Source of the DNA: Acidimicrobiales bacterium
GTDB lineage: Bacteria > Actinomycetota > Acidimicrobiia > Acidimicrobiales > Salinilacustritrichaceae
NCBI GenBank assembly: GCA_037968675.1
Contig: JBBKVY010000095.1
Coordinates: 7,294 to 71,293, forward strand
Direction of reading: 5' to 3'
DNA: 64,000 nt
In this document: in pieces, positions 1 through 64,000 of the stretch
How positions within the stretch are numbered: position 1 is the first letter of the stretch
Layout: the number at the start of each line of letters is the position of its first letter
The notes under the pieces: generated by a model
Told to the model about the DNA's origin: nothing
Seen by the model: only the letters and a program-made list of their open reading frames with translations
The model's database searches: none
Made by a program: the position numbers and the translations under genes

Positions 1-120
1 CTGGAACTGGTGGACATCGAAGGGCGGCGCACTCGGGCGCCGCGAGCGCTCTGCCTCGTGCGCGTGAGCGACGGGCGGACCGGAAACGCGTGGGTGGAAT
101 GGAACGACCCGCAGATCTGA
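1..120 (+). CDS. 3' end of a hypothetical protein entering the window
   Basis: Frame 1 is open from base 1 to TGA 118-120 (LELVDIEGRRTRAPRALCLVRVSDGRTGNAWVEWNDPQI). It converges on the next gene 4 nt away. Confidence 0.5.
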   Translation: MELVDIEGRRTRAPRALCLVRVSDGRTGNAWVEWNDPQI

Positions 121-124
121 CTGA

Positions 125-1057
125 TCAGGCCGCGACGGGCGCCGCTTCGGCGTCGCGGACGCCGGCGACGCGAGCGACGACGATGATGGCCACCGCCGCG
201 ACGACCGCCAGTGCAACCGGCCAGAACACGTCGCCGGAGGGAAGCGCCATCTCGGAGCCGTTGGTGCTCTCCTCGCTCCCGGTGCCGTTCGGCCAGGGCC
301 ACAGCACTCGGAGCGAGCCGGCCATGAGGCCGATCAGCCCGGCGAGCATGAGCTGCTCCCACCGATCGAGCGCCCACGACAGCAGGGACGAGAACCCGGC
401 GAGTCCGACGATCGCGCCGAGGCCGAAGACCCCGATGAACAGCAGGTCGCGGTCGTGCACGGCGTCGAGGACCGCGTGGTAGAGCCCGAGCATCAGCAAC
501 AGGAACGACCCGGAGATGCCCGGGAGGATCATGGCGCAGATGGCGATCATGCCGCCGACGAACACGAACGCGAGGTTGGGGTTCGAGACCTGCCCAGACC
601 CGAGCCCGAGGCCGACGAACGCCACCGCGGCGACCCCGGCTGCCACACCGAGATGTTTGGCGTCCCAACGCTTCACCATCGGGACGGTGGTCACGAGCGA
701 ACCGACGACGAGACCGAAGAACACGCCGGCGGTGCGGATCGGCTCGGTCTCGAGGAAGTGGCTGATCACCCCGGCGAGGCTGAGGAGCGCCAGACCGATT
801 CCGGCCAGGAGCGGCAGCAGGAACCACCAGTCGACCTTCTTGAGTTCGGCGACGAACGCCGCCGGTCGGAGACGGACGAGCTGACCCAGCGCTCGGGCGC
901 CCTGGCGGATCTGTTCGACGAGCGTGGCGTAGATGCCGAAGACGAGCGCGACGGTCCCGCCGGAGACGCCGGGAACGACGTCGGCTGCGCCCATGCAGAA
1001 TCCGCGGATGATCTGGAGTGGGGCGAGACGGCTCGGGGGCTTGACGGGTGCGGTCAC
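125..1057 (-). CDS. DUF368 family membrane protein (putative undecaprenyl-phosphate translocase family)
   Basis: Repeated motifs GAADVVPGVSGGTVALVFGIY and AICAMILPGISGSFLLLMLGLY, and many TM helices. GTG 1057 lies 6 nt after a TACCGT -10 hexamer. Confidence 0.9.
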   Translation of the reverse strand: MTAPVKPPSRLAPLQIIRGFCMGAADVVPGVSGGTVALVFGIYATLVEQIRQGARALGQLVRLRPAAFVAELKKVDWWFLLPLLAGIGLALLSLAGVISHFLETEPIRTAGVFFGLVVGSLVTTVPMVKRWDAKHLGVAAGVAAVAFVGLGLGSGQVSNPNLAFVFVGGMIAICAMILPGISGSFLLLMLGLYHAVLDAVHDRDLLFIGVFGLGAIVGLAGFSSLLSWALDRWEQLMLAGLIGLMAGSLRVLWPWPNGTGSEESTNGSEMALPSGDVFWPVALAVVAAVAIIVVARVAGVRDAEAAPVAA

Positions 1058-1135
1058 GGCACGACGGTACTGGCGACCGCGTTCGCCGCCCCAACATGGG
1101 GACACGGGTGTTGACCGAGGGGTCAGGATCGAGCA

Positions 1136-2887
1136 GTGTCGGCGCCTGTGACCTCCGCCGAAGCGACCGCCCCCACACCACCCACATTCGAACAGGCGAC
1201 CGCCGCCGTGACCGCCCCCGGTCAACGATTCGAGACCACGACGATCGATGTGGCCGGTCGTCCGACCACCGCGTTCGCCAACGCGCCGGGCACGCTCCGT
1301 CAGTGGTGGGCGACGGCGCGACAGCGACCGGACGAGACGTACCTGATCTACGAGGACGAGCGGTGGACGTTCGGCGAGGTGATGGCCTGCGTCGACGGCC
1401 TCGCCCACGCGTTGCGCCACGATCTCGGGGTCTCGAAGGGTGACCGCGTGGCCATCGGGATGCGCAACTACCCGGAGTGGATCTGCGGCATCGCGGCCAT
1501 CACCAGCATCGGCGCCATCTCGGTCTCGCTGAATTCGTGGTGGACCGAGGACGAGACGGACTTCGCGCTCCGCGACTCGGGATCGACGGTGCTGCTGGCC
1601 GACATCGAACGGGTCGGTCGTGCTGCCGCGACCATGGCCGACACCGGTATGTCGGCGCTCGTGGTGCGGGCCGGCGATGTCGAACTGCCCGCCGGTGCTC
1701 GCCACTTCGACGACGTCGTCGACCGGACGAAGCCCATGCCCGACGTCGATGTCGATCCCGGCGACGATGCCACGATCCTCTACACCTCGGGCACGACCGG
1801 GCGACCCAAGGGCGCCGTCTCGACCCATCGGTCGATCGTCCAGGCGTTGTTCGGTTTCGCGTGCCGCGGCGTGATCGAGAGCCTGCGGAAGCCGTCCCCG
1901 GACGACGGGGCGGCGGACGGACCGCTCTGTTTCATCCTCGTCGTCCCGCTGTTCCACGTGACTGGCTGCATCCCGGTGATGATGAGCACGTTCGCCGGCG
2001 GCGTGAAGCTCGTGATCATGTACAAGTGGGATCCCGAGCGCGCACTCGAGCTGATCGAGCGTGAGCGGGTCACCAACCTCGTCGGTGTCCCGACGATGTC
2101 GTGGGATCTCCTCGAGTCCCCGGATTTCGACCGCCGCGACACGTCGTCGCTGCGCAGCGTCGGCGGTGGGGGCGCACCCGCTCCGCCCGAGCTGGTCAAG
2201 CGGGTCGAGTCGTCCTTCGCCAAGGGTCGGCCGTCGATCGGCTACGGGATGACCGAGACCAACGCGTACGGCCCGCAGAACTCTGGTGACGACTACGTCA
2301 GCCATCCTCGTTCAACGGGACGTGGGACCCCGATCCTCGAGCTGAAGGTGATCGACTCCGCCGGGGAGACCCTCCCGCCCGGGCAGCTCGGAGAGATCTG
2401 CTTCAAGGGTCCCCACCTGATCCGTGGCTACTGGAATCGTCCCGACGCCACAGCCGAGACGATCGTCGACGGCTGGCTGCGATCCGGAGACCTCGGCCGG
2501 ATCGACGACGAGGGCTTCGTCTACGTCGAGGACCGAGCCAAGGACATGATCCTGCGCGGTGGCGAGAACGTCTACTGCGCAGAGGTCGAAGCGGTGATCT
2601 ACGAGCACCCTGCCGTGTACGAGGCCGCCGTCTTCGGCGTTCCGCACGACCGCTTGGGCGAGGAGGTCGCCGCGGCGATCCACCTACGCGCATGGGCCGA
2701 TCTGGATGCTGACGGGCTCCGTGCGTTCCTCGCCGAGCGTCTTGCTGGCTTCAAGCTCCCGACGCTGGTCACCTTCCATGCGACCCAGCTCCCGCGGAAC
2801 GCGAGCGGGAAGATCCTCAAGCGCGATCTTCGAGATGACGTGGTCGATGGCGGGTCGCCCGCCGCAGATCACGCTCAACGTCCGTAG
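1136..2887 (+). CDS. Long-chain acyl-CoA ligase (class I adenylate-forming enzyme)
   Basis: Motifs YTSGTTGRPKG, GYGMTET, SGDLG, DRAKDMILRGGENV and PRNASGKILK. Confidence 0.93.
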   Translation: MSAPVTSAEATAPTPPTFEQATAAVTAPGQRFETTTIDVAGRPTTAFANAPGTLRQWWATARQRPDETYLIYEDERWTFGEVMACVDGLAHALRHDLGVSKGDRVAIGMRNYPEWICGIAAITSIGAISVSLNSWWTEDETDFALRDSGSTVLLADIERVGRAAATMADTGMSALVVRAGDVELPAGARHFDDVVDRTKPMPDVDVDPGDDATILYTSGTTGRPKGAVSTHRSIVQALFGFACRGVIESLRKPSPDDGAADGPLCFILVVPLFHVTGCIPVMMSTFAGGVKLVIMYKWDPERALELIERERVTNLVGVPTMSWDLLESPDFDRRDTSSLRSVGGGGAPAPPELVKRVESSFAKGRPSIGYGMTETNAYGPQNSGDDYVSHPRSTGRGTPILELKVIDSAGETLPPGQLGEICFKGPHLIRGYWNRPDATAETIVDGWLRSGDLGRIDDEGFVYVEDRAKDMILRGGENVYCAEVEAVIYEHPAVYEAAVFGVPHDRLGEEVAAAIHLRAWADLDADGLRAFLAERLAGFKLPTLVTFHATQLPRNASGKILKRDLRDDVVDGGSPAADHAQRP

Positions 2888-3192
2888 CGGCGTAGTTCCC
2901 CGCCGCGTGCCAGCTCAGCGCGCCGAGTGGCGGGATGCACCGTGGTCATGTTGCGATCCCAGCCGGCCTCGATCCGCCACACGTCTCGGATCACGTAGTC
3001 GGCGCACCCGTAGGTCTGTGGCATGCACGGCGTCTCTGCGTGGCAGTGGATCAGTCGGATGCGACGCCCCGTGGTCGGGAGGTCCATCTCGTCGATGTCG
3101 GTGATGTCCGGGTCGGACTGCCACTCCGAGCGGATCTGCCCCCCTCGACGGCGTCGTCGAGGGGTCTGGGTCCCGCGAGGTGCGCTGGTCAT
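2875..3192 (-). CDS. Small hypothetical protein (start uncertain)
   Basis: The central codons are almost all G/C-ending and the composition is protein-like (EWQSDPDITDIDEMDLPTTGRRIRLIHCHAETPC...WRIEAGWDRN). It fills an otherwise empty gap. Confidence 0.45.
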   Translation of the reverse strand: MTSAPRGTQTPRRRRRGGQIRSEWQSDPDITDIDEMDLPTTGRRIRLIHCHAETPCMPQTYGCADYVIRDVWRIEAGWDRNMTTVHPATRRAELARGGELRRYGR

Positions 3193-3345
3193 GACGTCCT
3201 GCGCAGGACAGCTCTCCCGGCCGCTCCAGGGTCGAGGACGTGACCTGATGGTCGCACGTCAGCGGCCATCGGGGGTCCGTTACGCGGAACGCCGCCGCAG
3301 CCAGGCGGTGGATGCGGCGGCGAACCGGGACGTCAGGAGTGAGGA

Positions 3346-3912
3346 TCAGCCGTGGTGACCCTGTTCCTCGAGCTGGCCGCGGACGGCGCCACTCAGGTAC
3401 TCGGTGTTGTGGACGTTGAAGTAGTAGGCGTCCGGGTTGGCGAGGATGTCCTGGACGATGCCGGGGCCGGCGTCGGCGGTGAACTTGCCGTCCTCGTCCT
3501 CGGAGAGGCAGTCGGCTGCTTGGCCGTCGGTCGGAAAGGCCAGGTTGGCCACGACGGGACCGTTCGCACCTTCGGCGCCCCGGTGGATGTGGGCAGCGCG
3601 GCCGTCGCCCGGGTTCTGGCCGAGTTCGGCGATCTTGTCGACGATCAGGATGTAGCAGAGGGTGTCGAGGTTGTCGTCGACGACGACGCCGCCGACCCTG
3701 TCGGGATCGATGCCGAAGACGTAGCCCTCGCCGCGACCGCTCGGATCGCCGGCGATCTTGTTCGACTTGGCGTTGCTCGAGACCTCGTTGCGCCCCGAGA
3801 GATCGGACTCGAGCAGCGGATTGAGGTGGCCGGCAGAGGCGAGGGAGGTTCCCCCGACGACGAGTCCGGCGGCGAGGCCGATGGCGGCGAGACGTGAGGT
3901 GCGGCGTTTCAT
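3346..3912 (-). CDS. Secreted CHRD-domain protein
   Basis: Signal peptide ending ASA. CHRD-like motifs LSGRNEV, AAHIHRGAEGANGPVV and YYFNVHNTEYLSGAVRGQL. SD AGGGGA. Confidence 0.82.
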   Translation of the reverse strand: MKRRTSRLAAIGLAAGLVVGGTSLASAGHLNPLLESDLSGRNEVSSNAKSNKIAGDPSGRGEGYVFGIDPDRVGGVVVDDNLDTLCYILIVDKIAELGQNPGDGRAAHIHRGAEGANGPVVANLAFPTDGQAADCLSEDEDGKFTADAGPGIVQDILANPDAYYFNVHNTEYLSGAVRGQLEEQGHHG

Positions 3913-4017
3913 GACGATGGTTTCCCCTGAGGTTCGATGAGTGGTGAGGAGTCGCGACCGCCAGATCCACGCTCCACCGACTTCTCCGGATCCAGCGCAC
4001 GGTCTGGATTTTGAACG

Positions 4018-4836
4018 TCAGGAGATGTTCAGGGGCCTCGGCGCGAGGGCGGCGTCGAAGGCCGCGATGATGTGGTCGGACCACACGGCGTAGCCGGCGC
4101 CGGACGGGTGGAACCGGTCGGCCGACAAGAAGTTCCGGAGATCGCGACGTCGGATCCAGTCGGGACGCTGCCGGACGGACGCGTAGAACACATCGACCCG
4201 GTCGTCGGCGATCCGGCGGAGGGCGAGGTCGAGCCACAGTGCTCGTAGAGACGCGATCGTCCGGAGCGGTCGGGGCAGCCGGATGGCGTCACTCAGCTGC
4301 GGGATCGACACGAGGACGACCGGTGCGCCCTCGCCCGCCTGCACGATGCGTTCCACGTTGGCCCGGAAGCGGTGACGCGGTGTCAGAGCCGAGATGTCGT
4401 TCGCACCGACGGTCACCCCGATGGCGTCGACTCGTTGGCCGATCTGTCCCAGGCCGTGTCGCAACTGCTGCAGGGCCGGGATCTGCGTCTCGATGACGTC
4501 GTCACTCGTCGCTCCGGGTTCGGCGAAGACGTGGAGTCGGGTGTCCTGGTTCCGTCCCGTCGCCACCAGACGGGGAAGCGAGAGATCCGGCGAGATGGCG
4601 CCCATCCCGGCCGCCAGGCTGTCGCCCAGCCAGACGATGCGGCAGAGCACGTCGTTCTCGCCGTCGACCATGCCGTCGAGCGGCGTCGTGACGTAGGGCT
4701 CGTTCGAGACCGCGAGCCGAGCCTGGAGGTAGGCGATCGCGCTGACGGCGCTGACCGTAGCGGCGCCGACTGCACTGACGATGACGCCGTTGCGGACGAC
4801 CCGCGATGGCGGTGGAGGCTCCTGTCGCCACCACAT
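4018..4836 (-). CDS. SGNH/GDSL hydrolase with N-terminal membrane anchor
   Basis: Block I LGDSLAAG, block III GANDI and block V DRFHPS. Starts 8 nt after the sdhB stop. Confidence 0.87.
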   Translation of the reverse strand: MWWRQEPPPPSRVVRNGVIVSAVGAATVSAVSAIAYLQARLAVSNEPYVTTPLDGMVDGENDVLCRIVWLGDSLAAGMGAISPDLSLPRLVATGRNQDTRLHVFAEPGATSDDVIETQIPALQQLRHGLGQIGQRVDAIGVTVGANDISALTPRHRFRANVERIVQAGEGAPVVLVSIPQLSDAIRLPRPLRTIASLRALWLDLALRRIADDRVDVFYASVRQRPDWIRRRDLRNFLSADRFHPSGAGYAVWSDHIIAAFDAALAPRPLNIS

Positions 4837-4844
4837 CGCGAGTG

Positions 4845-5606
4845 TCAGCGCTGGCCGAGCAGCTTGCGGTTCTTGAGCTGCGCCTTGACGTAGTCGCGGT
4901 TCATGAAGGCGATGTAGTCGAGGGGGATCTCCTTGGGGCAGGCCTCCGTGCACTCACCGTGATTGGTGCACGAGCCGAAGTACTGCTCCATCGTCCCGAC
5001 CATGCCCAGCACTCGCTGGTTCTTCTCGGCCTGGCCCTGGGGCAACAAGTTGAGATGCTCGATCTTGGCTGCGGTGAAGAGCTGTGCCGCCGAGTTGGGG
5101 CACGCTGCCACGCAGGCGCCGCAGCCGATGCAGGCTGCTGCGTCGAACGCTGCGTCGGCAGCGTCCTTCGGCACCGGGATGAGGTTGGCGTCGGGGCCGG
5201 CGCCGGTGGGGGCGGTGATGTAGCCGCCGCTCTCGACGATGCGGTCGAACGGTGAGCGGTCGACGACGAGGTCCTTGAGCACCGGGAACGCGGCGGCGCG
5301 CCACGGCTCGATGTTGATCGTGTCGCCGTCGGAGAACTTGCGCATGTGGAGCTGGCACGTGGCCGTGCCCTTCTGCGGGCCGTGCGCCTGACCGTTGATC
5401 ATCACGCCACACGAACCACAGATGCCCTCGCGGCAGTCGTGTTCGAACTCGACCGGTTCGGAACCCTCGGCGATCAGCTTCTCGTTGAGGACGTCCAGCA
5501 TCTCGAGGAACGACATCTCCGGTGACACGTCGTCGAGCTCGTAGGTCTGCATCGCGCCCGTGGCGTCGCGGTCGCTCTGACGCCAGATGTTGAGCTTGAG
5601 CTTCAT
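4845..5606 (-). CDS. sdhB: Succinate dehydrogenase/fumarate reductase iron-sulfur subunit
   Basis: Cluster motifs [22 protein letters not shown] and [12 protein letters not shown]. Confidence 0.96.
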
Positions 5607-5621
5607 GGTGTTCTCCGGCCT

Positions 5622-7540
<1,919 letters not shown>

Positions 7541-7544
<4 letters not shown>

Positions 7545-8470
7545 TCGCCTGCCTCCTGCAGTTCACGAGTCGGTGCGTTGGACTTGTAGACCTCGAGGAT
7601 CTTGTGTCGATCGCTGTCGGAGAGGTCGTCGAACTCGTCGACACCGAGCGCGCCGTTGCGGAGCGCGTCGGCGAAGACCTCTTCGCAGGTGACGACCCGG
7701 TCGCCCTCTTCGAAGCAGACGTCGTCTTCGGCGACGCCGGTCACGACGGTGAGCGGGAAGCTCAGGTTGCCCACGGTCACGAGCACCGCGAAACCGATGG
7801 CGAAGTTACGTCGCCAGGCGTTGTACTTCGGGTTGTTGATGCCGAGGCTCTGGAACATGCTCCAGGCGCCGTGCCAGAGATGGATGCCGAGTGCCACGTT
7901 GGCGATGACGTAGATGGCGGCGACCGGCGCATTGGTGAGGCTTGCCTGCAGGTTCCGGTACACGTCGCCGCGGACGAAGTCCGGGTTGACGAATCCCCAC
8001 GTCAGATCGGCGAGGTGGAAGGCGAGGTAGGCGAGGATGATGACGCCGGTCCAGCGCATCGATCGGCTGGCGGCGCTGGCGGCGATGTAGTCACGGCTCG
8101 TGGCGTAGCCGCCGGCCTGGGCCCGGCGATTCATCCGGGTCAGGCTGTAGGCGGAGTGGATGTGGAGCACGAAGGCCACGATCAGCCCGATGCGTGCGAT
8201 CCAGAGAAAGACGGTGCGGGGCAGGATGGGTACGGCGATCTCCCGGAGGAACTCGCCGTACTCGTTCATGCCGTGGGCGCCCTCGTAGAGATGCAGGTTG
8301 CCGATCATGTGGTAGGCGACGAAGCCCATCAACATGATCCCGGTGAGGGCCATGACCCACTTCTTGCCGACCGCCGAACGGTAGAACTCCACCGGCCACG
8401 GCGCGGGGCGTCGGGCTGGATGGACCGGCGCGACCTGCCCGCCGGCAGCCGCGTTCTCCCTGGTTTGCAT
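7541..8470 (-). CDS. sdhC: Succinate dehydrogenase cytochrome b subunit (single large anchor type) with C-terminal extension
   Basis: Motif [13 protein letters not shown], heme-ligand His in YHMIGNL, LHIHSA, FHLADL and IHLWHG. It overlaps the sdhA start (ATGA). TACGTT lies 6 nt before the ATG. Confidence 0.92.
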
Positions 8471-8544
8471 GGTCCGAACGTACCCCGCGATCAGGCGGGT
8501 TCCGAACTCACGGACTCGACGTCGTCGGCGTCGGCCCCCGACGG

Positions 8545-10695
8545 CTACGACGTCGAGTCCGAGGTGATGGCGGACTCGTAGCGGTTGGTGACCTCGTCGT
8601 CGCCGACGCGACCGGTCAGCGAGAGCGAGAGATCGCCCGCCGCATCAGGGACCTCGAATTGGATCGTCCCGATCCGCGCGCACGAATCCGCGGGCACGTC
8701 GCCCTCGAACGCCCACGCGTGGCCACCGCCCGACCAGGTCAGGCGGGCGTCGACACGGCCGGAGAGATCGACCCGGCGATCGGAGACGACGTGTACGTCG
8801 AGGGCGACCGGGTCCCCGGGGTCGAGCGATGCGGGCAGTCGGTCGGCGACCACGATGACCGGCTGGCAGGCGGCAGCCAGTGCGTCGTAGGCGAGCTTCG
8901 GAGCCCGTTCGTGGTCGAGCACCGACCAGGTGATGGCCGGGTGTGCGTCGGCGAACGAGAACTGTGCGAAGCCACCCGTGGGCCGGTACTTCAACCGTCG
9001 CAGCGTCTCGATGTGATGTCGGACGACCGTCGCCTGGTACTCCTGCGTCGCCCGCTTCCACGAGTCGTAGGTGTGGCCATCGCGCGGCACGTACTTGTCG
9101 AGGATCGACCGCTGGAGGTTGTGGGTGGTGGTCAGTTCCTCCCAGGCGAGATCGGGCCACGCCGACGGATCGATGAAGTCGTCGGTCGGGGGGATGGACT
9201 GGGCCCCGAATTCGGTCGGGAAGCGGACCTGGCTCGGCAGTGCCTTCGCGAACCCGGGGAAGTCGCGCTCGTTGCCGAAGTACCAGCCGAAATAGAGATG
9301 GCTGTCGGTGCCCTGGAGTCTGGGCAGGTGGGGCAGGACGCCCGAGTGGGCGATGGTGGGCCGGGTTCCGTCGGTCCGGTCGATGGCCCGCTTGACGGCG
9401 CGATCGAGCACCGACTTGTTCCACGTGGGGAGCTGCATCGACGCCAGCGCCCGCACGCCCATCTGCGCCGTCCGCTTCGGGTCGGCGAACGCATCGGCGT
9501 CGATGTCGAGACGCATGGGCTCGTTGTGTCCGCACCAGATCGCGATCGACGGGTGGTGGCCGAGCATCGAGACCATGCCGCTCGCCTGCCGCACCGCCTG
9601 TTTCTTGATCTGGCGGGCGTACCCCCACTGGAGTGGGAAGTCCTGCCAGACGAGCATCCCGGCTTCGTCGGCGGCGTCGTAGGTCTCCGGACGGGCGACG
9701 TGACCGTGGATGCGGACCAGATCGAGCCCCGCTGCCTTCGCGAGGTCGATGTCGTGCCGGCAGTCGGCCTCGGTGGCCTCGGCGATCGCCATGCGGGTCG
9801 GGCCCATGTTGGTGCCCTTGAGGAACAGCCGCTCCCCGTTGACACGCATCGTCCACTTCTTCAGGGCGATCCGACGCAGTCCGGTCCGGAAGCGGCGCGT
9901 GTCGGACACCGAGCTGCCGGCGGCGTCACGGAGACGCACCTCGACCTGCACGGTCTCGAGCGCCGCATCGCCCAGCGCATGGGGCCACCAGAGTCTCGGT
10001 CGGTCGATGACGACGCTCCACTCGACGGTGTTGGTGCCGGTGGCGAGGGTGTGGTCGAGACCGTGGTCGATCGAGCCGACCGTGGTACGGACGTGGGCAT
10101 CGGTCCCCTCGGTCGCATCGAGTTCGGCCACGAAGGCCAGTACGGCGCGCTCTTCGGTCGCTTCGATGCAGCGCGTCGTCAGGCGCGAGATGCGGACCGG
10201 TCCGGTCTGGGTGAGGTGCACGGGACGCCAGATGCCGCCCGGGTTCCAGTCAGGATCGATCGCGTCCCAGTGCTGGAACACGCCCGTGATGTTGCGCTTG
10301 TTGGCCCGGTCGGTCTGCGGTGCACACGCCAACTCGACCGCGAGGATGTGCTCGGAGCGGTCGCGGAGCTGATCGGTCACCTCGAACGTGTGCGGGAGGA
10401 AGTAACCCTCGGTGTCGCCGAGGTAGGTGCCGTCGAGCCAGACGTCGCCTTGGTAGAAGAGCCCGTCGAAACGGACCCACCACCGTCGATCGGCAGGTCC
10501 GGGCGGCTGCGCGAACGACGTGCGGTGCAGCATCGGGCCGTCGTGGTCTCCGAAGGCCGGTGTGGTCCGCCAGTGTCCCGGCACCTCGATCGGTTCCCAT
10601 GCCGACTCGTCGAGGTCGGGCTCTGCGAAGGTCCGCCGCAGCTCGTCGTCGGCAGGCACCGCCACCCATCGATCGGAGATCGGCCGTTCGTTCAC
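8545..10695 (-). CDS. Glycoside hydrolase family 2, beta-mannosidase-like
   Basis: GH2 sugar-binding domain (RFDGLFYQGDVWLDG), GIWRPV, VWQDFP, acid/base WCGHNEP and nucleophile TEFGAQS. Confidence 0.85.
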   Translation of the reverse strand: MNERPISDRWVAVPADDELRRTFAEPDLDESAWEPIEVPGHWRTTPAFGDHDGPMLHRTSFAQPPGPADRRWWVRFDGLFYQGDVWLDGTYLGDTEGYFLPHTFEVTDQLRDRSEHILAVELACAPQTDRANKRNITGVFQHWDAIDPDWNPGGIWRPVHLTQTGPVRISRLTTRCIEATEERAVLAFVAELDATEGTDAHVRTTVGSIDHGLDHTLATGTNTVEWSVVIDRPRLWWPHALGDAALETVQVEVRLRDAAGSSVSDTRRFRTGLRRIALKKWTMRVNGERLFLKGTNMGPTRMAIAEATEADCRHDIDLAKAAGLDLVRIHGHVARPETYDAADEAGMLVWQDFPLQWGYARQIKKQAVRQASGMVSMLGHHPSIAIWCGHNEPMRLDIDADAFADPKRTAQMGVRALASMQLPTWNKSVLDRAVKRAIDRTDGTRPTIAHSGVLPHLPRLQGTDSHLYFGWYFGNERDFPGFAKALPSQVRFPTEFGAQSIPPTDDFIDPSAWPDLAWEELTTTHNLQRSILDKYVPRDGHTYDSWKRATQEYQATVVRHHIETLRRLKYRPTGGFAQFSFADAHPAITWSVLDHERAPKLAYDALAAACQPVIVVADRLPASLDPGDPVALDVHVVSDRRVDLSGRVDARLTWSGGGHAWAFEGDVPADSCARIGTIQFEVPDAAGDLSLSLTGRVGDDEVTNRYESAITSDSTS

Positions 10696-11681
10696 GGCGT
10701 TCGCCAGTCGCGGAGGACACGGGCGGGGGTGGTGACGGCGCGGCCGATCCGGTGCGACGGGCTCGACAGGACGCGGTCGAGTTCCGCTCGGAGGTGGGTG
10801 CTCGATTCGGAGTCCTCACGGAGCCGGGCCACTGCGGATCGCAAGGCGTCGCGAGGCCGATCGGCCAGGTCCGCGAACTCGTGCGGGAGGTCTCGGTCGA
10901 GCGCCGACCCGAGATCGACGAGGCGCGCGACGTCTCGCGGCGCGCCGTCGAGCACTGCGTCGCACCACGCATCGAGCAGATCGGCCGGAGCCTGCGGGTG
11001 CCCGTCGATCCGTTCCAGGACGAGTCCGAACTCGTCGGATCTTGAATCCTCGTCCTCGCGCATCCAGGCATGGACGAGCCGAAAGGTCACGATGTCGGCC
11101 GCAGCCAGCGTGGTGAGGAGGGACACGAACTCGTCGCCCGTCCAGCAGTGCACGTGGATCGACCTGCGCCGGTGCAGTGCGAACAGGTCCGGTCCGAGCC
11201 GGGCCGGGTCGTGCCACGAACGCACCGGCTCGGGGTGGAACGGGGGTTGCACCCAGATGGCCTCGCAGAACTCGGCAATGTGGTGGTCGGAGACCTCGGT
11301 GATGCCGGCGTCGAACTCGTCGATGACGTGGTGAGCCGGAGTCGGTGGGCGGACACGGTCGAACGTCGTCTCCCGGTCCGGGACCGCCAGCACCACGCGG
11401 CCGCCCACCCGTGCGACGCGATGGAGTTCGACGATCGAGCGGACGGGGTCGGCCACGTGCTCGATCAGATGGGACGCGATCACGACGTCGAACGACTGGT
11501 CGGCGAACTGGTCGAGTCCGGTGCGGTCGAGGTCGACCTCGAACTGCGTCTGCGGACCACGTGGCGTGCCGACGAGTTCGGGCCACGTCTCGTCCCGGCC
11601 CCCGACCCGCTTGTCGGCGTAGCGCACGTTCGCTGCGGGCGACACCGGGAAGGGCTCGCTCCCGGGTCCGATCTCGAGCAC
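10692..11681 (-). CDS. Class I SAM-dependent methyltransferase with C-terminal helical tail (true start may be about 11747)
   Basis: Motif I VLEIGPG, FDVVIASHLIEH and RVARVGGRVVLAVPD. The stop overlaps the GH2 GTG. Confidence 0.82.
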   Translation of the reverse strand: MLEIGPGSEPFPVSPAANVRYADKRVGGRDETWPELVGTPRGPQTQFEVDLDRTGLDQFADQSFDVVIASHLIEHVADPVRSIVELHRVARVGGRVVLAVPDRETTFDRVRPPTPAHHVIDEFDAGITEVSDHHIAEFCEAIWVQPPFHPEPVRSWHDPARLGPDLFALHRRRSIHVHCWTGDEFVSLLTTLAAADIVTFRLVHAWMREDEDSRSDEFGLVLERIDGHPQAPADLLDAWCDAVLDGAPRDVARLVDLGSALDRDLPHEFADLADRPRDALRSAVARLREDSESSTHLRAELDRVLSSPSHRIGRAVTTPARVLRDWRTP

Positions 11682-11809
11682 CTCGCCGGTGATGCCGGCG
11701 CCGACACGAGAACGGACGTCGCCGGGGGGTCGGGACGGCGCGTCGATGCGGCGACGCTAGTCGGCACGCTTCAGGAGACGGTCTGGGAGTGTCCCGATAG
11801 GTTGCACGC

Positions 11810-13252
11810 ATGACCCCGGCAGACGGCACGACAGACGGCATCGCAGACGCACCGAGCATCGGCACCGTGGGTGCGCTGCGTGCGTCCGGTTGGGAGTCCC
11901 GTCCCGTGAAGGAGGAGGTCCGTCGCAACGCGGTCGCCAAGATCAAGGCCGGTGAGCCGCTCTTCGCCGGCGTCATGGGCTACGAGGACACCGTGATGCC
12001 GCAGCTGGAGAATGCGCTGCTGGCGGGGCACGACGTGATCTTCCTGGGCGAGCGCGGTCAGGCCAAGACCCGGATGATCCGGTCGCTGACCGGGCTGCTC
12101 GACCAGTGGATGCCCATTGTCAAGGGATCCGAGATCAACGACGACCCGTATGCGCCGGTCTCGCGGTACGCAAAGGATCTCGTCGACGAGCACGGCGACG
12201 ACACCGAGATCGATTGGGTCCATCGCGACGCACGCTTCGGTGAGAAGTTGGCCACCCCCGACACGGCCATCGCCGACCTCGTGGGCGAGGTCGACCCGAT
12301 CAAGGTCGCCGAGGGCCGCTACCTCTCCGACGAGTTGACGATCCACTACGGGCTGGTGCCCCGAACCAACCGTGGCCTGTTCGCGATCAACGAGCTCCCC
12401 GACCTGTCCGAGCGCATCCAGGTCGGTCTGCTCAACGTGCTCGAGGAGCGCGACGTCCAGATCCGGGGCTACAAGGTCCGTCTGCCCATCGACGTCATGT
12501 TGCTGGCCTCGGCCAACCCCGAGGACTACACCAATCGTGGTCGCATCATCACGCCGCTCAAGGATCGCTTCGGCAGCCAGATCCGCACGCACTACCCGCT
12601 CGAGATCGAGACCGAGATGGCGATCGCCAGCCAGGAGATCACACCGCTCGATGCCGACGGCGTCCAGGTGCGCATGCCGGAGTACATGAGCCAGATCGTG
12701 ACCACGCTGTCGCACCTCGCCCGTGAATCGCCGCACGTCAACCAACGCTCCGGCGTGTCGGTCCGCCTCACGGTGTCCAACCACGAGGTCCTGGTGGCGA
12801 ACGCCGCGCGTCGCGCGCTCCGCCACGGCGAGAACGTGGTCGTGCCCCGGGTCTCCGACCTCGACGCGCTGGCCGCGTCGACGATGGGCAAGATCGAGAT
12901 CGAGTCACTCGACGACGGTCGCGACGAGGCGGTCGCCGGTCACCTCGTGATGTCGTCGGTGTTGACCGTCTTCCGCGAGCGGACCGATCCGGCGGTCCTG
13001 CGCGACGTCCTGGAGGCATTCGAGGGCGGTCGGATCGTCGACACCGGCGAGGACGTCACGTCGGCCGACCTCGCGGCACTCGTCGACGAGCTGCCCGGGC
13101 TGAAGGGTCCTGTCGCATCGCTGACCGGTGGTGACGAGTCGTCCGGAGCGCTCGCGGCCGCGGTCGAGTTCCTCCTCGAAGGTCTCCACCTGGGCAAGCG
13201 CCTCAACAAGGATCACGTCGGCGCCCGCGCGAGCTACCGAGCTCGCAGCTAG
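11810..13252 (+). CDS. Magnesium chelatase-like/MoxR-type AAA+ ATPase (Rv0958-like)
   Basis: Walker A GERGQAKT, FAINELPD and ASANPEDYTNRGRIITPLKDRF. TAGGTT lies 6 nt before the ATG. Confidence 0.88.
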   Translation: MTPADGTTDGIADAPSIGTVGALRASGWESRPVKEEVRRNAVAKIKAGEPLFAGVMGYEDTVMPQLENALLAGHDVIFLGERGQAKTRMIRSLTGLLDQWMPIVKGSEINDDPYAPVSRYAKDLVDEHGDDTEIDWVHRDARFGEKLATPDTAIADLVGEVDPIKVAEGRYLSDELTIHYGLVPRTNRGLFAINELPDLSERIQVGLLNVLEERDVQIRGYKVRLPIDVMLLASANPEDYTNRGRIITPLKDRFGSQIRTHYPLEIETEMAIASQEITPLDADGVQVRMPEYMSQIVTTLSHLARESPHVNQRSGVSVRLTVSNHEVLVANAARRALRHGENVVVPRVSDLDALAASTMGKIEIESLDDGRDEAVAGHLVMSSVLTVFRERTDPAVLRDVLEAFEGGRIVDTGEDVTSADLAALVDELPGLKGPVASLTGGDESSGALAAAVEFLLEGLHLGKRLNKDHVGARASYRARS

Positions 13253-13341
13253 GGAAAACCTGGGGTATCCACCGATTGACGTCCGCGGTCGACAACGCTG
13301 TCCGTCAGCTAGTGGGAACGTCGAATCGAAAGGGGATTCCC

Positions 13342-13623
13342 ATGAACAAGTCCGATCTGGTCGGGGCAATCGCAGAAGCAAGCGGTGAGTCGAAGGCCAC
13401 TGTTGGCTCGGTGCTCGACGCGTTCGAGGCAACGGTGACGGAGGTGGTTGCCGGTGGCGACAAGGTGTCGCTGCCTGGCTTCCTCACCTTCGACCGTGGT
13501 CATCGCGCCGCTCGCACCGGCAAGAACCCGCAGACGGGTGAACCGCTACAGATCAAGGCGGCCAACGTCGCCAAGGTCAAGGTGGGTTCCAAGTTCAAGG
13601 AGAAGGTGGCCGCAACCACCTGA
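13342..13623 (+). CDS. hup: HU family DNA-binding protein
   Basis: MNKSDLV...GFLTF...RAARTGKNPQTGEPLQI. SD AGGGGA. Confidence 0.95.
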   Translation: MNKSDLVGAIAEASGESKATVGSVLDAFEATVTEVVAGGDKVSLPGFLTFDRGHRAARTGKNPQTGEPLQIKAANVAKVKVGSKFKEKVAATT

Positions 13624-13640
13624 TCCACGCTCTGTGCCGC

Positions 13641-13665
13641 GCCCGGATCCCCACGGGGTCCGGGC
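13641..13665. terminator. GC-rich hairpin between convergent hup and the sigma-factor gene
   Basis: GCCCGGATCCCC-AC-GGGGTCCGGGC forms an 11-bp stem with one bulge. Confidence 0.7.
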
Positions 13666-13669
13666 CGGC

Positions 13670-14410
13670 TCAGTTCTGGTCTTCCAGTTCTTGGCGCAGC
13701 GTCGAGAGCGTCTGGCGGAGCAGTCGAGACAGATACGACTGCGACACGCCGAGTTCGTCGGCGATCTCCTGCTGCGAGCGCCGTTCGACGAATCGGAGAC
13801 GGACGATGTCCCGATCTCGCTCGTCGAGTCCCTCGAGGAGCCGCTTGACGTCGACCTGACGTTCGACATCGGCCATGTCGCCATGGTCGCCGCTGATCGT
13901 GGCGCCCTTGGTCATCGTCCCGTCACCGACGGGCATGTCGAGGCTGTCGGCTCGGAACGCACCACCGGTCGACAACGCCTCCAGCACCCGGTCGACCGAC
14001 TCGTCCATGCGCTCGGCCAATTCTTCGACCAGCGGCGTGCGGCCCAGTTCCTGGGTCAGCTCCGGCTCGAGCCGTCGGCACCGCACGGCGAGCTCCTGGA
14101 GGCTGCGTGGTGGCCGGACCGACCAGCTCTTGTCCCGCAGGAGTCGCTTCAATTCGCCCTCGATGGTCCGGTTCGCGAAGGTCTTGAACGTCACGCCGAC
14201 GTCGGGGTCGAACCGTTCGACCGCCTTGATCAGCGCTATGAATGCCTGCTGGCGTACGTCGTCACCGTCGACCTGCCCACGCCCGAAGCGCGTGACGTAG
14301 TAGTCGACGAGCTCGAGGTTGGCTTCGACGAGCGCGTTGCGGGTCCGCCGCGATCCGGTACGTCGGTACTCTTCGAAGGTCGCCGATCGCCTGGTCGCGT
14401 CAGGGGCCAT
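13670..14410 (-). CDS. SigB/SigF/SigG-family RNA polymerase sigma factor
   Basis: RNALVEANLELV, region 2 LIKAVERFDPDVGVTFKTFANRTIEGELKR and region 4 SQQEIADELGVSQSYLSRL. The start overlaps the upstream anti-sigma gene. Confidence 0.92.
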   Translation of the reverse strand: MAPDATRRSATFEEYRRTGSRRTRNALVEANLELVDYYVTRFGRGQVDGDDVRQQAFIALIKAVERFDPDVGVTFKTFANRTIEGELKRLLRDKSWSVRPPRSLQELAVRCRRLEPELTQELGRTPLVEELAERMDESVDRVLEALSTGGAFRADSLDMPVGDGTMTKGATISGDHGDMADVERQVDVKRLLEGLDERDRDIVRLRFVERRSQQEIADELGVSQSYLSRLLRQTLSTLRQELEDQN

Positions 14411-14807
14411 CGACGTCGTCGTCCCTTGCGACCGGAAGGTCGATGCGCAATCCGAACCGACAGTCGTCCCCGTCACGGGTCAACGTGTGGGATGTCGAGC
14501 CAGCGGCCAACAACTGGGCCGCGATCGGGTCGACCACCGGGTCGTCGGTCACCGGCCCGCACTGTCCGTCCATTCCGATGCCGTCGACATCGGGTCGGAT
14601 GGTCAGCGTGAGTACGGCGTCGTCGGTCGCGTCCGCCATGGCGAGGGCACACAGCTCGTCGATCGCGACCCGCATCGACTCGATGGCGTCCACCGCGAAG
14701 CCAGCATCGGATGCGACGGTGGCCGCGAGGACGCGAAGATGTCGGAGATGGGCAGACGTCGCGGGCACCGACACCACGACGGACGATTTGGAGGGCAGTT
14801 CGTGCAT
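14400..14807 (-). CDS. RsbW/UsfX-like anti-sigma factor with degenerate HATPase motifs
   Basis: VPATSAHLRHLRVLAATVA...MRVAIDELCA. It lies directly upstream of the sigma gene and lacks the N-box Asn and GxG box. Confidence 0.75.
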   Translation of the reverse strand: MHELPSKSSVVVSVPATSAHLRHLRVLAATVASDAGFAVDAIESMRVAIDELCALAMADATDDAVLTLTIRPDVDGIGMDGQCGPVTDDPVVDPIAAQLLAAGSTSHTLTRDGDDCRFGLRIDLPVARDDDVDGP

Positions 14808-14814
14808 CGGATCC

Positions 14815-14841
14815 GTTCTACGGGCTCGAAATCATGGGTAG
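14815..14841 (+). promoter_or_regulatory. Candidate SigB/SigF-type promoter
   Basis: GTTCT-N16-GGGTAG, 18 nt upstream of ATG 14860. Confidence 0.5.
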
Positions 14842-14859
14842 ATGGCCTTTTGATCGCAG

Positions 14860-15312
14860 ATGACGTTGCAACCGCTCACTCCTGACCAGTTCTCGGCTCG
14901 GCCGATCAATGGTCTCGCCGACCTCTCGGTCGTGCGATCGGAGTTCGGTCACTGGCTGCAGGCACTCGGGCTGGAGGATTCGAAGGTCGAGGACCTGTTG
15001 GTGGTCATCAGCGAGCTGGCGGCGAATGCCGTGCGCGAGTCGGCTTCTGACGCCGGGCTCCCGACGCTGGCGGCCTCGTACGATGCCGCGGCGATCGAAC
15101 TCGAAGTGGTGAACGACGTCGACAGCGCGAAACACGACGAATGGAAGCAGGACTGGGACCTGGACGATCCGCTCCGCGCCGGCGGCCGCGGTCTGCTGGT
15201 CGTGTCTGCGCTGGTCGACGAGGTCGACGTCGAGGTGCAGGGCGAGCGTCTGTGTGTGCGGTGCAAGCTGGCCATCGTCGACGACGGTCAGCCGGACTCG
15301 ACCGTCACGTGA
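14860..15312 (+). CDS. HATPase_c anti-sigma/serine kinase (RsbW-like)
   Basis: N-box VISELAANAVR and G-box GGRGLLVVSALVD. Confidence 0.82.
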   Translation: MTLQPLTPDQFSARPINGLADLSVVRSEFGHWLQALGLEDSKVEDLLVVISELAANAVRESASDAGLPTLAASYDAAAIELEVVNDVDSAKHDEWKQDWDLDDPLRAGGRGLLVVSALVDEVDVEVQGERLCVRCKLAIVDDGQPDSTVT

Positions 15313-15626
15313 TCGTCCAGACCCGTCACGGCGAGCAGCTTCTGCAGTGCCGCTGACGGGTGACGGATCACGAGCGCGCCGCCAGCCTCGCTGAGGCGTC
15401 GGTGCGTGTCGGCGATCACGCGCAAGCCGGCCGAGTCGGTGAACCCGACGCCGGCCACGTCGAGCACCGCGGTGGTTGCGTCGTCGGCGAGTGTCTCGTC
15501 GATCTGCGTCTGCAACATCGGCGAGGTGTACGGATCGAGATCTCCCTCGAGGACGAACACGGGCGGCGGGCCGTCGTCGATGACGACGGCGAGTCGATCT
15601 TCGGGGGCTGGGGTCACGTCGGTCAT
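15288..15626 (-). CDS. STAS-domain anti-sigma factor antagonist (RsbV-like)
   Basis: LEGDLDPYTSP and LDVAGVGFTDSAGL (phospho-Ser motif), ...LLAVTGL. Confidence 0.9.
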   Translation of the reverse strand: MTDVTPAPEDRLAVVIDDGPPPVFVLEGDLDPYTSPMLQTQIDETLADDATTAVLDVAGVGFTDSAGLRVIADTHRRLSEAGGALVIRHPSAALQKLLAVTGLDDHVTVESG

Positions 15627-15749
15627 CGGCTCCTCTGAGTGGGGTCTTGTCGTGTGACAACTGGTGTCGGCGAGACGTCGTGGGAACGCGAAAGGCGCCG
15701 GCTGCGATCTTCGCAGCCAGCGCCGACGCTATCCAACAACGAGCGCGAG

Positions 15750-15935
15750 TCACTCGTCGTCGCGGTTGAGGAGTCCCTTCACCTTGTCGGCGACTCCGTC
15801 GACGGCGTCCTTGACGTCGCCCACGGCCCGGTCAGTCTTGCCCTCGTTCTTCAGGTCGTCGTCGCCGGTGACCGAACCTGCGGCCTCCTTGGCACGGCCC
15901 TTGATCTCGTCCTTGTTGAGCTTGTCGTCACCCAT
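15750..15935 (-). CDS. csbD: CsbD family general stress protein
   Basis: DEIKGRAKEAAGSVTGDDDLKNEGKTDRAVGDVKD. SD GAGAGGA. Confidence 0.88.
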   Translation of the reverse strand: MGDDKLNKDEIKGRAKEAAGSVTGDDDLKNEGKTDRAVGDVKDAVDGVADKVKGLLNRDDE

Positions 15936-16008
15936 GGGGGTCCTCTCGTCGGGGTCTGGCCGGTGGGTCCACCGGGCGTGGTCTCTGTTCCCCACTCCCG
16001 ACGTGTTC

Positions 16009-17622
16009 ATGCATACGCTGCCCGCCGTGACGCCCGACGTTCTCTACGCCGCACTTGCCGCCGGCCGTGTCGGCGTCTGGACGCTGGACACGTCGACCGG
16101 ATGCTCGGAGTGGTCTGAAGCGATGGCCCGTCTCCACGGCGTCGACGGGCTGTGTGGCGCCGCAGGTGACGTGTTCGAGGCGGTCGAGTCCTGCGATCGC
16201 GCCGCCATCGACGAGGCAGTGGCCCACGCCCCCGACCTCGACGAGCCGTTGGCGGTGGAGTATCGGCTCCTGCTCCCGGACGGTCGCACGCGCTGGCTGT
16301 CGGCCATCGTGTGCACGGCGACAGGAGCGCAGCCCGACTCGGTCGCCGTCTGTGTGTTCGCAACGGACGTGACCGAACGCAAGGAGCACGACCTCGCCGC
16401 AGCGCGACGCCGTACCAGCATCGAAGGGCTGCACTGGGTCAATCGGGCGATCATCGCCGGTCAGGGCCTCGGCGACACGGCGGACGCGCTGGTGCACAGT
16501 GCGTCGGATGTCCTCGGCGCGACCGCGGGGATCCTGGTGTACGCGGCGCCCGACGACAACGGCGGATCGCTCGCTCGAGCCGTCGCCGGCATCCCCGAGT
16601 CCGACGCCGGAGCTCCTCGACGTCTCGACTGGCCGGAGGGCATCGTGGGCGTGGACGACGTCATCACCGTCGACGACGTGTCGTCAGCCGGGGTGGGGGA
16701 CTTCCTGGTGTCGGTCGGATTTCCCCCGGAGACGGTGCGTGCGTGCGGATCAGCGCTCCTCGTGCCGATCGGTTCGGCGGCGCGTCTGGGGGCGATGTGC
16801 TTCATCCGCGAGGATGTCGGCTACTTCTCGACCCACGACGCCGAGCTCGCGTCGGCCATTGGCTCCACGGCGAAAGCAGCGATCGAGAGCGCGCAGCGGT
16901 ACGAGGAGCAACGCCTCGCCGCCCGGACCTTCCAGCAGCACCTGCTCCCGCAGCACGATGTCGAGATCGCCGGTGTCGAGCTCTGCACGAAGTACCACCC
17001 GGGACGCGACGGCCTCGACGTCGGAGGGGACTGGTTCGACGTGATCGACCTCGGGGGCCGTATCGGCCTCGCCGTCGGCGACGTGTGCGGCCACGGCCTC
17101 GTCGCGGCGGCGCACATGGGCCAGCTCCGGTACTCCTTCCGTGCCCTCGTCCGGGCCTCGTCGACGCCCGAGAAGGCGTTCGGCGTGTTGAACCGGATCG
17201 CCCTCGATCTCCACACAACGGCGACGGTCGCCTACGTCGAACTCGACGTGCACACGGGGGCCTGTGCGATCTGGCGGTGTGGCCACCTGCCGCCGGTGAT
17301 CGCCTCGGCCGGAGGAGGGACGGCGCGTTGGTTGGGTGAGCTCGGCGACGGTGGACCGATGCTCGGCTTCGTCGACGACGTCACGTGCAGGCCGATACGG
17401 ACCAATCTCGACCGAGGCGACGTGCTCCTCCTCTACACCGACGGACTCGTCGAGCGCCGAGGCGAGCTGATCGACGACGGGCTCGACCGGCTTGCTGCTG
17501 CGCTCGCCGATTCGCTCCCGATCGAGGTACTCGACGACCGGTGCGGTGCGCTCTACCAGGCGCTTGCCCGGATGGGTCCGGACGCCGACGACATCGCCAT
17601 GGTCGCCGCCCGTCGCCACTGA
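16009..17622 (+). CDS. PAS-GAF-PP2C (SpoIIE/RsbU-like) serine phosphatase
   Basis: PAS/PAC (EYRLLLPDGRTRWL...TDVTERK) and a GAF. PP2C motifs GGDWFD, VGDVCGHG, LYTDGLVE and DDIAMV. Confidence 0.9.
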   Translation: MHTLPAVTPDVLYAALAAGRVGVWTLDTSTGCSEWSEAMARLHGVDGLCGAAGDVFEAVESCDRAAIDEAVAHAPDLDEPLAVEYRLLLPDGRTRWLSAIVCTATGAQPDSVAVCVFATDVTERKEHDLAAARRRTSIEGLHWVNRAIIAGQGLGDTADALVHSASDVLGATAGILVYAAPDDNGGSLARAVAGIPESDAGAPRRLDWPEGIVGVDDVITVDDVSSAGVGDFLVSVGFPPETVRACGSALLVPIGSAARLGAMCFIREDVGYFSTHDAELASAIGSTAKAAIESAQRYEEQRLAARTFQQHLLPQHDVEIAGVELCTKYHPGRDGLDVGGDWFDVIDLGGRIGLAVGDVCGHGLVAAAHMGQLRYSFRALVRASSTPEKAFGVLNRIALDLHTTATVAYVELDVHTGACAIWRCGHLPPVIASAGGGTARWLGELGDGGPMLGFVDDVTCRPIRTNLDRGDVLLLYTDGLVERRGELIDDGLDRLAAALADSLPIEVLDDRCGALYQALARMGPDADDIAMVAARRH

Positions 17623-17655
17623 GACCACCGATCTCCGGGATCGTCAACATCTCGG

Positions 17656-17682
17656 GTTCTGACACCCGGTGTGCCGGGGAAA
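17656..17682 (+). promoter_or_regulatory. Candidate SigB/SigF-type promoter
   Basis: GTTCT-N16-GGGAAA, with the same -35 pentamer and spacing as 14815-14841. Confidence 0.5.
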
Positions 17683-17742
17683 GGAGGAGCCGAATGTCCA
17701 CTACGCCCGAGCTCCTCCGAACGGGCAGAAGGAGTGACCATC

Positions 17743-17961
17743 ATGGCCACCGGCTCGTCCATCTTCCTCATCGCCATCGGCGCCATCTTGACCTTCGCGG
17801 TCGACGCTGAGGTCTCCGGCCTCGACATCTCGACCGTGGGGATCATCCTCATGGTTGCTGGCGTCCTCGGCGTACTGATCTCGTTGCTCTGGCTCGACCG
17901 TGCAACGTCCCCCCGCTCGGAGACCCGAGTCGTCGAGGAGACCCGCACCCGAGAGGTGTGA
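17743..17961 (+). CDS. Small two-TM membrane protein (DUF6458-like)
   Basis: MATGSSIFLIAIGAILTFAV...LDISTVGIILMVAGVLG. SD AAGGAG. Confidence 0.8.
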   Translation: MATGSSIFLIAIGAILTFAVDAEVSGLDISTVGIILMVAGVLGVLISLLWLDRATSPRSETRVVEETRTREV

Positions 17962-17989
17962 CTCCCGAACACGACTCGTCTCCGAGTTC

Positions 17990-18023
17990 AGACTGCGCCC
18001 GGTCCGCCCGCCGGGCGCAGTCT
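17990..18023 (+). terminator. Hairpin terminator
   Basis: Perfect 13-bp stem AGACTGCGCCCGG/CCGGGCGCAGTCT with an 8-nt loop. Confidence 0.78.
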
Positions 18024-18052
18024 CGCGTCTGCACCGCTACCGTGAACCATTG

Positions 18053-20110
18053 ATGACTCGCCCCAACTTCCGGTACTCACGGTGGGACGGAACCCAGGTC
18101 GGCTTCGACGTCGATGCCGATTCGATCTTCGAGGAGATCACCGACGACCTCCTCTATCACGGCGACCTGAACGCCGCGCTGCGACGTTTGATGCAGCAGG
18201 GGTTCGAGGACGACGAGGGCAACCGGGTCGAGGGCATGCGCGAGCTCATGCAACGGTTGCGCGACGCTCGTCAGGAGCGGCTCGAGAACTCGAATCTGGG
18301 CGGCATCTATGACGAGATCGCCGACGCCCTCCGCGAGGTGGTCGACCAGGAACGCTCGGCCCTCGACCAACGCCTCGAGGACGCGCGCCAGTCGGGGGAC
18401 GAGCGTCGTCAGGAGTTGGCCGAATCGACGACGACCGAGAAGCACATGCATCTCGACATGCTCCCCTCCGACCTCGCCGGGCAGGTCCAGAGCCTGTCGA
18501 ACTACGACTTCGAGTCGTCCGAGGCGCAGGAGCGCTTCGACGAGCTGATGGAGCAGCTCCGCGAGCAACTCGCCCAGCAGTACTTCGACCAGATGGCCGG
18601 GGCGATGTCGAATCCCGATCCTGCGGCGATGCAGCGCACCAAGGACATGATGGCGGCGCTCAACGAGCTGCTCGAGAAGCACCAGCGTGGCGAGGACACG
18701 CCCGAGGACTTCCGCGACTTCATGGACGAGTACAGCGACTTCTTCCCGGAGGATCCGGAGAACGTCGAAGAGCTGCTGCGGGCGATGGCCGAACGCATGG
18801 CCAACATGCAGGCGATGCTCAACTCGATGAGTCCCGAACAGCGGGCGCAGCTCCAGGGGCTGGCAGAGCAGCTGCTCGAGGACATGGATCTCGCGTTCCT
18901 GTCGAGCCAGCTCGGGCAGAACCTGCAGGAGATGTTCCCGCAACTCGACTGGAACAAGCAGTACGACTTCGACGGCGACAATCCGATGGGTTTCGCCGAA
19001 GCGGCGCAGATGATGGCCGAGCTCGGCGATCTCGACCAGCTCGAGAACCTGCTCCAGTCGGCGACCCAACCCGGCGCCCTGGCCGAGGCCGACCTCGACC
19101 GGGCTCGAGAGCTGCTCGGTGACGACGCCGCTCGGTCGCTCGAACAGATGTCGAAGCTCGCCAAACAGCTCGAGGAGGCCGGTCTGATCCAGAACAAGGA
19201 GGGCCGGCTCGAGCTGACGCCGCGCGGCCTGCGCAAGATCGGCAACAACGCCCTCGACGATCTCTTCTCCAAGCTGGCCAGGGACAAGCTCGGTCGACAC
19301 GACATGTCGTCGACCGGCATCGGGCACGAGCGCACCTACGACACCAAGGCCTACGAGTGGGGCGATCCGTTCAACCTGCACATCGAGAAGACCGTCCGGA
19401 ACGCCGTTCGTCGCAACGCCGGCGACCGAGCGGCGGGGGGCGGGGACTACCGCGGGACACCGGTTCGGTTGACGCCGGACGATTTCGAGGTCGAGCGCAC
19501 CGAGACGATCGTTCGATCGGCAACGGTGCTCATGCTCGACCTCTCGCTCTCGATGCCGATGCGAGACAACTTCCTGCCGGCCAAGAAGGTGGCGATGGCG
19601 CTCCACGCGCTCATCTCCGGGCAGTTCCCGCAGGACTACCTCGGGCTCGTCGGCTTCTCGAAGGTCGCCCACGTGCTCACACCCGAACAACTCCCCGAGG
19701 TCAGCTGGGACTACGACTACGGCACCAACATGCAGCACGGGTTCCAACTCGCCCGACAGTTGTTGGCCAGGCAGTCGGGCACCAAGCAGATCATCATGAT
19801 CACCGACGGCGAGCCGACGGCCCACTACGAGCCGGGAATGTCGCAGCCGTACTTCAACTATCCGCCGGTGCAGGAGACGATCGACGCCACTGTGCGCGAG
19901 GTCATCCGATGCACCAAGGACGACATCCGCATCAACACCTTCATGCTCGACGCCACCAGTTATCTCAAGCACTTCATCGAGCGCATCTCGAAGATGAACG
20001 GTGGCCGGGCGTTCTTCACCACCCCGGAGACCCTCGGCGACTACGTCCTCGTCGACTTCGTCGAACACAAGCGTGCCGTGCGCACGTCGGGCGGCCGACG
20101 GGTCTCGTAG
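18053..20110 (+). CDS. VWA-domain protein (Rv0959-like partner of the chelatase-like ATPase)
   Basis: FRYSRWDGTQ, LELTPRGLRKIG, MIDAS LDLSLSM, GTNMQHG and MITDGEPTAH. Confidence 0.88.
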   Translation: MTRPNFRYSRWDGTQVGFDVDADSIFEEITDDLLYHGDLNAALRRLMQQGFEDDEGNRVEGMRELMQRLRDARQERLENSNLGGIYDEIADALREVVDQERSALDQRLEDARQSGDERRQELAESTTTEKHMHLDMLPSDLAGQVQSLSNYDFESSEAQERFDELMEQLREQLAQQYFDQMAGAMSNPDPAAMQRTKDMMAALNELLEKHQRGEDTPEDFRDFMDEYSDFFPEDPENVEELLRAMAERMANMQAMLNSMSPEQRAQLQGLAEQLLEDMDLAFLSSQLGQNLQEMFPQLDWNKQYDFDGDNPMGFAEAAQMMAELGDLDQLENLLQSATQPGALAEADLDRARELLGDDAARSLEQMSKLAKQLEEAGLIQNKEGRLELTPRGLRKIGNNALDDLFSKLARDKLGRHDMSSTGIGHERTYDTKAYEWGDPFNLHIEKTVRNAVRRNAGDRAAGGGDYRGTPVRLTPDDFEVERTETIVRSATVLMLDLSLSMPMRDNFLPAKKVAMALHALISGQFPQDYLGLVGFSKVAHVLTPEQLPEVSWDYDYGTNMQHGFQLARQLLARQSGTKQIIMITDGEPTAHYEPGMSQPYFNYPPVQETIDATVREVIRCTKDDIRINTFMLDATSYLKHFIERISKMNGGRAFFTTPETLGDYVLVDFVEHKRAVRTSGGRRVS

Positions 20111-20278
20111 CTGCCGGAGCTGGCGTCATCGCGCCGCCTCGTGCCGATCCGCGTGGGCAGGGACCGAGGGTGCGCGTCGCCGAGAAGGCCGTGCGCCGCC
20201 CGGCTCGGCACGGCCACCACCAGGATTTCTCAACTCTCCCTTGCGTTCCAGTGGCCTCATGGGGGATGATCACACCGT

Positions 20279-20288
20279 TGTAATTACA
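20279..20288. promoter_or_regulatory. Perfect AT-rich palindrome upstream of whiB
   Basis: TGTAATTACA is self-complementary and stands out in a high-GC background. Confidence 0.5.
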
Positions 20289-20331
20289 CATCTGGTATGG
20301 GAACGAGCCGGAGCTCGTCCGCCGACCGTTG

Positions 20332-20358
20332 TGACCTGAAGCTGACCCCGAGCTGACC
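20332..20358 (-). promoter_or_regulatory. Three GGTCA direct repeats at 11-bp period (PHO-box/OmpR-type) upstream of whiB
   Basis: TGACC at 20332, 20343 and 20354. Confidence 0.5.
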
Positions 20359-20377
20359 CAAAAGGAGGACCTGGCAG

Positions 20378-20662
20378 ATGAGCGTCCGTGTGGACATCGA
20401 TGGCCAGTCCGAAGCCCAAGCCTGGCAGGAGTACTCCAACTGCCTCGGCGTCGATCCCGACCTGTTCTTCCCCGAACGCGGCGCCTCGACCAAGGAGGCA
20501 AAGGCCGTGTGTCGCGGTTGTGTCGTACGTGAGGACTGCCTCGAGTACGCCCTCCAGAACGGCGAGAAGTTCGGCATCTGGGGCGGAATGAGCGAGCGGG
20601 AGCGGCGTCGCATCCGCCGTGCCCGTGCCCTCGCTCGGCGGGGCATCGTCGAGACCGCGTAG
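20378..20662 (+). CDS. whiB: WhiB family Fe-S transcription factor (WhiB/WhiB2-like)
   Basis: Four Cys, FFPERGASTKEAKAVCRGC and FGIWGGMSERERRRI. SD AAGGAGG. Confidence 0.93.
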   Translation: MSVRVDIDGQSEAQAWQEYSNCLGVDPDLFFPERGASTKEAKAVCRGCVVREDCLEYALQNGEKFGIWGGMSERERRRIRRARALARRGIVETA

Positions 20663-20697
20663 ATCGGCGGACTGCGGCGGCAGTCACCACGACACGA

Positions 20698-20732
20698 GAC
20701 GACACCCCGCCCCCGGGCGGGGTGTCGTCGTT
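20698..20732 (+). terminator. Intrinsic terminator after whiB
   Basis: GACGACACCCCGCCC/GGGCGGGGTGTCGTC stem followed by GTTT. Confidence 0.8.
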
Positions 20733-20747
20733 TAGCGTCTGGCCCGC

Positions 20748-21284
20748 ATGGCTTCCGGGAACCGACGCGTCGCTCGCGACGTTGTCCCCACGTGGGAGGA
20801 GATCGCTCGGGACGAGGGCGACTTCATCTACACCGTCGCCTACCGACTGACCGGGAATCGAGACGATGCGCAGGATCTGGTGCAAGAGGTGTTGGTTCGG
20901 GTCCAGCGGGGCCTGCGCACCTACCGGCCCGGATCATTGCGCGGGTGGTTGGGTCGCATCGCCACCAATGCCTTCCTCGATGACGCACGCCGGCGACAGC
21001 GTCGCCCCCAGGTGGCGCTCCCCGAGGACCCCGATCTCGTACTCCCCGCGTCGCCGTCGGCCGCCGACGCTGCGGCGGCGGCGGGACTGTCCGACGAGGT
21101 GCAGGCTGCGCTCGCCTCGCTCGCCGACGACCATCGCGTGGCCGTCGTCTTGTCGGACGTTGCCGGTCTGCCCTACACCGAGATCGCCGACCAACTCGAC
21201 ATCCCGGTCGGCACGGTCCGCAGTCGCATCCACCGCGGCCGGCTCGCGCTGCGTGCGGCGCTCGACGACGGTGATCGCTCGTGA
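20748..21284 (+). CDS. ECF sigma factor (SigE-like)
   Basis: PTWEEIA...YRLTGNRDDAQDLVQEV...WLGRIATNAFLD...EIADQLDIPVGTVRSRIHRGR. Confidence 0.9.
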   Translation: MASGNRRVARDVVPTWEEIARDEGDFIYTVAYRLTGNRDDAQDLVQEVLVRVQRGLRTYRPGSLRGWLGRIATNAFLDDARRRQRRPQVALPEDPDLVLPASPSAADAAAAAGLSDEVQAALASLADDHRVAVVLSDVAGLPYTEIADQLDIPVGTVRSRIHRGRLALRAALDDGDRS

Positions 21285-22084
21285 CTGAGCGCGAGGCGTC
21301 CGTTCCGATCGATGGCCACGCCGGCGACCTGGTGTCGGCGCGACTCGACGGCGAACTCGACGCGGCCACGGCGGCATGGGTCGACGATCATCTCGAGTCG
21401 TGCGACGCATGTCGCGACCTGGCCGGCCTGGTCGAGGCCGCTCGGGCCTGGATGCGTTCGTCGCCCACCGTCGACGGCGCGCTGGTGGTCGAGGGCGTCA
21501 TCGCTCGGCGACACCGCATGATCGGCACGGGACTCGCCTTCGTCGGTGTCGTACTCGTCGTGCTCGGCCTGCTGGCGGTCACCGCGTCGGTGGCCCACCC
21601 GCGCATCGTCCCGGAGATCGACGCGCTGGTGGCTGCACACGAGGCGACGACGCACGCTGCGCTGGAGGGAATGCGTCCGGTCGACCAGGGGGGTTCACGG
21701 TATGCGACGCCCGTGGTGCTGGGCACGCCCGACCACCTTCTGGAGCGCACCGCCGTCTACGACGGCCCCGACCTGACGGCGGCCTTGTACGTCGGTGATG
21801 CCGGCGAGATCACACTGTTCGAACAGCCCGGGCGAGTCGACTGGGACCGACTCCCGGCGGGGTCGACCGTCCGCCTCGGTGCACGACGTGCATGGGTGCG
21901 AGCGGGCACGCCCGTCGTCGTGGTCACCGAGATCGGCGATCTCGCGGTCACCCTGGTGTCCGACGACCGCCGCCGGATCGAGTCGGTGATCCAGACGATC
22001 GAGGCACCACGTCGCACCTCCACCGGCGAGCGCGTCCACGATTCGTGCCAGCGCCTGATGGAGATCTTCGCCTTCGGCGGGTGA
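21281..22084 (+). CDS. Zinc-finger (ZAS) membrane anti-sigma factor
   Basis: HxxxCxxC (HLESCDAC), one TM helix, and a GTGA overlap with the sigma gene. Confidence 0.85.
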   Translation: MTEREASVPIDGHAGDLVSARLDGELDAATAAWVDDHLESCDACRDLAGLVEAARAWMRSSPTVDGALVVEGVIARRHRMIGTGLAFVGVVLVVLGLLAVTASVAHPRIVPEIDALVAAHEATTHAALEGMRPVDQGGSRYATPVVLGTPDHLLERTAVYDGPDLTAALYVGDAGEITLFEQPGRVDWDRLPAGSTVRLGARRAWVRAGTPVVVVTEIGDLAVTLVSDDRRRIESVIQTIEAPRRTSTGERVHDSCQRLMEIFAFGG

Positions 22085-22117
22085 GCCGACCACCGGTCTA
22101 GGGACGACCGGGTTCGA

Positions 22118-22369
22118 TCAGGTCTCTGCCGCCACGGCGACCTGGTGGTGGCGACGTCGCTTGAGCAGTCGCCGACGTTCACGTTCGGAGGCGCCACCCC
22201 ACACGCCGTGGTCGATGCGCTCGTCCAGTGCGTACGCCAGACAACCGTCCTGTACCGGGCACGTGGCGCAGATGCGCTGGGCGACGAGAACGCCCACCCC
22301 GTCACTGGGGAAAAAGACCTCGGGTGGGTGATTGCGGCAGTTGCCGTCCTGCATCCATGGGGTGTCCAT
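22118..22369 (-). CDS. Second WhiB family transcription factor
   Basis: WMQDGNC...FFPSDG...ICATCPVQDGCLAYAL...GVWGGASERERRRL. SD GGAGG. Confidence 0.9.
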   Translation of the reverse strand: MDTPWMQDGNCRNHPPEVFFPSDGVGVLVAQRICATCPVQDGCLAYALDERIDHGVWGGASERERRRLLKRRRHHQVAVAAET

Positions 22370-22388
22370 CGGTTGACCTCCACACCTT

Positions 22389-22415
22389 CTACGTAGCTGC
22401 GACGGGTTTGGTTCC
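22389..22415 (-). promoter_or_regulatory. Candidate ECF (SigE/SigH-type) promoter for the second whiB gene
   Basis: Minus strand GGAAC-N17-CGTAG, 19 nt upstream of the ATG. Confidence 0.45.
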
Positions 22416-22489
22416 CGAGAACCGAGGATTTTCTCGTTCTTCGGCCGCGACCGACGCGAGCACTGCCTCGCGGGCGAGACTGGTGGACG

Positions 22490-23689
22490 ATGCCTCCCGC
22501 AGACGACTCCTGGGCTCCGTCCTCGCCGCCCACGCCGCCGAGTCGTGAATTGCGTCCGCCGAGCGCGTGGCCCCGGCTCGATCCACCGGCCCACCCCGGC
22601 GACCGAGACCGTGCGGTGGGCCGATCGGCGCTGGTGGGCGGACTGGTCGGCGCACTGGTGGCCGCACTCATCCTCGGCATCGTGTCGCTGTGGCCGACCG
22701 GTGGCGGCGACGCGACGGCCGCCACGTCGCAGACCCCCGTCACCAGCCCCGATGGTGCGGCACCCCGCATCGACGTCCTCGCCGTCTTGGGACGGGTCGA
22801 ACCATCGGTGGTGTCGGTCCAGACCACGAGCGACGCGCTCGAGGGGCAGGCCGGCGCCGGCACCGGGATCATCCTGACGACCGACGGCTTGGCGTTGACC
22901 AACGCGCACGTCGTCGCCGGCCTGCCCGACATCAGCGTGGGCATCTTCGACGGAACCCAGGCCAACGCCTCGCTGGTGGGCTCGTTCCCCGAGGAGGACG
23001 TCGCGCTGATCCAGATCGAGGGTCGCGACGACCTGATCCCCGCCGAACTCGGCTCGTCCGGCGCGCTCCAGGTCGGTTCCGAGGTCATCGCCATCGGCAA
23101 CGCCCTCAACCTGGGCGGACGGCCGACGGTCACCCTCGGCATCGTCTCGGCCCTCAATCGCCGACTCGAGGCGGAGGGCATCTCGCTCGATGGGCTGATC
23201 CAGACCGACGCGGCGATCAATCCCGGCAACTCGGGCGGGCCGCTCGTCAACGCCGCAGGGCAGGTGGTGGGCGTGAACACGGCCATCATCGGCGACGCCC
23301 AGAGCATCGGGTTCGCGATCGCCATCGACCAGGTGAAGCCGCTGATCGAGGAGATCCGCAACGGTGGTGGCGAGGTCCGCGGCGACCAACCCTTCCTCGG
23401 GGTCAACACCACCGACGTGGCCACGGAGGCGCCGGCGATCCTCGACACCTTCGACATCGCCGTCGACGAAGGCGCCTACGTGCGGAGCGTCGTCAGCGGC
23501 AGCGGTGCCGAGGATGCCGGTATCCAGACCGGCGATGTGATCGTCGCGATCGACGGTACGCCGACGCCCGATTCGGCGTCAGTGGGGGAGATCGTCCGCA
23601 CGGCCGACGTGGACGACGTCATCACGATCACCGTCCGACGCGGTGGGGAGACGACCGACGTCGAGGCCACGCTCCGCCCGCGGGGGTGA
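22490..23689 (+). CDS. htrA: HtrA/DegP-family serine protease with PDZ domain
   Basis: TM helix, catalytic TNAHVV, D, and DAAINPGNSGGPL, followed by a C-terminal PDZ. Confidence 0.93.
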   Translation: MPPADDSWAPSSPPTPPSRELRPPSAWPRLDPPAHPGDRDRAVGRSALVGGLVGALVAALILGIVSLWPTGGGDATAATSQTPVTSPDGAAPRIDVLAVLGRVEPSVVSVQTTSDALEGQAGAGTGIILTTDGLALTNAHVVAGLPDISVGIFDGTQANASLVGSFPEEDVALIQIEGRDDLIPAELGSSGALQVGSEVIAIGNALNLGGRPTVTLGIVSALNRRLEAEGISLDGLIQTDAAINPGNSGGPLVNAAGQVVGVNTAIIGDAQSIGFAIAIDQVKPLIEEIRNGGGEVRGDQPFLGVNTTDVATEAPAILDTFDIAVDEGAYVRSVVSGSGAEDAGIQTGDVIVAIDGTPTPDSASVGEIVRTADVDDVITITVRRGGETTDVEATLRPRG

Positions 23690-23785
23690 GAACGGGCGGG
23701 AAGGATGTCGCGGGCGGTAGGTCGGAGCAGACCCCGCGCTAGCCTTGTTCCTTCGCCAGCCCCGCAACCGTCCCAGAAGGTCCTC

Positions 23786-24070
23786 ATGTCCGACGCACCC
23801 CTCTCCGACGTCGAGCTCGAAGAACGGCCACCGCCGATCGCGCACGCACGTCTCGTGTACCTCGGACCGACCAGCCCACACTGGGAGATCCAGTCCGACT
23901 GGGGTGACGAAGCCATCGTCGAGGCGTTCCGGGCCCGGGTCCGCGCCCGCCTCGTACTGCTCCCGCCGCACGATCCGCAGTTCCGCCGCAACCGCGAGCG
24001 GGTGAACCGCGACGCCGAACGCGAGAACTTCCTCCTCGAGTGGGACATCGGCTACCCCGAGGACAACTAG
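23786..24070 (+). CDS. Small hypothetical protein
   Basis: 94 aa with coding-like GC3 (LVYLGPTSPHWEI...LLPPHDPQFRRNRERVNRDAERE). It fills the gap between htrA and the ROK gene. Confidence 0.72.
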   Translation: MSDAPLSDVELEERPPPIAHARLVYLGPTSPHWEIQSDWGDEAIVEAFRARVRARLVLLPPHDPQFRRNRERVNRDAERENFLLEWDIGYPEDN

Positions 24071-24087
24071 CGGCGTACGTTCCCGGC

Positions 24088-25038
24088 GTGACCGCGATCG
24101 CGGGAATCGACCTCGGCGGCACCAAGATCTTCGGTGCACACATCACCCGGGACCCTGACGGGACGGCATCGGTCGGCCGGGAGGCGAAGCGCTCGACCCC
24201 GAGGTCCTCCGTCGATGACATCGTCGCAGCCATCGCCGGCGTGATCGACGAGCTCGGCGGCATTCCCGACCTCGTCGGCATCGGCACCCCCGGCGTGATC
24301 GCGCCGGGGAGCGGGGTGGTCGAGTACGCGCCGAACCTCGCCGGATTCGACCAGCCGGTCCCGCTGGCCCAGCTCGTCGCCGATGCGGTCGGCGCACCCG
24401 TCGCCATCGGGAACGACGTGAACATGGCCGCGCTCGGTGAGGCCAGGGTCGGCGCGGCCGCAGGCCACGACGACGTCCTGGCCGTCTGGATGGGCACCGG
24501 ACTGGGTGCTGGGCTGGTGCTCGACGGTCAGCTCCGCGTCGGACCCAACGGCCTGGCCGGCGAGCTCGGCCACGCTACGGTCGTTCCCGGCGGACGGCGG
24601 TGTGCCTGCGGTGGCCGTGGGCATCTCGAGGCCTACATCGGGCGCCGGGCCCTCGAAGCGCGCGCCCGACATCTCCACGCCGACGGACGTCCGACGAGTC
24701 TCGTCGAGCGGGCGGGCGATGGGCCGATGAAGTCGAAGGTCTTCCGGGCGGCGTACGCGGACGGTGACGACGTGACCGTCGAGTTGATCGACGAGGGACT
24801 GTCGATGTTGACGATCGCCATCGCCACGGTCTCGGTCGTCGTCGACGTGCGCACCGTCGTGCTCGGTGGCGGGCTCGGTGAGCGCTTCGTCGACATCGCC
24901 GTCGACCGGATCCAGTCGGGCCTCGCCGATCTCCACTACGCGGGGGCAACGCCCAGCGTCGTCCCGGCCGCGCTCGGCGACCACGCCGGCGCGCTGGGCG
25001 CCGCATTCCACGCCGTCGACTCGCTGGGCCAACGATGA
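24088..25038 (+). CDS. ROK family sugar kinase
   Basis: GIDLGGTK, NDVNMAALGE, GTGLGAG and AGELGH...CACGGRGHLE (Zn site). TACGTT lies 6 nt before the GTG. Confidence 0.92.
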   Translation: MTAIAGIDLGGTKIFGAHITRDPDGTASVGREAKRSTPRSSVDDIVAAIAGVIDELGGIPDLVGIGTPGVIAPGSGVVEYAPNLAGFDQPVPLAQLVADAVGAPVAIGNDVNMAALGEARVGAAAGHDDVLAVWMGTGLGAGLVLDGQLRVGPNGLAGELGHATVVPGGRRCACGGRGHLEAYIGRRALEARARHLHADGRPTSLVERAGDGPMKSKVFRAAYADGDDVTVELIDEGLSMLTIAIATVSVVVDVRTVVLGGGLGERFVDIAVDRIQSGLADLHYAGATPSVVPAALGDHAGALGAAFHAVDSLGQR

Positions 25039-25111
25039 CGACGAGCGCGGAATCCTCGCCCGATCCGACGGCGCTCGGTACACGAGCGGCAGGTCTCCTG
25101 GGAATGGCGGA

Positions 25112-25127
25112 TGAACGTCGGGTGAGC
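25112..25127 (-). promoter_or_regulatory. Candidate PHO box upstream of ppk1
   Basis: TGAAC at 25112 and TGAGC at 25123 (11-bp period), reading G(C/T)TCA on the minus strand, about 28 nt upstream of the -10 TACCGT. Confidence 0.4.
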
Positions 25128-25166
25128 AACGCCGAGCCGCTGCCGCCACGGCGTTACCGTGCCCAT

Positions 25167-27257
25167 GTGGAATCCGAGTCGATCCCCGACCTCCGCCACC
25201 ACCCGGACCGGTTCTTCAACCGCGAACTGTCGTGGCTCGACTTCGATGCCCGTGTCCTCGCGCTGGCGGGCTCCGACGAGGTGCCACTGCTCGAGCGTGC
25301 GAAGTTCCTGTCGATCTTCGCATCGAACCTCGATGAGTTCTTCCAGGTCCGCGTCGCCGGACTCAAGGACCAGGTCTATGCCGGCGTCGACGTCTCGGCC
25401 GCCGACGGGCGCACCGCATCCGAGCAGTTGTTCGAGATCCGTGAGGACGTCGTCGATCTGGTCCGCGAGCAGGAACGGCTCCTGCTCGACGAGATCGTCC
25501 CCGCACTGGAACACGAGGGCGTGACGTTCCGTTCGTGGGGCCAGCTCGACATCGACGGCCAGAAGGCCCTGGCGGAGATCTTCGACGAGCACATCTTCCC
25601 GGTGCTGACACCGCTCGCCGTCGATCCCGGCCACCCGTTCCCGTACATCTCGAATCTGTCGCTCAGCCTCGCGGTTCGCGTCGCCGACCCCGAGTCGGGC
25701 GAGGATCGCTTCGCCCGGGTGAAGGTCCCCTCGAATCTCCTGCGGTTCGTCCAGCTGCCCGACGAGATGACGTTCGTGCCACTCGAACAGGTCATCGCCG
25801 CCCACCTCGACCAGCTGTTCCCCGGCATGGAGATCGGTGAGGTGTCGGCGTTCCGCGTCACGCGCAACGCCGACCTCACACTCGAGGAGAACGAGGCGGA
25901 CGACCTCCTGGCTGCGGTCGAGATCGAACTCCGACGCCGCCGTTTCGGCCGTGCCGTACGCCTCGAGATCGACCACACGATGTCGGCCGAGCTCCGTGAG
26001 CTCCTGGTCCGCGAACTCGACATCGACGAGGAGGACGTCTACCCGATCGCAGGTCCGCTCGACCTCACCGGTCTGTCGGCGATCCACTCGATCGACCGCA
26101 ACGATCTCAAGGATCCGCACTGGCACGCGATCACCCCGGCGCGCCTGGTGAACGACGACGAGACACCGGCCGACTTCTTCGCGGAGATGCGGCGGAACGA
26201 CGTCCTCGTCCACCACCCGTATGCCAGCTTCCGCACGACGGTCGAGGCGTTCCTCCGCCAGGCGGCCAACGACCGGCGGGTGGTCGCCATCAAGATGACC
26301 CTCTACCGGACCTCCGGTGACTCCTCCATCGTCCGGTCGCTGATCCGGGCGGCCGAGCAGGGCAAACAGGTCGCCGTGCTCGTGGAGTTGAAGGCTCGAT
26401 TCGACGAGGCCGCCAACATCGAGTGGGCCAAGGCGCTCGAGGAGGTCGGGGTGCACGTCGTGTACGGCCTCGTGGGCCTCAAGACCCACACCAAGACCTT
26501 CCTGGTCGTGCGTGAGGAACGCGACGGACTCCGTCGCTACTGCCACATCGGCACCGGCAACTACAACCCCAAGACCGCCACGATGTACGAAGATCTCGGA
26601 CTGTTCACCGCCGATCCGGCGATCGGCGCCGAGTTGAGCCAACTGTTCAACCACCTCACGGGGTTCGGTCGTGCGGTCGACTACGAGCGGCTGATCGTCG
26701 CCCCCGACCACCTCCGCGGAACGTTCGAGCAGATGATCGCCAACGAGGCCGCCGAGGGATCCGAGGGCCGGATCATCGCGAAGATGAACAGCCTCTCGGA
26801 CCCGCAGATGATCGACGCGCTGTACGACGCCTCCCAGGCCGGCGTCAGCATCGATCTCATCGTGCGTGGCATCTGCTGCCTGCGTCCCGGCGTGCCGGGG
26901 CTGTCGGAGAACATCCGAGTGCGGTCGATCGTGGGCCGCTATCTCGAGCACTCGCGCATCTACTACTTCGCGAACGGTCGCGGACCTGACGAGCCCTCGT
27001 ACCTCATCGGTTCGGCCGACCTCATGACCCGCAACATCGATCGGCGCGTCGAGGCCATCGTGCCGATCGAGGATGCCCCGCTGCGCGCTCGACTCGACGA
27101 GATCATCGACATCTCGCTCGCCGACGACCAGTTGGCCTGGGAGCTCGACGGCGACGGGCGGTGGACCCGGGCATCGGGCAGGGCCGGCGTCGATTCGCAC
27201 TTGGCCCTCCAGGCCGCCGCGCTCGGCCGGGCCCGGGTGCCCGATCTCGACGACTGA
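25167..27257 (+). CDS. ppk1: Polyphosphate kinase 1
   Basis: FFNRELSWLDF, SNLDEFFQVRVAGL, HPFPYISNLS, HHPY (phospho-His), KARFDE, HIGTGNYN and GRYLEHSRI. GTG 25167 follows TACCGT by 6 nt. Confidence 0.96.
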   Translation: MESESIPDLRHHPDRFFNRELSWLDFDARVLALAGSDEVPLLERAKFLSIFASNLDEFFQVRVAGLKDQVYAGVDVSAADGRTASEQLFEIREDVVDLVREQERLLLDEIVPALEHEGVTFRSWGQLDIDGQKALAEIFDEHIFPVLTPLAVDPGHPFPYISNLSLSLAVRVADPESGEDRFARVKVPSNLLRFVQLPDEMTFVPLEQVIAAHLDQLFPGMEIGEVSAFRVTRNADLTLEENEADDLLAAVEIELRRRRFGRAVRLEIDHTMSAELRELLVRELDIDEEDVYPIAGPLDLTGLSAIHSIDRNDLKDPHWHAITPARLVNDDETPADFFAEMRRNDVLVHHPYASFRTTVEAFLRQAANDRRVVAIKMTLYRTSGDSSIVRSLIRAAEQGKQVAVLVELKARFDEAANIEWAKALEEVGVHVVYGLVGLKTHTKTFLVVREERDGLRRYCHIGTGNYNPKTATMYEDLGLFTADPAIGAELSQLFNHLTGFGRAVDYERLIVAPDHLRGTFEQMIANEAAEGSEGRIIAKMNSLSDPQMIDALYDASQAGVSIDLIVRGICCLRPGVPGLSENIRVRSIVGRYLEHSRIYYFANGRGPDEPSYLIGSADLMTRNIDRRVEAIVPIEDAPLRARLDEIIDISLADDQLAWELDGDGRWTRASGRAGVDSHLALQAAALGRARVPDLDD

Positions 27258-27661
27258 TGAGCGAACTCGTCCGGGCTGCTGGCGGTGTCGTCTGGCGCGC
27301 GGGCGACGATGGTGACGAGGTCCTCCTCGTCCACCGGGCGCGCTACGACGACTGGTCGCTCCCGAAGGGCAAGCTCGACCCGGGCGAGACCTGGGAACAG
27401 GCGGCGATCCGCGAGGTGTTCGAGGAGACCGGTGTCGTCGCCGTGCTCGGCCCCGAGTTGGCGGGTGCGTCCTACGACGACAACCGGGGCCGACCGAAAC
27501 AGGTCCGCTACTGGGCGATGCCCGTGGCCGTGGCCATGCCGTTCGAGCCGGACGACGAGGTCGATCAGCAGTCGTGGCTGACCGTCGCCGATGCGCGCGC
27601 CCGCCTCAGCTATCGGCGCGACCTCGCAGTGCTCGACTCGTTCCGCGAACTGCGCGTCTGA
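27257..27661 (+). CDS. NUDIX hydrolase (MutT1-like)
   Basis: RAAGGVVWR and the NUDIX box PKGKLDPGETWEQAAIREVFEETG. TGATG coupling to ppk1. Confidence 0.92.
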   Translation: MSELVRAAGGVVWRAGDDGDEVLLVHRARYDDWSLPKGKLDPGETWEQAAIREVFEETGVVAVLGPELAGASYDDNRGRPKQVRYWAMPVAVAMPFEPDDEVDQQSWLTVADARARLSYRRDLAVLDSFRELRV

Positions 27662-27689
27662 ACCGCGTCGGGCCGCCGTTCCCGGGGGT

Positions 27690-27733
27690 GTTCGCCCGAT
27701 CGGCCCCGCTCGTTCACCCCCCGTTCACCGACC
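27690..27733 (+). promoter_or_regulatory. PHO box upstream of pstS
   Basis: GTTCACCCCCC GTTCACCGACC at 27712 and 27723, plus an in-register GTTCG at 27690. This matches the actinobacterial PhoP 11-bp GTTCA direct repeat. Confidence 0.8.
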
Positions 27734-27816
27734 CGGGGCTGATGATCCACCTTCGCTCCGTACCGTTCCCTCCGTAGCCGACAACGACCCCCATTCCCAT
27801 GCACGGAGGAAATCCA

Positions 27817-28869
27817 TTGTTCCGGAATAGACGTTGGGCATCGCTGATCGCCCTGTTCACTGTCCTTGCCCTCGTGGCCGCCGCTTGTGGCGACGACGAC
27901 GCGAACGCTGGCGCCGGCGAGACGCCGACGGACAACGGTGGCGACGACACCACCGACGGCGAGTCGGCCAACGGCCTCCCCGACTGCCTCGACTTCGCCG
28001 ATCTCTACGCCCTCACCGGCCCCGAGTCCGACGGGTTCGCGAGCTGGAGCGACGCTGCGGACCTCGCTGGCGAGCTGGGGTCGACCACCGAGCTCCCCGA
28101 CACCGAGCTCACGGTCGCTGGCCCCGGCGAGGAGTCCGGGACCTACGACACCTTCGTCGAACTCGTGATCGAGGAGTTCAACGAGGACCGCAGCGTCGAC
28201 GCAGTGGCTCGCACCGACTACCTGTCGAGCCCGAACGACAACGTCATCGTCGAGAACCTCTCGACAGCCGACGGATCGCTCGGCTGGGTCGGGTTCGCCT
28301 TCTACATCGAGAACACCGACGTCCTCCGGGCCTTCGAACTCTCCGACGCTGCCAACGACGTGGAGTGCACGGAGCCCACGCCCGAGACCATCGCCTCCGG
28401 CGACTACCCGCTCAGCCGTTCCCTCTACATCTACGTGAACAACGCCAAGGCGGAGGAGAAGGGTTCGCTGTCGGCCTACGTCGACCAGTACCTCGGCGAT
28501 CTCTACGACTGCACCACCCAGGCCGGCTACGTCGCCCTCGAGGACTCGACGCTCACCGAGACCGTCTCCACCTGGGAGGACAGCGGGTACTCCGGCAAGG
28601 AGGACGATGGCGCCAGCCTCGACATCTCCGGCTCGTCCACCGTCGAGCCGATCAGCCAGTGCGTGCTCGAGAAGACCGGCTTCGCAGGCAGCGTCGAGGG
28701 CCCCGGCACGGGCGACGGCTTCCAGCGCTTCTGCGCCGGTGAGACCGACATCTCCGATGCCTCCCGCGCCATCAAGGACGAAGAGGCCGCGTCCTGCACC
28801 GAGGCCGGCGTCGAGTTCACCGAGCTCGTGGTCGCCATCGACGGCATCGCAGTCATGACGGCGGCGTGA
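27817..28869 (+). CDS. pstS: Phosphate ABC transporter substrate-binding lipoprotein, circularly permuted
   Basis: TTG start after GGAGG and lipobox LVAAAC. The PstS motifs are all present (SGT, PLSRSLYIYVN, GSSTV, GTGDGFQRFCAGETDISDASR, IDGI) but in permuted order. Confidence 0.9.
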   Translation: MFRNRRWASLIALFTVLALVAAACGDDDANAGAGETPTDNGGDDTTDGESANGLPDCLDFADLYALTGPESDGFASWSDAADLAGELGSTTELPDTELTVAGPGEESGTYDTFVELVIEEFNEDRSVDAVARTDYLSSPNDNVIVENLSTADGSLGWVGFAFYIENTDVLRAFELSDAANDVECTEPTPETIASGDYPLSRSLYIYVNNAKAEEKGSLSAYVDQYLGDLYDCTTQAGYVALEDSTLTETVSTWEDSGYSGKEDDGASLDISGSSTVEPISQCVLEKTGFAGSVEGPGTGDGFQRFCAGETDISDASRAIKDEEAASCTEAGVEFTELVVAIDGIAVMTAA

Positions 28870-28910
28870 CGCACACCGACCGGAGTCCTCGACCCGAATG
28901 ATTGACTGGA

Positions 28911-28937
28911 GTTCGGCGGGCCACGAGCCCGCCGGAC
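28911..28937 (+). other. Intercistronic hairpin after pstS (mRNA stabiliser/partial terminator)
   Basis: GTTCGGCGGGC-CACGA-GCCCGCCGGAC. Confidence 0.6.
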
Positions 28938-28977
28938 ACCGGCCGTTCTCCCGCATCCCGCAACCGCACGGAGCGCA

Positions 28978-30003
28978 ATGACCGCCCTCACCATCGACGA
29001 CCTCCAGGGCGACCGGAAGCGGTCCCGCAAGGAGGCCCTGGTCTCCCGGCTCTTCACTGCCGCCGCCGCGTTCTCGATCGTGGTCAGCGCGCTGATCGTG
29101 ATTTCGCTGTTCCGCGAGGCGTTCCTCTACCTCACGGGCATCAAGCTCGACTGGCCTGTCTACCTCCAGGGCGATCTCCCCTTCATCGGAGCCCGCACCG
29201 AGTTCTGGACCCAGACCGGCCAGGGCGTGGTCCTCAGCGACCTGTGGACCACGGGATGGTTCCCCCGCCGAGGCCTCTTCGACGTCAAGACGCTTCTCGT
29301 TGCCAGTCTGGGTACCACCGCCGTCGCCATGCTCATCGCCACCCCCGTCGGAATCGGCACGGCCGTCTACCTCAGCGAGTACGCGAACCCCCTGGTCCGA
29401 CGTATCGTCAAACCGGTCATCGAGGTGCTCGCCGGTATCCCATCGGTGGTCCTGGGATTCTTCGCCCTCTCCTGGATCGCCCCCAACGTCGTCGACCGGG
29501 TCTTCGATCCGACCTCGTCGGCCAACCTGCTCGTCGCCGGCATCGGCGTCGGCATCCTCACGATCCCGCTGGTGGCGTCCATCTCCGAGGACGCACTCCA
29601 GTCGGTGCCGATGTCGCTGCGGGAGGCGGCCTACGGCGTCGGCGCCAAGAAAGTGCAGACCGTCGTCCGAGTGGTCATCCCCGCCGCCCTCTCCGGACTC
29701 GTCGCCGCGTTCATCGTGGCCGTGTCCCGCGCCATCGGCGAGACCCTCGTCGTCACGATCGCCGCCGGCGGTTCCGGCGGCGCGGCGTTCCCCGGCTCGT
29801 TCCCCTCGCCCGAGATGCTGACCGAGCCCGGGCTCACGATGACGGCGGCCATGGCGACCGTCGCTGCCGGGTCCGACCAGGTCGTGGGTCAGGGCAACGC
29901 CTTCCAGAGTCTGTTCTTCGTCGGACTCGTCCTGTTCGTGCTCACGTTCGTGCTCAACATCGCTGCCGACCGGATCGTGCGTCGATTCCGGCAGGTCTAC
30001 TAG
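28978..30003 (+). CDS. pstC: Phosphate ABC permease PstC
   Basis: AVYLSEYA, LAGIPSVVLGFF, EAAYGVGA and SRAIGET. Confidence 0.93.
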   Translation: MTALTIDDLQGDRKRSRKEALVSRLFTAAAAFSIVVSALIVISLFREAFLYLTGIKLDWPVYLQGDLPFIGARTEFWTQTGQGVVLSDLWTTGWFPRRGLFDVKTLLVASLGTTAVAMLIATPVGIGTAVYLSEYANPLVRRIVKPVIEVLAGIPSVVLGFFALSWIAPNVVDRVFDPTSSANLLVAGIGVGILTIPLVASISEDALQSVPMSLREAAYGVGAKKVQTVVRVVIPAALSGLVAAFIVAVSRAIGETLVVTIAAGGSGGAAFPGSFPSPEMLTEPGLTMTAAMATVAAGSDQVVGQGNAFQSLFFVGLVLFVLTFVLNIAADRIVRRFRQVY

Positions 30004-30021
30004 GAGCGAAGAGATGGCTCC

Positions 30022-31101
30022 ATGACACTCGCCTCCACCGACATCACCACGAGCGCCGTCGCGTCGGCACTCCAGGGCAAGAAGGTCGACACCGCCGGGA
30101 CGATCTTCCGCGCCGCACTGCTCGCGACCCTCGTCTTCACCGTGGTCGTCCTGCTCACCCTGCTCGTCTCCGTCGTCCAGGACGCGATGCCGATCCTCAG
30201 TGGAGAACCACTGACGTCCGAGGTCCGATCGGACCTCGTGGACACCACGACCGACCCGCCCACGATCACGCAGTTCGGCGAGACGTTCGACGTCCAGATC
30301 TCGACCGACGCCGCCGGCAACGAGACGTACTTCCAGCTCGACGAGCGGAGCTTCGGCGACTTCGTCGGCGGCAACGTCAACTTCACGAACCCGGCCGAGA
30401 ACGGCATCAAGCAGGGCATCTTCGGTTCCCTGGGCATCGCGGTGATGGTGCTGGTGTTCTCGATCCCGATCGGGGTCGGTGCTGCGGTCTATCTGGAGGA
30501 GTACTCCAAGGCCAGCCGCTTCACCCGACTGGTCGACGTCAACATCCGTAACCTGGCCGGCGTACCGTCCATCGTCTACGGCATCCTCGGGTTCACCGTG
30601 CTCGTCACCGCCCTCAACGGCATCACCGGAGGGCGGTCGCTGATCTCCGGCGGCATCACGCTCGCGATCCTCGTGCTGCCGGTGGTGATCATCACCTCGG
30701 CCGAGGCGGTCCGCGCCGTCCCCCAGCCGATCCGCGAAGCCGGTTACGGCGTCGGCGCGACCCGGTGGGAAGTCACCCGGTACCACGTGTTGCCGTACGC
30801 GATGCCCGGGATCCTCACGGGAACGATGCTCTCGCTCGCCCGAGCCCTCGGAGAGGCTGCACCGTTGATCCTCGTCGGCGCCCAGACCGGGTTCTTCACC
30901 GATCCCGAGGGTGCGCTCGACCGTCTCACCGGCAACTTCACCGCCCTGCCGATGCTCGTGTTCAACTTCACCCGCCAGCCCGGCGATGCGCTCAAGACCG
31001 AGGGCGCGGCCGCGGCGATCGTCGTCCTCCTGCTGGTCGTGCTCTTCGTGAACGCCACTGGCATCATCCTGCGAAACTCCTTCGAGAAGAAGCGGAGCTG
31101 A
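30022..31101 (+). CDS. pstA: Phosphate ABC permease PstA
   Basis: [35 protein letters not shown] and [10 protein letters not shown]. Confidence 0.93.
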
Positions 31102-31105
31102 CCCC

Positions 31106-31996
31106 GTGTCCGACCATGTCCTCGACACCCCCGACGCCACCACCAGCACCGGGAGCAACACCATGAGCAACCGCCCCGTGGTCGAGACGTCTGCGTCCCT
31201 GCGCGACCGCGAATCGAATCGGATCGTCTTCGACATCGACGATCTCGACGTCTACTACGGCGACTTCCGCGCGGTGCACGACGTCAGCCTCGAGATCCGT
31301 GAGCACGAGATCACCGCGTTCATCGGCCCCTCCGGCTGCGGGAAGTCGACCGTGCTGCGTTGCCTCAATCGCATGAACGACCTGATCGACAGCGCTCGCA
31401 TCGAAGGCTCGATCAAGTACCACGGCGTCGACCTGTACGACCGGAAGGTCAACGCAGTCGAGGTCCGGCGCCGTGTCGGCATGGTCTTCCAGAAGGCCAA
31501 CCCGTTTCCCAAGTCCATCTACGAGAACATCGCGTTCGGTCCGCGGATCTCGGGGTACAAGGGTGACATGGACGAGCTCGTCGAGCGCTCGCTGACCCAG
31601 GCGGCGCTGTGGGACGAGGTGAAGGACCGCCTCAAGGAATCCGGCCTCGGCATGTCCGGGGGCCAGCAGCAGCGGCTGTGCATCGCCCGCGCGCTGGCGA
31701 CCAACCCCGATGTGCTGCTGATGGATGAGCCGTGTTCGGCACTCGATCCCATCGCGACCGGACGCATCGAGGACCTGATCCAGGAGCTCAAACACGACTA
31801 CACCGTCGTGATCGTGACCCACAACATGCAACAGGCCGCTCGCGTGTCCGATCGCACCGCGTTCTTCACGGCGCAGATCGACTCCGACAGCGACCGCCGA
31901 ACGGGCCTGCTCGTGGAGTTCGACGACACCGAGAGCATCTTCTCGACGCCCAAGGACGAACGAACCGAGAACTACGTCACCGGCCGGTTCGGGTGA
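31106..31996 (+). CDS. pstB: Phosphate ABC ATPase PstB
   Basis: [35 protein letters not shown] and [12 protein letters not shown]. Confidence 0.96.
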
Positions 31997-32016
31997 CACG
32001 ACCCGCGGAGGAGGGC

Positions 32017-32682
32017 ATGGAGATCCGCAAGTCGTTCCACGAGGAGCTCGACCAGCTCCGCATCCAGGTCGAGTTCATGGGCGTCCGGGTCGATGAGAAC
32101 CTGGAGCGGATGCGACACGTCCTGTCTGACGGCGACGAACGGATCGCGCAGGTCGCACTCGCCGCCGACGACGACATCGACGCCATGAACGTCTCGTTGA
32201 CCGAGCGCTGCTACGACCTCCTCGCCCGCGAGAACCCGGTCGCCTCCGACCTCCGCTTCGTCGTGTCCGTGCTCCGTGTCCTGTCGGAGCTGGAACGGGT
32301 CGGTGATCTTGCGCTGCGCGTCGTCAAACTGAATCCGCAGCGCGACCAGTGGTCGCGGAGCGAGACGACCTATCACATCCTCGTCTCGATGGCGGACACC
32401 GCCATCGGCTCCTTCCGGTCGGCTCTCCGCGCCTGGTCGGTACAGGATCTCGACCTCGCCACCGAGTTGGTCCACCGCGTCCACACGATGGACGTCCACT
32501 ACGAACACCTCATGGCCGCGATGCTGCGCCTCGACGGTGACGACGCGGTCGTGGTCGCTACCAACACGCTCATCGCCGGCCGCTCGCTCGAGCGGATCGG
32601 CGACCACGCCGCCATCATCGGCGCCCGTCTCCGCTATCTGATCACGGGTGACCCAGATCATCTCTCCGCTGAGGTTCGATAG
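32017..32682 (+). CDS. phoU: PhoU phosphate-signalling protein (copy 1)
   Basis: RKSFHEEL, PVASDLRFV, ELERVGDLA and LERIGDHA. SD GGAGGAGG. Confidence 0.9.
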   Translation: MEIRKSFHEELDQLRIQVEFMGVRVDENLERMRHVLSDGDERIAQVALAADDDIDAMNVSLTERCYDLLARENPVASDLRFVVSVLRVLSELERVGDLALRVVKLNPQRDQWSRSETTYHILVSMADTAIGSFRSALRAWSVQDLDLATELVHRVHTMDVHYEHLMAAMLRLDGDDAVVVATNTLIAGRSLERIGDHAAIIGARLRYLITGDPDHLSAEVR

Positions 32683-32686
32683 GTTC

Positions 32687-33454
32687 ATGACCGAACAACC
32701 CAAATCCGAGGTCCGGGTGCACTTCCGAGACGAGCTCGACGATGTGGTCCGCGACATCACCCGCCTGGCCGGGTTCGTCACCGAAGCGATTCCCCGTGGC
32801 ACCGAGGCGCTGCTCTCGGGCGATCTCCAGATCGCCCAGGAGATGATCGACCACGACGACGTGATCGACGACCTCTCCATCGAGATCGAGGAGCGTTGCT
32901 ACAAGATCCTCACGCTCCAGGCACCGGTGGCCAGCGACCTGCGCGCCATCATCGCCGCCATCCGCCTGGTCGCCGAGATCGAGCGGTCGGCCGACCTGAT
33001 GGTCAACGTGTGCAAGGGCACCCGCCGGATCTACCCGATCGAGCTCCCGCCGAACGTCCGCGGCTTGCTCCAGCAGATGAGCGAGCAGGCCACCAAGCTC
33101 TTCCGGATGTGCATGGACGCCTACTTGGAGGGCGACGCGTCGCTCGCCGCGGCCCTCGATGACATCGACGATCGCCTCGACGACCTCCACGCCGACTTCA
33201 TCCAGGCGGTTCTCGAGTGGGGGAGCGTCGCTGGCGACATCCAGCCGGCCGTCCAGCTCGCGCTGATCGGCCGCTACTACGAACGCATCGGGGACCACGC
33301 GGTCAACATCGGCGAGCGCGTCCGGTACATGGTGGACGGATGGCTTCCCGAGCACGCCGGAGCCGCGCGTGTCCACGCGTCCAAGCCGGTCTGGTCCGAC
33401 GACACCGACGGGAGCGCCGACGACTCCCCCGGCGAGTCGATCCCCGACGAATGA
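32687..33454 (+). CDS. phoU: PhoU phosphate-signalling protein (copy 2)
   Basis: RVHFRDEL, QAPVASDLR, EIERSADL and RYYERIGDHAVNI. Confidence 0.92.
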   Translation: MTEQPKSEVRVHFRDELDDVVRDITRLAGFVTEAIPRGTEALLSGDLQIAQEMIDHDDVIDDLSIEIEERCYKILTLQAPVASDLRAIIAAIRLVAEIERSADLMVNVCKGTRRIYPIELPPNVRGLLQQMSEQATKLFRMCMDAYLEGDASLAAALDDIDDRLDDLHADFIQAVLEWGSVAGDIQPAVQLALIGRYYERIGDHAVNIGERVRYMVDGWLPEHAGAARVHASKPVWSDDTDGSADDSPGESIPDE

Positions 33455-34707
33455 ACCGTTCGACCGCTGTGCTCCTCGCCGCAAGCATCCCCACCGCTGT
33501 CTGGGTGCTCACGATGCTGCTCTGGTGGCGGAGCAGGCGGCGCATCCGGGGCCAGGCTCACAACGCCGCGGCACGGCTGGCGACGACACCGCTCGCCGAG
33601 GTCCGCGGGCTCGAGGCCACGTTCGGACAGCTCGAACGCGCCGTCGATCAGGCGGTGACCAAGGAGAGCGAGGCATCGGACTCCGGGACCCGGCTCGCGC
33701 ATGCCATCTCGGCGATCGACGACGGCATCGTGCTCTTCGACGACACCGGGACGATTGTCTTTCGCAACCGTCCGGCCGAGCACTTCCTCGACGCTCGTCA
33801 CGGCGAAGCGATGGTGGAGTCCGCCATCGAGGAGCTGGCGGTCGTGGCGCTCGACGGCGAGCGGAACTCCCAGTCCCTCGAGTTGTTCGGTCCACCTCGA
33901 CGCACGCTGATCATCACCGCAGAACCCCTCGACGACGGTCACCGCAGCATCGGCGCCCTCGTGGTCGTCGACGACGTCACCGAGCGACAGCGCATCGACG
34001 CCGTCCGGCGGGATTTCGTCGCCAACATCAGCCACGAGCTCAAGACGCCGGTCGGTGGTATCGGTGTCCTGGCCGAGACGCTCCTCGGTGAGGAGGACCT
34101 GGAGATCATCGGGCGCCTGGCCGACCGCATGCACCACGAGGCGATGCGGGCGAGCCGGACCATCGACGACCTGCTCGAACTCAGCCGGATCGAGGCCGGT
34201 GAGGCGTCGCTCCGCGACCCGGTCCCGGTGCATCTGGTGCTCGCCGAGGCGGTCGAGCGGTCGTCGAACGTGGCCGAGCAACGAGGGATCACGCTCGATC
34301 TCGTCGAGCCGTCGCACCGTCTCGAGGTCCGCGGTGATCGTCGCCAGCTCGTCTCTGCCGTGTTCAACCTGCTCGACAACGCGGTCAAGTACAGCGCGTC
34401 GGGCTCATCGGTCGTCGTCTCCGCCGCCACCGACGGTCCGTCGGTGCACTTGTCGGTCGCCGACCGCGGCATCGGCATACCCAGACGCGACATCGAGCGG
34501 ATATTCGAACGTTTCTACCGCGTGGATCGCGCCCGGAGCCGGGACACGGGCGGCACCGGCCTCGGTCTGGCGATCGTTCGACACGTCGCGTCGAACCACG
34601 GCGGTGCCGTCGAGGTCGAGTCCCGCGAGGGCGAAGGCACCACCTTCACGCTCGTGATGCCGGCGGGCCCCGGACCCGCTGCCGTCACCACATCGGAAAC
34701 CGGCTGA
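33451..34707 (+). CDS. senX3: Sensor histidine kinase, SenX3/PhoR-like
   Basis: PAS-like region, H-box FVANISHELKTP, N-box NLLDNAVKYS, and G-boxes ADRGIGIP and GGTGLGL. Confidence 0.88.
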   Translation: MNRSTAVLLAASIPTAVWVLTMLLWWRSRRRIRGQAHNAAARLATTPLAEVRGLEATFGQLERAVDQAVTKESEASDSGTRLAHAISAIDDGIVLFDDTGTIVFRNRPAEHFLDARHGEAMVESAIEELAVVALDGERNSQSLELFGPPRRTLIITAEPLDDGHRSIGALVVVDDVTERQRIDAVRRDFVANISHELKTPVGGIGVLAETLLGEEDLEIIGRLADRMHHEAMRASRTIDDLLELSRIEAGEASLRDPVPVHLVLAEAVERSSNVAEQRGITLDLVEPSHRLEVRGDRRQLVSAVFNLLDNAVKYSASGSSVVVSAATDGPSVHLSVADRGIGIPRRDIERIFERFYRVDRARSRDTGGTGLGLAIVRHVASNHGGAVEVESREGEGTTFTLVMPAGPGPAAVTTSETG

Positions 34708-34732
34708 GCGCCGGAGAGGAGCAGGAACAGTC

Positions 34733-35437
34733 ATGCCCGAGGCAACCGTGCTCGTCGTCGAGGACGAGGAGTCGTTCATCGAGGCCCTCAGCATCGGTCT
34801 CGCCCGCGAAGGATTCCGCGTCCAGGTCGCCCGAGACGGTGTCGAGGCGCTCGACCTGTTCGATGCGCTGCATCCCGATCTGGTGCTCCTCGACGTGATG
34901 CTGCCGAAGATCTCCGGTGTCGACGTGTGTCGCGAGCTCCGCAAGCGGTCGACGGTGCCGATCATCATGGTCACGGCGAAGGGATCGGAGATCGACACCG
35001 TCGTGGGCCTCGAGGTCGGGGCCGACGATTACGTGACCAAGCCGTACCGGGTCCGGGAACTGGTGGCCCGGATGCGTGCGGTGATGCGGCGCACCGAACA
35101 CCGGGCCGACGACCTCTCCCAGGACGCGATGGGCGTCGGCGACGTCACGCTCGACCCCGACAAGCACGAGGTCCGGATCCGTGGCGAGATCGCGGCACTG
35201 CCGCTGAAGGAGTTCGAGCTCCTCCACGTGCTCCTCGCCAACGCCGGTCGGGTGATGACCCGAGACCAGCTGATCGATCGCGTCTGGGGCTCCGACTACG
35301 TGGGCGACACCAAGACGCTCGATGTGCACGTCAAGCGGCTCCGGGCCAAGGTCGAGACCGACCCGTCGGCCCCCGAGCGGATCATCACCATCCGGGGACT
35401 CGGCTACAAGTTCGAGAGCGTGCTGGTCACCAACTGA
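34733..35437 (+). CDS. regX3: OmpR-family response regulator, RegX3/PhoP-like
   Basis: VVEDEES, LLDVML, ADDYVTKPY and WGSDYVGDTKTLDVHVKRLRAK. Confidence 0.9.
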   Translation: MPEATVLVVEDEESFIEALSIGLAREGFRVQVARDGVEALDLFDALHPDLVLLDVMLPKISGVDVCRELRKRSTVPIIMVTAKGSEIDTVVGLEVGADDYVTKPYRVRELVARMRAVMRRTEHRADDLSQDAMGVGDVTLDPDKHEVRIRGEIAALPLKEFELLHVLLANAGRVMTRDQLIDRVWGSDYVGDTKTLDVHVKRLRAKVETDPSAPERIITIRGLGYKFESVLVTN

Positions 35438-35499
35438 GATCGAGAGCAGCGGTCGATGTGCCCGTGGGAGGCCCGTGTCGGCCTCGTACGATGCGGGTG

Positions 35500-36948
35500 A
35501 TGACGGACTCCGGCGGTTGGCGCTCCATCTCGGCCCCGCGCGCCGGGGCCGAAGCGTTCACGGTGACGTCGTTCTCCCGCCTCGCACGAGCCCATGCCGT
35601 TGCGGTCGCCGGCGACACGCTGGTCACGATCGCCCTGGCCGGCACGCTGTTCTTCTCGATCGATCCCGAGGCGGCGCGCGGCAAGGTCTTCCTCTATCTG
35701 GCGCTGACGATGGCCCCGTTCGCCGTGGTCGCACCGTTGGTCGGTCCGGCGCTCGACCGGGCGGCAGGCGGTCGTCGATGGATGGTGATCGGCTCGTCGG
35801 CGTTGCGTGCCTGTGTGTGCCTGCTGATGATCCGCGACGTCGATTCGCTCTTCCTGTTCCCCGAGGCGTTCGCGTTGCTCGTGCTCGCGAAGAGCTACCA
35901 CGTGGCCAAGTCGGCCATCGTGCCGTCGACGGTGCGGTCCGACGAGGAGCTGGTCGAGGCGAACTCGAAGCTGTCCCTCATCTCCGGCTTCGTCGGGTTC
36001 GTGGCTGCGGTGCCGGGCGGGATCCTGGTCACCGTCGGCGGGTCGGAGTGGGTCTTCGGCCTGGCCACGATCGTCTTCGCCGTGGGTGCGGTGATCGCAT
36101 GGCGTATCCCGAAGACCCAGGTGGCCGACGCACCCGAGACCGAGGAAGCGCGTGAGGAGCTGCGCAGCGCAGGGGTCTTCCTCGCCGCCTCGGCCATGGC
36201 GCTCCTCCGCGGTGTCGTCGGCTGCATGACGTTCCTGCTGGCGTTCGCGCTGCGCACCAGCGATTCGCCCACCTGGCACTTCGGACTCGTGCTCGCGCTC
36301 TCGGCGGTGGGTGCCGTCGTCGGCGCCGCGATCGCCCCCATGTTGCGCCAGCACTTCGACGAGGAGCGGATCATCACGGTGCTCCTCGGGGTCGTCGCCG
36401 CCGGCGGCTTCATTGCTGCATGGCTGGGCGACCTGGCCGGGTCGGCGCTGCTCGCCGCCACGGTCGGGGTCTCGGCAGCGGCGGCGAAGCAGGCGTTCGA
36501 CGCCATCGTCCAGCGCGACGCCCCCGACGCCAACCGTGGTCGTTCCTTCGCACGATTCGAGACGCGTTTCCAGCTCGTGTGGGTCGGCGGCGCAGTCATC
36601 GGGATCATTCCCATGCCGCTCTGGTTGGGTTTCCTCGCGGTTGCCGGGGTGATGGTGTTCGGTGCCGTGTCGTATGTCGCCGGTTCCCGAGGGGCGCGCC
36701 GTACGACCGACCGCCGCGAACGACGTTCGCACGAGCCCACGCCGCACGAGCTGGGTTTCCAGGACGAGCCGGTGCGCGAGCTCCCGCCCACCATCGTCTC
36801 GCCGGCGCGCGAGACGCCGGAGCCGACTCCACGGTCGGCCCGGCAATCACCGGTCGTGCCTCCGTCGATCGCCACGCCCGAACGCGACCGCACCGATGTG
36901 GTCGACCCTGGCGGCGATCCGACGCTGGTCGAGCGCGACGATCCGTAG
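35500..36948 (+). CDS. MFS transporter with Pro-rich C-terminal tail
   Basis: About 12 TM helices (MAPFAVVAPLVGPALDR...RGRSFARFETRFQ). ATG 35500 follows TACGAT by 7 nt. Confidence 0.85.
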   Translation: MTDSGGWRSISAPRAGAEAFTVTSFSRLARAHAVAVAGDTLVTIALAGTLFFSIDPEAARGKVFLYLALTMAPFAVVAPLVGPALDRAAGGRRWMVIGSSALRACVCLLMIRDVDSLFLFPEAFALLVLAKSYHVAKSAIVPSTVRSDEELVEANSKLSLISGFVGFVAAVPGGILVTVGGSEWVFGLATIVFAVGAVIAWRIPKTQVADAPETEEAREELRSAGVFLAASAMALLRGVVGCMTFLLAFALRTSDSPTWHFGLVLALSAVGAVVGAAIAPMLRQHFDEERIITVLLGVVAAGGFIAAWLGDLAGSALLAATVGVSAAAAKQAFDAIVQRDAPDANRGRSFARFETRFQLVWVGGAVIGIIPMPLWLGFLAVAGVMVFGAVSYVAGSRGARRTTDRRERRSHEPTPHELGFQDEPVRELPPTIVSPARETPEPTPRSARQSPVVPPSIATPERDRTDVVDPGGDPTLVERDDP

Positions 36949-38160
36949 TCAGGCTTCCGGGATCTCGATCCGGGCGAGCCAGAGTCCGGGAGCTTCGATC
37001 TCGGCCGGAGTGGGGAGGAATCGCTCGTCGCGCCACAGCGGCTCGAGGGCGTCGAACCCACTGCGTTCGACCACGCCGTCGACGAACGCCGCGCCGGCGT
37101 CGTAGGTCGCCTGGCTGATCTCGAGGCCGAACAGACGGGCGACGAAGCGGTCGGACTCGTCCGATTCGACCCGGCGACGGCGCAATGCCTCGGTGATCAT
37201 GTCGTAGTTCCCCAGCAGTCGGTCGCCGAGGCTGTCCATGACGTGATCGACGTAGCCCACGACCAGCGCGATGAGGGACTCGAGGCGGGGTAGGAGCTCA
37301 CGCTGCTCGTCTGTCTGCATCGCACCGAGCACGATCTCCGGATCGCCGAGGACCCGTTGGAGTTCGCCCATGGCATCGGCGTCGGTGATGTCGACGGTGC
37401 CGAGCCGCTCGACGAGCTGGTTCGAGTCGGGCCGGAACCCGGAGGCATAGTCGGTGATGAGCGTCTCGAGGCGAGCGCGCACGTGGGGTACGCCGAGCAC
37501 TGCGTGGTGCGTGATCTCGTGGATGCACAGCCAGAGGCGCAGATCGCGTGCCTCGATCGACCAGTCGACGCCGAACGAATCGACGTTGGGGAGCACGAGG
37601 AGCAGCTCGTCGGACGGCTGTCGGGGCACGGGGAGGTCGTACTGCCCGAAGCTGCGCTGCGCCAGGTGACCGAGCATGCCGCCGGCGGTCACGCTCAGCA
37701 TCATCGGCGCCATCGAACCCATGAGCTGACCGAGCATCGCAGTGAGCGGGTCGTCGCGGGCACCGGGTTCGTCGCTCGGAGGTGGCTGTGTGCTCGGGTC
37801 GAGGGCATCGGCGAGGGATTCGAACAGGGGACGGAACGCATCCACGCTCCGCTGCACCCATTGCGTCCGTGTCACCGGGATCACCGTCACCCCGCGCCCG
37901 GTCAGGTTCGTCGACAGTCCCGTGAGTTGCGACACGTGGAGGTCGGCAACGCGTGCCAGTTCCTCGATGTCCATGCGCTCGATCGGGTCGACGTTCTGCT
38001 CGGCCTCGCCGTTGGCCGCCAGCTGCATCGCGACCTGCCGGGTGGTGTCCCACTGGAGGCCACGCTGCCCGCTGGCACCCCCGAGGATCTTGCCGAGATC
38101 GCCGAAGAAGGGCAGTCCCTCGAAAGGATTGTCGCCATCAGCTGGACCGGGACCGCTCAC
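36949..38160 (-). CDS. Zinc-dependent metalloprotease (DUF2342 family)
   Basis: HEITH zinc motif, GQYDL, and YDAGAAFV...P..EIEAPGLWLARI. GTG 38160 follows TACGAT by 7 nt. Confidence 0.88.
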   Translation of the reverse strand: MSGPGPADGDNPFEGLPFFGDLGKILGGASGQRGLQWDTTRQVAMQLAANGEAEQNVDPIERMDIEELARVADLHVSQLTGLSTNLTGRGVTVIPVTRTQWVQRSVDAFRPLFESLADALDPSTQPPPSDEPGARDDPLTAMLGQLMGSMAPMMLSVTAGGMLGHLAQRSFGQYDLPVPRQPSDELLLVLPNVDSFGVDWSIEARDLRLWLCIHEITHHAVLGVPHVRARLETLITDYASGFRPDSNQLVERLGTVDITDADAMGELQRVLGDPEIVLGAMQTDEQRELLPRLESLIALVVGYVDHVMDSLGDRLLGNYDMITEALRRRRVESDESDRFVARLFGLEISQATYDAGAAFVDGVVERSGFDALEPLWRDERFLPTPAEIEAPGLWLARIEIPEA

Positions 38161-38178
38161 GAGTTGCATCGTAGGGGC

Positions 38179-39225
38179 ATGTCGCGTGTTGCGGTCACCG
38201 GTGCGTCCGGTCCGGTGGGTCGTCGTCTGGTGTCCAGGCTCCTCGACGACCCCTCGGTGAAAGAGGTCGTGTCCATCGATCGGAACCATGCCGGCGTCGC
38301 TGACGACCGGGTCGTCGCCCACCGGATCCAACTCAAGGGCGCCGACCTCGATCCGGTGTTCGCCGGCATCGATGTCGTGTGTCACCTGGCCGGCTCCGAT
38401 CCGCTGGAGGACCGGGCTCCCGACCACGATCTGCACACCACCGCGCGGGTCCTCGACGCCGCGAGGCGTGCGGGCGTCGCCCACGTCATCGTCCGGACGT
38501 CCGCGACCGTGTACGGCGCGTGGCCGGACAATCCGGTTCCGCTGACGGAGGCGGTCACGCCTCGTCCGAACGCCGAGTCGACGTGGGTGCGGCACCGCAG
38601 GGCCATCGAGGAGCACGTGGAGGCGTTCGCCGAGTTCTCGCCCGAGGTCGTCGTCTGCATTCTGCGGCCGTGCGTCACGGTCTCCGACGCCGGTGCGGAC
38701 GAACTCGGTCGCGTGCTCGCTGCCGCGCGGCTCGTCGGCACGACCGACGACGCGCCGTCCGCGCAGTTCGTCCATGCCGACGACGTGGCCAGCGCCATCG
38801 ACGTCGTCCGCCGGGAGCGGGCCGACGGTGTGTTCAACGTCGCACCCGACGGCGCACTCGAAGCCGACCTGATCCGGGCGCTCGTGGGCGGCGCTCCCCG
38901 CATCGCGGTCCCCGAAGCCGTGGCCCGCCGACTCACCACGTTCGGCTGGCGCTATCAGCTGGCGCCGACGCCACCGGGATTCGTCCCCTTCGTGCGTCAC
39001 CCGTGGGTCGTCGGGAATGACCGCCTCCGAGCGCTCGGGTGGGTGCCTTCGCACACGAACGAGGAAGCGTTCGTGGCCGGCCACGCCGCAGCACCCTGGG
39101 CCCAGGTCTCGCCCCAGAGGCGACAGGAACTCGCGCTCGGCGTCGCCGGCGCCGCGGTGGTCGGCATGCTCGCCGGGACGGTCGCGCTCGTCCGCCGGCG
39201 ACTCCGGTCGGCTCGAGGCAGCTAG
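38179..39225 (+). CDS. NAD-dependent epimerase/dehydratase family protein
   Basis: VAVTGASGPVG, SATVYGA and QFVHADDVASA, followed by a C-terminal TM segment. Confidence 0.88.
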   Translation: MSRVAVTGASGPVGRRLVSRLLDDPSVKEVVSIDRNHAGVADDRVVAHRIQLKGADLDPVFAGIDVVCHLAGSDPLEDRAPDHDLHTTARVLDAARRAGVAHVIVRTSATVYGAWPDNPVPLTEAVTPRPNAESTWVRHRRAIEEHVEAFAEFSPEVVVCILRPCVTVSDAGADELGRVLAAARLVGTTDDAPSAQFVHADDVASAIDVVRRERADGVFNVAPDGALEADLIRALVGGAPRIAVPEAVARRLTTFGWRYQLAPTPPGFVPFVRHPWVVGNDRLRALGWVPSHTNEEAFVAGHAAAPWAQVSPQRRQELALGVAGAAVVGMLAGTVALVRRRLRSARGS

Positions 39226-40451
39226 GAGGTCCTCTCGGCCAACGCCGCAGTCATCTCGACGACCCCGTCACCCCGTCGAACGTGCAGGATCACCGCGTCG
39301 CCCGGCGCTCGTCCCCGGAGTTCGGCGATCAGTTGGCTCATCGACCCGATGACCGCATCGTCGATGCCGACCACCACGTCGCCCGGTGTCAGGCCGGCCG
39401 CGGCCGCGGGGCTGTCCTCGAGCACGTCTTCGACCTTCGCGCCGCCGGAGAGGCCCATGCCGGCTGCGGCCGATGGATCGAGGTCGATCCCCTCGATGCC
39501 CAACCAGACGTGGCGGACGCGCCCGTACTCGATGAGCTGGTCGGCGGCGTGAACGGCGAGGTCGATCGGCATCGCCACGCCGTACGCGCGTTCCCGGTCG
39601 TCGGCAGCCGGCATCCCGCTGGCGATCCCGATGACCGCGCCGCTGGCGTCGAGCAGCGGCCCGCCGCGTGCGTCGACGGCTGGCGGGTCGTCGAGCAGGA
39701 TCATGCCGTGGAGGACGCTTCCCTCCGGGGTGCGGAGGCGGCGGCCGAGGGCAGACACGACCGTTCGGTCGATCGATGCGCCCCAATCGCCGCCGTCGGT
39801 GTGCCCCATCACGATCGCCTCGTGACCGACGCGAACGCCTGCGGCCGTGCCCAGGGGTGCGGGCTCGAGGTCGTCGGCGTCGATCCGCAACACCGCGAGG
39901 TCGGTGGCCTCGTCCACGCCGACCACCTCGGCCGGGGTCATCGGCCAGCCCTTGAGGCGGACCTCGATCGCGTCGGCGTCGGCGACGAGGGCAGCCGTGG
40001 TCAGGAGGTGGCCGTCGCTGCGTATCACGATGGCCGTGCCCGTGACGCGGGCGTCGCCGCGGGAGATGTAGACGCCGGCGACCGACGGCGAGGTCCGCTC
40101 GGTGATCGCGTGGATGCCGTCGTCTCCGACAGAGCTGGTCACGGGCTGGATCGCGACCTGGCGCTCGACGACTCGGGTGCGGGTCGCGAAGCCGCCGAGC
40201 GCAGCGACGAGCCCGATCGAGAGCGTGGCACCGATCAGCGCCGCCGCGGTGGCGAGGACGACGGTGTTGCGACTCGACGGGACCCCGGCACCGGGAGATT
40301 CGGGCTCGCGCGCCGCCGGGGCCGCCACCTCCGAGGGATGGCGCCAGATCCGGTCTTCGGGTGGCAACGGCGGACGGAACTCGATCGGATCGTCGGTCGA
40401 GTCGTGGTCGCCGTGCCCCTCGCCGGTATCGCCCGATGGCGGCAGTGGCAC
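39222..40451 (-). CDS. S1C trypsin-like protease with PDZ domain (HtrA-like, catalytic residues degenerate)
   Basis: FRPPLPPEDRIWRHPSE, a TM helix, LLTTAALV in place of TNxHV, ARGGPLL in place of NSGG, and a PDZ. GTG follows TAGGGT by 7 nt. Confidence 0.82.
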   Translation of the reverse strand: MPLPPSGDTGEGHGDHDSTDDPIEFRPPLPPEDRIWRHPSEVAAPAAREPESPGAGVPSSRNTVVLATAAALIGATLSIGLVAALGGFATRTRVVERQVAIQPVTSSVGDDGIHAITERTSPSVAGVYISRGDARVTGTAIVIRSDGHLLTTAALVADADAIEVRLKGWPMTPAEVVGVDEATDLAVLRIDADDLEPAPLGTAAGVRVGHEAIVMGHTDGGDWGASIDRTVVSALGRRLRTPEGSVLHGMILLDDPPAVDARGGPLLDASGAVIGIASGMPAADDRERAYGVAMPIDLAVHAADQLIEYGRVRHVWLGIEGIDLDPSAAAGMGLSGGAKVEDVLEDSPAAAAGLTPGDVVVGIDDAVIGSMSQLIAELRGRAPGDAVILHVRRGDGVVEMTAALAERTS

Positions 40452-40574
40452 CTGATCGACCCTACTGAGCCCTTCCGTCCCGCGGAGGTCGCGCCAGGTA
40501 CCGTGGGGCGCGATTCGATTCGGCTGCGATGGGCGACGCCGGAAACCGGCCCACTCGAGGAACGACTGGCTGCG

Positions 40575-41084
40575 ATGACTTCCCCGGACATGCTGGCGCC
40601 ACCGGCCCATGGCGACGACTGGCTGGGCCTGTCGTCGGTGGTGCTGCCGGTGCACGCGGCTGCGACGTGGGCCGCGCGCGCCGACTGCGGGGGCATCGTG
40701 ACCTTCACGGGCGCAGCGCGCGACCACAGCGAGGGCCGTCCCGACGTCGATCTGCTCGAGTACGAGGCGTACGAGACGCAGGTCGTCCCCCGGCTGGCAC
40801 GGATCGCGGTCGAGGCGCGCGCCCAGTGGACCACGATCGGCCGAATTGTCATGTTGCACCGGACCGGCCAGTTGGACGTGGGCGACGTCGCGGTCGTCGT
40901 GACCGTCAGCGCGCCGCATCGCGACGACGCGTTCGCGGGGGCGCGGTTCTGCATCGACACACTCAAGGCGACGGTTCCGGTCTGGAAGAAGGAGCGCTGG
41001 GCCGAGGGGTCCAGTTGGGGACTCGAGGCCCAGCACGTCACCGACCCGGAGCGTGCGCACCAGCACGCGGGAGACGGATCCTGA
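40575..41084 (+). CDS. moaE: Molybdopterin synthase catalytic subunit
   Basis: GGIVTFTGAARDH, LEYEAY, HRTG, SAPHRDDAF and LKATVPVWKKE. Confidence 0.92.
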   Translation: MTSPDMLAPPAHGDDWLGLSSVVLPVHAAATWAARADCGGIVTFTGAARDHSEGRPDVDLLEYEAYETQVVPRLARIAVEARAQWTTIGRIVMLHRTGQLDVGDVAVVVTVSAPHRDDAFAGARFCIDTLKATVPVWKKERWAEGSSWGLEAQHVTDPERAHQHAGDGS

Positions 41085-41467
41085 TGGTCGTGACGATCGT
41101 GGTGATCGTGGGGATCATCGGCATCGGCGTCGGCATCCTCGCGTTCCGGTCCCGGACCGAGAAGGGAATCGAGTCGGGCATCACCTCGTTCCGGCGTGAG
41201 CTGCACGCGTTGGCGCCCCACCCGGATGAGGACCATCGGCTCTCGATCCCGGAGCGGACCCCGGACGAGGCCCGTGGCCTGACGATCATGCCCGACGAGG
41301 TCGGAGACGTGGTCGAAGACGAGTCTGTCGACGACGAGGCGGTCGGGGACGACGCCCCGTCGGTGGAGACGACGGCGCCCGAGATCGACGAGCCCGAGGT
41401 TGTCGAGCCCGAGATCGACGAGCCCGAGGCGGCCCCCGCCGAGTCGACCGAACGTCCGGACGCCTGA
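41084..41467 (+). CDS. Small single-pass membrane protein with acidic tail
   Basis: N-terminal TM helix, IESGITSFRRELHALAP and a Glu/Asp/Pro tail. TGATG coupling to moaE. Confidence 0.72.
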   Translation: MVVTIVVIVGIIGIGVGILAFRSRTEKGIESGITSFRRELHALAPHPDEDHRLSIPERTPDEARGLTIMPDEVGDVVEDESVDDEAVGDDAPSVETTAPEIDEPEVVEPEIDEPEAAPAESTERPDA

Positions 41468-41469
41468 CC

Positions 41470-42474
41470 ATGGCCCGCGATCTGGCCATCGACCTCGGAA
41501 CGGCCAACACCCTCGTGTACGCCAAGGGCCACGGCATCGTGATGAACGAGCCGACCGTCATCGCGCTGAACAAGCGAAACGGCGATGTGCTGGCCATGGG
41601 CGCCGAGGCGTGGCAGATGATCGGTCGGACGCCGAGCTACATCGTGGCCGTCCGGCCCCTGCGGCAGGGGGCGATCACCGACTTCGACATCACGCAGCGC
41701 ATGATCCGCCTGATCCTCCAGCGCGCCGGCGTCAACCGCTTCAATCGCCCACGGGTCGTCATCTGCGTGCCGTCGGCCATCACCGAGGTCGAACGTCGGG
41801 CCGTGACCGAGGCTGCTCGGCGCGCCGGTGCCGCCGACGCCCAGCTGCTCGAACAGCCCATGGCGGCAGCCATCGGCGCCGAACTCCCCATCCACGAACC
41901 GGTCGCGAACATGGTCATCGACGTGGGGGGCGGGACGAGCGAGACCGCGCTCATCAGCCTGGGCGGAATCGTCGCGCTCCAGGCGGTGCGCGTCGGCAGC
42001 TTCGACATCGACGCAGCGATCCAGCACTACATCCGTCGCGAGTACGGCATCGCCATCGGCGAACGCACCGCAGAGGAGATCAAGATCGCCATCGGCTCGG
42101 CCTGGCCCGTCGACGACGACGTACGCGCCGAGGTGCGCGGTCGCGATCTCATGAGTGGGTTGCCGAAGACGGTCATCCTCACCACTCCCGAGGTGCGCGA
42201 GGCGATCGCCGAACCGGTCACGGCCATCATCGAATCGGTGATCTCGTGCCTGGGCAACGCCCCGCCCGAACTCGCCCACGACCTCATCGGTCAGGGCATG
42301 TACCTCGTCGGTGGCGGCGGGATGCTCAAGGGACTCGACGTGCGGATATCGGTCGAGACGGACATCCCCGTGACCTTGGTCGAGCAACCCCTCGAAGCCG
42401 TCGTGTTCGGCGCCGGTCGGTGCATCGAGCGCTACGACGACCTCAAGGTGATGTTCATGGGCGGGCGGCTCTGA
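41470..42474 (+). CDS. mreB: Rod shape-determining actin homologue MreB (no mreCD here)
   Basis: IDLGTANTLVY, DVGGGTSE, IGERTAEEIKI and VGGGGML. Confidence 0.93.
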   Translation: MARDLAIDLGTANTLVYAKGHGIVMNEPTVIALNKRNGDVLAMGAEAWQMIGRTPSYIVAVRPLRQGAITDFDITQRMIRLILQRAGVNRFNRPRVVICVPSAITEVERRAVTEAARRAGAADAQLLEQPMAAAIGAELPIHEPVANMVIDVGGGTSETALISLGGIVALQAVRVGSFDIDAAIQHYIRREYGIAIGERTAEEIKIAIGSAWPVDDDVRAEVRGRDLMSGLPKTVILTTPEVREAIAEPVTAIIESVISCLGNAPPELAHDLIGQGMYLVGGGGMLKGLDVRISVETDIPVTLVEQPLEAVVFGAGRCIERYDDLKVMFMGGRL

Positions 42475-42586
42475 GCACGCCGGCACGATCCGTCGCGGTG
42501 TGACTCGTGTCTCAGCGTCGCTGGTACTGTCGGACGCGTCATGACAGCTCGTCACGCACGGCCGGTCCGGCAGCACCCGTGGCCGG

Positions 42587-43432
42587 TTGACCATCGCCCA
42601 GGGGGCTCTCACCATCGCCATCGCTGACGCACCAGCGGCCGGGCCGTCGATACTCACGGTCACCAATCTCGAGGTCTTCTACAACGACGTCATCCTCGGC
42701 CTCCGGGGTCTGTCGCTCGACGTTCCGGACGGCCAGATCGTCGCGCTCCTCGGGAGCAACGGTGCCGGCAAGACGACCCTGCTGCGTGCTGTGACGGGCC
42801 TGCTCGAGCATCACGAAGCCGAGATCACCAAGGGCACCGTCTCGCTCCGGGGCACGGACATCACCGATGCAGGAGCATCGGAGATCGTCCGATCCGGCGT
42901 TGCCCAGGTCATGGAAGGCCGTCGCATCTTCGCCGAACTCACCGTCGACGAGAACCTCCGGGCCGGCGCCTTCACGGTGCGGGACCGAGGCACGATCTCC
43001 GCCAACCATCAACGGGTCATGGACATGTTCCCCGTCCTCGCCGAGCGGCGCAGGTCGGTGGCCGGCTACCTGTCCGGCGGCGAGCAGCAGATGTTGGTCA
43101 TCGGCCGCGCGCTGATGTCATCGCCGCAACTCCTCCTGCTCGACGAACCGTCGCTCGGCCTCGCGCCGCTCATCGTCGAACAGATCAAGGACATCATCGT
43201 GGCCCTCAACGAGCAGGGCACCAGCGTGCTCCTGGTCGAGCAGAACGCGGTCATGGCGCTCTCGATCGCCCATCACGGGTACGTGATCGATACCGGCAAG
43301 GTGGTGCGCGACGGGCCGGGTCGCGAGCTCCTCGCCGACTCCGAGGTCCAGGAGGCCTATCTGGGCACCGGGGAGAGCCGCGTGTCGTTCCGCGATGTCA
43401 AGACGTACCGGAAGAAGCGGAGGTGGTCCTGA
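42587..43432 (+). CDS. ABC ATPase, LivF-like (start uncertain)
   Basis: GSNGAGKTT, LSGGEQQML and LLDEPSLGLAP. Confidence 0.9.
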   Translation: MTIAQGALTIAIADAPAAGPSILTVTNLEVFYNDVILGLRGLSLDVPDGQIVALLGSNGAGKTTLLRAVTGLLEHHEAEITKGTVSLRGTDITDAGASEIVRSGVAQVMEGRRIFAELTVDENLRAGAFTVRDRGTISANHQRVMDMFPVLAERRRSVAGYLSGGEQQMLVIGRALMSSPQLLLLDEPSLGLAPLIVEQIKDIIVALNEQGTSVLLVEQNAVMALSIAHHGYVIDTGKVVRDGPGRELLADSEVQEAYLGTGESRVSFRDVKTYRKKRRWS

Positions 43433-44298
43433 TGGCTCCCGCCACCACCAGCGTTCCGCCCATGCTGACGGTCACCGACGTCGTCCTTCGTTTCGGCGGT
43501 GTCACCGCACTGGACGACGTGAGCTTCGAGGTGTATCCGGGCGAGTTGTTCGCCATCATCGGCCCGAACGGGGCGGGCAAGACGTCGATGTTCAACTGCC
43601 TCAACGCCGTCTACGTCCCCCAGCAGGGCAAGATCGTGCTCGACGGCGACGATGTCACGGGCAAGAAGCCGGCCGAGACGGCCCGGATGGGTATTGCTCG
43701 GACGTTCCAGAACCTCGGCCTGTTCGCGAACCTCGACGTGATCGACAACCTGATGCTCGGCCGCCACAACCGGATGAAGACCGGCTTCCTGGCCGGTGCA
43801 CTCTGGCTGGGAAGGGCTCGTCGCGAGGAGATCGAGCACCGACGTCGGGTCGAGGAGATCATCGAGCTGCTCGAGCTGCAGGTGGTCCGCAAACAACCCG
43901 TCGGACTGCTGCCGTACGGCGTCCAGAAGCGGATCGAACTCGGCCGGGCGTTGGCCATGGACCCCCGTCTCCTCCTGCTGGATGAACCCGTCGCCGGCAT
44001 GAACCTGGAAGAGACCCAGGACATGGCCCGCTACATCATCGAGATCCAGGAGGAGCTCGGGCTGACCATGATCCTCGTCGAACACGACATGCCGCTGGTC
44101 ATGGACCTGGCCGACCGGGTGATGGCGCTCGACTTCGGGACGCCGATCGCGACCGGTCCCCCGGCCGAGATCCAGGACAACCCGCGCGTCATCGAGGCAT
44201 ATCTCGGACAGCCCGCGGACGCAACCGCGCGAGACGCCGTCCACCACGTGCTCGAGAGCCGTCACCACGCCGAGACGGAAGGGGAGGGCGTCCGATGA
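43423..44298 (+). CDS. ABC ATPase, LivG-like
   Basis: GPNGAGKTS, ARTFQN, LPYGVQKRIELGRAL and DEPVAGMN. Confidence 0.92.
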   Translation: MVLMAPATTSVPPMLTVTDVVLRFGGVTALDDVSFEVYPGELFAIIGPNGAGKTSMFNCLNAVYVPQQGKIVLDGDDVTGKKPAETARMGIARTFQNLGLFANLDVIDNLMLGRHNRMKTGFLAGALWLGRARREEIEHRRRVEEIIELLELQVVRKQPVGLLPYGVQKRIELGRALAMDPRLLLLDEPVAGMNLEETQDMARYIIEIQEELGLTMILVEHDMPLVMDLADRVMALDFGTPIATGPPAEIQDNPRVIEAYLGQPADATARDAVHHVLESRHHAETEGEGVR

Positions 44299-46133
44299 CC
44301 GCGGTGGCCGAACGTTCCGAGGCGGTCGCCGGGGATCCGGAGTCTGCGAGCAGCCTCCCCGCGATCCTGCTCGCCCGTGCCGTGCAGACACCCGATCGGG
44401 TGGCGTTGCGCTCCAAGGACTTGGGCCGCTGGCGGGAGGTCGACTACGCGACGCTCGCCGAACGATCAGCCGCAGTGGGTATGGGGCTCGTCGCGCTGGG
44501 CGTCACCGTTGGCGACGCGGTCGCCATCCACGCCGAGAACCGCCCGGAGTGGGTCGAAGCCGATCTCGGCATCCAGGGCATCGGCGCGGTCGCGGTCGGC
44601 GTGTATCCAACGAGCCCGGCGGCCGAATGTGAGTACCTGCTCGGGCACTCCGAGTCCGTCGTGCTCTTCGCCGAGGACGAGGAGCAGGTCGACAAGGCGC
44701 TCGAGGTGCGAGCGAACCTTCCCCGCCTGCGGCACATCGTGGTGTTCGACGCGCGCGGCGTGCGCTCCATCGACGAAGACCCCATGCTCCTGCGATACGA
44801 GGAGTTCCTCGCCCTCGGCCGCGACAACGGTGGCCTCGACCGCTGGCGCGACGAGGTGGCTCGTGTCGGCCCGGAGGACGTCTCGATCATCGTCTACACG
44901 TCGGGTACGACCGGTCCGCCCAAGGGTGCACAACTCTGCCAGCGCAACCTGTTGTCGGCGATCTCGACCTATCGGGAGCTCTACGACGTCAGTCGACATG
45001 ACGAGGTGCTCTCGTACCTCCCGCTGTGTCACATCGCCGAGCGCCTGGTCTCGGTCATCAATGCGCTCGGCGCCGGGTACGTCGTGAACTTCGGCGAGGG
45101 CGGCGAGTCGTTCAACACCGATCTCCAGGAGGTCCAACCGACCTTCCTCCTCGGTGTGCCGCGGGTGTGGGAGAAGATGCTCGCCGGGGTCACGCTCCGG
45201 GTCGAGGACTCGTCACGACTCAAGCGAGCCTTCTACCGCTTCTGGCTCGCGCAGGGTCACACCGTCGCCGAGCACCGGCGGCACGGTCGCTTCGGCGCGC
45301 TGGACCGCATCCGTCACGCCCTCGGATGGGCACTGCTCTACCGATCGTTGCGAACCAAGCTCGGGCTCGGCCGGATCCGGGTGGCGCTCTCCGGTGCCGC
45401 GCCGATCGCCCCGCAGGTCCTGGAGTACTTCTGGTCGATCGGCGTCCCGGTCCGCGAGGGCTACGGCCAGACCGAGAACACCGCCCAGGCCACGGGGATG
45501 CCGGCCGACGACGTCCGGCTCGGCACGGTCGGCACGGCCATCCCCGGCGTCGAGATCCGCATCGCCGACGACGGCGAGATCCTGACCCGGAGCGATGGCG
45601 TCTTCGTGGGCTATCTGAAGAACGCCGAAGCCAATGCCGAGACCATCGACGCCGAGGGCTGGCTCCACACGGGTGACGTCGGAACGGTCGATGCTGACGG
45701 GTACCTCACGATCACCGACCGCAAGAAGGACATCATCATCACGGCCGGTGGGAAGAACATCAGCCCGTCAGAGATCGAGAACCGGCTGAAGGTGTCGCCG
45801 TTCGTCCAGGAGGTGATCGTCGTCGGTGATCGTCGCAAGTACCTGACCGCGCTCGTCGCCGTCGATCCCGAGATGGTCGGCAACTGGTGTACGCGAGAAG
45901 GCCTGTCGTTCACGACACTCGACGACCTGACGAAGAAGCCAGAGGTGGTCGCGCTCGTGCAGGGCGTGGTCGACGAGGCCAACGCCGAACTCGCCCAGGT
46001 CGAGACGATCAAGCAGTTCACGTTGCTCTCCAAGGAGCTCGACCACGGAGACGGTGAGGTCACCGCGACCCAGAAGGTCAAGCGAGCCGCCATCGCACGT
46101 GACTACGCCGACGTGATCGAGGCCATGTACTGA
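44295..46133 (+). CDS. Long-chain acyl-CoA synthetase embedded in the ABC operon
   Basis: YTSGTTGPPKG, YLPLCHIAER, EGYGQTE, TGDVG and DRKKDIIITAGGKNISP. Confidence 0.93.
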   Translation: MTAVAERSEAVAGDPESASSLPAILLARAVQTPDRVALRSKDLGRWREVDYATLAERSAAVGMGLVALGVTVGDAVAIHAENRPEWVEADLGIQGIGAVAVGVYPTSPAAECEYLLGHSESVVLFAEDEEQVDKALEVRANLPRLRHIVVFDARGVRSIDEDPMLLRYEEFLALGRDNGGLDRWRDEVARVGPEDVSIIVYTSGTTGPPKGAQLCQRNLLSAISTYRELYDVSRHDEVLSYLPLCHIAERLVSVINALGAGYVVNFGEGGESFNTDLQEVQPTFLLGVPRVWEKMLAGVTLRVEDSSRLKRAFYRFWLAQGHTVAEHRRHGRFGALDRIRHALGWALLYRSLRTKLGLGRIRVALSGAAPIAPQVLEYFWSIGVPVREGYGQTENTAQATGMPADDVRLGTVGTAIPGVEIRIADDGEILTRSDGVFVGYLKNAEANAETIDAEGWLHTGDVGTVDADGYLTITDRKKDIIITAGGKNISPSEIENRLKVSPFVQEVIVVGDRRKYLTALVAVDPEMVGNWCTREGLSFTTLDDLTKKPEVVALVQGVVDEANAELAQVETIKQFTLLSKELDHGDGEVTATQKVKRAAIARDYADVIEAMY

Positions 46134-47032
46134 TGGGGAAGTTCCTCGACCTCACTGCCAACGGCGTGGCCACCGGGATGATCTACGCGTTGATCGCGCT
46201 CGGCTTCGTCATCATCTACAAGGCGACGCACGTCCTGAACTTCGCCCAGGGTGGCCTGGTCGCGCTCGGCGCGTACTTCACCTACAACGCCTCGGTGACC
46301 TGGGGCCTGCCGTTCCCACTCGCCTGCGTGCTCGGCGTGCTGATGACCGCGGCCCTCGGCGTCGTGGTCGAGCGCCTGGTCCTGCAGCGCATGGTGGGCC
46401 AACCGGTGTTCGCGGTGATCATGGTCACGATCGGCCTCCTGTTCATGATGAATGCCTTCATCGAGGCCGTCTGGGGTGCCGAACGGCTCAACCAGGGCGA
46501 CCCCTGGGGTCTGCAGACCGTGCGCATCGGCGATGTCGCGCTCGAGCACCGTGAACTGTGGGCGATGGGCACAGCCCTGGTGATCCTCGCGGCGTTCTTC
46601 GCCTTCTTCCGCTTCAGCCCGCTGGGCGTCGCCATGCGGGCGACGGCGGTCGACCAGGAGGCGGCGACCGCGCAGGGCATCAGCCCCCGCATGATCTTCG
46701 CCCTGTCGTGGGGCATCGCCGGCGGTGTCGGCGCCGTCGCCGGGATCTTCCTCACCACCGGGAGTCGAGCCGCCGAACCGGCCGTCGGACTGATCGCCCT
46801 GGTCGCGTTCCCGGCCATCATCCTCGGTGGGCTCGACTCACCCATCGGCGCGGTCGTCGGCGGGATCATCATCGGGATCACCCAGAACCTGACCGGCGGC
46901 TACATCAACACCAACTTCGAGGACGTCGTCGGCACCACGTTCGACCGCGTCATGCCCTACGTGGTCATGATCGTCATCCTGCTCGTTCGGCCGTACGGGC
47001 TCTTCGGCACGAAGGAGGTGCAGCGAATATGA
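46133..47032 (+). CDS. ABC permease, LivH-like
   Basis: YALIALGFVIIYKAT..LNFAQG, GVAMRATA and GGLDS. Confidence 0.92.
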   Translation: MGKFLDLTANGVATGMIYALIALGFVIIYKATHVLNFAQGGLVALGAYFTYNASVTWGLPFPLACVLGVLMTAALGVVVERLVLQRMVGQPVFAVIMVTIGLLFMMNAFIEAVWGAERLNQGDPWGLQTVRIGDVALEHRELWAMGTALVILAAFFAFFRFSPLGVAMRATAVDQEAATAQGISPRMIFALSWGIAGGVGAVAGIFLTTGSRAAEPAVGLIALVAFPAIILGGLDSPIGAVVGGIIIGITQNLTGGYINTNFEDVVGTTFDRVMPYVVMIVILLVRPYGLFGTKEVQRI

Positions 47033-48183
47033 GTGTCTCGACCCCATCGAGGCGGCGGTTGCGCAACCTGCGCATGCCGACGAGCTACGCCGACGATCTC
47101 CGTCTCCTGCCCTCACGCTGGCTCCGGGTCAGCGTCGCGGTGGGCGTGCTCTTCATCCTGTCGCTCCCGTTCTGGACGCCCGAGTTCTTCGTCAACGAGA
47201 GCGTGTGGAACCGCCTGTGGGTGACCATCGGCATCTTCACCATCGGTGCATTGGGCCTCAACCTGCTCACCGGGTTCACGGGCCAGGTCTCGCTCGGCCA
47301 TGCGTTCTTCATCGGTGCCGGCTCCTACGCGTCAGCACAGTTCGGCGCAGAATGGGGCGTCCCGCTCGCCGGATGGCTGCTGATGTGTGCCGCCGTCGGC
47401 GCGATCGTCGGCACAGTCATCGGCCCGTTCGCACTCCGACTCCGCGGCGACTATCTGGTGATCATCACCTTCGGTCTCGTCATCATCGGCCAGCACCTGT
47501 TCAGCAACTGGGATTCGGTCACCGGGGGTGGCAGCGGTGTCAACTTCCAGGCCCCGACCACCCTGGTGCCGGGCGTCGACTTCGCCGAGATCACGCTCTT
47601 CGGCCACGAGTTCTCGCGCGACGAAGGGTTCATCTACCTGGTGTGGCTCGTGGCGCTGATCAGCATCGTGCTGGTCAAGAACATCGTCCGGACTCGTCCC
47701 GGTCGTGCCTTCCAGGCCGTGCGCGACCGCGATCTCGCGGCCGAGGTCATCGGTGTCTCCTTGTTCCGCTACAAGGTCGGCGCATTTGCCATCTCCTCAG
47801 CACTGGCCGCAGTGGCCGGCGGGCTCTTCGGCGCCCACGCACAGTTCGTCGAGCCGACGCAGTTCAGCATCTTCCTGTCGATCGAGTACGTGGCCATCAT
47901 CATCATCGGCGGTCTCGGCACGGTGTTCGGGACGGTGCTCGGCGCCGTCTTCTTCGAGCTCTTGCCCGAGGTCGTCAACAAGGGCCTCGAGTTCTACGTC
48001 CCCCCGTTCGTCAAGGACCCCAACGACCCCCTCGCCACGAAGGGTGTCATCACCGTCGACAACCTCGAACAGATGCTGCGCGGTCTGGTGATCGTGCTGT
48101 TCTTGATGTTCGAGCCCCGAGGACTCGCTGCCATCTGGCGGCGCGTGAAGACCTACTTTCTGACCTGGCCGTTCAGCTACTGA
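47029..48183 (+). CDS. ABC permease, LivM-like
   Basis: LNLLTGFTGQVSLGHAFF, LRLRGDYL, GRAFQAVRDRDLAA and IIGGLGTV. Confidence 0.92.
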   Translation: MSVSTPSRRRLRNLRMPTSYADDLRLLPSRWLRVSVAVGVLFILSLPFWTPEFFVNESVWNRLWVTIGIFTIGALGLNLLTGFTGQVSLGHAFFIGAGSYASAQFGAEWGVPLAGWLLMCAAVGAIVGTVIGPFALRLRGDYLVIITFGLVIIGQHLFSNWDSVTGGGSGVNFQAPTTLVPGVDFAEITLFGHEFSRDEGFIYLVWLVALISIVLVKNIVRTRPGRAFQAVRDRDLAAEVIGVSLFRYKVGAFAISSALAAVAGGLFGAHAQFVEPTQFSIFLSIEYVAIIIIGGLGTVFGTVLGAVFFELLPEVVNKGLEFYVPPFVKDPNDPLATKGVITVDNLEQMLRGLVIVLFLMFEPRGLAAIWRRVKTYFLTWPFSY

Positions 48184-48259
48184 TGCAGTTCGTCGCTGAC
48201 GGTGGTCGCAAGCAGGACCCCATCCCCATGACCCCGATACATCGACAGAGAGAGAGACC

Positions 48260-49555
48260 ATGAGACCCACGAGCAAAGTGCTTCGTCTGCTCGCCGCACT
48301 GCTGGCCCTGGCGCTCGTCGCCGCAGCGTGCGGTGACGACGACGACAACGCTGGCGGCGGCGACACCGGCGGAACCGACACCGACCAACCCAGCGGCGGC
48401 GGCGAAGAGGTCGGCGTCGACCGAGATGCAGGGACGATCAGCCTCGGCGTGATCACTCCACTGACCGGCCCCGTCTCGATCATCGGCCTGCCGCTGTCCA
48501 AGGGTGCCCAGGTCTACTGGGACAGCGTGAACGCCGACGGTGGCGTCGGCGGCGAGCTCATGGTCGAGCTCGTCACCGAGGACAACGAATACAACCCGCA
48601 GACCACTGTCGACGTCTACAACCGGATCAAGGGCGACGTCGCACTGTTCGGCCAGATCCTCGGCACGCCGCCGACCCAAGCGGTGCTTCCCCAGCTCTCG
48701 AGCGACAACATCCTCGCAGCGCCGGCATCGCTCGACGCCGAGTGGGTCGGCGAGGAGTACCTGATCCCGGTGGGTGCGCCCTACCAGATCCAGTCGGCCA
48801 ACGGCCTGACCTGGTGGCACGAGACACAGTCCGAGGGCGATGACACCTACTGCGCCATCATCCAGGACGATCCGTACGGTGACGCCGGACTCGCGGGCTT
48901 CGAGACCGCAGCCGACGACCTCGGCATCGAGGTCGCCGAGGTCGCCCGCTACGCGGGTGGCGCCGAAGACGTCACCGCCCAGGTCGGCCAGCTCAGCGAC
49001 GCTGGGTGCACGGTCAACCTGATCGTGTCCACGCCGTCCGACACCGGCACCGTCTTCGGTGCCGCTGCCGGTGCCGAGTACACGCCCACGTGGCTCGGCC
49101 AGTCGCCGAGCTACATCGGCGCACTCGCCGCCAGCCCCCTCGCTCCGTACCTGGAGGCCACCTTCTACCTGCTCGCAGAGGGGACCGAATGGGGCGACAC
49201 CGAGACCCCGGGCATGGTCGACATGATCGCCGACCAGGAGGAGTACGCGCCGGACCAGGAGCCCGACACGTTCTTCATCTTCGGCTACGCCCAGGCCAAG
49301 GCGGTGCACGCCGTCCTCGAGAAGGCGTTCGAGGATGGGGACCTCAGCCGCGACGGCCTCAAAGCCGCGCTGGAGAACGTCGGCGACGTCAACTTCGACG
49401 GCCTCTTCGGTGACTACACCTACGGTCCGCCTGCGGACCGCGTCGCACCGAAGGAGACCACCATCTTCAAGTTCAACCCCGACGGTCCCGCCGGGCTCGA
49501 GAAGTTGGAGACGGTCACGTCGCCCTCGGCCGAGGGCTTCGACTTCAGTTCCTGA
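48260..49555 (+). CDS. ABC substrate-binding lipoprotein (LivK/PBP type 1 family)
   Basis: Lipobox LVAAAC, GVITPLTGP, EDNEYNPQ and GYAQA. Confidence 0.9.
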   Translation: MRPTSKVLRLLAALLALALVAAACGDDDDNAGGGDTGGTDTDQPSGGGEEVGVDRDAGTISLGVITPLTGPVSIIGLPLSKGAQVYWDSVNADGGVGGELMVELVTEDNEYNPQTTVDVYNRIKGDVALFGQILGTPPTQAVLPQLSSDNILAAPASLDAEWVGEEYLIPVGAPYQIQSANGLTWWHETQSEGDDTYCAIIQDDPYGDAGLAGFETAADDLGIEVAEVARYAGGAEDVTAQVGQLSDAGCTVNLIVSTPSDTGTVFGAAAGAEYTPTWLGQSPSYIGALAASPLAPYLEATFYLLAEGTEWGDTETPGMVDMIADQEEYAPDQEPDTFFIFGYAQAKAVHAVLEKAFEDGDLSRDGLKAALENVGDVNFDGLFGDYTYGPPADRVAPKETTIFKFNPDGPAGLEKLETVTSPSAEGFDFSS

Positions 49556-49577
49556 CGCGCGATGCGCTGCGTCGCCC

Positions 49578-49611
49578 GGGGCCCCGTTCCATCTCGGTGG
49601 GGCGGGGCCCC
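49578..49611. terminator. Hairpin between the ABC operon and a convergent gene
   Basis: GGGGCCCCG...CGGGGCCCC stem. Confidence 0.65.
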
Positions 49612-49621
49612 GTCTCCTCGC

Positions 49622-50221
49622 TCAGGCGAGGAGATCCTCGGCGATCTGACGGACCTGTCGGTCGCGATCGTCGAGAGCGCGGCGGAGCGCTGCGTCGACC
49701 TGGGGACCCTCGAACGCAGCAAGCGCCACCACGGCTCGACGTCTGAGCGTGGCGCGCTCGTCGAGCGCGGCCAGTATCGCCGGGAGGCCCACGGGATCAC
49801 CGATGGCGCCGAGGGCCGCCACAGCGGCTTCGCGCACCAAGTGCTCGTCGTGTCCGGTCGCAACCCGCGCAAGCACCTGCGCCGCCGTGGTCTCGGGCGG
49901 GACGCGTTCGCCGCTCGCCCATGCGGCGGTCTCGGCGACGACCGGGTCAGGGTCGTCGATCAGGGACACGATCGACGGGGGACGATCCCCGGGGCGCCCC
50001 GCCGCGATGGTCGCCGCCCGCCGACGCACGCCCGCCTCGGGGTCGCGGAGCGCGTCCTCGAGTTCGCCGACGTGCACGGCGTCCAGGCGCGCCAATGCGC
50101 CCAGTGCGGTTGATCGAACCGAGCCCGAGGGGTCGCCGAGCAGCGTTCGTGCCGTGCGCACGTCTCCGGTGTGCCCGGCCACGGCAGCGGCTCGCCGCCG
50201 AGCCGCACCGTCGGCGCTCAT
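49622..50221 (-). CDS. HEAT-repeat protein
   Basis: Repeated D/P-x-x-x-VR-x-x-A-x-x-ALG units (DPSGSVRSTALGAL, EHLVREAAVAALG, DRQVRQIA). Confidence 0.85.
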   Translation of the reverse strand: MSADGAARRRAAAVAGHTGDVRTARTLLGDPSGSVRSTALGALARLDAVHVGELEDALRDPEAGVRRRAATIAAGRPGDRPPSIVSLIDDPDPVVAETAAWASGERVPPETTAAQVLARVATGHDEHLVREAAVAALGAIGDPVGLPAILAALDERATLRRRAVVALAAFEGPQVDAALRRALDDRDRQVRQIAEDLLA

Positions 50222-50658
50222 CAGATCGCGTTGCCGATGAGCTCGGCTGCACCACCGACGATCGCACCGAGCAGTGCGGCGATGCCCACACCGATGACCA
50301 CCACGATCACCACGAGGCCGACCAGGCTGAGCACGCGGCGTGCGATCGACGGCCGGACGAGATCGGCCAGTCGTCCCTCGACGGCCGTCTGAGACGCCGG
50401 CACCGAACCCCGCTGGCGTCGTCGCCACGGTCCGGACGACCTGCCTCGCAACGGTGGCGGCTCGTCGTCGGTCTCCGGTTCGGGGTTCGGTCGAGGAGCG
50501 CCTTCGCGGACCGGTGTCGCGTCCGCCACGGCGACGGCGGCGGCGGTCCGGCCGCGTCGGGATCCACCGCCGTTCGTGGCAGGCTTTCTCTCGGCCATGG
50601 ACACGGCCAAGAGGCCGACGCCACCACCGAGTACCACGAGCAGGATCAACGTGAGCAC
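50221..50658 (-). CDS. Hypothetical membrane protein (start uncertain)
   Basis: N-terminal TM helix, Pro/Arg linker and C-terminal TM helix (RRVLSLVGLVVIVVVIGVGIAALLG). TGATG coupling to the HEAT gene. Confidence 0.65.
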   Translation of the reverse strand: MLTLILLVVLGGGVGLLAVSMAERKPATNGGGSRRGRTAAAVAVADATPVREGAPRPNPEPETDDEPPPLRGRSSGPWRRRQRGSVPASQTAVEGRLADLVRPSIARRVLSLVGLVVIVVVIGVGIAALLGAIVGGAAELIGNAI

Positions 50659-51757
50659 AGACGAAGCGATGGTACCGGCGGACGCCGAGACGGTCGGGGC
50701 ATCGGCGCCTGTCCGTCGCCGGGTCTGGCGGTGGTGGTTGGCCGGGGGCGTGCTGTTCGCGTTGGCTGGAGCGGTCCTCGCTGCGGTCACGGTGACGATC
50801 CCGTACTACGAGTTCCGACCGGGATCCGCACGTCCCATCGCTGGGCTGGTCGAGGTGTCCGACGTGGAGTCCTACCCGCCCCAGAGCGACCTCGCCTACA
50901 CCACGGTGTCGTTGCGTCACAGCACCGTGGCGTCGTACCTCGCGGCCATGTTCGACGACGACATCGAGATCGTGGAGGACACCGTCGTCCTGGGCGACCG
51001 GTCCGAGACCGAGAACCGTCAGTTCAACCTGCAGCTGATGGACACGTCGAAACAGGACGCGATCCGCGTTGCGCTCGTCGCGCTGGGCTACGACGTCCCG
51101 ATCACCGTGAGCGGCATCGTGGTCGTGCGGGTATTGGAGGGGTCGGCCGCCGATGGGCTCCTGGCGGTCGGCGACGCGATCGTGTCGATCGACGGTGAAG
51201 AACTGGCGGTCGCGTCCGACGTCGCCCGGATCATGGACCCCAAGCAGCCCGGTGACGTGGTCACCCTGGGGGTCGAGCCCCCCGATCGATCAGAGATCCG
51301 TCCGGTCGAGGTCACCCTCGGCGCCGCACCCGACGACCCGAATCGGGGTGTCATCGGGATCGAGCTCCAACCGCGAGACCCGAACTACGAGTATCCGTTC
51401 CCGATCGACATCGACTCGGGCAGCGTCGGCGGTCCCTCGGCCGGTCTCGCGTTCTCGCTCGGCATCATCGACGTGTTGACCCCGGGCGAACTCACCGGCG
51501 GCCTCGACGTCGCGGTGACCGGCACGATCGACCGCGACGGCAACGTCGGCACGGTCGGCGGTGTGGTGCAGAAGACCGCAGTCGTGACCGGCGCCGGCTA
51601 CGACGTGTTCCTGGTCCCCCGCGATGAGGTGGACGACGTGCGCGCCCGGGCCGGAGACGACCTCCAGGTCATCCCGGTCGACACCCTGGACGAGGCCCTC
51701 GACGCCCTGGCCTCGCTGGGTGGGAGCGGTTTCGAGATCGCGGCTGCGCCCCGATGA
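50651..51757 (+). CDS. YlbL family PDZ/Lon-protease-like protein (start 50651 or 50669)
   Basis: PYYEFRPGS, MDTSKQDA, a PDZ, and Lon S16 motifs VGGPSAGLAF and VGGVVQK. Confidence 0.9.
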   Translation: MSTDEAMVPADAETVGASAPVRRRVWRWWLAGGVLFALAGAVLAAVTVTIPYYEFRPGSARPIAGLVEVSDVESYPPQSDLAYTTVSLRHSTVASYLAAMFDDDIEIVEDTVVLGDRSETENRQFNLQLMDTSKQDAIRVALVALGYDVPITVSGIVVVRVLEGSAADGLLAVGDAIVSIDGEELAVASDVARIMDPKQPGDVVTLGVEPPDRSEIRPVEVTLGAAPDDPNRGVIGIELQPRDPNYEYPFPIDIDSGSVGGPSAGLAFSLGIIDVLTPGELTGGLDVAVTGTIDRDGNVGTVGGVVQKTAVVTGAGYDVFLVPRDEVDDVRARAGDDLQVIPVDTLDEALDALASLGGSGFEIAAAPR

Positions 51758-51840
51758 TCGCTCTCGACGCCTGATCGACCGGCTCGTCGACGTGTCGAGG
51801 GTCGCCGGCCGAGCCCGAGCCCGGGAATAGGGTTGCGGGG

Positions 51841-53907
51841 ATGACTGACGACCCGCGTATCGACCCGGCAGACCTGCGGGCGGTCCGGTTTCCCGGGTCG
51901 TTCCGTCGGTACGAGGCCCGTGCCGTCGACGAGTTCCTCGAGTCGGTCGCGCAGCGGATCGAGTCCACCAACGACATCGTCGACGATCTCCGTCGCCAGC
52001 TCGAGGACTCGGGCGTGCACGCCGCGGGCGGATCCACGGCATTCACCCTCCTCCCACGCGAGGAGCCGGTGTTCGACGCTTCGGACGCACCGGATACACC
52101 GGGCCCGGAGCCCGCACGGTCAGCGATGGCGCCGTCGGACGCACCGAATCTGGGGACGCTGAGCGACGACGAGCTGGTCGGGCTGGTGGGTCAGGAGACC
52201 GCACACGTCCTGTCGACTGCCCGCCACGCCGCCGACGACATCCGATCGAAGGCCGAGGAGTCCGCGGCCCGAGTGATCCGTGAAGCCACGGCCGAGTCCA
52301 AGCGGCTGGTCGACGAGGCAGAGCAGCGATCGGTCGAACTGACGGCCGAGGCACAGTCGGTGCGCGACGCCGCGGTCGGGGCGGCCGAGGAGGAGGGGCG
52401 ACGTCTCCGGGCCGAGGCCGAGGCGGCAGCGGAGCAGATCCGGGTGCAGGCCGATGCCGAGGCGGAAGCGGCAACCGAACACGCAACACGGATCCGCGGC
52501 GAGGCCGAGACCGAGGCGGCGCGTGCGATCGAAGAAGCACGTGAAGAGGGCCGAACCATGGTCGGTGAGGCCAAGGAGGTCCGGGCCCGGATCCTGGCCG
52601 ACCTCCAGCGACGACGCGACGCGGGCCGCTCGCAGGTCGAGCGCCTCGCCGCTGGTCGGGGGCGACTGCTCGATGCATACGCCACCGTGCGCGCCAACGT
52701 CGACGACATCACCACCCAACTCGACAGCGCGCTGGTCGAGGAGCCCGAGCCCGAATCCGTCGATCTCGAATCCGAGATCGACGGCGCTGCTGCCCACGTC
52801 GCCGCGGCGGAGGCCGAGCGCGCGGCTGCGTCCGCGGCCGACGACGAAACCGACGAACTCGACGATGCCGACGCGATGGATGACGGCGTGGTCGACGAAC
52901 CTGCGCCCGACGCACCTGCGGAAGGCTCGGCGACGGCCGACGAGACCGAGGCGGATGCGCCGTACGACCATGCGGGGGTGGCGGATGAGGACGGGTCGGT
53001 CGACGAGCGATCGGACGACCACGACGCGACCGGCGACCCGGACGATGGCGCGGAGGACGATTCGGAGGACGGCGACGTCGATGCGCTGTTCGAACGGATC
53101 CGGTCCGGACGGGCCGAGTCGGTGGCACGAGCACAGCAGGTACTTGGCGACGACGAGGGTTCCCCGCCCACACCCGAGTCCGAGCCCGAGCCCGAGTCCG
53201 CGGGAGCACAGGAGGCCGACACGATCGCGGACGAGGGCGGCGGCGCCGACCAGGTCCCCGTCGACATGTTGGCGGTCGGTCCGGTGCACGAACACCGGAG
53301 CGAGGTCGTCTCGAAGCTCGAGAAGTCGTTGTCGCGAGCGCTCAAGCGCCACCTCGCCGACGAGCAGAACGAGGTGCTCGACGCCCTCCGACAGACCGAA
53401 TCGACCGATGCCGGCGATCTGTTGCCGGTGCGCGACGCTCAGGTCGGCGGCTATGCCGACGTGGCGATCAAGGGCCTCGCTGCCGCGGCGAAGGCCGGCG
53501 CATCGTCGACCGATGGCGTCGAGGCCGACGTCGGACCCCTGGCCGTGCGCTTGGCCGAGTCGCTGGTCGACCCGTTCCGGCGTCGTATCGAGGACAGCGC
53601 AGCCGATGTCGAGGGCGATGCCGACGCCCTCGACGAGCGACTCCGTGCGCTGTACCGGGAATGGAAGGTCGAGCGCATCGGCCCTGTCGTGTCCGACGCG
53701 CTCTTGTCGGCCTTCGGGGCCGGACAACTCGCCGCTGCGCCCGACGGGGCTCGGCTGCGTTGGCTCATCGACCCGGAACAGGGTCCATGTCCCGACGCGC
53801 AGGACAATGCGCTCGCCGGAGCGGTCACCAAGGGCGAGTCGTTCCCCACCGGCGATGCCTGTCCGCAGGCGCATCCCGGTTGTCGCTGTCTCCTCGCGGT
53901 GGAGTGA
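51841..53907 (+). CDS. DivIVA-domain coiled-coil protein with C-terminal phage MuF-like domain
   Basis: N-terminal DivIVA motif (DLRAVRFPGSFRRYEARAVDEFLESVA), a long coiled coil, an acidic linker and a C-terminal W..D..C....G..F..G...P.AHPGCRC. TAGGGT lies 7 nt before the ATG. Confidence 0.8.
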   Translation: MTDDPRIDPADLRAVRFPGSFRRYEARAVDEFLESVAQRIESTNDIVDDLRRQLEDSGVHAAGGSTAFTLLPREEPVFDASDAPDTPGPEPARSAMAPSDAPNLGTLSDDELVGLVGQETAHVLSTARHAADDIRSKAEESAARVIREATAESKRLVDEAEQRSVELTAEAQSVRDAAVGAAEEEGRRLRAEAEAAAEQIRVQADAEAEAATEHATRIRGEAETEAARAIEEAREEGRTMVGEAKEVRARILADLQRRRDAGRSQVERLAAGRGRLLDAYATVRANVDDITTQLDSALVEEPEPESVDLESEIDGAAAHVAAAEAERAAASAADDETDELDDADAMDDGVVDEPAPDAPAEGSATADETEADAPYDHAGVADEDGSVDERSDDHDATGDPDDGAEDDSEDGDVDALFERIRSGRAESVARAQQVLGDDEGSPPTPESEPEPESAGAQEADTIADEGGGADQVPVDMLAVGPVHEHRSEVVSKLEKSLSRALKRHLADEQNEVLDALRQTESTDAGDLLPVRDAQVGGYADVAIKGLAAAAKAGASSTDGVEADVGPLAVRLAESLVDPFRRRIEDSAADVEGDADALDERLRALYREWKVERIGPVVSDALLSAFGAGQLAAAPDGARLRWLIDPEQGPCPDAQDNALAGAVTKGESFPTGDACPQAHPGCRCLLAVE

Positions 53908-53969
53908 ATCGCGCTCGACGGACCCTCGCGCAAGGGTCCTGAGCGCCCGTCGGTAGGATCGGACGCCAC

Positions 53970-56900
53970 ATGCGTCCCCCGTCTGACATGCCCCAGCCCC
54001 GTCGTCGAACACCCCGCACCCGTGGTGACGGTTCGAACCGCGGTCGCACGATCCTCATCGTCGCCGCCATCGCGCTGTTCTTCCTGATCACGTCGCTACG
54101 CGGCATCGCCGGCTTCTACACCGACTTCCTGTGGTTCGACTCCCTCGGCTACGACGGTGTCTGGTCCGGGGTGCTCGGCGCCAAGGTCTCGCTCGCGGTC
54201 ATCTTCGTCGCAGCGTTCTTCGTCGTGTGCTGGGTGAACCTCTACATCGCCGACCGGCTGGCCCCGAAGTTCCCGCCCGCAGGTCCCGAACAGGACGCGC
54301 TCGACCGCTTCCGCGACGCCATCGGACACCGCACCGGTCTGTTCCGTGCAGTGGTCGCCTTCGTGCTCGCCCTGCTCATGGGCGTCGGGATGAGTCAGGA
54401 GTGGCGCGAGTGGCTGCTCTTCACCAACGGCGGAGACTGGGGCCGGTCCGATGCGCAGTTCTCGACCGACATCGGCTTCTACGTTTTCAAGCTCCCGTTC
54501 CTGAAGTCGGTCACCGACTGGGCCTTCGCGTCGGTCCTGATCGTGCTCGTGGTCACGATCGCCGCGCACTTCGCCAACGGCGGGATACGGGTCCAGCCGA
54601 CCGGGCCCGGGAAGGTGAGCCCCACGGTCACGTCGCAGGTCAAGGCGCACATGTCCGTGCTCCTCGGCGTGCTCGCCCTCATCCGAGCCGCCGGCTACAT
54701 GCTCGAGCGCTACGAGCTCACGACCTCGACCCGTGGCGTGGTCGACGGCGCCGGCTTCACCGACGTCAACGCACAACTGCCGGTCCTGAACCTGCTGATC
54801 CTGATCTCGGTCGCCTCGTTCGCCCTGTTCATCGTGAACATCTGGCGCCGTGGCTGGGTGCTCCCGATCCTCGGTGTCGGTCTGTGGGGCCTGGTCGCCG
54901 TGGTGGCCGGCGGGATCTACCCGCAGGTGATCCAGCGGTTCCAGGTGTCACCGAACGAGTTGTCGAAGGAGAGCGAGTTCATCGACCGCAACATCGCGGC
55001 GACCCGTGACGCGCTCGGTCTGGGGGAGGTCGACACCACCAGCTACGAACTGACCCGCGACGAATCCGATGTGAACCTGTCCGACAACATCGAGACGGTG
55101 CAGAACATCCGCCTGTGGGACCCCTCGTCGGTCGTGCTCGGCCAGACCTTCCCGCGGCTCGAGGAGTTGTTGCCGTACTACACGCTCAATGACGTCGACG
55201 TCGACCGCTACACGATCGACGGGGAACTGAGCCAGGTCGTGCTGTCGGCTCGGGACCTCGACTCGACCGGGCTGCCCCAGTCGTCGTGGGAAGCCGAACA
55301 CATCATCTACACCCACGGCTACGGCATGGTGCTGGCCTCCGGGACCACCAAGACGGCACAGGGTCGCCCCGATTTCGCGCTCCAGCAGGTGCCGGTCAGG
55401 GAGAACACCGACCTCGAGCTCACTCGACCGCAGATCTACTTCGGCGAGAACCTCCGCGGCTACGTCATCACCGGTGGAACCCGTGAGGAACTCGATTTCC
55501 AGGACGGCGCCGACACGACGAACACGGTCTACGACGGCCCCGACGGCGTGGACATCGGCGGGATCGTCGACAAGGCCGCGTTCGCCCTCCGATTCGGCGA
55601 CTACAACCCGTTGATCTCGAACCTGATCGACAGCGACTCGAAGATCCACTACATCCGTGACGTCCGCGAACGGGTCGAGACGTTGGCGCCGTTCCTCGAG
55701 TTCGACGCCGATCCGTACCCGGTCATCAACGACGCCGGCGAGATCATCTGGATCCTCGACGCCTACACGACGAGCAATCGGTATCCGTACGCCCAACGCG
55801 CCGACAACAGCGGCTTGCCGGGCGCGACCGGGCTCGACGGTCGCTTCAACTACGTCCGCAACTCGGTCAAGGCCGTGGTCGACGCCTACGACGGCAGCGT
55901 CGACTTCTATGTGATCGACGAGGAGGATCCGGTCATCGCGGCGTGGCGTAGCGCCTTCCCCGAACTGTTCACCGACTTCGACCAGATGCCCGAAGACCTG
56001 CTCGACAATCTGCGCTACCCCGAGGACCTGTTCCGGGTGCAGACCAACATGTGGGGCGACTACCACGTCACCAGCGCGAGCACCTTCTACAACAACAACG
56101 ACGCCTGGAACGTCGCCCTCGACCCGGGCACAGCCGGCGCCGGTCCGGCGACCCAGACGACCAACGCCGCCGGGCAGCCCGTCGGTCCATCCGTGGGTGC
56201 CCGCATCGATCCGTACTACCTGCTCACGCAGCTGCCCGGAGAGGACCGGGCCGAGTTCGTGATGCTGCGCACCTTCGTGCCGGTGGGCAACGACCAGAAC
56301 CAGCTGTTGACCGCGTTCATGGTCGCCCGGTCCGACCCGGGGCACTACGGCGAACTGGTCAGCTACGAGATGCCACGCCAGAACCGACCCGACGGTCCGG
56401 CCATCGTCGCCGACGCCATCCAGTCCGATCCCACGGTGTCCGAGCAGCAGACGCTGCTGGGTGGGAGCGGCTCGGAGGTCAAGTTCGGCAACTTGATCCT
56501 CGTTCCGGTCGACAACGCCCTGGTCTACGTGCGTCCATTCTACGTCGAGTCCGACCAGGTCCGGATCCCCGAGCTCAAGAAGGTCGTCGCGTTCTACGAG
56601 TCCGACGTGGCCATCTCCAACACGCTCGCCGGCGCGCTCGGCCAGTTGTTCGACGAGGTCCCGAACCTCGATGAGATCGTCGACGAGCCAGATCCCGACC
56701 CCAACAATCCGGACGGCTCCCCGCCGGATCAACCAGGGGAGCCGGGCCCGGAGCTCGGCGTGAACGAACAGGCGGCGCAGCTGCTCGAGGACGCCGAGGA
56801 ACTGTTCCAGGAGTCACGCGACGCGCTCGCCGAGAGCGACCTCGGGACCTACCAGTCGAAGAACGACGAGGCCGAGAGCAAGGTGAGCGAGGCGCTGGAG

Positions 56901-56993
56901 CTCCTCGCCCAGTCGACCACGACGACCACCGGGCCGCCGGACGCCACGACCACCACGGTCGCACAGGAGGAGGCGCTGGCGCCCCGCAACTGA
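53970..56993 (+). CDS. UPF0182 family membrane protein
   Basis: YTDFLWF, DIGFYVFKLP, NIRLWDP, DVDRY, YTHGYG, DAYTTSNRYPY and NYVRNSVKAVVDAYDG. Confidence 0.95.
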   Translation: MRPPSDMPQPRRRTPRTRGDGSNRGRTILIVAAIALFFLITSLRGIAGFYTDFLWFDSLGYDGVWSGVLGAKVSLAVIFVAAFFVVCWVNLYIADRLAPKFPPAGPEQDALDRFRDAIGHRTGLFRAVVAFVLALLMGVGMSQEWREWLLFTNGGDWGRSDAQFSTDIGFYVFKLPFLKSVTDWAFASVLIVLVVTIAAHFANGGIRVQPTGPGKVSPTVTSQVKAHMSVLLGVLALIRAAGYMLERYELTTSTRGVVDGAGFTDVNAQLPVLNLLILISVASFALFIVNIWRRGWVLPILGVGLWGLVAVVAGGIYPQVIQRFQVSPNELSKESEFIDRNIAATRDALGLGEVDTTSYELTRDESDVNLSDNIETVQNIRLWDPSSVVLGQTFPRLEELLPYYTLNDVDVDRYTIDGELSQVVLSARDLDSTGLPQSSWEAEHIIYTHGYGMVLASGTTKTAQGRPDFALQQVPVRENTDLELTRPQIYFGENLRGYVITGGTREELDFQDGADTTNTVYDGPDGVDIGGIVDKAAFALRFGDYNPLISNLIDSDSKIHYIRDVRERVETLAPFLEFDADPYPVINDAGEIIWILDAYTTSNRYPYAQRADNSGLPGATGLDGRFNYVRNSVKAVVDAYDGSVDFYVIDEEDPVIAAWRSAFPELFTDFDQMPEDLLDNLRYPEDLFRVQTNMWGDYHVTSASTFYNNNDAWNVALDPGTAGAGPATQTTNAAGQPVGPSVGARIDPYYLLTQLPGEDRAEFVMLRTFVPVGNDQNQLLTAFMVARSDPGHYGELVSYEMPRQNRPDGPAIVADAIQSDPTVSEQQTLLGGSGSEVKFGNLILVPVDNALVYVRPFYVESDQVRIPELKKVVAFYESDVAISNTLAGALGQLFDEVPNLDEIVDEPDPDPNNPDGSPPDQPGEPGPELGVNEQAAQLLEDAEELFQESRDALAESDLGTYQSKNDEAESKVSEALELLAQSTTTTTGPPDATTTTVAQEEALAPRN

Positions 56994-57003
56994 TCCCGGT
57001 GGG

Positions 57004-57390
57004 CTAGAAGCCAGTGTCGACCGGTGTGCGGCGAAGGTCGATCTCGTCGTCGAGACTTCCCCGCACCTCGCTGCGCACCGCGTCGATGCGGGCGGCGATG
57101 TTGATCTCCAACCGGGACAGTTCGGCTGCGACCTTCGCGGTGTGCGTCCGGGCGTCGGTCATGTCGTTGTGAGTCGGGCCGTCGAATCGATCGCCCAACG
57201 TCAGGGACATCGCGTCGACTCGGTGCTCGAGGTGCACGATCGACGAGTGGAGCTGGGCTGACTGCGTCGCCAGCATCTGCAGGGCCCGCTCCGTGCGGGC
57301 GAGCGCCGGTGCCGCGGCCACCGGGACCGGCACGAGTGCGTGCTCGTCGGAGGTCGCAGGAGCGGGGCGCGAGCGTCGGAACCAACCCAT
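57004..57390 (-). CDS. Small hypothetical coiled-coil protein
   Basis: MGWFRR start, heptad-like helices and coding-like GC3. Confidence 0.7.
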   Translation of the reverse strand: MGWFRRSRPAPATSDEHALVPVPVAAAPALARTERALQMLATQSAQLHSSIVHLEHRVDAMSLTLGDRFDGPTHNDMTDARTHTAKVAAELSRLEINIAARIDAVRSEVRGSLDDEIDLRRTPVDTGF

Positions 57391-57438
57391 GCTCGACCAC
57401 GGTACGGATCCGGGGCGGTTCCGTTGGTGGATGGGCGT

Positions 57439-58020
57439 TCAGGGGTAGGGAGCGACGACCTCGTCCACGAGCCGAGTCGACGGTGTGTCGGCGACCGAGC
57501 CGTCGTCCATGATCTCGCGCAGGGCCGCGACCGGTTCGGTGTCGTGGAACCAGTCGGGGTCGCCGTGGTCGACCGACCGGTTCGAGGGCATCGTCCAGTA
57601 GCTGGCTTCGAGGGCGATGCCTGTCGGATCGTTGAAGTAGATCGACCGGATGAATCCGTGGTCGACGACGTCGGTGACCTCGCAGTCGTGTTCCTTGAGC
57701 CGTCGTTGGAGCGACTCGAGCGCAGCCTCGTCGGGCAGGTTGAGCGACAGGTGGTCGAACTGGCTGGCTCCCGCCGGGTACGGGATGCCGGCCGGTTTGG
57801 CGAAGGTCTCGAGATGGGCGTCGAGGTATTCGAAGAACGCCACCGTCTGGCCGGAGCCGACGCGGAAGAAGTAGTGCTTGAAGCCGGGTGCGCCCACCGT
57901 GGCGATGATCTCGGCGCCGAGGACGCCGTGCCAGAACCGCACGGTGGCATCCATGTCGTCGGTGACCAGAGCGAGGTGGTTGATGCCGTTCCAGGCCGGT
58001 CGGGTCTCGTCAGTAGCCAT
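57439..58020 (-). CDS. VOC (glyoxalase/bleomycin resistance) family protein
   Basis: GINHLALVTDDMDATVRFW, FDHLSL and SIYFNDPTGIALE. TACGCT lies 7 nt before the ATG. Confidence 0.9.
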   Translation of the reverse strand: MATDETRPAWNGINHLALVTDDMDATVRFWHGVLGAEIIATVGAPGFKHYFFRVGSGQTVAFFEYLDAHLETFAKPAGIPYPAGASQFDHLSLNLPDEAALESLQRRLKEHDCEVTDVVDHGFIRSIYFNDPTGIALEASYWTMPSNRSVDHGDPDWFHDTEPVAALREIMDDGSVADTPSTRLVDEVVAPYP

Positions 58021-58061
58021 ACGAACAAGCGTAGAACCAGTGACGGCGTGCTGCTCGTCGT

Positions 58062-58961
58062 TCACTCGACGCGACCATCGGGCCACGATGTCTCGGGGAT
58101 GCCGAGGTGGTCGAGCGTCGCTTCGAGCTCTCGTCCGAGCTCTCGTGGCAGGTGTTCGAGGGCCTGCCGGCGGAGCATGGAGAGCGGCGGGCAGCGAGTG
58201 AGCACGAATCGTGCGAAGGCGCCTTCGTCGAGCCAGCGTGCATCGTCGGCGGTCAGTTCGGGCACGTCGAAGCTGCCGTTGACCACGAGGGTCCGCAGGC
58301 GATGCCACGTGCAGACCCGGACGAACGCCGTCGCCGCATCGATCATCTCGTCGCCATCGGACGCAGGGTCGCCGTCGCCGCCGAGCACGCCCAGGGCGGG
58401 GTGGGCACGAGCGATCTCGGACCACGCCGAGGGCGACGCGCCACCGAGGATCGCGGACAGCCATTCGATCGTCCAGTAGACGTCGGTTCCACACGGCGGT
58501 GGTGCGGTCGGGAGCCCGAGCGCCAGCCGGAGCAGGTCGATCTGCTCGCCGACGACCTCCTCGCCGTCGAGTCGCTCGGTCAGGGTCGGGTCGTCGTGGA
58601 CGACGGTCCGGTGCGCGACCTCGCCGCTGCGGGACAGGAGGGTGACGGAGTGCACGCGCTGTCGACGTGGGGCCAGCGCCGCCCGGTCGCCGACGTCGTA
58701 GGCATAGCCGGCGGTCGCCGACCCGAGGGCGTACCAGCTCGCCGGTGCGACGAAGCCGAGGAGGAAGTCGCCAGGGTGACAACCCCCCAAGTCCTTGAAC
58801 CCGAGTCGGAGTCCGTCGTGGCTCGGTGCCACATGCAGCAGCGACGGTGGCATGTTGCCGCTGGCCAGGTCGTCGGCGATCTGGTGGGTGAGCAGGTGCA
58901 GCGAGGCGTCGACGGCCGACGGGTCCGGCGCCGAGGGCGACGACGTGGGTGAGCGGGACAT
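58062..58961 (-). CDS. Hypothetical protein
   Basis: 299-aa ORF with globular composition (HPGDFLLGFVAPASW...ARWLDEGAFARF). SD GGAAGG. Confidence 0.78.
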   Translation of the reverse strand: MSRSPTSSPSAPDPSAVDASLHLLTHQIADDLASGNMPPSLLHVAPSHDGLRLGFKDLGGCHPGDFLLGFVAPASWYALGSATAGYAYDVGDRAALAPRRQRVHSVTLLSRSGEVAHRTVVHDDPTLTERLDGEEVVGEQIDLLRLALGLPTAPPPCGTDVYWTIEWLSAILGGASPSAWSEIARAHPALGVLGGDGDPASDGDEMIDAATAFVRVCTWHRLRTLVVNGSFDVPELTADDARWLDEGAFARFVLTRCPPLSMLRRQALEHLPRELGRELEATLDHLGIPETSWPDGRVE

Positions 58962-59087
58962 GGGGTGCCTTCCGGGAGCAGGTGCGGCCGCAACGGCGGC
59001 GAGGGCACGGGTCCTCGTGGGACCGGGCCAGGAAGGCGGATCGCTCCGCGAGTCACCGAGGATCGCAGGCACGCCGACGCACGTCAA

Positions 59088-59118
59088 GGGTCTCGTCACG
59101 AGTCTCGTGTCGGGACCC
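59088..59118. promoter_or_regulatory. 31-bp near-perfect inverted repeat between divergent hypothetical genes
   Basis: GGGTCTCGTCACGAG-T-CTCGTGTCGGGACCC, directly 5' of the -10 TAGCCT at 59120. Confidence 0.6.
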
Positions 59119-59131
59119 CTAGCCTCGACGG

Positions 59132-60445
59132 ATGCCCGCTCGTCGCTCGTTCCGCCGTCGATCTGCCCGGATCCTCGCACCCGTGTGGCCGGCGGACGAG
59201 CCCGGGCTCCCGCCGCTCGAAGGCATCGTTCCTGCGCTCGGATCGTTCGACCGGATCGGCGATGCGTCGCCGCTCGACATCGAGTTGCGGGCATCGGAGT
59301 TCCTCGGACACCTCGGTGCCGGGAGTCTCGAGGCACTGCCGCCGGGAGAACCCGACCACGAGGAACTGCTCAACGGGTTGATCGAGCTCAGCCTCCACCA
59401 CCTCGACGAGTCACCGCCCAGGGTGATCGTCGACTTCTGTTGGGTCATCGACGCGTTGGACCCGGGGTACATCCAATGGCCGCTGCACGATCGCCTGCAG
59501 TCCGACGCGCTCCCCAGCGTCCCGGTGTGGCTCATGGCCGTGGGGCAGGCGACACCGACCGGGGCCTGGAGCGTCGGACACGAGTCCGGCGACGGCTTCG
59601 ACGTCGTGATCACCGCTCGGCACCCTGGATCCCCCGCCGACCACGTCCTGGCGGTCTACATCGACCGAACGCTCGGGGGTCTGGCCAAGGACGTGCTGGT
59701 CCATCCCGACGCCGAGAAGTTCCTCGACCTCGCCGCCGCCGACGACGCGATGATCGTCACCCGGCTCGACCTGGGCACGGCGGGAGCAACCATCGACGAG
59801 GCGATCGACGCCACCTTCGAAGCCGGCTCGATCGTGCCGGTCTCCGAGACCTTCACCCCGTTGTTGTCGATCGTCGAGCACTACGTCGCCAAGTTGCCGA
59901 CCGACGGCACCGCAGTCGTCCTGCCGGCGCCATCGACGCCGGCCGAGCAGGCCGCCCTGGTCGATGCCTTCCTGGCGTCCGAGTCGGGTGCCACCCACGC
60001 AGCCGACCGCGAGGCGCTCCTCGCGGCCGTCGAGTTCGTGGTGGACGAGGTCGGGGGAGAGGCGGCGCGCTGGTCGCCCGTGGTGGTCCACCTCGTGTTG
60101 GCCGGTTGGCTTCCCCGATCCGACCTCGACGACGCTGCGTTGGAGCGCTTCGGTGACTTGCTGCGCGCCTTCGTTCCCTGGGTCCACGTCGAGCGGGGCT
60201 GGGCCGATCGCTATGTCGCCGACACGATCGCGATCATCGACACCGTCGAGCACGAGGTCGACGATGCCCAGTCGTCCGGCCGGGTCGAGATCCTCGACCG
60301 GGCCGTCGCCGCCGGTGTCGACCTCGACGACGAGGCCGCGCTCGACGCATTCCTCGACGAGTACCTGGACGATCAGGCCCCGGTGGGTGGGTCGTCGGCC
60401 GGTTCGTCGAGTGGTTCGTCAGGTGGGTCGTCGGGCGGCGAGTAG
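59132..60445 (+). CDS. Hypothetical acidic protein
   Basis: 437 aa (VLAVYIDRTLGGLAKD; RWSPVVVHLVLAGWLPR). The ATG lies 6 nt after TAGCCT. Confidence 0.78.
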   Translation: MPARRSFRRRSARILAPVWPADEPGLPPLEGIVPALGSFDRIGDASPLDIELRASEFLGHLGAGSLEALPPGEPDHEELLNGLIELSLHHLDESPPRVIVDFCWVIDALDPGYIQWPLHDRLQSDALPSVPVWLMAVGQATPTGAWSVGHESGDGFDVVITARHPGSPADHVLAVYIDRTLGGLAKDVLVHPDAEKFLDLAAADDAMIVTRLDLGTAGATIDEAIDATFEAGSIVPVSETFTPLLSIVEHYVAKLPTDGTAVVLPAPSTPAEQAALVDAFLASESGATHAADREALLAAVEFVVDEVGGEAARWSPVVVHLVLAGWLPRSDLDDAALERFGDLLRAFVPWVHVERGWADRYVADTIAIIDTVEHEVDDAQSSGRVEILDRAVAAGVDLDDEAALDAFLDEYLDDQAPVGGSSAGSSSGSSGGSSGGE

Positions 60446-61020
60446 CGAGCACCGACCTCTGCACATGCTGATCGGAGCTGGCGCTCGACGAAACTCGGAT
60501 CGAGCGGATCCTCGGACATCAGCCGCCGGAGGAAGAATGGCCCGACGAGTCGCTCCATCACCCCCGGGATGTCGTGCTCGTCGTCGATCTCGCCCCGATC
60601 GACCGCGCGCACGAACAGTTCGCCCAACTCGCCTCGACGGCGGGAGTTGAAGTCGATCAGCGCACGTCGGAGGTCGTCGTCGTGCGCGCTGGCACCGATG
60701 AGCGACGGGAGCATCGCTCCCCAGGCCTCCTCGGTGAGGCCCTCGGCGAGCATGGTGAGCTTGTGGCGCAGGTCCGCAACCAGGTTTCCGTGGTCAGGCA
60801 TGTCGTCGACCCAGCAGACGACGGCGAACGCCTGGCCGAGGAGGTCGGCCCGGTCGGGCCAGTGGCGGTAGATGGTCGACCGCGCCACGCCGGAGTGTTC
60901 GGCGATGCCGTCGATGGTGATCCTCTCGAATCCTTCCTGCGCGAGGAGTTCGGCTGCGGTCTTCACGACCACGGCGCGCGTGCGTTCGACGCGTGGATCG
61001 ACACGAGTGCTCGGGGTCAT
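60373..61020 (-). CDS. TetR/AcrR family regulator
   Basis: HTH ITIDGIAEHSGVARSTIYRHW. ATGA coupling to the MFS gene. Confidence 0.92.
   Translation of the reverse strand: MTPSTRVDPRVERTRAVVVKTAAELLAQEGFERITIDGIAEHSGVARSTIYRHWPDRADLLGQAFAVVCWVDDMPDHGNLVADLRHKLTMLAEGLTEEAWGAMLPSLIGASAHDDDLRRALIDFNSRRRGELGELFVRAVDRGEIDDEHDIPGVMERLVGPFFLRRLMSEDPLDPSFVERQLRSACAEVGARYSPPDDPPDEPLDEPADDPPTGA
60387..60434. repeat. Four degenerate 12-bp tandem repeats in a convergent gene overlap
   Basis: GTGGGTCGTCGG CCGGTTCGTCGA GTGGTTCGTCAG GTGGGTCGTCGG. Confidence 0.7.
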
Positions 61021-62579
61021 GTGCCCGATCCTGCCCGAACGGCCGTGTCCTCGGTCGTCGGGGTGGATCGACCCTCGGGATGGAAGATCCAGACCACGAT
61101 CGCGGTGACGAGGCCGACGCCTGCGGCCGTGAGGAACGTTGCGTGCAGACCGTCGATGAACGCGTCGTTGGCGGTCTGGAGCAGTTGTGCGGCGGCCTCC
61201 GGTGGGGCCCTGTCGGCTGCGAACACCGCGCCGCCGATCGAATCCTCGACGAAGCCACGGAACTGCTCTGGGACGAAGGTGAGCACGGGCTGGATGCCGT
61301 TGCGGTAGCCCTGCGAGAGGATCGAGCCGAGGAGGGCGATACCGATCGCGCCGCCGACTTCTCGCGTCGTGTCGTTGACGGCGGAGCCGACACCCGCCTT
61401 GTCGTCGGGGAGCGACGAGACGATCGCCTCGGTCGACGCCGGCATGAACGCCGCCAGACCGGCCGCCATGAGCACCAGGGCGAGCGCGATCCAGAGGTAG
61501 TCGGTGCCCGGGGTGAATCGGGAGGCAACGAGGAAGCCGGTGGCCTGGAGCACGAGCCCACCCGTGACCACGGCTCGTCGTCCGATGCGCTCGCCCAGCT
61601 TGGGTGTGCGGGGCGAGACGATGATCATCGTCACCGCGAACGGAAGGGTGCGGACCGCTGCGCCGAGGGCCGAGTGGCCGAGCACGAACTGGAGGTACAG
61701 GGTCAGCACGAAGAACATCCCGAACATGACCGCGAAGCCCATGGTGATGGTGAGCGAGCCGATGCTGAACTCCCGGTTGCGGAAGAAGCGGGGATCGAGC
61801 ATGGGGTCCTTGTGTTGCAGCTCCCACACCACGAAGGCCACGACGCCCACGATCGCCACCACGAACGCACCGACGACGGTGATCGAGGTCCAGCCCTTCT
61901 CCGGACCCTCGATGATGCCGAAGACCAGCGAACTGAGACCGAGGATCGACAGCCCGGCGCCCACGGGGTCGAGCTTGCGCTGCTGTCGGTCGCGAGAGCT
62001 GGGGACGAGACGGGCGATCAGCACCGCCGCCAGCACCACGATGGGCACGTTGACGAAGAACACCGAGCCCCACCAGAAGCGCTCGAGCAGCAGGCCCGAC
62101 ATGAGCGGTCCGATCGCCCCGCCGGCGCCGGCGAAGCCGGCCCACACGGCGATCGCCTGGCCGCGCTCGTGCGGCGGGAACACGTTGGTGATGATCGACA
62201 GCGTCGCGGGCATGATCAGCGCGGCGCCGATGCCCATGCCGGCGCGCAGGGCGATCAAGGGCTCCGGTGCCTCCATGAACGATGCGACGATCGCCAGCGT
62301 CCCGAAGATGCCCATGCCCGAGAGAAGCGCGCCCTTGCGCCCGTAGCGGTCGCCGATGGCGCCGGCCGGCAACAGCAGGCCGGCGAACACCAACGCGTAG
62401 GAATCGAGGATCCAGAGCTGTTGGGTCTGGGTCGCCTCCAACGCCTCGACGATGGACGGGATGGCGACGTTGAGCGAGGAGACGCTGGCGACGATGAGCA
62501 CCAGGCTGAGGCACAAGACGCTGAGGATCGCCTTGCGTTGCGGATGCCCCTCGGCGGGGTCGAATGTGGTGTGGGACAT
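61017..62579 (-). CDS. DHA2 (14-TM) MFS efflux transporter
   Basis: WILDSYALVFAGLLL, GDRYGRK, RAGMGIGAALIMP, WWGSVFFVNVP and GSAVNDTTREVGGAIG. Confidence 0.93.
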   Translation of the reverse strand: MSHTTFDPAEGHPQRKAILSVLCLSLVLIVASVSSLNVAIPSIVEALEATQTQQLWILDSYALVFAGLLLPAGAIGDRYGRKGALLSGMGIFGTLAIVASFMEAPEPLIALRAGMGIGAALIMPATLSIITNVFPPHERGQAIAVWAGFAGAGGAIGPLMSGLLLERFWWGSVFFVNVPIVVLAAVLIARLVPSSRDRQQRKLDPVGAGLSILGLSSLVFGIIEGPEKGWTSITVVGAFVVAIVGVVAFVVWELQHKDPMLDPRFFRNREFSIGSLTITMGFAVMFGMFFVLTLYLQFVLGHSALGAAVRTLPFAVTMIIVSPRTPKLGERIGRRAVVTGGLVLQATGFLVASRFTPGTDYLWIALALVLMAAGLAAFMPASTEAIVSSLPDDKAGVGSAVNDTTREVGGAIGIALLGSILSQGYRNGIQPVLTFVPEQFRGFVEDSIGGAVFAADRAPPEAAAQLLQTANDAFIDGLHATFLTAAGVGLVTAIVVWIFHPEGRSTPTTEDTAVRAGSGT

Positions 62580-62581
62580 GG

Positions 62582-62618
62582 TGTTGCACTCTAGGACAGA
62601 GTGTCCGACTGTGCAACA
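62582..62618. promoter_or_regulatory. Putative TetR operator over the MFS promoter
   Basis: TGTTGCAC-TCTA-GGACA-GAG-TGTCC-GACT-GTGCAACA inverted repeat covering the minus-strand -10 TAGAGT. Confidence 0.7.
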
Positions 62619-62636
62619 GTCTGTAGCAGAAGTTCC

Positions 62637-63182
62637 TCAGTCCGGCTGATCGCTGTAACGGCGTACGTCGGCGAGGAAGTCGTCGCGTTCGCTGCCGATC
62701 AGCCCCCGGGCGAGCAGCTCGAGCTCGTCGATCTCGACGCACGCGGCCTTGACCATCGCTGCGATGTCCACGGCATCCTTACCGCGAGCAGAGAACGTCT
62801 TGAACGCCGCCAGGTCGATGCACGCCAGCACAGGGATCTCGACGCCCTCGAACGGCTGCCGCCGGATCTGCAACTCCACCCGACCGTGGAACGGGTGGTT
62901 CGAGAGGAAGATGTCGACGGGCGTCCTGTCCCAGAAGAGTCGGGACTGGCCGTCGTGTCGGATCTGTCGACGGGTGGACTCCGTGACCTCGATGTCATCG
63001 GGGAGCGCGGCGAGAACGTCGCCGAGCCGTCGTACGCCGACGAAGACGTTCACGTCGATGTCGTCGGTGCCACGAGGGTCTCGTGTGCAGTACGCCAGCG
63101 CGATCGCTCCGCCGAAGGCGTGGGGGAGACCGGCCACCTCGAGGTGACGGTGGAGCTCGACGATTCGTTCCGTGAACCGCAT
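62637..63182 (-). CDS. Nucleotidyltransferase (AbiEii/DUF1814/MenT-like), putative toxin
   Basis: FGGAIALAYC..PRGTDDIDVNV (GG.A...R.T.DID NTase motif) and C-terminal K...RGKDAVDI. Confidence 0.78.
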   Translation of the reverse strand: MRFTERIVELHRHLEVAGLPHAFGGAIALAYCTRDPRGTDDIDVNVFVGVRRLGDVLAALPDDIEVTESTRRQIRHDGQSRLFWDRTPVDIFLSNHPFHGRVELQIRRQPFEGVEIPVLACIDLAAFKTFSARGKDAVDIAAMVKAACVEIDELELLARGLIGSERDDFLADVRRYSDQPD

Positions 63183-63186
63183 CTGG

Positions 63187-63507
63187 TCACCCGAGCAGAT
63201 CTCGGAGGACGGGATACCGGAGCTCGCGCTCGTGGTGCTGTGGGAGCGCCTCTGCCAGGTCGAGGACGTCGCGCAGCCGGCGTGCGTTGTCCGCCGGATC
63301 CGGCCGCCGGCCGTCGAGTTCCACGGCGATCCTGAGCTTGGCGCCGGTGGCGTCGACGATCCGCTGCAGCGTGTCGACCCTCGGGGTGCGCGCACCGCTC
63401 TCGTAGAGGCTCACTGCAGGCCCAGAGGTGCCCGCTCGCTCGGCCAACTGGCGTTGGCTCAGGCCCGCCCACGCTCGACTCCGTCGGATGATCTCGTGTG
63501 CCTCCAT
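63187..63507 (-). CDS. XRE-family HTH protein, putative antitoxin
   Basis: AGLSQRQLAERAGTSGPAVSLYESGARTPRVDTL. It ends 4 nt before the NTase start. TACCAT lies 6 nt before the ATG. Confidence 0.88.
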   Translation of the reverse strand: MEAHEIIRRSRAWAGLSQRQLAERAGTSGPAVSLYESGARTPRVDTLQRIVDATGAKLRIAVELDGRRPDPADNARRLRDVLDLAEALPQHHERELRYPVLRDLLG

Positions 63508-63517
63508 CGGGTCATGG

Positions 63518-63531
63518 TATCGGAACCGATA
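63518..63531. promoter_or_regulatory. Palindromic operator at the XRE-NTase promoter
   Basis: TATCGG-AA-CCGATA overlapping the -10 hexamer at 63514-63519. Confidence 0.6.
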
Positions 63532-63594
63532 GCGATCTCCCGTCGCTCCTGAGGTTGGTGAGGATGCGAAGTCTTGCTACTGTCGTCGGTCCGC

Positions 63595-63671
<77 letters not shown>

Positions 63672-63675
63672 AACC

Positions 63676-63709
63676 AAAAGCCCGGTTCCTTCACAGGTTC
63701 CGGGCTTTT
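63676..63709 (+). terminator. Intrinsic terminator after the tRNA
   Basis: AAAAGCCCGG...CCGGGCTTTT. Confidence 0.85.
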
Positions 63710-63768
63710 GCAATTTTCTGGGGCGGTGTTCGGCTGGATCGTGCCCGCCGAGGTGGTAAGAGGTGGGG

Positions 63769-64000
63769 ATGGAAGACACAGCGGTGATGCAGGTTTGTCG
63801 GAAGTCGTGGCGTTGCGTGGAGGAGCACGACAAAGATGGCTGGCTTGCCTTGATGGCTGACGACATCTGCATCGAGGATCCGATCGGCGAGGCGATCACC
63901 AATCCCGACGGTCTGGGCGTGCGCGGCAAGGAAGCGGTCGCAGCGTTCTACGACGCAAACATCGCTCCGAACCAACTCAAGATGGACTGCCACGAGACGT
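63769..64000 (+). CDS. NTF2/SnoaL (ketosteroid-isomerase-like) protein, truncated by the window end
   Basis: HDKDGWLALMADDICIEDPIG...RGKEAVAAFYD. Confidence 0.82.
   Translation, partial: MEDTAVMQVCRKSWRCVEEHDKDGWLALMADDICIEDPIGEAITNPDGLGVRGKEAVAAFYDANIAPNQLKMDCHET

Follow-up and report, generated by a model that had tools for sequence, protein, structure and literature searches.

The 64,000-nt stretch of Acidimicrobiales DNA analysed here (the window) carries a phosphate uptake operon whose binding-protein gene, pstS, reads its conserved blocks in an unusual order. The locus raises the question whether this order is real, whether the product works, and by which route a binding protein can be re-threaded in this way. 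Taken as a whole, we consider it highly probable that the gene is a functional, naturally permuted PstS that was cut at the hinge and carved from a fused tandem.

The open reading frame (27799 or 27817 to 28869, + strand) encodes a lipoprotein of 350 aa. TTG at 27817 was preferred as start codon, because GGAGG is located 7 nt before it and the database protein P0001 (350 aa) begins there. The gene and its upstream elements are composed as follows.

27712..27729, + strand: PHO box, two direct 11-nt repeat units (GTTCACCcccc GTTCACC), about 88 nt 5' of the start codon
27805..27809, + strand: Shine-Dalgarno sequence GGAGG, read from the sequence, 7 nt before TTG 27817
27817..27888, + strand: lipoprotein signal peptide, ending in the lipobox L-V-A-A-A-C (Cys codon 27886-27888)
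27889..27963, + strand: acidic low-complexity tether from the lipidated Cys to the folded part (AlphaFold2 pLDDT about 45-55 for residues 1-50)
27964..28584, + strand: segment A, residues 50-256, equivalent to standard PstS positions 89-293 (HMM, 4jwo, TIGR02136)
28585..28617, + strand: new linker SGYSGKEDDGA, approximately residues 257-267, coupling the old C-terminus to the old N-terminus (coil in the AlphaFold2 model)
28618..28869, + strand: segment B (residues 268-350) and stop codon, equivalent to standard PstS positions 2-88 (4jwo, TIGR02136, HMM)

Segment A comprises the CLDF helix, the ESGT loop, NDN, GWVGFAFY, PLSRSLYIYVN, GYVAL and the last helix. Segment B comprises GSSTVEP, GPGTGDG, FCAGETDISDASR and the IDGIAVMT strand. 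The tether differs in sequence and length among homologues, and the linker is likewise variable. All motif positions given in the first-pass annotation were recovered exactly: the lipobox Cys at 27886, DCLDFADLYAL at 27982, SGT at 28135, PLSRSLYIYVN at 28408, GYVAL at 28525, the linker region WEDSGYSGKEDDGAS at 28573-28617, GSST at 28630 and GTGDGFQRFCAGETDISDASRAIK at 28705. The final stretch VAIDGIAVMTAA ends at 28866 and is followed by the stop codon (28867-28869).

Circular permutation of the PstS gene at 27817..28869, with the N-terminal third moved to the C-terminus, was confirmed by three independent comparisons. Two matches in swapped order, the pattern that the first-pass annotation had named as support, were obtained. 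Against PDB entry 4jwo, query positions 250-353 corresponded to chain positions 40-147 and query positions 81-233 to chain positions 174-309. Against TIGR02136, the first match along the chain was to profile positions 158-294 and the next to positions 21-125, both in a single open frame. An HMM of the standard order, built from 20 standard-order relatives, aligned residues 50-256 with profile positions 89-293 and residues 268-349 with positions 2-88. In the canonical arrangement GSST, GTG, D..ASR and DGxxV precede CL, SGT, DN and PLSR, and the query departs from this order. All solved PstS structures have the part equivalent to segment B at the N-terminus, in the standard order.

The two TIGR02136 stretches jointly span profile positions 21-294 of 295, and PF12849 was matched with 77 bits (cut-off 27). 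The total TIGR02136 score (143.7 bits) is below the cut-off of 206.6 bits only because the match is split.

The closest standard-order relatives, P0037 and P0041 from Acidimicrobiia, have about 60% identity to each half, which we judge from the alignments to be far beyond chance. Where these proteins read '...AIDGLSILTNPANDAVECLDFAALYAL...', the permuted protein has IDGIAVMTAA-stop at its C-terminus and LPDCLDFADLYAL at its mature N-terminus; their C-terminus '...ATRSAWSGR-stop' matches '...VSTWEDSGYSGKEDDGASLDISGSST' in the permuted protein. Both the alignment with these relatives and the HMM place the cut within the standard '...IDGxxVxT-NPANDAVE-CLDF...' junction, at the DGIAVMT/CL boundary named in the first-pass annotation, and the old ends are bridged by the short new linker. 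The C-terminus of the permuted protein coincides with the point where the standard chain crosses to the other lobe. Query residues 299-347 matched TIGR00975 positions 32-80, and segment A matched E. coli PstS from about residue 118 on. Judged from these matches, the cut probably lies close to the point where the E. coli PstS chain first crosses the hinge, at residue 76/77.

A near-collinear match to PstS2 of S. pneumoniae (4h1x) was obtained with both Foldseek and hmmsearch and was rejected as a true collinear relationship, the lobes being swapped in it. The long collinear alignment arises because the two lobes of the fold are related by pseudo-twofold symmetry, and it does not contradict the permutation, since the latter rests on the approximately 60% identity to standard relatives. 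As the comparison of 4h1x with the permuted profile and model illustrates, this symmetry is able to mislead order-dependent comparisons.

The first-pass annotation had proposed a taxonomic survey of the permuted form. The survey revealed no one-off of the query genome but a widespread unnamed subfamily: among the 120 nearest protein clusters (90%-identity clusters from NCBI, ENA, JGI and Logan), 93 had the permuted order and 27 the standard order, with permuted clusters from Actinomycetota and Chloroflexota spanning 50-100% identity to the query. The total set of permuted proteins with the hinge-site cut comprised 104 sequences. A lipobox was found in 34/34 aligned permuted proteins, with the Cys present in 102/104 of the total set, and nearly all of the 34 end 2-6 residues past IDGxxVxT. 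Among species-level genomes, the permuted gene was detected in Acidimicrobiales, including Microthrixaceae and Iamiaceae, and in Chloroflexota, namely in Candidatus Limnocylindrales and in a MAG labelled Chloroflexia. Wherever the available sequence suffices, pstC(A)B follows directly 3' of the permuted gene (8 further loci in two phyla, with Acidimicrobiia and the Limnocylindrales of Chloroflexota represented). Within the query genus (23 species), 6 species have the permuted form, 7 the standard form, usually in two copies, and the rest are without a member of the PstS family. When 201 genomes were sampled evenly across the class, the permuted form occurred in the query genome only. The permuted form is therefore patchy but well established, and is found in many uncultured Actinomycetota and Chloroflexota. 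P0155, a candidate for a distant permuted cluster, was discarded as a frameshift-garbled translation of a Limnocylindrales-type protein.

The view that the order results from faulty assembly or binning of the MAG, for example from a misjoin within a tandem pstS array that conceals a standard PstS, has practically no chance of being correct: the query genome is indeed a fragmented MAG (277 contigs) and tandem pstS genes are common in its relatives, but the same order, end point and lipobox-before-A arrangement recur in the 93 clusters of all four databases at 50-82% identity, on contigs of >1 Mb, in long-read MAGs and in five other species of the query genus, and a shared artefact can be discounted because an artefact cannot diverge to 50% identity with the frame kept open. 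On the basis of its conservation in independent assemblies, the permuted gene is authentic.

In two Microthrixaceae MAGs, two adjacent permuted pstS genes, each with a separate lipobox, were observed before pstC (L008, 6001-7059 and 7219-8247; L031, 5374-7504). The first copy of L031 is broken by frameshifts.

The permuted gene is embedded in an otherwise ordinary operon, the downstream part of which is listed below.

28978..30003, + strand: pstC (TIGR02138, 215 bits, cut-off 196)
30022..31101, + strand: pstA (TIGR00974, 241 bits, cut-off 193)
31106..31996, + strand: pstB (TIGR00972, 392 bits, cut-off 343)
32017..32682, + strand: phoU copy 1 (TIGR02135, 145 bits, cut-off 130), start approximate (methionine of MEIRKSF)
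32648..33454, + strand: phoU copy 2 (TIGR02135, 162 bits)

The sequence GTTCACCccccGTTCACC at 27712-27729 is an exact PHO box and the sole zero-mismatch site in the 64 kb; the consensus used is the PhoP-type actinobacterial one. Together with pstC, pstA and pstB scoring above their NCBIfam cut-offs, this bears out the earlier statement that PHO box and pstCAB are intact. In the query genome, which is 94% complete, a second PstS was not found, whether of the TIGR02136 or of the TIGR00975 type. Upstream of the permuted pstS lie ppk1 and a gene for a MutT1-like Nudix protein. The 5' end of ppk1 contains a weaker direct repeat that resembles a PHO box with 2 mismatches (25110-25127, - strand); it is within chance expectation (0.48 expected at that stringency). 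The tandem phoU genes 3' of pstB overlap by about 35 nt and are followed by a gene for a PhoR-like histidine kinase.

The ligand motifs, described as intact in the first-pass annotation, proved to be invariant in an alignment of 34 permuted proteins with a mean column identity of 58%: GSSTV, GPGTGDG, D..ASR, ESGT, DN and the R of PLSR are identical throughout, corresponding to residues S271-V276, G295-G301, D311, A315-R317, E106-T109, D141-N142 and R201. By analogy with solved homologues, these residues would be the phosphate ligands. Compared with the closest species-level relative, dN/dS was 0.26; values of 0.4-0.8 for more distant pairs were discarded as not meaningful, dS of this GC-rich gene reaching a plateau near saturation (about 0.5-0.8). 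An AlphaFold2 (AF2) model computed with the 34-sequence alignment had a mean pLDDT of 87.5 and a pTM of 0.78, with residues 51-350 mostly above 90. Its best Foldseek matches were PstS proteins, 4h1x (E 1e-11) and 4jwo. Model and matches agree with the predicted two-lobe type II binding-protein fold.

The permuted pstS is very probably functional, because it is conserved, under purifying selection and operonic. The product is very probably a working, Pho-regulated and lipid-anchored phosphate-binding protein of PstCAB. Functionality had also been suggested on first reading; the gene being the sole PstS, its conservation, the dN/dS of 0.26 and its place in the operon all speak in favour of this. 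It appears highly improbable that the gene, as a leftover of a fused tandem PstS, is in decay and no longer serves the transporter as its binding protein. In favour of decay, the gene stems from larger tandem forms, and the relative L031 does have a frameshifted first copy. The query gene, however, is the only PstS of its genome, in an operon that is otherwise intact and driven by a PHO box, and its invariant ligand motifs, low dN/dS, confidently predicted fold and conservation in two phyla are at odds with decay.

For the functional permuted protein, the following architecture is proposed from homology and from known PstS structures. The break in the chain would lie where lobe I first passes into lobe II at the hinge, after the IDGxxVxT strand and before the CLDF helix, and the old C- and N-termini would have been fused by a linker of about 12 residues. 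Signal peptide, lipobox and tether would be followed by lobe II, by the part of lobe I to which the chain returns, by the C-terminal helix and the linker, and finally by the three N-terminal beta-alpha units of lobe I. This permuted chain would still fold into the usual two-lobe Venus-flytrap, with its phosphate ligands unchanged and its termini at the hinge. One inter-lobe connection would be exchanged for a new one via the linker, and the lipid tether would enter beside the hinge, at the start of lobe II, and not at strand beta1 of lobe I. The protein would bind phosphate with high affinity, dock to PstCA and feed the PstCAB importer, its expression being Pho-regulated via the upstream PHO box.

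An altered architecture could also imply an altered task. The permuted PstS might be functional with a changed role, such as arsenate, phosphite or organophosphate selectivity, or different opening and closing dynamics or docking, in which case the permutation would be adaptive and not the neutral resolution of a tandem fusion. We regard this as unlikely. The shift of the lipid tether to the hinge side and the altered lobe-connecting segments are in line with it, and the use of the same cut site in separate lineages could mean selection; yet this site may equally be the only structurally tolerated break. The ligand motifs, moreover, are all identical to those of standard relatives with about 60% identity, and the operon partners are ordinary pstCAB. 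A further point in favour of a changed role is a covarying pair of cysteines that spans the new linker in the query clade.

28510..28512, + strand: clade-specific Cys, residue 232, candidate disulfide partner of the Cys at 28660
28660..28662, + strand: clade-specific Cys, residue 282, candidate partner of the Cys at 28510, across the new linker

The co-occurrence of both cysteines was perfect in the 104 permuted proteins (both in 27, neither in 77, one alone in 0), which suggests that C232 and C282 form a disulfide stapling the new junction. Directly after the second Cys, the query clade has a 5-residue deletion.

As to its origin, the functional permuted PstS was probably derived from a PstS-PstS tandem fused in frame (B-A-B-A), from which the leading B and the trailing A were lost. 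Duplication and trimming, which the first-pass annotation had put forward, is supported by sequence comparison, because fused tandem PstS reading frames are extant in related Acidimicrobiia; the intermediates that it predicts thus exist. L012 (5515-7563) encodes a 682-aa lipoprotein with the order signal peptide-B-A-linker-B-A and diverged copies. A 991-aa protein with three copies is encoded in a long-read marine Acidimicrobiales MAG (L014, 5770-8745), and similar fused tandem PstS were found in L011 and L015. In genus g51, the fused tandem PstS is the conserved form: a fused PstS of about 620 aa is present in 13 genomes of about 1 Mb (including G056, G080, G112 and G120). More distantly, two- to four-domain PstS were found among the 50%-identity representatives (P0125, P0126, P0133, P0136, P0163, P0203 and P0214), with up to four domains in P0214 (1578 aa). 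Family hits numbered 4078 in total. The linker of the permuted proteins resembles the C-tail plus the pre-beta1 segment, i.e. the old termini, of standard relatives from the respective lineage; the signal peptides are specific to each lineage. In Acidimicrobiia, fused PstS with two or three complete binding domains were observed directly 5' of pstCAB.

Permuted proteins with other cut sites were also found, each with its own lipobox. P0172, P0194 and P0226 (L084, 352-1446) are cut near profile position 117-129; they start at the strand before the SGT loop and finish with the CLT...W helix. P0172 was present in two samples, in one of them on a 29.6-kb contig with pstCAB-phoU downstream. P0194 (PERM2) is sister to the tandem protein P0125 (SH-aLRT 96). 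P0221 (L085, 593-1645), known from a single 2.1-kb contig, is cut near position 215, before the PLSR strand.

Two candidates for partially trimmed forms were rejected. The 477-aa protein P0025, considered as a B-A-B intermediate, has an extra N-terminus, a NuoD fragment joined to a permuted PstS, and is most likely a chimera on a 2.2-kb metagenome contig. P0055 (L003, 1-1290), considered as an A-B-A intermediate, is encoded on a JGI contig that stops exactly inside a near-identical repeat; either the contig end truncates a fused tandem, or the pattern stems from assembly at strain level.

Trimming of B-A-B-A forms may have occurred, or may have been reversed, more than once. In a tree of 228 rows, calculated by quick searches with all sequences restored to the standard order, hinge-site permuted proteins were distributed over several groups, with 9 state changes, at least 5 of which are forced by well-supported branches. 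The permuted clade of Chloroflexota is nested within standard proteins of Chloroflexota (SH-aLRT 98-99). A single permuted clade was rejected for the whole protein (AU p = 0.0013, lnL difference 211) and for segment A alone (p = 0.023); for the short segment B alone, one clade was not rejected (p = 0.18). The signal peptide and the C-tail, which lie outside the tree, are common to permuted and standard proteins of the same lineage: in Limnocylindrales, for instance, MTITTPARLGALALAAALAVGAC of the permuted proteins is paralleled by VTITNPTRIGALALVVAFAIGAC in the standard protein L038. Repeated change of the order, with several origins, is thus likely on phylogenetic grounds. This recurrence is weaker than the other conclusions, as gene conversion between paralogues or reversion via tandems could mimic several origins.

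A single origin of the hinge-site permutation, with its scatter produced by horizontal transfer and gene conversion with standard copies, or by reversion, appears doubtful. It would readily account for the identical cut site in 104/104 proteins, and the coexistence of permuted and standard species within one genus suggests replacement; segment B taken alone would also be compatible with it. Against it stand the AU tests on the whole protein and on segment A, the nesting of the Chloroflexota permuted clade among standard proteins with the same signal peptide and C-tail, and the further cut sites, by which permutation is seen to recur in the PstS family.

The broadest form of the several-origins reading holds that, in TIGR02136 PstS, every stage of permutation by duplication is preserved in living genomes, i.e. 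single genes, adjacent tandems, proteins of two to four domains fused in frame, and single-domain proteins permuted at 3 or more different cut sites, and that the hinge-site permutation arose independently in Actinomycetota and Chloroflexota. We consider the chances of this reading to be evenly balanced. If it holds, the family would offer a tractable natural series on how and why a Venus-flytrap protein becomes re-threaded, and on the effects of a tether at the hinge on binding dynamics or PstCA docking.

PstS is among the best-studied binding proteins and has served as a model of anion recognition, as a scaffold of phosphate biosensors and as an indicator of phosphorus stress in environmental omics. 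The permuted form is missed or under-named where a profile cut-off presupposes collinearity (143.7 against 206.6 bits for the query). As the split match falls below the TIGR02136 cut-off, permuted PstS are unnamed or generically named in databases, and metagenomic counts may underestimate pstS in Acidimicrobiia and Limnocylindria. The permuted proteins are also natural proof that the PstS fold tolerates a break at the putative first hinge crossing, which is useful when permuted sensors are designed. Taken with the fused tandems and the additional cut sites, they form an unusually complete natural record of circular permutation, and they permit a direct test of how tether position and hinge connectivity affect the open-closed equilibrium of a binding protein.

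Standard PstS (TIGR02136/PF12849; e.g. 4jwo from Planctomyces limnophilus and 9jwy from Pelagibacter HTCC7211) consist of the same blocks with the same ligand motifs, are likewise anchored as lipoproteins in monoderms and are likewise encoded upstream of pstCAB. They differ in order, the permuted protein having positions 89-293 before 2-88. In the first-pass annotation it had been considered that the form might already be a described common subfamily. It is common in sequence databases, but neither a description of a permuted PstS in the searchable literature nor a solved structure was found.

Among the Foldseek matches was 4kqp, SBD2 of GlnPQ from Lactococcus lactis. GlnPQ has tandem substrate-binding domains in one polypeptide that is fused to the permease. 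The fused PstS-PstS(-PstS) proteins similarly have several binding domains per chain; unlike GlnPQ, they are lipid-anchored multi-domain proteins without a permease and are likely precursors of the permuted single-domain protein.

Substrate-binding proteins with natural circular permutations had been described before (PMC4990184, PMC2395249), and the present case is therefore less surprising than it had seemed on first reading. TpMglB-2 (Tp0684) of Treponema pallidum, a type I sugar-binding lipoprotein, is the founding permuted ligand-binding protein of 'Type Ic / Cluster Bc'; the first three strands of one lobe are located at its C-terminus, and ligand binding is kept (PMC4990184). This permutation is found mostly in organisms that tether the protein (PMC4990184). 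The permuted PstS is alike in being a naturally permuted binding lipoprotein of an ABC transporter. TpMglB-2, however, has a Type I (Cluster B) fold without sequence homology to the permuted PstS, and in the part that was moved, similarity to the standard N-terminus could not be detected, its origin being unclear (PMC4990184), whereas the parts of the permuted PstS keep about 60% identity to standard relatives and intermediates are extant. All sequence and fold matches of the permuted PstS were to type II PstS-like proteins; it acts like the 'Type Ic / Cluster Bc' class in being permuted and tethered and is no member of it.

Within the Type II binding-protein fold, OpuAC of B. subtilis and ProX were identified with CPSARST as circular permutants of each other and of ModA/CysB (PMC2395249). 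They belong to another family with glycine betaine as ligand, and their permutation is detectable by structure only, at <24% identity (PMC2395249). In the sequence-order-dependent Foldseek search with the AF2 model, the OpuAC structures 2b4m and 3chg occupied ranks 3rd to 6th.

Follow-up and report, generated by a model that had tools for sequence, protein, structure and literature searches.

A DivIVA-family scaffold protein with a MuF-like C-terminal domain is a core gene product of Acidimicrobiia encoded next to UPF0182

The window analysed here, a stretch of 64,000 nucleotides from a bacterium of the order Acidimicrobiales, contains a gene whose product is a cytoplasmic scaffold of the DivIVA family, built of several parts. 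The C-terminal domain of this protein is either a cellular descendant, now diverged, of the MuF/SPP1 gp7 domain of phage minor head proteins or an ancient relative of it. The gene, called DivIVA-MuF here, belongs to the core genes of Acidimicrobiia and of certain other classes of Actinomycetota and is inherited vertically (Table 1). MuF ranks among the most common head proteins of phages, and nearly all descriptions of it concern phages and prophages, whereas here it is a core, vertically inherited cellular domain across a whole class. Because of this inheritance and of its constant place before the gene for the membrane protein UPF0182, a phage-type part has apparently been taken over for a cellular job. 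The family offers either a clean case of phage-to-cell exaptation or an ancient shared module, and it provides a new handle on the binding partners of MuF. As for function, we propose, with confidence that is about evenly divided, that the protein is a membrane-targeted adaptor of a UPF0182/protease envelope module. A literature search found no published description of the DivIVA-MuF architecture, and in the sources searched the family members are annotated only as 'DivIVA domain-containing' or 'hypothetical'. The Pfam accession PF28068 is precomputed for some homologs.

Table 1. Features of the DivIVA-MuF locus, with positions in the window and residue numbers in the protein.
Feature	Positions	Strand	Basis or remark
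HEAT-repeat protein, divergent from PDZ-Lon	49622..50920	-	Pfam HEAT_2
PDZ + Lon_C membrane protease (ylbL-like; PDZ-Lon)	50576..51757	+	Pfam Lon_C and PDZ
Upstream element GGGTCGCCGG	51801..51810	+	identical in the window and L016, L017, L018, L020
TAGGGT, TANNNT-type -10 candidate	51828..51833	+	7 nt before ATG
DivIVA-MuF fusion gene	51841..53907	+	688 aa plus stop codon
DivIVA N-terminal domain, lipid-binding type, residues 9-56, F21-R22 hairpin	51865..52008	+	PF05103, TIGR03544, AlphaFold
Disordered Pro/Ala/Asp-rich insert, residues 62-100	52024..52140	+	pLDDT below 50; poor conservation in alignment A2
Long Ala/Glu/Arg-rich helix, residues 118-295	52192..52725	+	AlphaFold single helix, pLDDT about 90-95
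Hyper-acidic disordered tether, residues 297-412	52729..53076	+	pLDDT mostly below 50
Conserved helix within tether, residues 413-436 (DVDALFERIRSGRAESVARAQQVL)	53077..53148	+	pLDDT 78-87
Second acidic Pro-rich disordered stretch, residues 437-478	53149..53274	+	net charge -12; pLDDT below 50 for 439-469
MuF/SPP1 gp7-like domain, residues 479-688, helical bundle + small beta hairpin	53275..53904	+	AlphaFold, Foldseek, profiles
Cys/His cluster C650...C674...H678-P-G-C681-R-C683 (presumed Zn-type site)	53788..53889	+	alignment of 245 homologs
Short hairpin GACCCT-cgcgca-AGGGTC	53921..53938	+	read from sequence; 62-nt gap before UPF0182
UPF0182 membrane protein, 1007 aa	53970..56993	+	PF03699 E=1.7e-261

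ORF calling reproduced exactly the frame that the earlier note had given for this gene (51841-53907, forward strand), and the start codon is backed by the N-terminus MxDDPRIDP, which is kept in relatives. The gene was found in 15/15 sampled genomes of the order and, with a deeper profile, in 22/22 sampled genomes of the class. Relatives are also present in other classes of Actinomycetota; at least 549 species genomes encode one, and the family comprises 1733 clusters at 50% identity. This taxonomic survey removed the possibility, left by the earlier note, that the fusion is limited to a single assembly. The canonical MuF profile PF04233 is found in 6/301 genomes of the phylum and in 0/15 of the order. 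Among 72 loci, identity of the C-terminal domain tracks that of the adjoining UPF0182 protein (Pearson 0.86), with mean identities of 46.6% for the C-domain, 50.4% for UPF0182 and 43.1% for PDZ-Lon.

To our knowledge, UPF0182 is universal in Actinobacteria, with homologs in mycobacteria and corynebacteria. UPF0182 (PF03699; MSMEG1959 / Rv3193c / cgp_0896) and PDZ-Lon form a conserved actinobacterial pair, and their order and orientation in the window are the usual ones, but in this lineage they are separated by the DivIVA-MuF gene, at the position that the earlier note had described. UPF0182 lies directly downstream on the same strand in 72/72 loci, and likewise in 9/9 loci of other classes in which tblastn detected a copy, one of them in Egibacteraceae. 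PDZ-Lon lies upstream in 53/63 loci with room for it. This strict adjacency to UPF0182, absent from the earlier note, is the strongest functional clue. Since most Actinomycetota possess UPF0182 and lack the DivIVA-MuF gene, UPF0182 does not need DivIVA-MuF. The wider neighbours (a HEAT protein, an ABC transporter, MreB, HtrA and an MFS transporter) are housekeeping genes and include no phage packaging module. As had been claimed, no phage genes occur within about 12 kb on either side; together with its presence throughout the order, where PF04233 is lacking, this identifies DivIVA-MuF as belonging to the host and not to a prophage.

The DivIVA N-terminal motif recognized in the earlier note turned out to be real. 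In the window protein, PF05103 was matched at E=1.8e-8 (34.9 bits against a cut-off of 28) and TIGR03544 at 23.6 bits (cut-off 22). A profile of the N-terminal region of the family (A3) matched Bacillus subtilis DivIVA in the PDB (2WUJ, E=1.5e-11), followed by 7O39 (2e-7), GpsB (4UG3, 1.6e-6) and Wag31 (6LFA, 1.4e-4). Like the solved N-domains of these DivIVA/Wag31/GpsB proteins, that of the window protein is predicted by AlphaFold to be a helix-loop-helix, with a Phe-Arg pair at the tip of its hairpin and a long helical stalk behind it. In the alignment with 2WUJ, SFRRY of the window (F21, R22), or sfRGY of the family, stands opposite the hairpin SFRGY; F17 in window numbering is invariant in A3. 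The exposed Phe-Arg pair at the DivIVA hairpin tip, F17 and R18 in B. subtilis, mediates membrane binding, and from the aligned residues the F21-R22 hairpin is its putative counterpart. Unlike in characterized DivIVA proteins, the N-domain is followed by a disordered insert and the protein carries about 390 extra residues, consisting of the acidic tether and the MuF-like domain, which none of them possesses. Positions 67-121, which form the second part of the Pfam model for DivIVA, align with residues of about 122-176, at the beginning of the long helix, in which E119, A130, K137, E243, R259, L269 and R273 are invariant. The earlier estimate of about 250 residues of coiled coil was too long: the helix in the AlphaFold model, which begins after the insert, has 178 residues. 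It is presumably a coiled-coil oligomerization stalk. A similarity of this helix to HflC (PDB HflC, E=0.02; TIGR01932, E=0.13) was judged compositional because of its high bias score, the Ala/Glu-rich repeats and the similar scores of FliH and of V-ATPase subunits E/H.

The very acidic linker noted earlier, with its motif DVDALFERIR, was likewise borne out. Residues 301-412 contain 45 Asp and Glu against 2 Lys and Arg, a net charge of -43, and the length and sequence of the tether vary between homologs. The motif lies inside the confidently predicted helix 413-436, whose residues F417, R419 and R421 show conservation of 90% or more; a strict regular expression found a DVDxLFARIR-type motif in at least 74 of 182 full-length homologs, which is a lower bound. 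Conservation figures are counts of alignment columns; strict regular expressions for the N-terminal region, the linker and the Cys motif are too crude. This helix is a candidate docking motif. Mimicry of the C-terminal peptide of FtsZ by DVDALFERIR was considered and rejected: FtsZ of this genome ends in DDDFDVPSFLK, which is of a differing pattern, and the linker motif belongs to a 24-residue helix.

That the C-terminus is of MuF/SPP1 gp7 type, as the earlier note had recognized from the Cys/His tail, is supported over the entire 210 residues. The AlphaFold model of the domain (pLDDT 90.2, pTM 0.87) was compared by Foldseek with BFVD, giving 35 matches at E<=1e-3, the best at E=2.8e-6, with TMq of up to 0.81. 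The top 50 matches were nearly all MuF-type proteins, namely head-morphogenesis proteins, minor capsid proteins and portal-MuF fusions, so that the predicted model has a MuF fold over the whole domain. This match is between two predicted models, since no MuF structure has been solved; because none is deposited, Foldseek of both models against PDB and the C-domain profile against PDB sequences yielded only generic helical bundles. At the sequence level, the best match was phrog_2662, a family of portal-MuF fusions (positions 491-707 of 717, E=6.4e-7). The profile check against Phage_Mu_F succeeded in part: PF04233 matched 16/30 family members at E<=1 (best 1.8e-4), below threshold (about 19-20 bits for the best homologs against a gathering score of 29.6), but the window protein itself gave no match at E<=10, and a search of the genome gave none at E<=1. 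TIGR01641 scored 11.8 bits on the window protein (E=0.24), below its threshold of 39.65. In one distant homolog (L100), a single protein matches DivIVA and also, over positions 3-111 of 112, Phage_Mu_F. In hhalign, the family profile aligned in the correct register with a profile of eight MuF sequences at E=5.6e-4 and a probability of 25-30%; alignments with the single sequences of SPP1 gp7 or Mu gpF were too weak. No close phage relative of the domain was found by tblastn among 50,697 phage records, in which the Cys/His motif alone was matched (E=2e-3, portal protein of Brevundimonas phage vB_BpoS-Strzyga). With PF05103, TIGR03544 and the 2WUJ match at the other end, a MuF-type C-terminus is indeed joined to a genuine DivIVA N-domain.

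The terminal motif RWLIDPEQGPCPD...HPGCRC lies at 53758-53900, where it had been read; W641, H678, C681 and C683 are invariant or nearly so in an alignment of 245 homologs. In the window it comprises W641, D644, C650-P-D-A653, G660, F668-P-T-G, C674 and H678-P-G-C681-R-C683, and it contains the MuF signature D-x-x-(C/R)-x-x-(C/H)...G...P-x-H-P-x-C-R-C in a register that agrees with Mu gpF and prophage MuFs. H678 and C681 are each present in 245/245, C683 in 244/245 and C650 in 232/245 sequences, and position 653 is Cys in 13/13 homologs without C650. Ala at 653 pairs with Cys at 674 in 108/148 sequences, whereas Cys at 653 does so in just 19/96. From this pattern the cluster is presumed to be a Zn-type site, and a metal-binding role of the domain is plausible because of the invariant His-Cys-x-Cys accompanied by one or two further Cys.

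Likeness to phage MuF lies in the fold across about 210 residues and in the motif order W...D...C-P-x-(C)...G...F-P...P-x-H-P-x-C-R-C, the first Cys pair being equally variable in phage MuFs and in the DivIVA-MuF family. The phage MuF superfamily, with Mu gpF and SPP1 gp7, is represented by PF04233 and TIGR01641 and by MuF1 of Jamet et al. (2017; PMC5576092). About one tailed phage in three carries MuF, and 85-87% of muf genes lie in the phage DNA-packaging module beside portal or terminase genes (PMC5576092). In contrast, the present domain falls below the Pfam and TIGRFAM gathering scores, and its gene sits in a core locus of the cell that has neither portal nor terminase genes. It lacks the ARTE helix motif, which is present in 5/8 reference MuF sequences, and has family-specific motifs instead (LKRxLADEQNxVLDxLR and YREWK). 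While portal-MuF phage proteins join MuF to its own portal partner, here it is joined to DivIVA, with identity limited to the motif. Phage MuF stands alone or N-terminal to a toxin, and MuF polymorphic toxins have an N-terminal MuF, a C-terminal toxin domain and an adjoining immunity gene (Jamet et al., 2017; PMC5576092); in the window protein, the MuF-like domain comes last on a cellular scaffold, the protein ends 5 residues after C683, and no toxin or immunity family was detected in it by Pfam, TIGRFAM-type and PHROG profile searches.

An outline of the proposed mechanism is as follows: the hairpin of the N-domain would bind to the inner face of the membrane, favouring curved regions such as poles and septa, and the long helix would oligomerize the protein. 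The acidic tether of about 180 residues would then give the C-terminal module reach to its partners, and the conserved helix within it may provide another site of contact. The MuF-like domain, stabilized by the His/Cys (probably Zn) site, would be a protein-docking module, a role for which gp7 sets the precedent: it binds to the portal oligomer of the phage (PMC6316719; PMC5576092) and is incorporated into capsids (PMC6316719). Its likeliest target would be the cytoplasmic face of an oligomeric UPF0182 complex, or alternatively the neighbouring membrane protease, and the outcome would be positioning or regulation of the UPF0182/protease envelope module. Both the targeting to membrane and pole and the metal binding are deduced from sequence. 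UPF0182 has been described as a 7-TM protein with a periplasmic dome and a predicted oligomer, and has been tied phenotypically to FtsH-dependent membrane-protein quality control; recent work connects it with FtsH, YccA and the homeostasis of membrane proteins, and the same preprint, on mycobacteria, corynebacteria and bifidobacteria, mentions no DivIVA-MuF partner (bioRxiv 10.1101/2025.11.14.688347). More tentatively, and as a doubtful extension, MuF may have been captured once, early in Actinomycetota, and fused to DivIVA to make a cytoplasmic adaptor that recruits or gates the UPF0182 dome, and thereby FtsH-type quality control, at poles and septa. If this extension is true, the MuF fold would gain its first cellular function, and a spatial regulator would be at hand for the enigmatic UPF0182 family. 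The invariant pairing with UPF0182 offers a partner hypothesis that is concrete and testable. A carrier-specific docking insertion in the cytoplasmic loops of UPF0182 was also sought; the loops are of equal length in 85 carriers and 12 non-carriers, and therefore there is no such insertion.

Adjacency to UPF0182 does not prove contact with it. DivIVA/Wag31/GpsB proteins generally serve as hubs for varied partners, and the N-domain profile matches GpsB and Wag31 as well, so the product could be a scaffold of the DivIVA type at poles or septa, with a different partner for its MuF-like domain, such as the divisome, a cell-wall synthase, the tail of PDZ-Lon or FtsH itself. The adjacency would then reflect shared regulation or an old operon rather than direct docking. 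PDZ-Lon upstream in most loci, the UPF0182 protein without a carrier-specific cytoplasmic feature and the gene's seemingly own promoter agree with this reading, but the association with UPF0182 is stricter than that with PDZ-Lon and persists across classes, and no further conserved neighbour was seen; we regard it as possible though doubtful. It is unlikely that the domain instead binds DNA and tethers the nucleoid or origin to the pole in the manner of RacA-DivIVA or ParB-Wag31. Chromosome anchoring by DNA binding, an idea of the earlier note, is disfavoured because the C-domain is acidic. Its pI is 4.75 and its net charge -13 in the window protein, with family medians of 4.87 and -12 and a maximum net charge of 0, so that it is never positive in any member examined, whereas SPP1 gp7 is basic (pI 9.4, net +11). 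The charge of the tether would also repel DNA, and no par, smc or ori genes lie nearby. These facts are set against the title of Stiege et al., 2003 (cited in PMC6316719), which calls SPP1 gp7 a DNA-binding protein, against a Cys/His cluster that could form a zinc-finger-like element, and against the conserved Arg and Lys residues R486, K502, R503, R517, R580, R582, R606 and K609.

As a rule, defence genes have a patchy distribution, lie in islands and evolve fast. The earlier note had also imagined a decoy that interferes with phage assembly or DNA entry; in such an anti-phage decoy or sensor, the MuF-like domain would bind incoming or assembling phage portals, or compete with phage MuF, to block head assembly or DNA entry at the membrane. 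Binding of portal oligomers by gp7-type proteins would suit such a role, as would a membrane placement through DivIVA at the site of phage DNA entry and the absence of a canonical MuF prophage gene from this genome and from the 15 order genomes. The gene is, however, present throughout the class, keeps strict synteny among housekeeping genes and evolves no faster than its core neighbours, and its great distance from any sequenced phage MuF fits a mimic poorly. PADLOC-DB 2.0 gave no match for DivIVA-MuF, PDZ-Lon or UPF0182. Since the gene is core, vertically inherited and unmatched in PADLOC, the decoy idea is disfavoured, and we consider it still more improbable than DNA anchoring. Of the muf genes found on chromosomes, about 93% are located in prophages or their remnants (PMC5576092), which might suggest a prophage remnant or a relic of a MuF polymorphic toxin fused in frame to DivIVA by chance, without selected function. 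Conservation and synteny effectively refute such a relic, by far the least credible of these explanations: the reading frame is intact and, in a comparison of 32 full-length homologs, 29 residues are invariant and about 70 nearly so; MuF forms the C-terminus with no toxin domain after it; phage genes, portal and terminase included, are absent within the distance given above; and the gene is present in at least 549 species.

A separate canonical divIVA, for which the earlier note had advised a check, is present: a copy of 285 aa follows ftsQ-ftsZ-yfiH-yggS-sepF at the end of the dcw cluster on contig C28. DivIVA-MuF differs from Wag31 and canonical actinobacterial DivIVA in lying outside the dcw cluster, between PDZ-Lon and UPF0182. 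It scored 40.8 bits on the Wag31 equivalog NF050102, below the cut-off of 260, and the divIVA of the dcw cluster, at 29.8 bits, is also far below.

The leaderless promoter claimed for the gene was sustained only in part. The arrangement GGGTCGCCGG-N19-TAGGGT-N7-ATG is kept in the window and four relatives, with TAGGGT at the same 7-nt spacing, while a scan for the sigma-70 consensus upstream of the gene found nothing. A leaderless transcript from TAGGGT is plausible because this spacing fits, and GGGTCGCCGG could be a -35-like or operator site. The hairpin downstream of the gene was not called by a terminator scan because it has no T-run. Co-transcription with UPF0182 is uncertain, as the gene apparently has its own conserved promoter and the hairpin and a -10-like hexamer precede UPF0182. 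At the other end of the locus, the HEAT gene was found upstream by tblastn in many loci, and its product weakly matches the HEAT-ARM model of PADLOC (E=1.3e-5).

The open reading frame lies exactly where the earlier note had placed it and encodes 688 amino acids, with a GC content of about 0.70 that is uniform with its surroundings. Its N-terminus had been read as a DivIVA domain, and this reading holds: the bit scores are 34.9 for PF05103 (cut-off 28) and 23.6 for TIGR03544 (cut-off 22). A profile of 17 family N-termini matches the crystal structure of the B. subtilis DivIVA N-domain (2WUJ) at E=1.5e-11, followed by DivIVA 7O39, several GpsB entries and Wag31 6LFA. In the profile alignment, S-F21-R22-R-Y of the window protein falls on the SFRGY hairpin of 2WUJ, the membrane-binding tip of DivIVA. 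Domain boundaries were taken from a full-length AlphaFold model built from 32 homologs (see the table). The coiled coil proposed to follow the N-domain is present as a long helix, but its length of about 250 residues was somewhat generous, since the model puts one long helix at residues 118-295; the remaining features of the description are all there and were accurately described.

The motif DVDALFERIR sits within a confident helix, which is the sole conserved element of the linker, with F417, R419 and R421 each conserved in at least 90% of sequences. This short amphipathic helix (DVDxLFARIRAERAxxVAxAQxVL), amid otherwise unconserved acidic disorder, is a candidate for a second interaction motif; comparison with the FtsZ C-terminal peptide of the same genome gave no match. 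Part of the long helix weakly resembles HflC, a modulator of FtsH, which is curious beside the link between UPF0182 and FtsH (10.1101/2025.11.14.688347). Judging from the high bias and the Ala/Glu-rich sequence, the resemblance is probably compositional.

Coordinates of the DivIVA-MuF gene, its protein segments and nearby features of the window
Feature	Residues	Window position (strand)	Basis or remark
HtrA-type trypsin-PDZ protease		39222-41066 (-)	adjoins MreB gene, divergent orientation
MreB gene		41470-42474 (+)	PF06723, E=1.7e-124; ~10 kb upstream of DivIVA-MuF gene
HEAT-repeat gene		49622-50920 (-)	longest ORF
PDZ-Lon gene		50576-51757 (+)	longest ORF
Upstream pattern		51801-51833	shared with four relatives
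DivIVA-MuF ORF		51841-53907 (+)	688 aa
N-domain	9-56		AlphaFold
Disorder	62-100		AlphaFold
One long helix	118-295		AlphaFold, pLDDT ~90-95
HflC-like part of long helix	129-255	52225-52605	PDB 7VHQ, E=0.02; TIGR01932, E=0.13
Disorder	297-412		AlphaFold; net charge of 301-412, -43
Confident helix	413-436	53077-53148	AlphaFold
Disorder	439-469		AlphaFold
Compact C-terminal domain	481-688		AlphaFold
Cys/His cluster	650-683	53788-53889	245 aligned homologs

Is the C-terminal domain really MuF-like, as had been claimed? PF04233 does not match the window protein itself in either the Pfam scan or the genome search, and TIGR01641 (SPP1 gp7) reaches only E=0.24 with the C-terminal piece. This 210-aa piece does match the C-terminal third of phrog_2662, a portal-MuF fusion family named 'portal protein', at E=6.4e-7. 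When 30 diverse family members were scanned singly, 16 matched PF04233 (best E=1.8e-4) and any other family recurred in at most four. In a distant homolog (L100), DivIVA and positions 3-111 of the 112 of Phage_Mu_F occur within one protein. Alignment by hhalign with a reference profile of six above-threshold prophage MuFs from the same phylum, SPP1 gp7 and Mu gpF kept the correct register at E=5.6e-4 to 7.6e-4, with a probability of only 25-30%. The sequence evidence taken alone is thus sub-threshold but consistent.

The strongest evidence comes from the predicted structure. The C-terminal domain is modeled by AlphaFold with a pLDDT of 90.2 and a pTM of 0.87, and a Foldseek search of BFVD gives 35 matches at E<=1e-3 (best E=2.8e-6, TMq 0.81), almost all of them annotated as phage head-morphogenesis, minor capsid, portal-MuF or MuF-toxin proteins. 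The match covers the whole 210 residues, beyond the Cys/His tail; it compares model with model, because profile and Foldseek searches of the PDB with this domain found no comparable structure. With its MuF fold and motif, the domain is in our judgment a distant MuF homolog, one that falls outside PF04233 as currently delimited. The homology is thus based on predicted folds together with sub-threshold profile matches.

Precomputed annotation assigns PF28068.1, which may be a recent family covering part of these homologs, to P0024, P0034, P0060 and others. A 244-aa protein matching PF25310 (VG15) in another genome (L107, G025:C130:1253-1984) has the same ending, ...PPAHPGCRC, but its gene does not adjoin UPF0182; it may bridge canonical MuF and the cellular family as an intermediate of phage type. 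VG15 is also matched weakly by two members of the cellular family. A 466-aa frame in another genome (L115, G223:C10) carries a prophage-type MuF (PF04233 above threshold) and then an in-frame region with an HEAGH motif, perhaps a polymorphic-toxin type of protein in which MuF is fused to a metallopeptidase.

In alignment columns over 245 homologs, H678 and C681 are invariant (245/245 each) and C683 is found in 244. C650 occurs in 232, and the 13 sequences lacking it all have Cys at 653. Of the 148 sequences with Ala at 653, the state of the window protein, 108 have Cys at 674; of the 96 with Cys at 653, the classical CxxC form, only 19 have Cys there and 41 have His. The fourth ligand thus seems to have moved within a conserved Cys3His/Cys4 site, which would be a putative metal-binding site.

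The fusion is not confined to one assembly. The family comprises 1733 clusters at 50% identity in at least 549 species genomes, and the domain is 85% identical in the nearest cultured relative, Actinospongicola halichondriae Hal317. In an even set of 301 genomes of Actinomycetota, the gene is carried by all 15 of the order Acidimicrobiales, and a deeper profile found a divergent copy in the three genomes of the class Acidimicrobiia that had seemed to lack it, giving 22/22. Eleven genomes of other classes, one named Egibacteraceae, also have matches, and the copies examined retain the DivIVA N-terminus. Canonical PF04233, by contrast, is patchy, being found in six of the 301 genomes and none of the 15. 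A genome of another class (L099, G003:C4) has two tandem coil-plus-MuF-like copies upstream of UPF0182 (~6977-9668 in locus coordinates), both without a clear DivIVA N-domain by Pfam.

The gene had been described as a host gene without prophage genes nearby, and its neighbors within about 12 kb are indeed all non-phage: an HtrA-type protease, MreB, a liv-type ABC transporter with its binding protein, an AMP-binding enzyme, a HEAT-repeat protein, PDZ-Lon (a ylbL-like membrane protease), the membrane protein UPF0182 and an MFS transporter. In 72 of 72 loci with room, the next gene downstream, on the same strand, is UPF0182, and in 53 of 63 PDZ-Lon is found upstream; UPF0182 also follows directly in all nine loci from other classes with a domain detected by tblastn. 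Domain identity to the query tracks UPF0182 identity (Pearson 0.86, 72 genomes), and the mean for the domain (46.6%) lies between those of UPF0182 (50.4%) and PDZ-Lon (43.1%). No close relative was found among sequenced phages. Neighbors, family spread, phyletic pattern, lack of a phage relative and identity correlation together fit vertical inheritance under purifying selection. A separate canonical divIVA of 285 aa, for which the earlier note had proposed a check, ends an ftsQ-ftsZ-yfiH-yggS-sepF run on contig C28 of the same genome.

These observations bear on what the MuF-like domain may do. The conservation of the protein across homologs, and the fact that MuF is its last domain with nothing behind it, exclude a prophage relic or a polymorphic toxin. 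The earlier note had suggested chromosome anchoring through DNA binding or a decoy interfering with phages, and neither fares well. Anchoring to DNA is disfavored by the charge of the domain, which is acidic family-wide (median pI 4.87, net charge -12, never positive), unlike the basic SPP1 gp7 (pI 9.4, net +11). A decoy is likewise disfavored, since the gene is universal in the class (22/22) and syntenic, evolves at a housekeeping rate and has no PADLOC match.

Beyond the domain identities, disorder map, conservation, phyletic pattern and synteny established here, we infer a mechanism in which the DivIVA hairpin would target the protein to curved membrane, the long helix would form its oligomer, the acidic tether would provide reach and the MuF-like domain would dock onto a protein partner. 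A precedent for docking is the strong binding of gp7 to the oligomeric portal (PMC6316719; PMC5576092). The best candidate for the partner would be a UPF0182 oligomer, with the neighboring protease as an alternative. UPF0182 proteins, universal in Actinobacteria, have seven TM helices and a periplasmic domain, are predicted to form a dome-shaped tetramer and are phenotypically linked to FtsH and YccA in membrane-protein quality control (2026 preprint, 10.1101/2025.11.14.688347). Against the simplest form of UPF0182 docking, however, its cytoplasmic loops are equal in length in carriers and non-carriers, most Actinomycetota have UPF0182 without the DivIVA-MuF gene, and each of these two genes may have a promoter of its own.

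A full-text literature search found no description of the DivIVA-MuF architecture, and the homologs found are publicly annotated only as 'DivIVA domain-containing protein' or 'hypothetical'. We rate it as a new architecture that joins two known domains and gives one of them a cellular role that was not expected.

A simple scan upstream of the gene found no sigma-70 consensus. The pattern GGGTCGCCGG-N19-TAGGGT-N7-ATG is common to the window and four relatives (L016, L017, L018 and L020) with 55-85% protein identity. Its TANNNT hexamer, fixed 7 nt ahead of the start codon, looks like that of leaderless actinobacterial promoters, so the leaderless promoter proposed in the earlier note is plausible. 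With a spacer of 19 nt, the upstream 10-mer may serve as a regulator site instead of a -35 element. Further upstream, the HEAT-repeat and PDZ-Lon genes lie on opposite strands, and the 5' ends of their longest ORFs share about 345 nt; therefore, at least one true start codon lies further downstream. The HEAT gene is often syntenic too, and has a weak PADLOC match to HEAT-ARM_XIII (E=1.3e-5).
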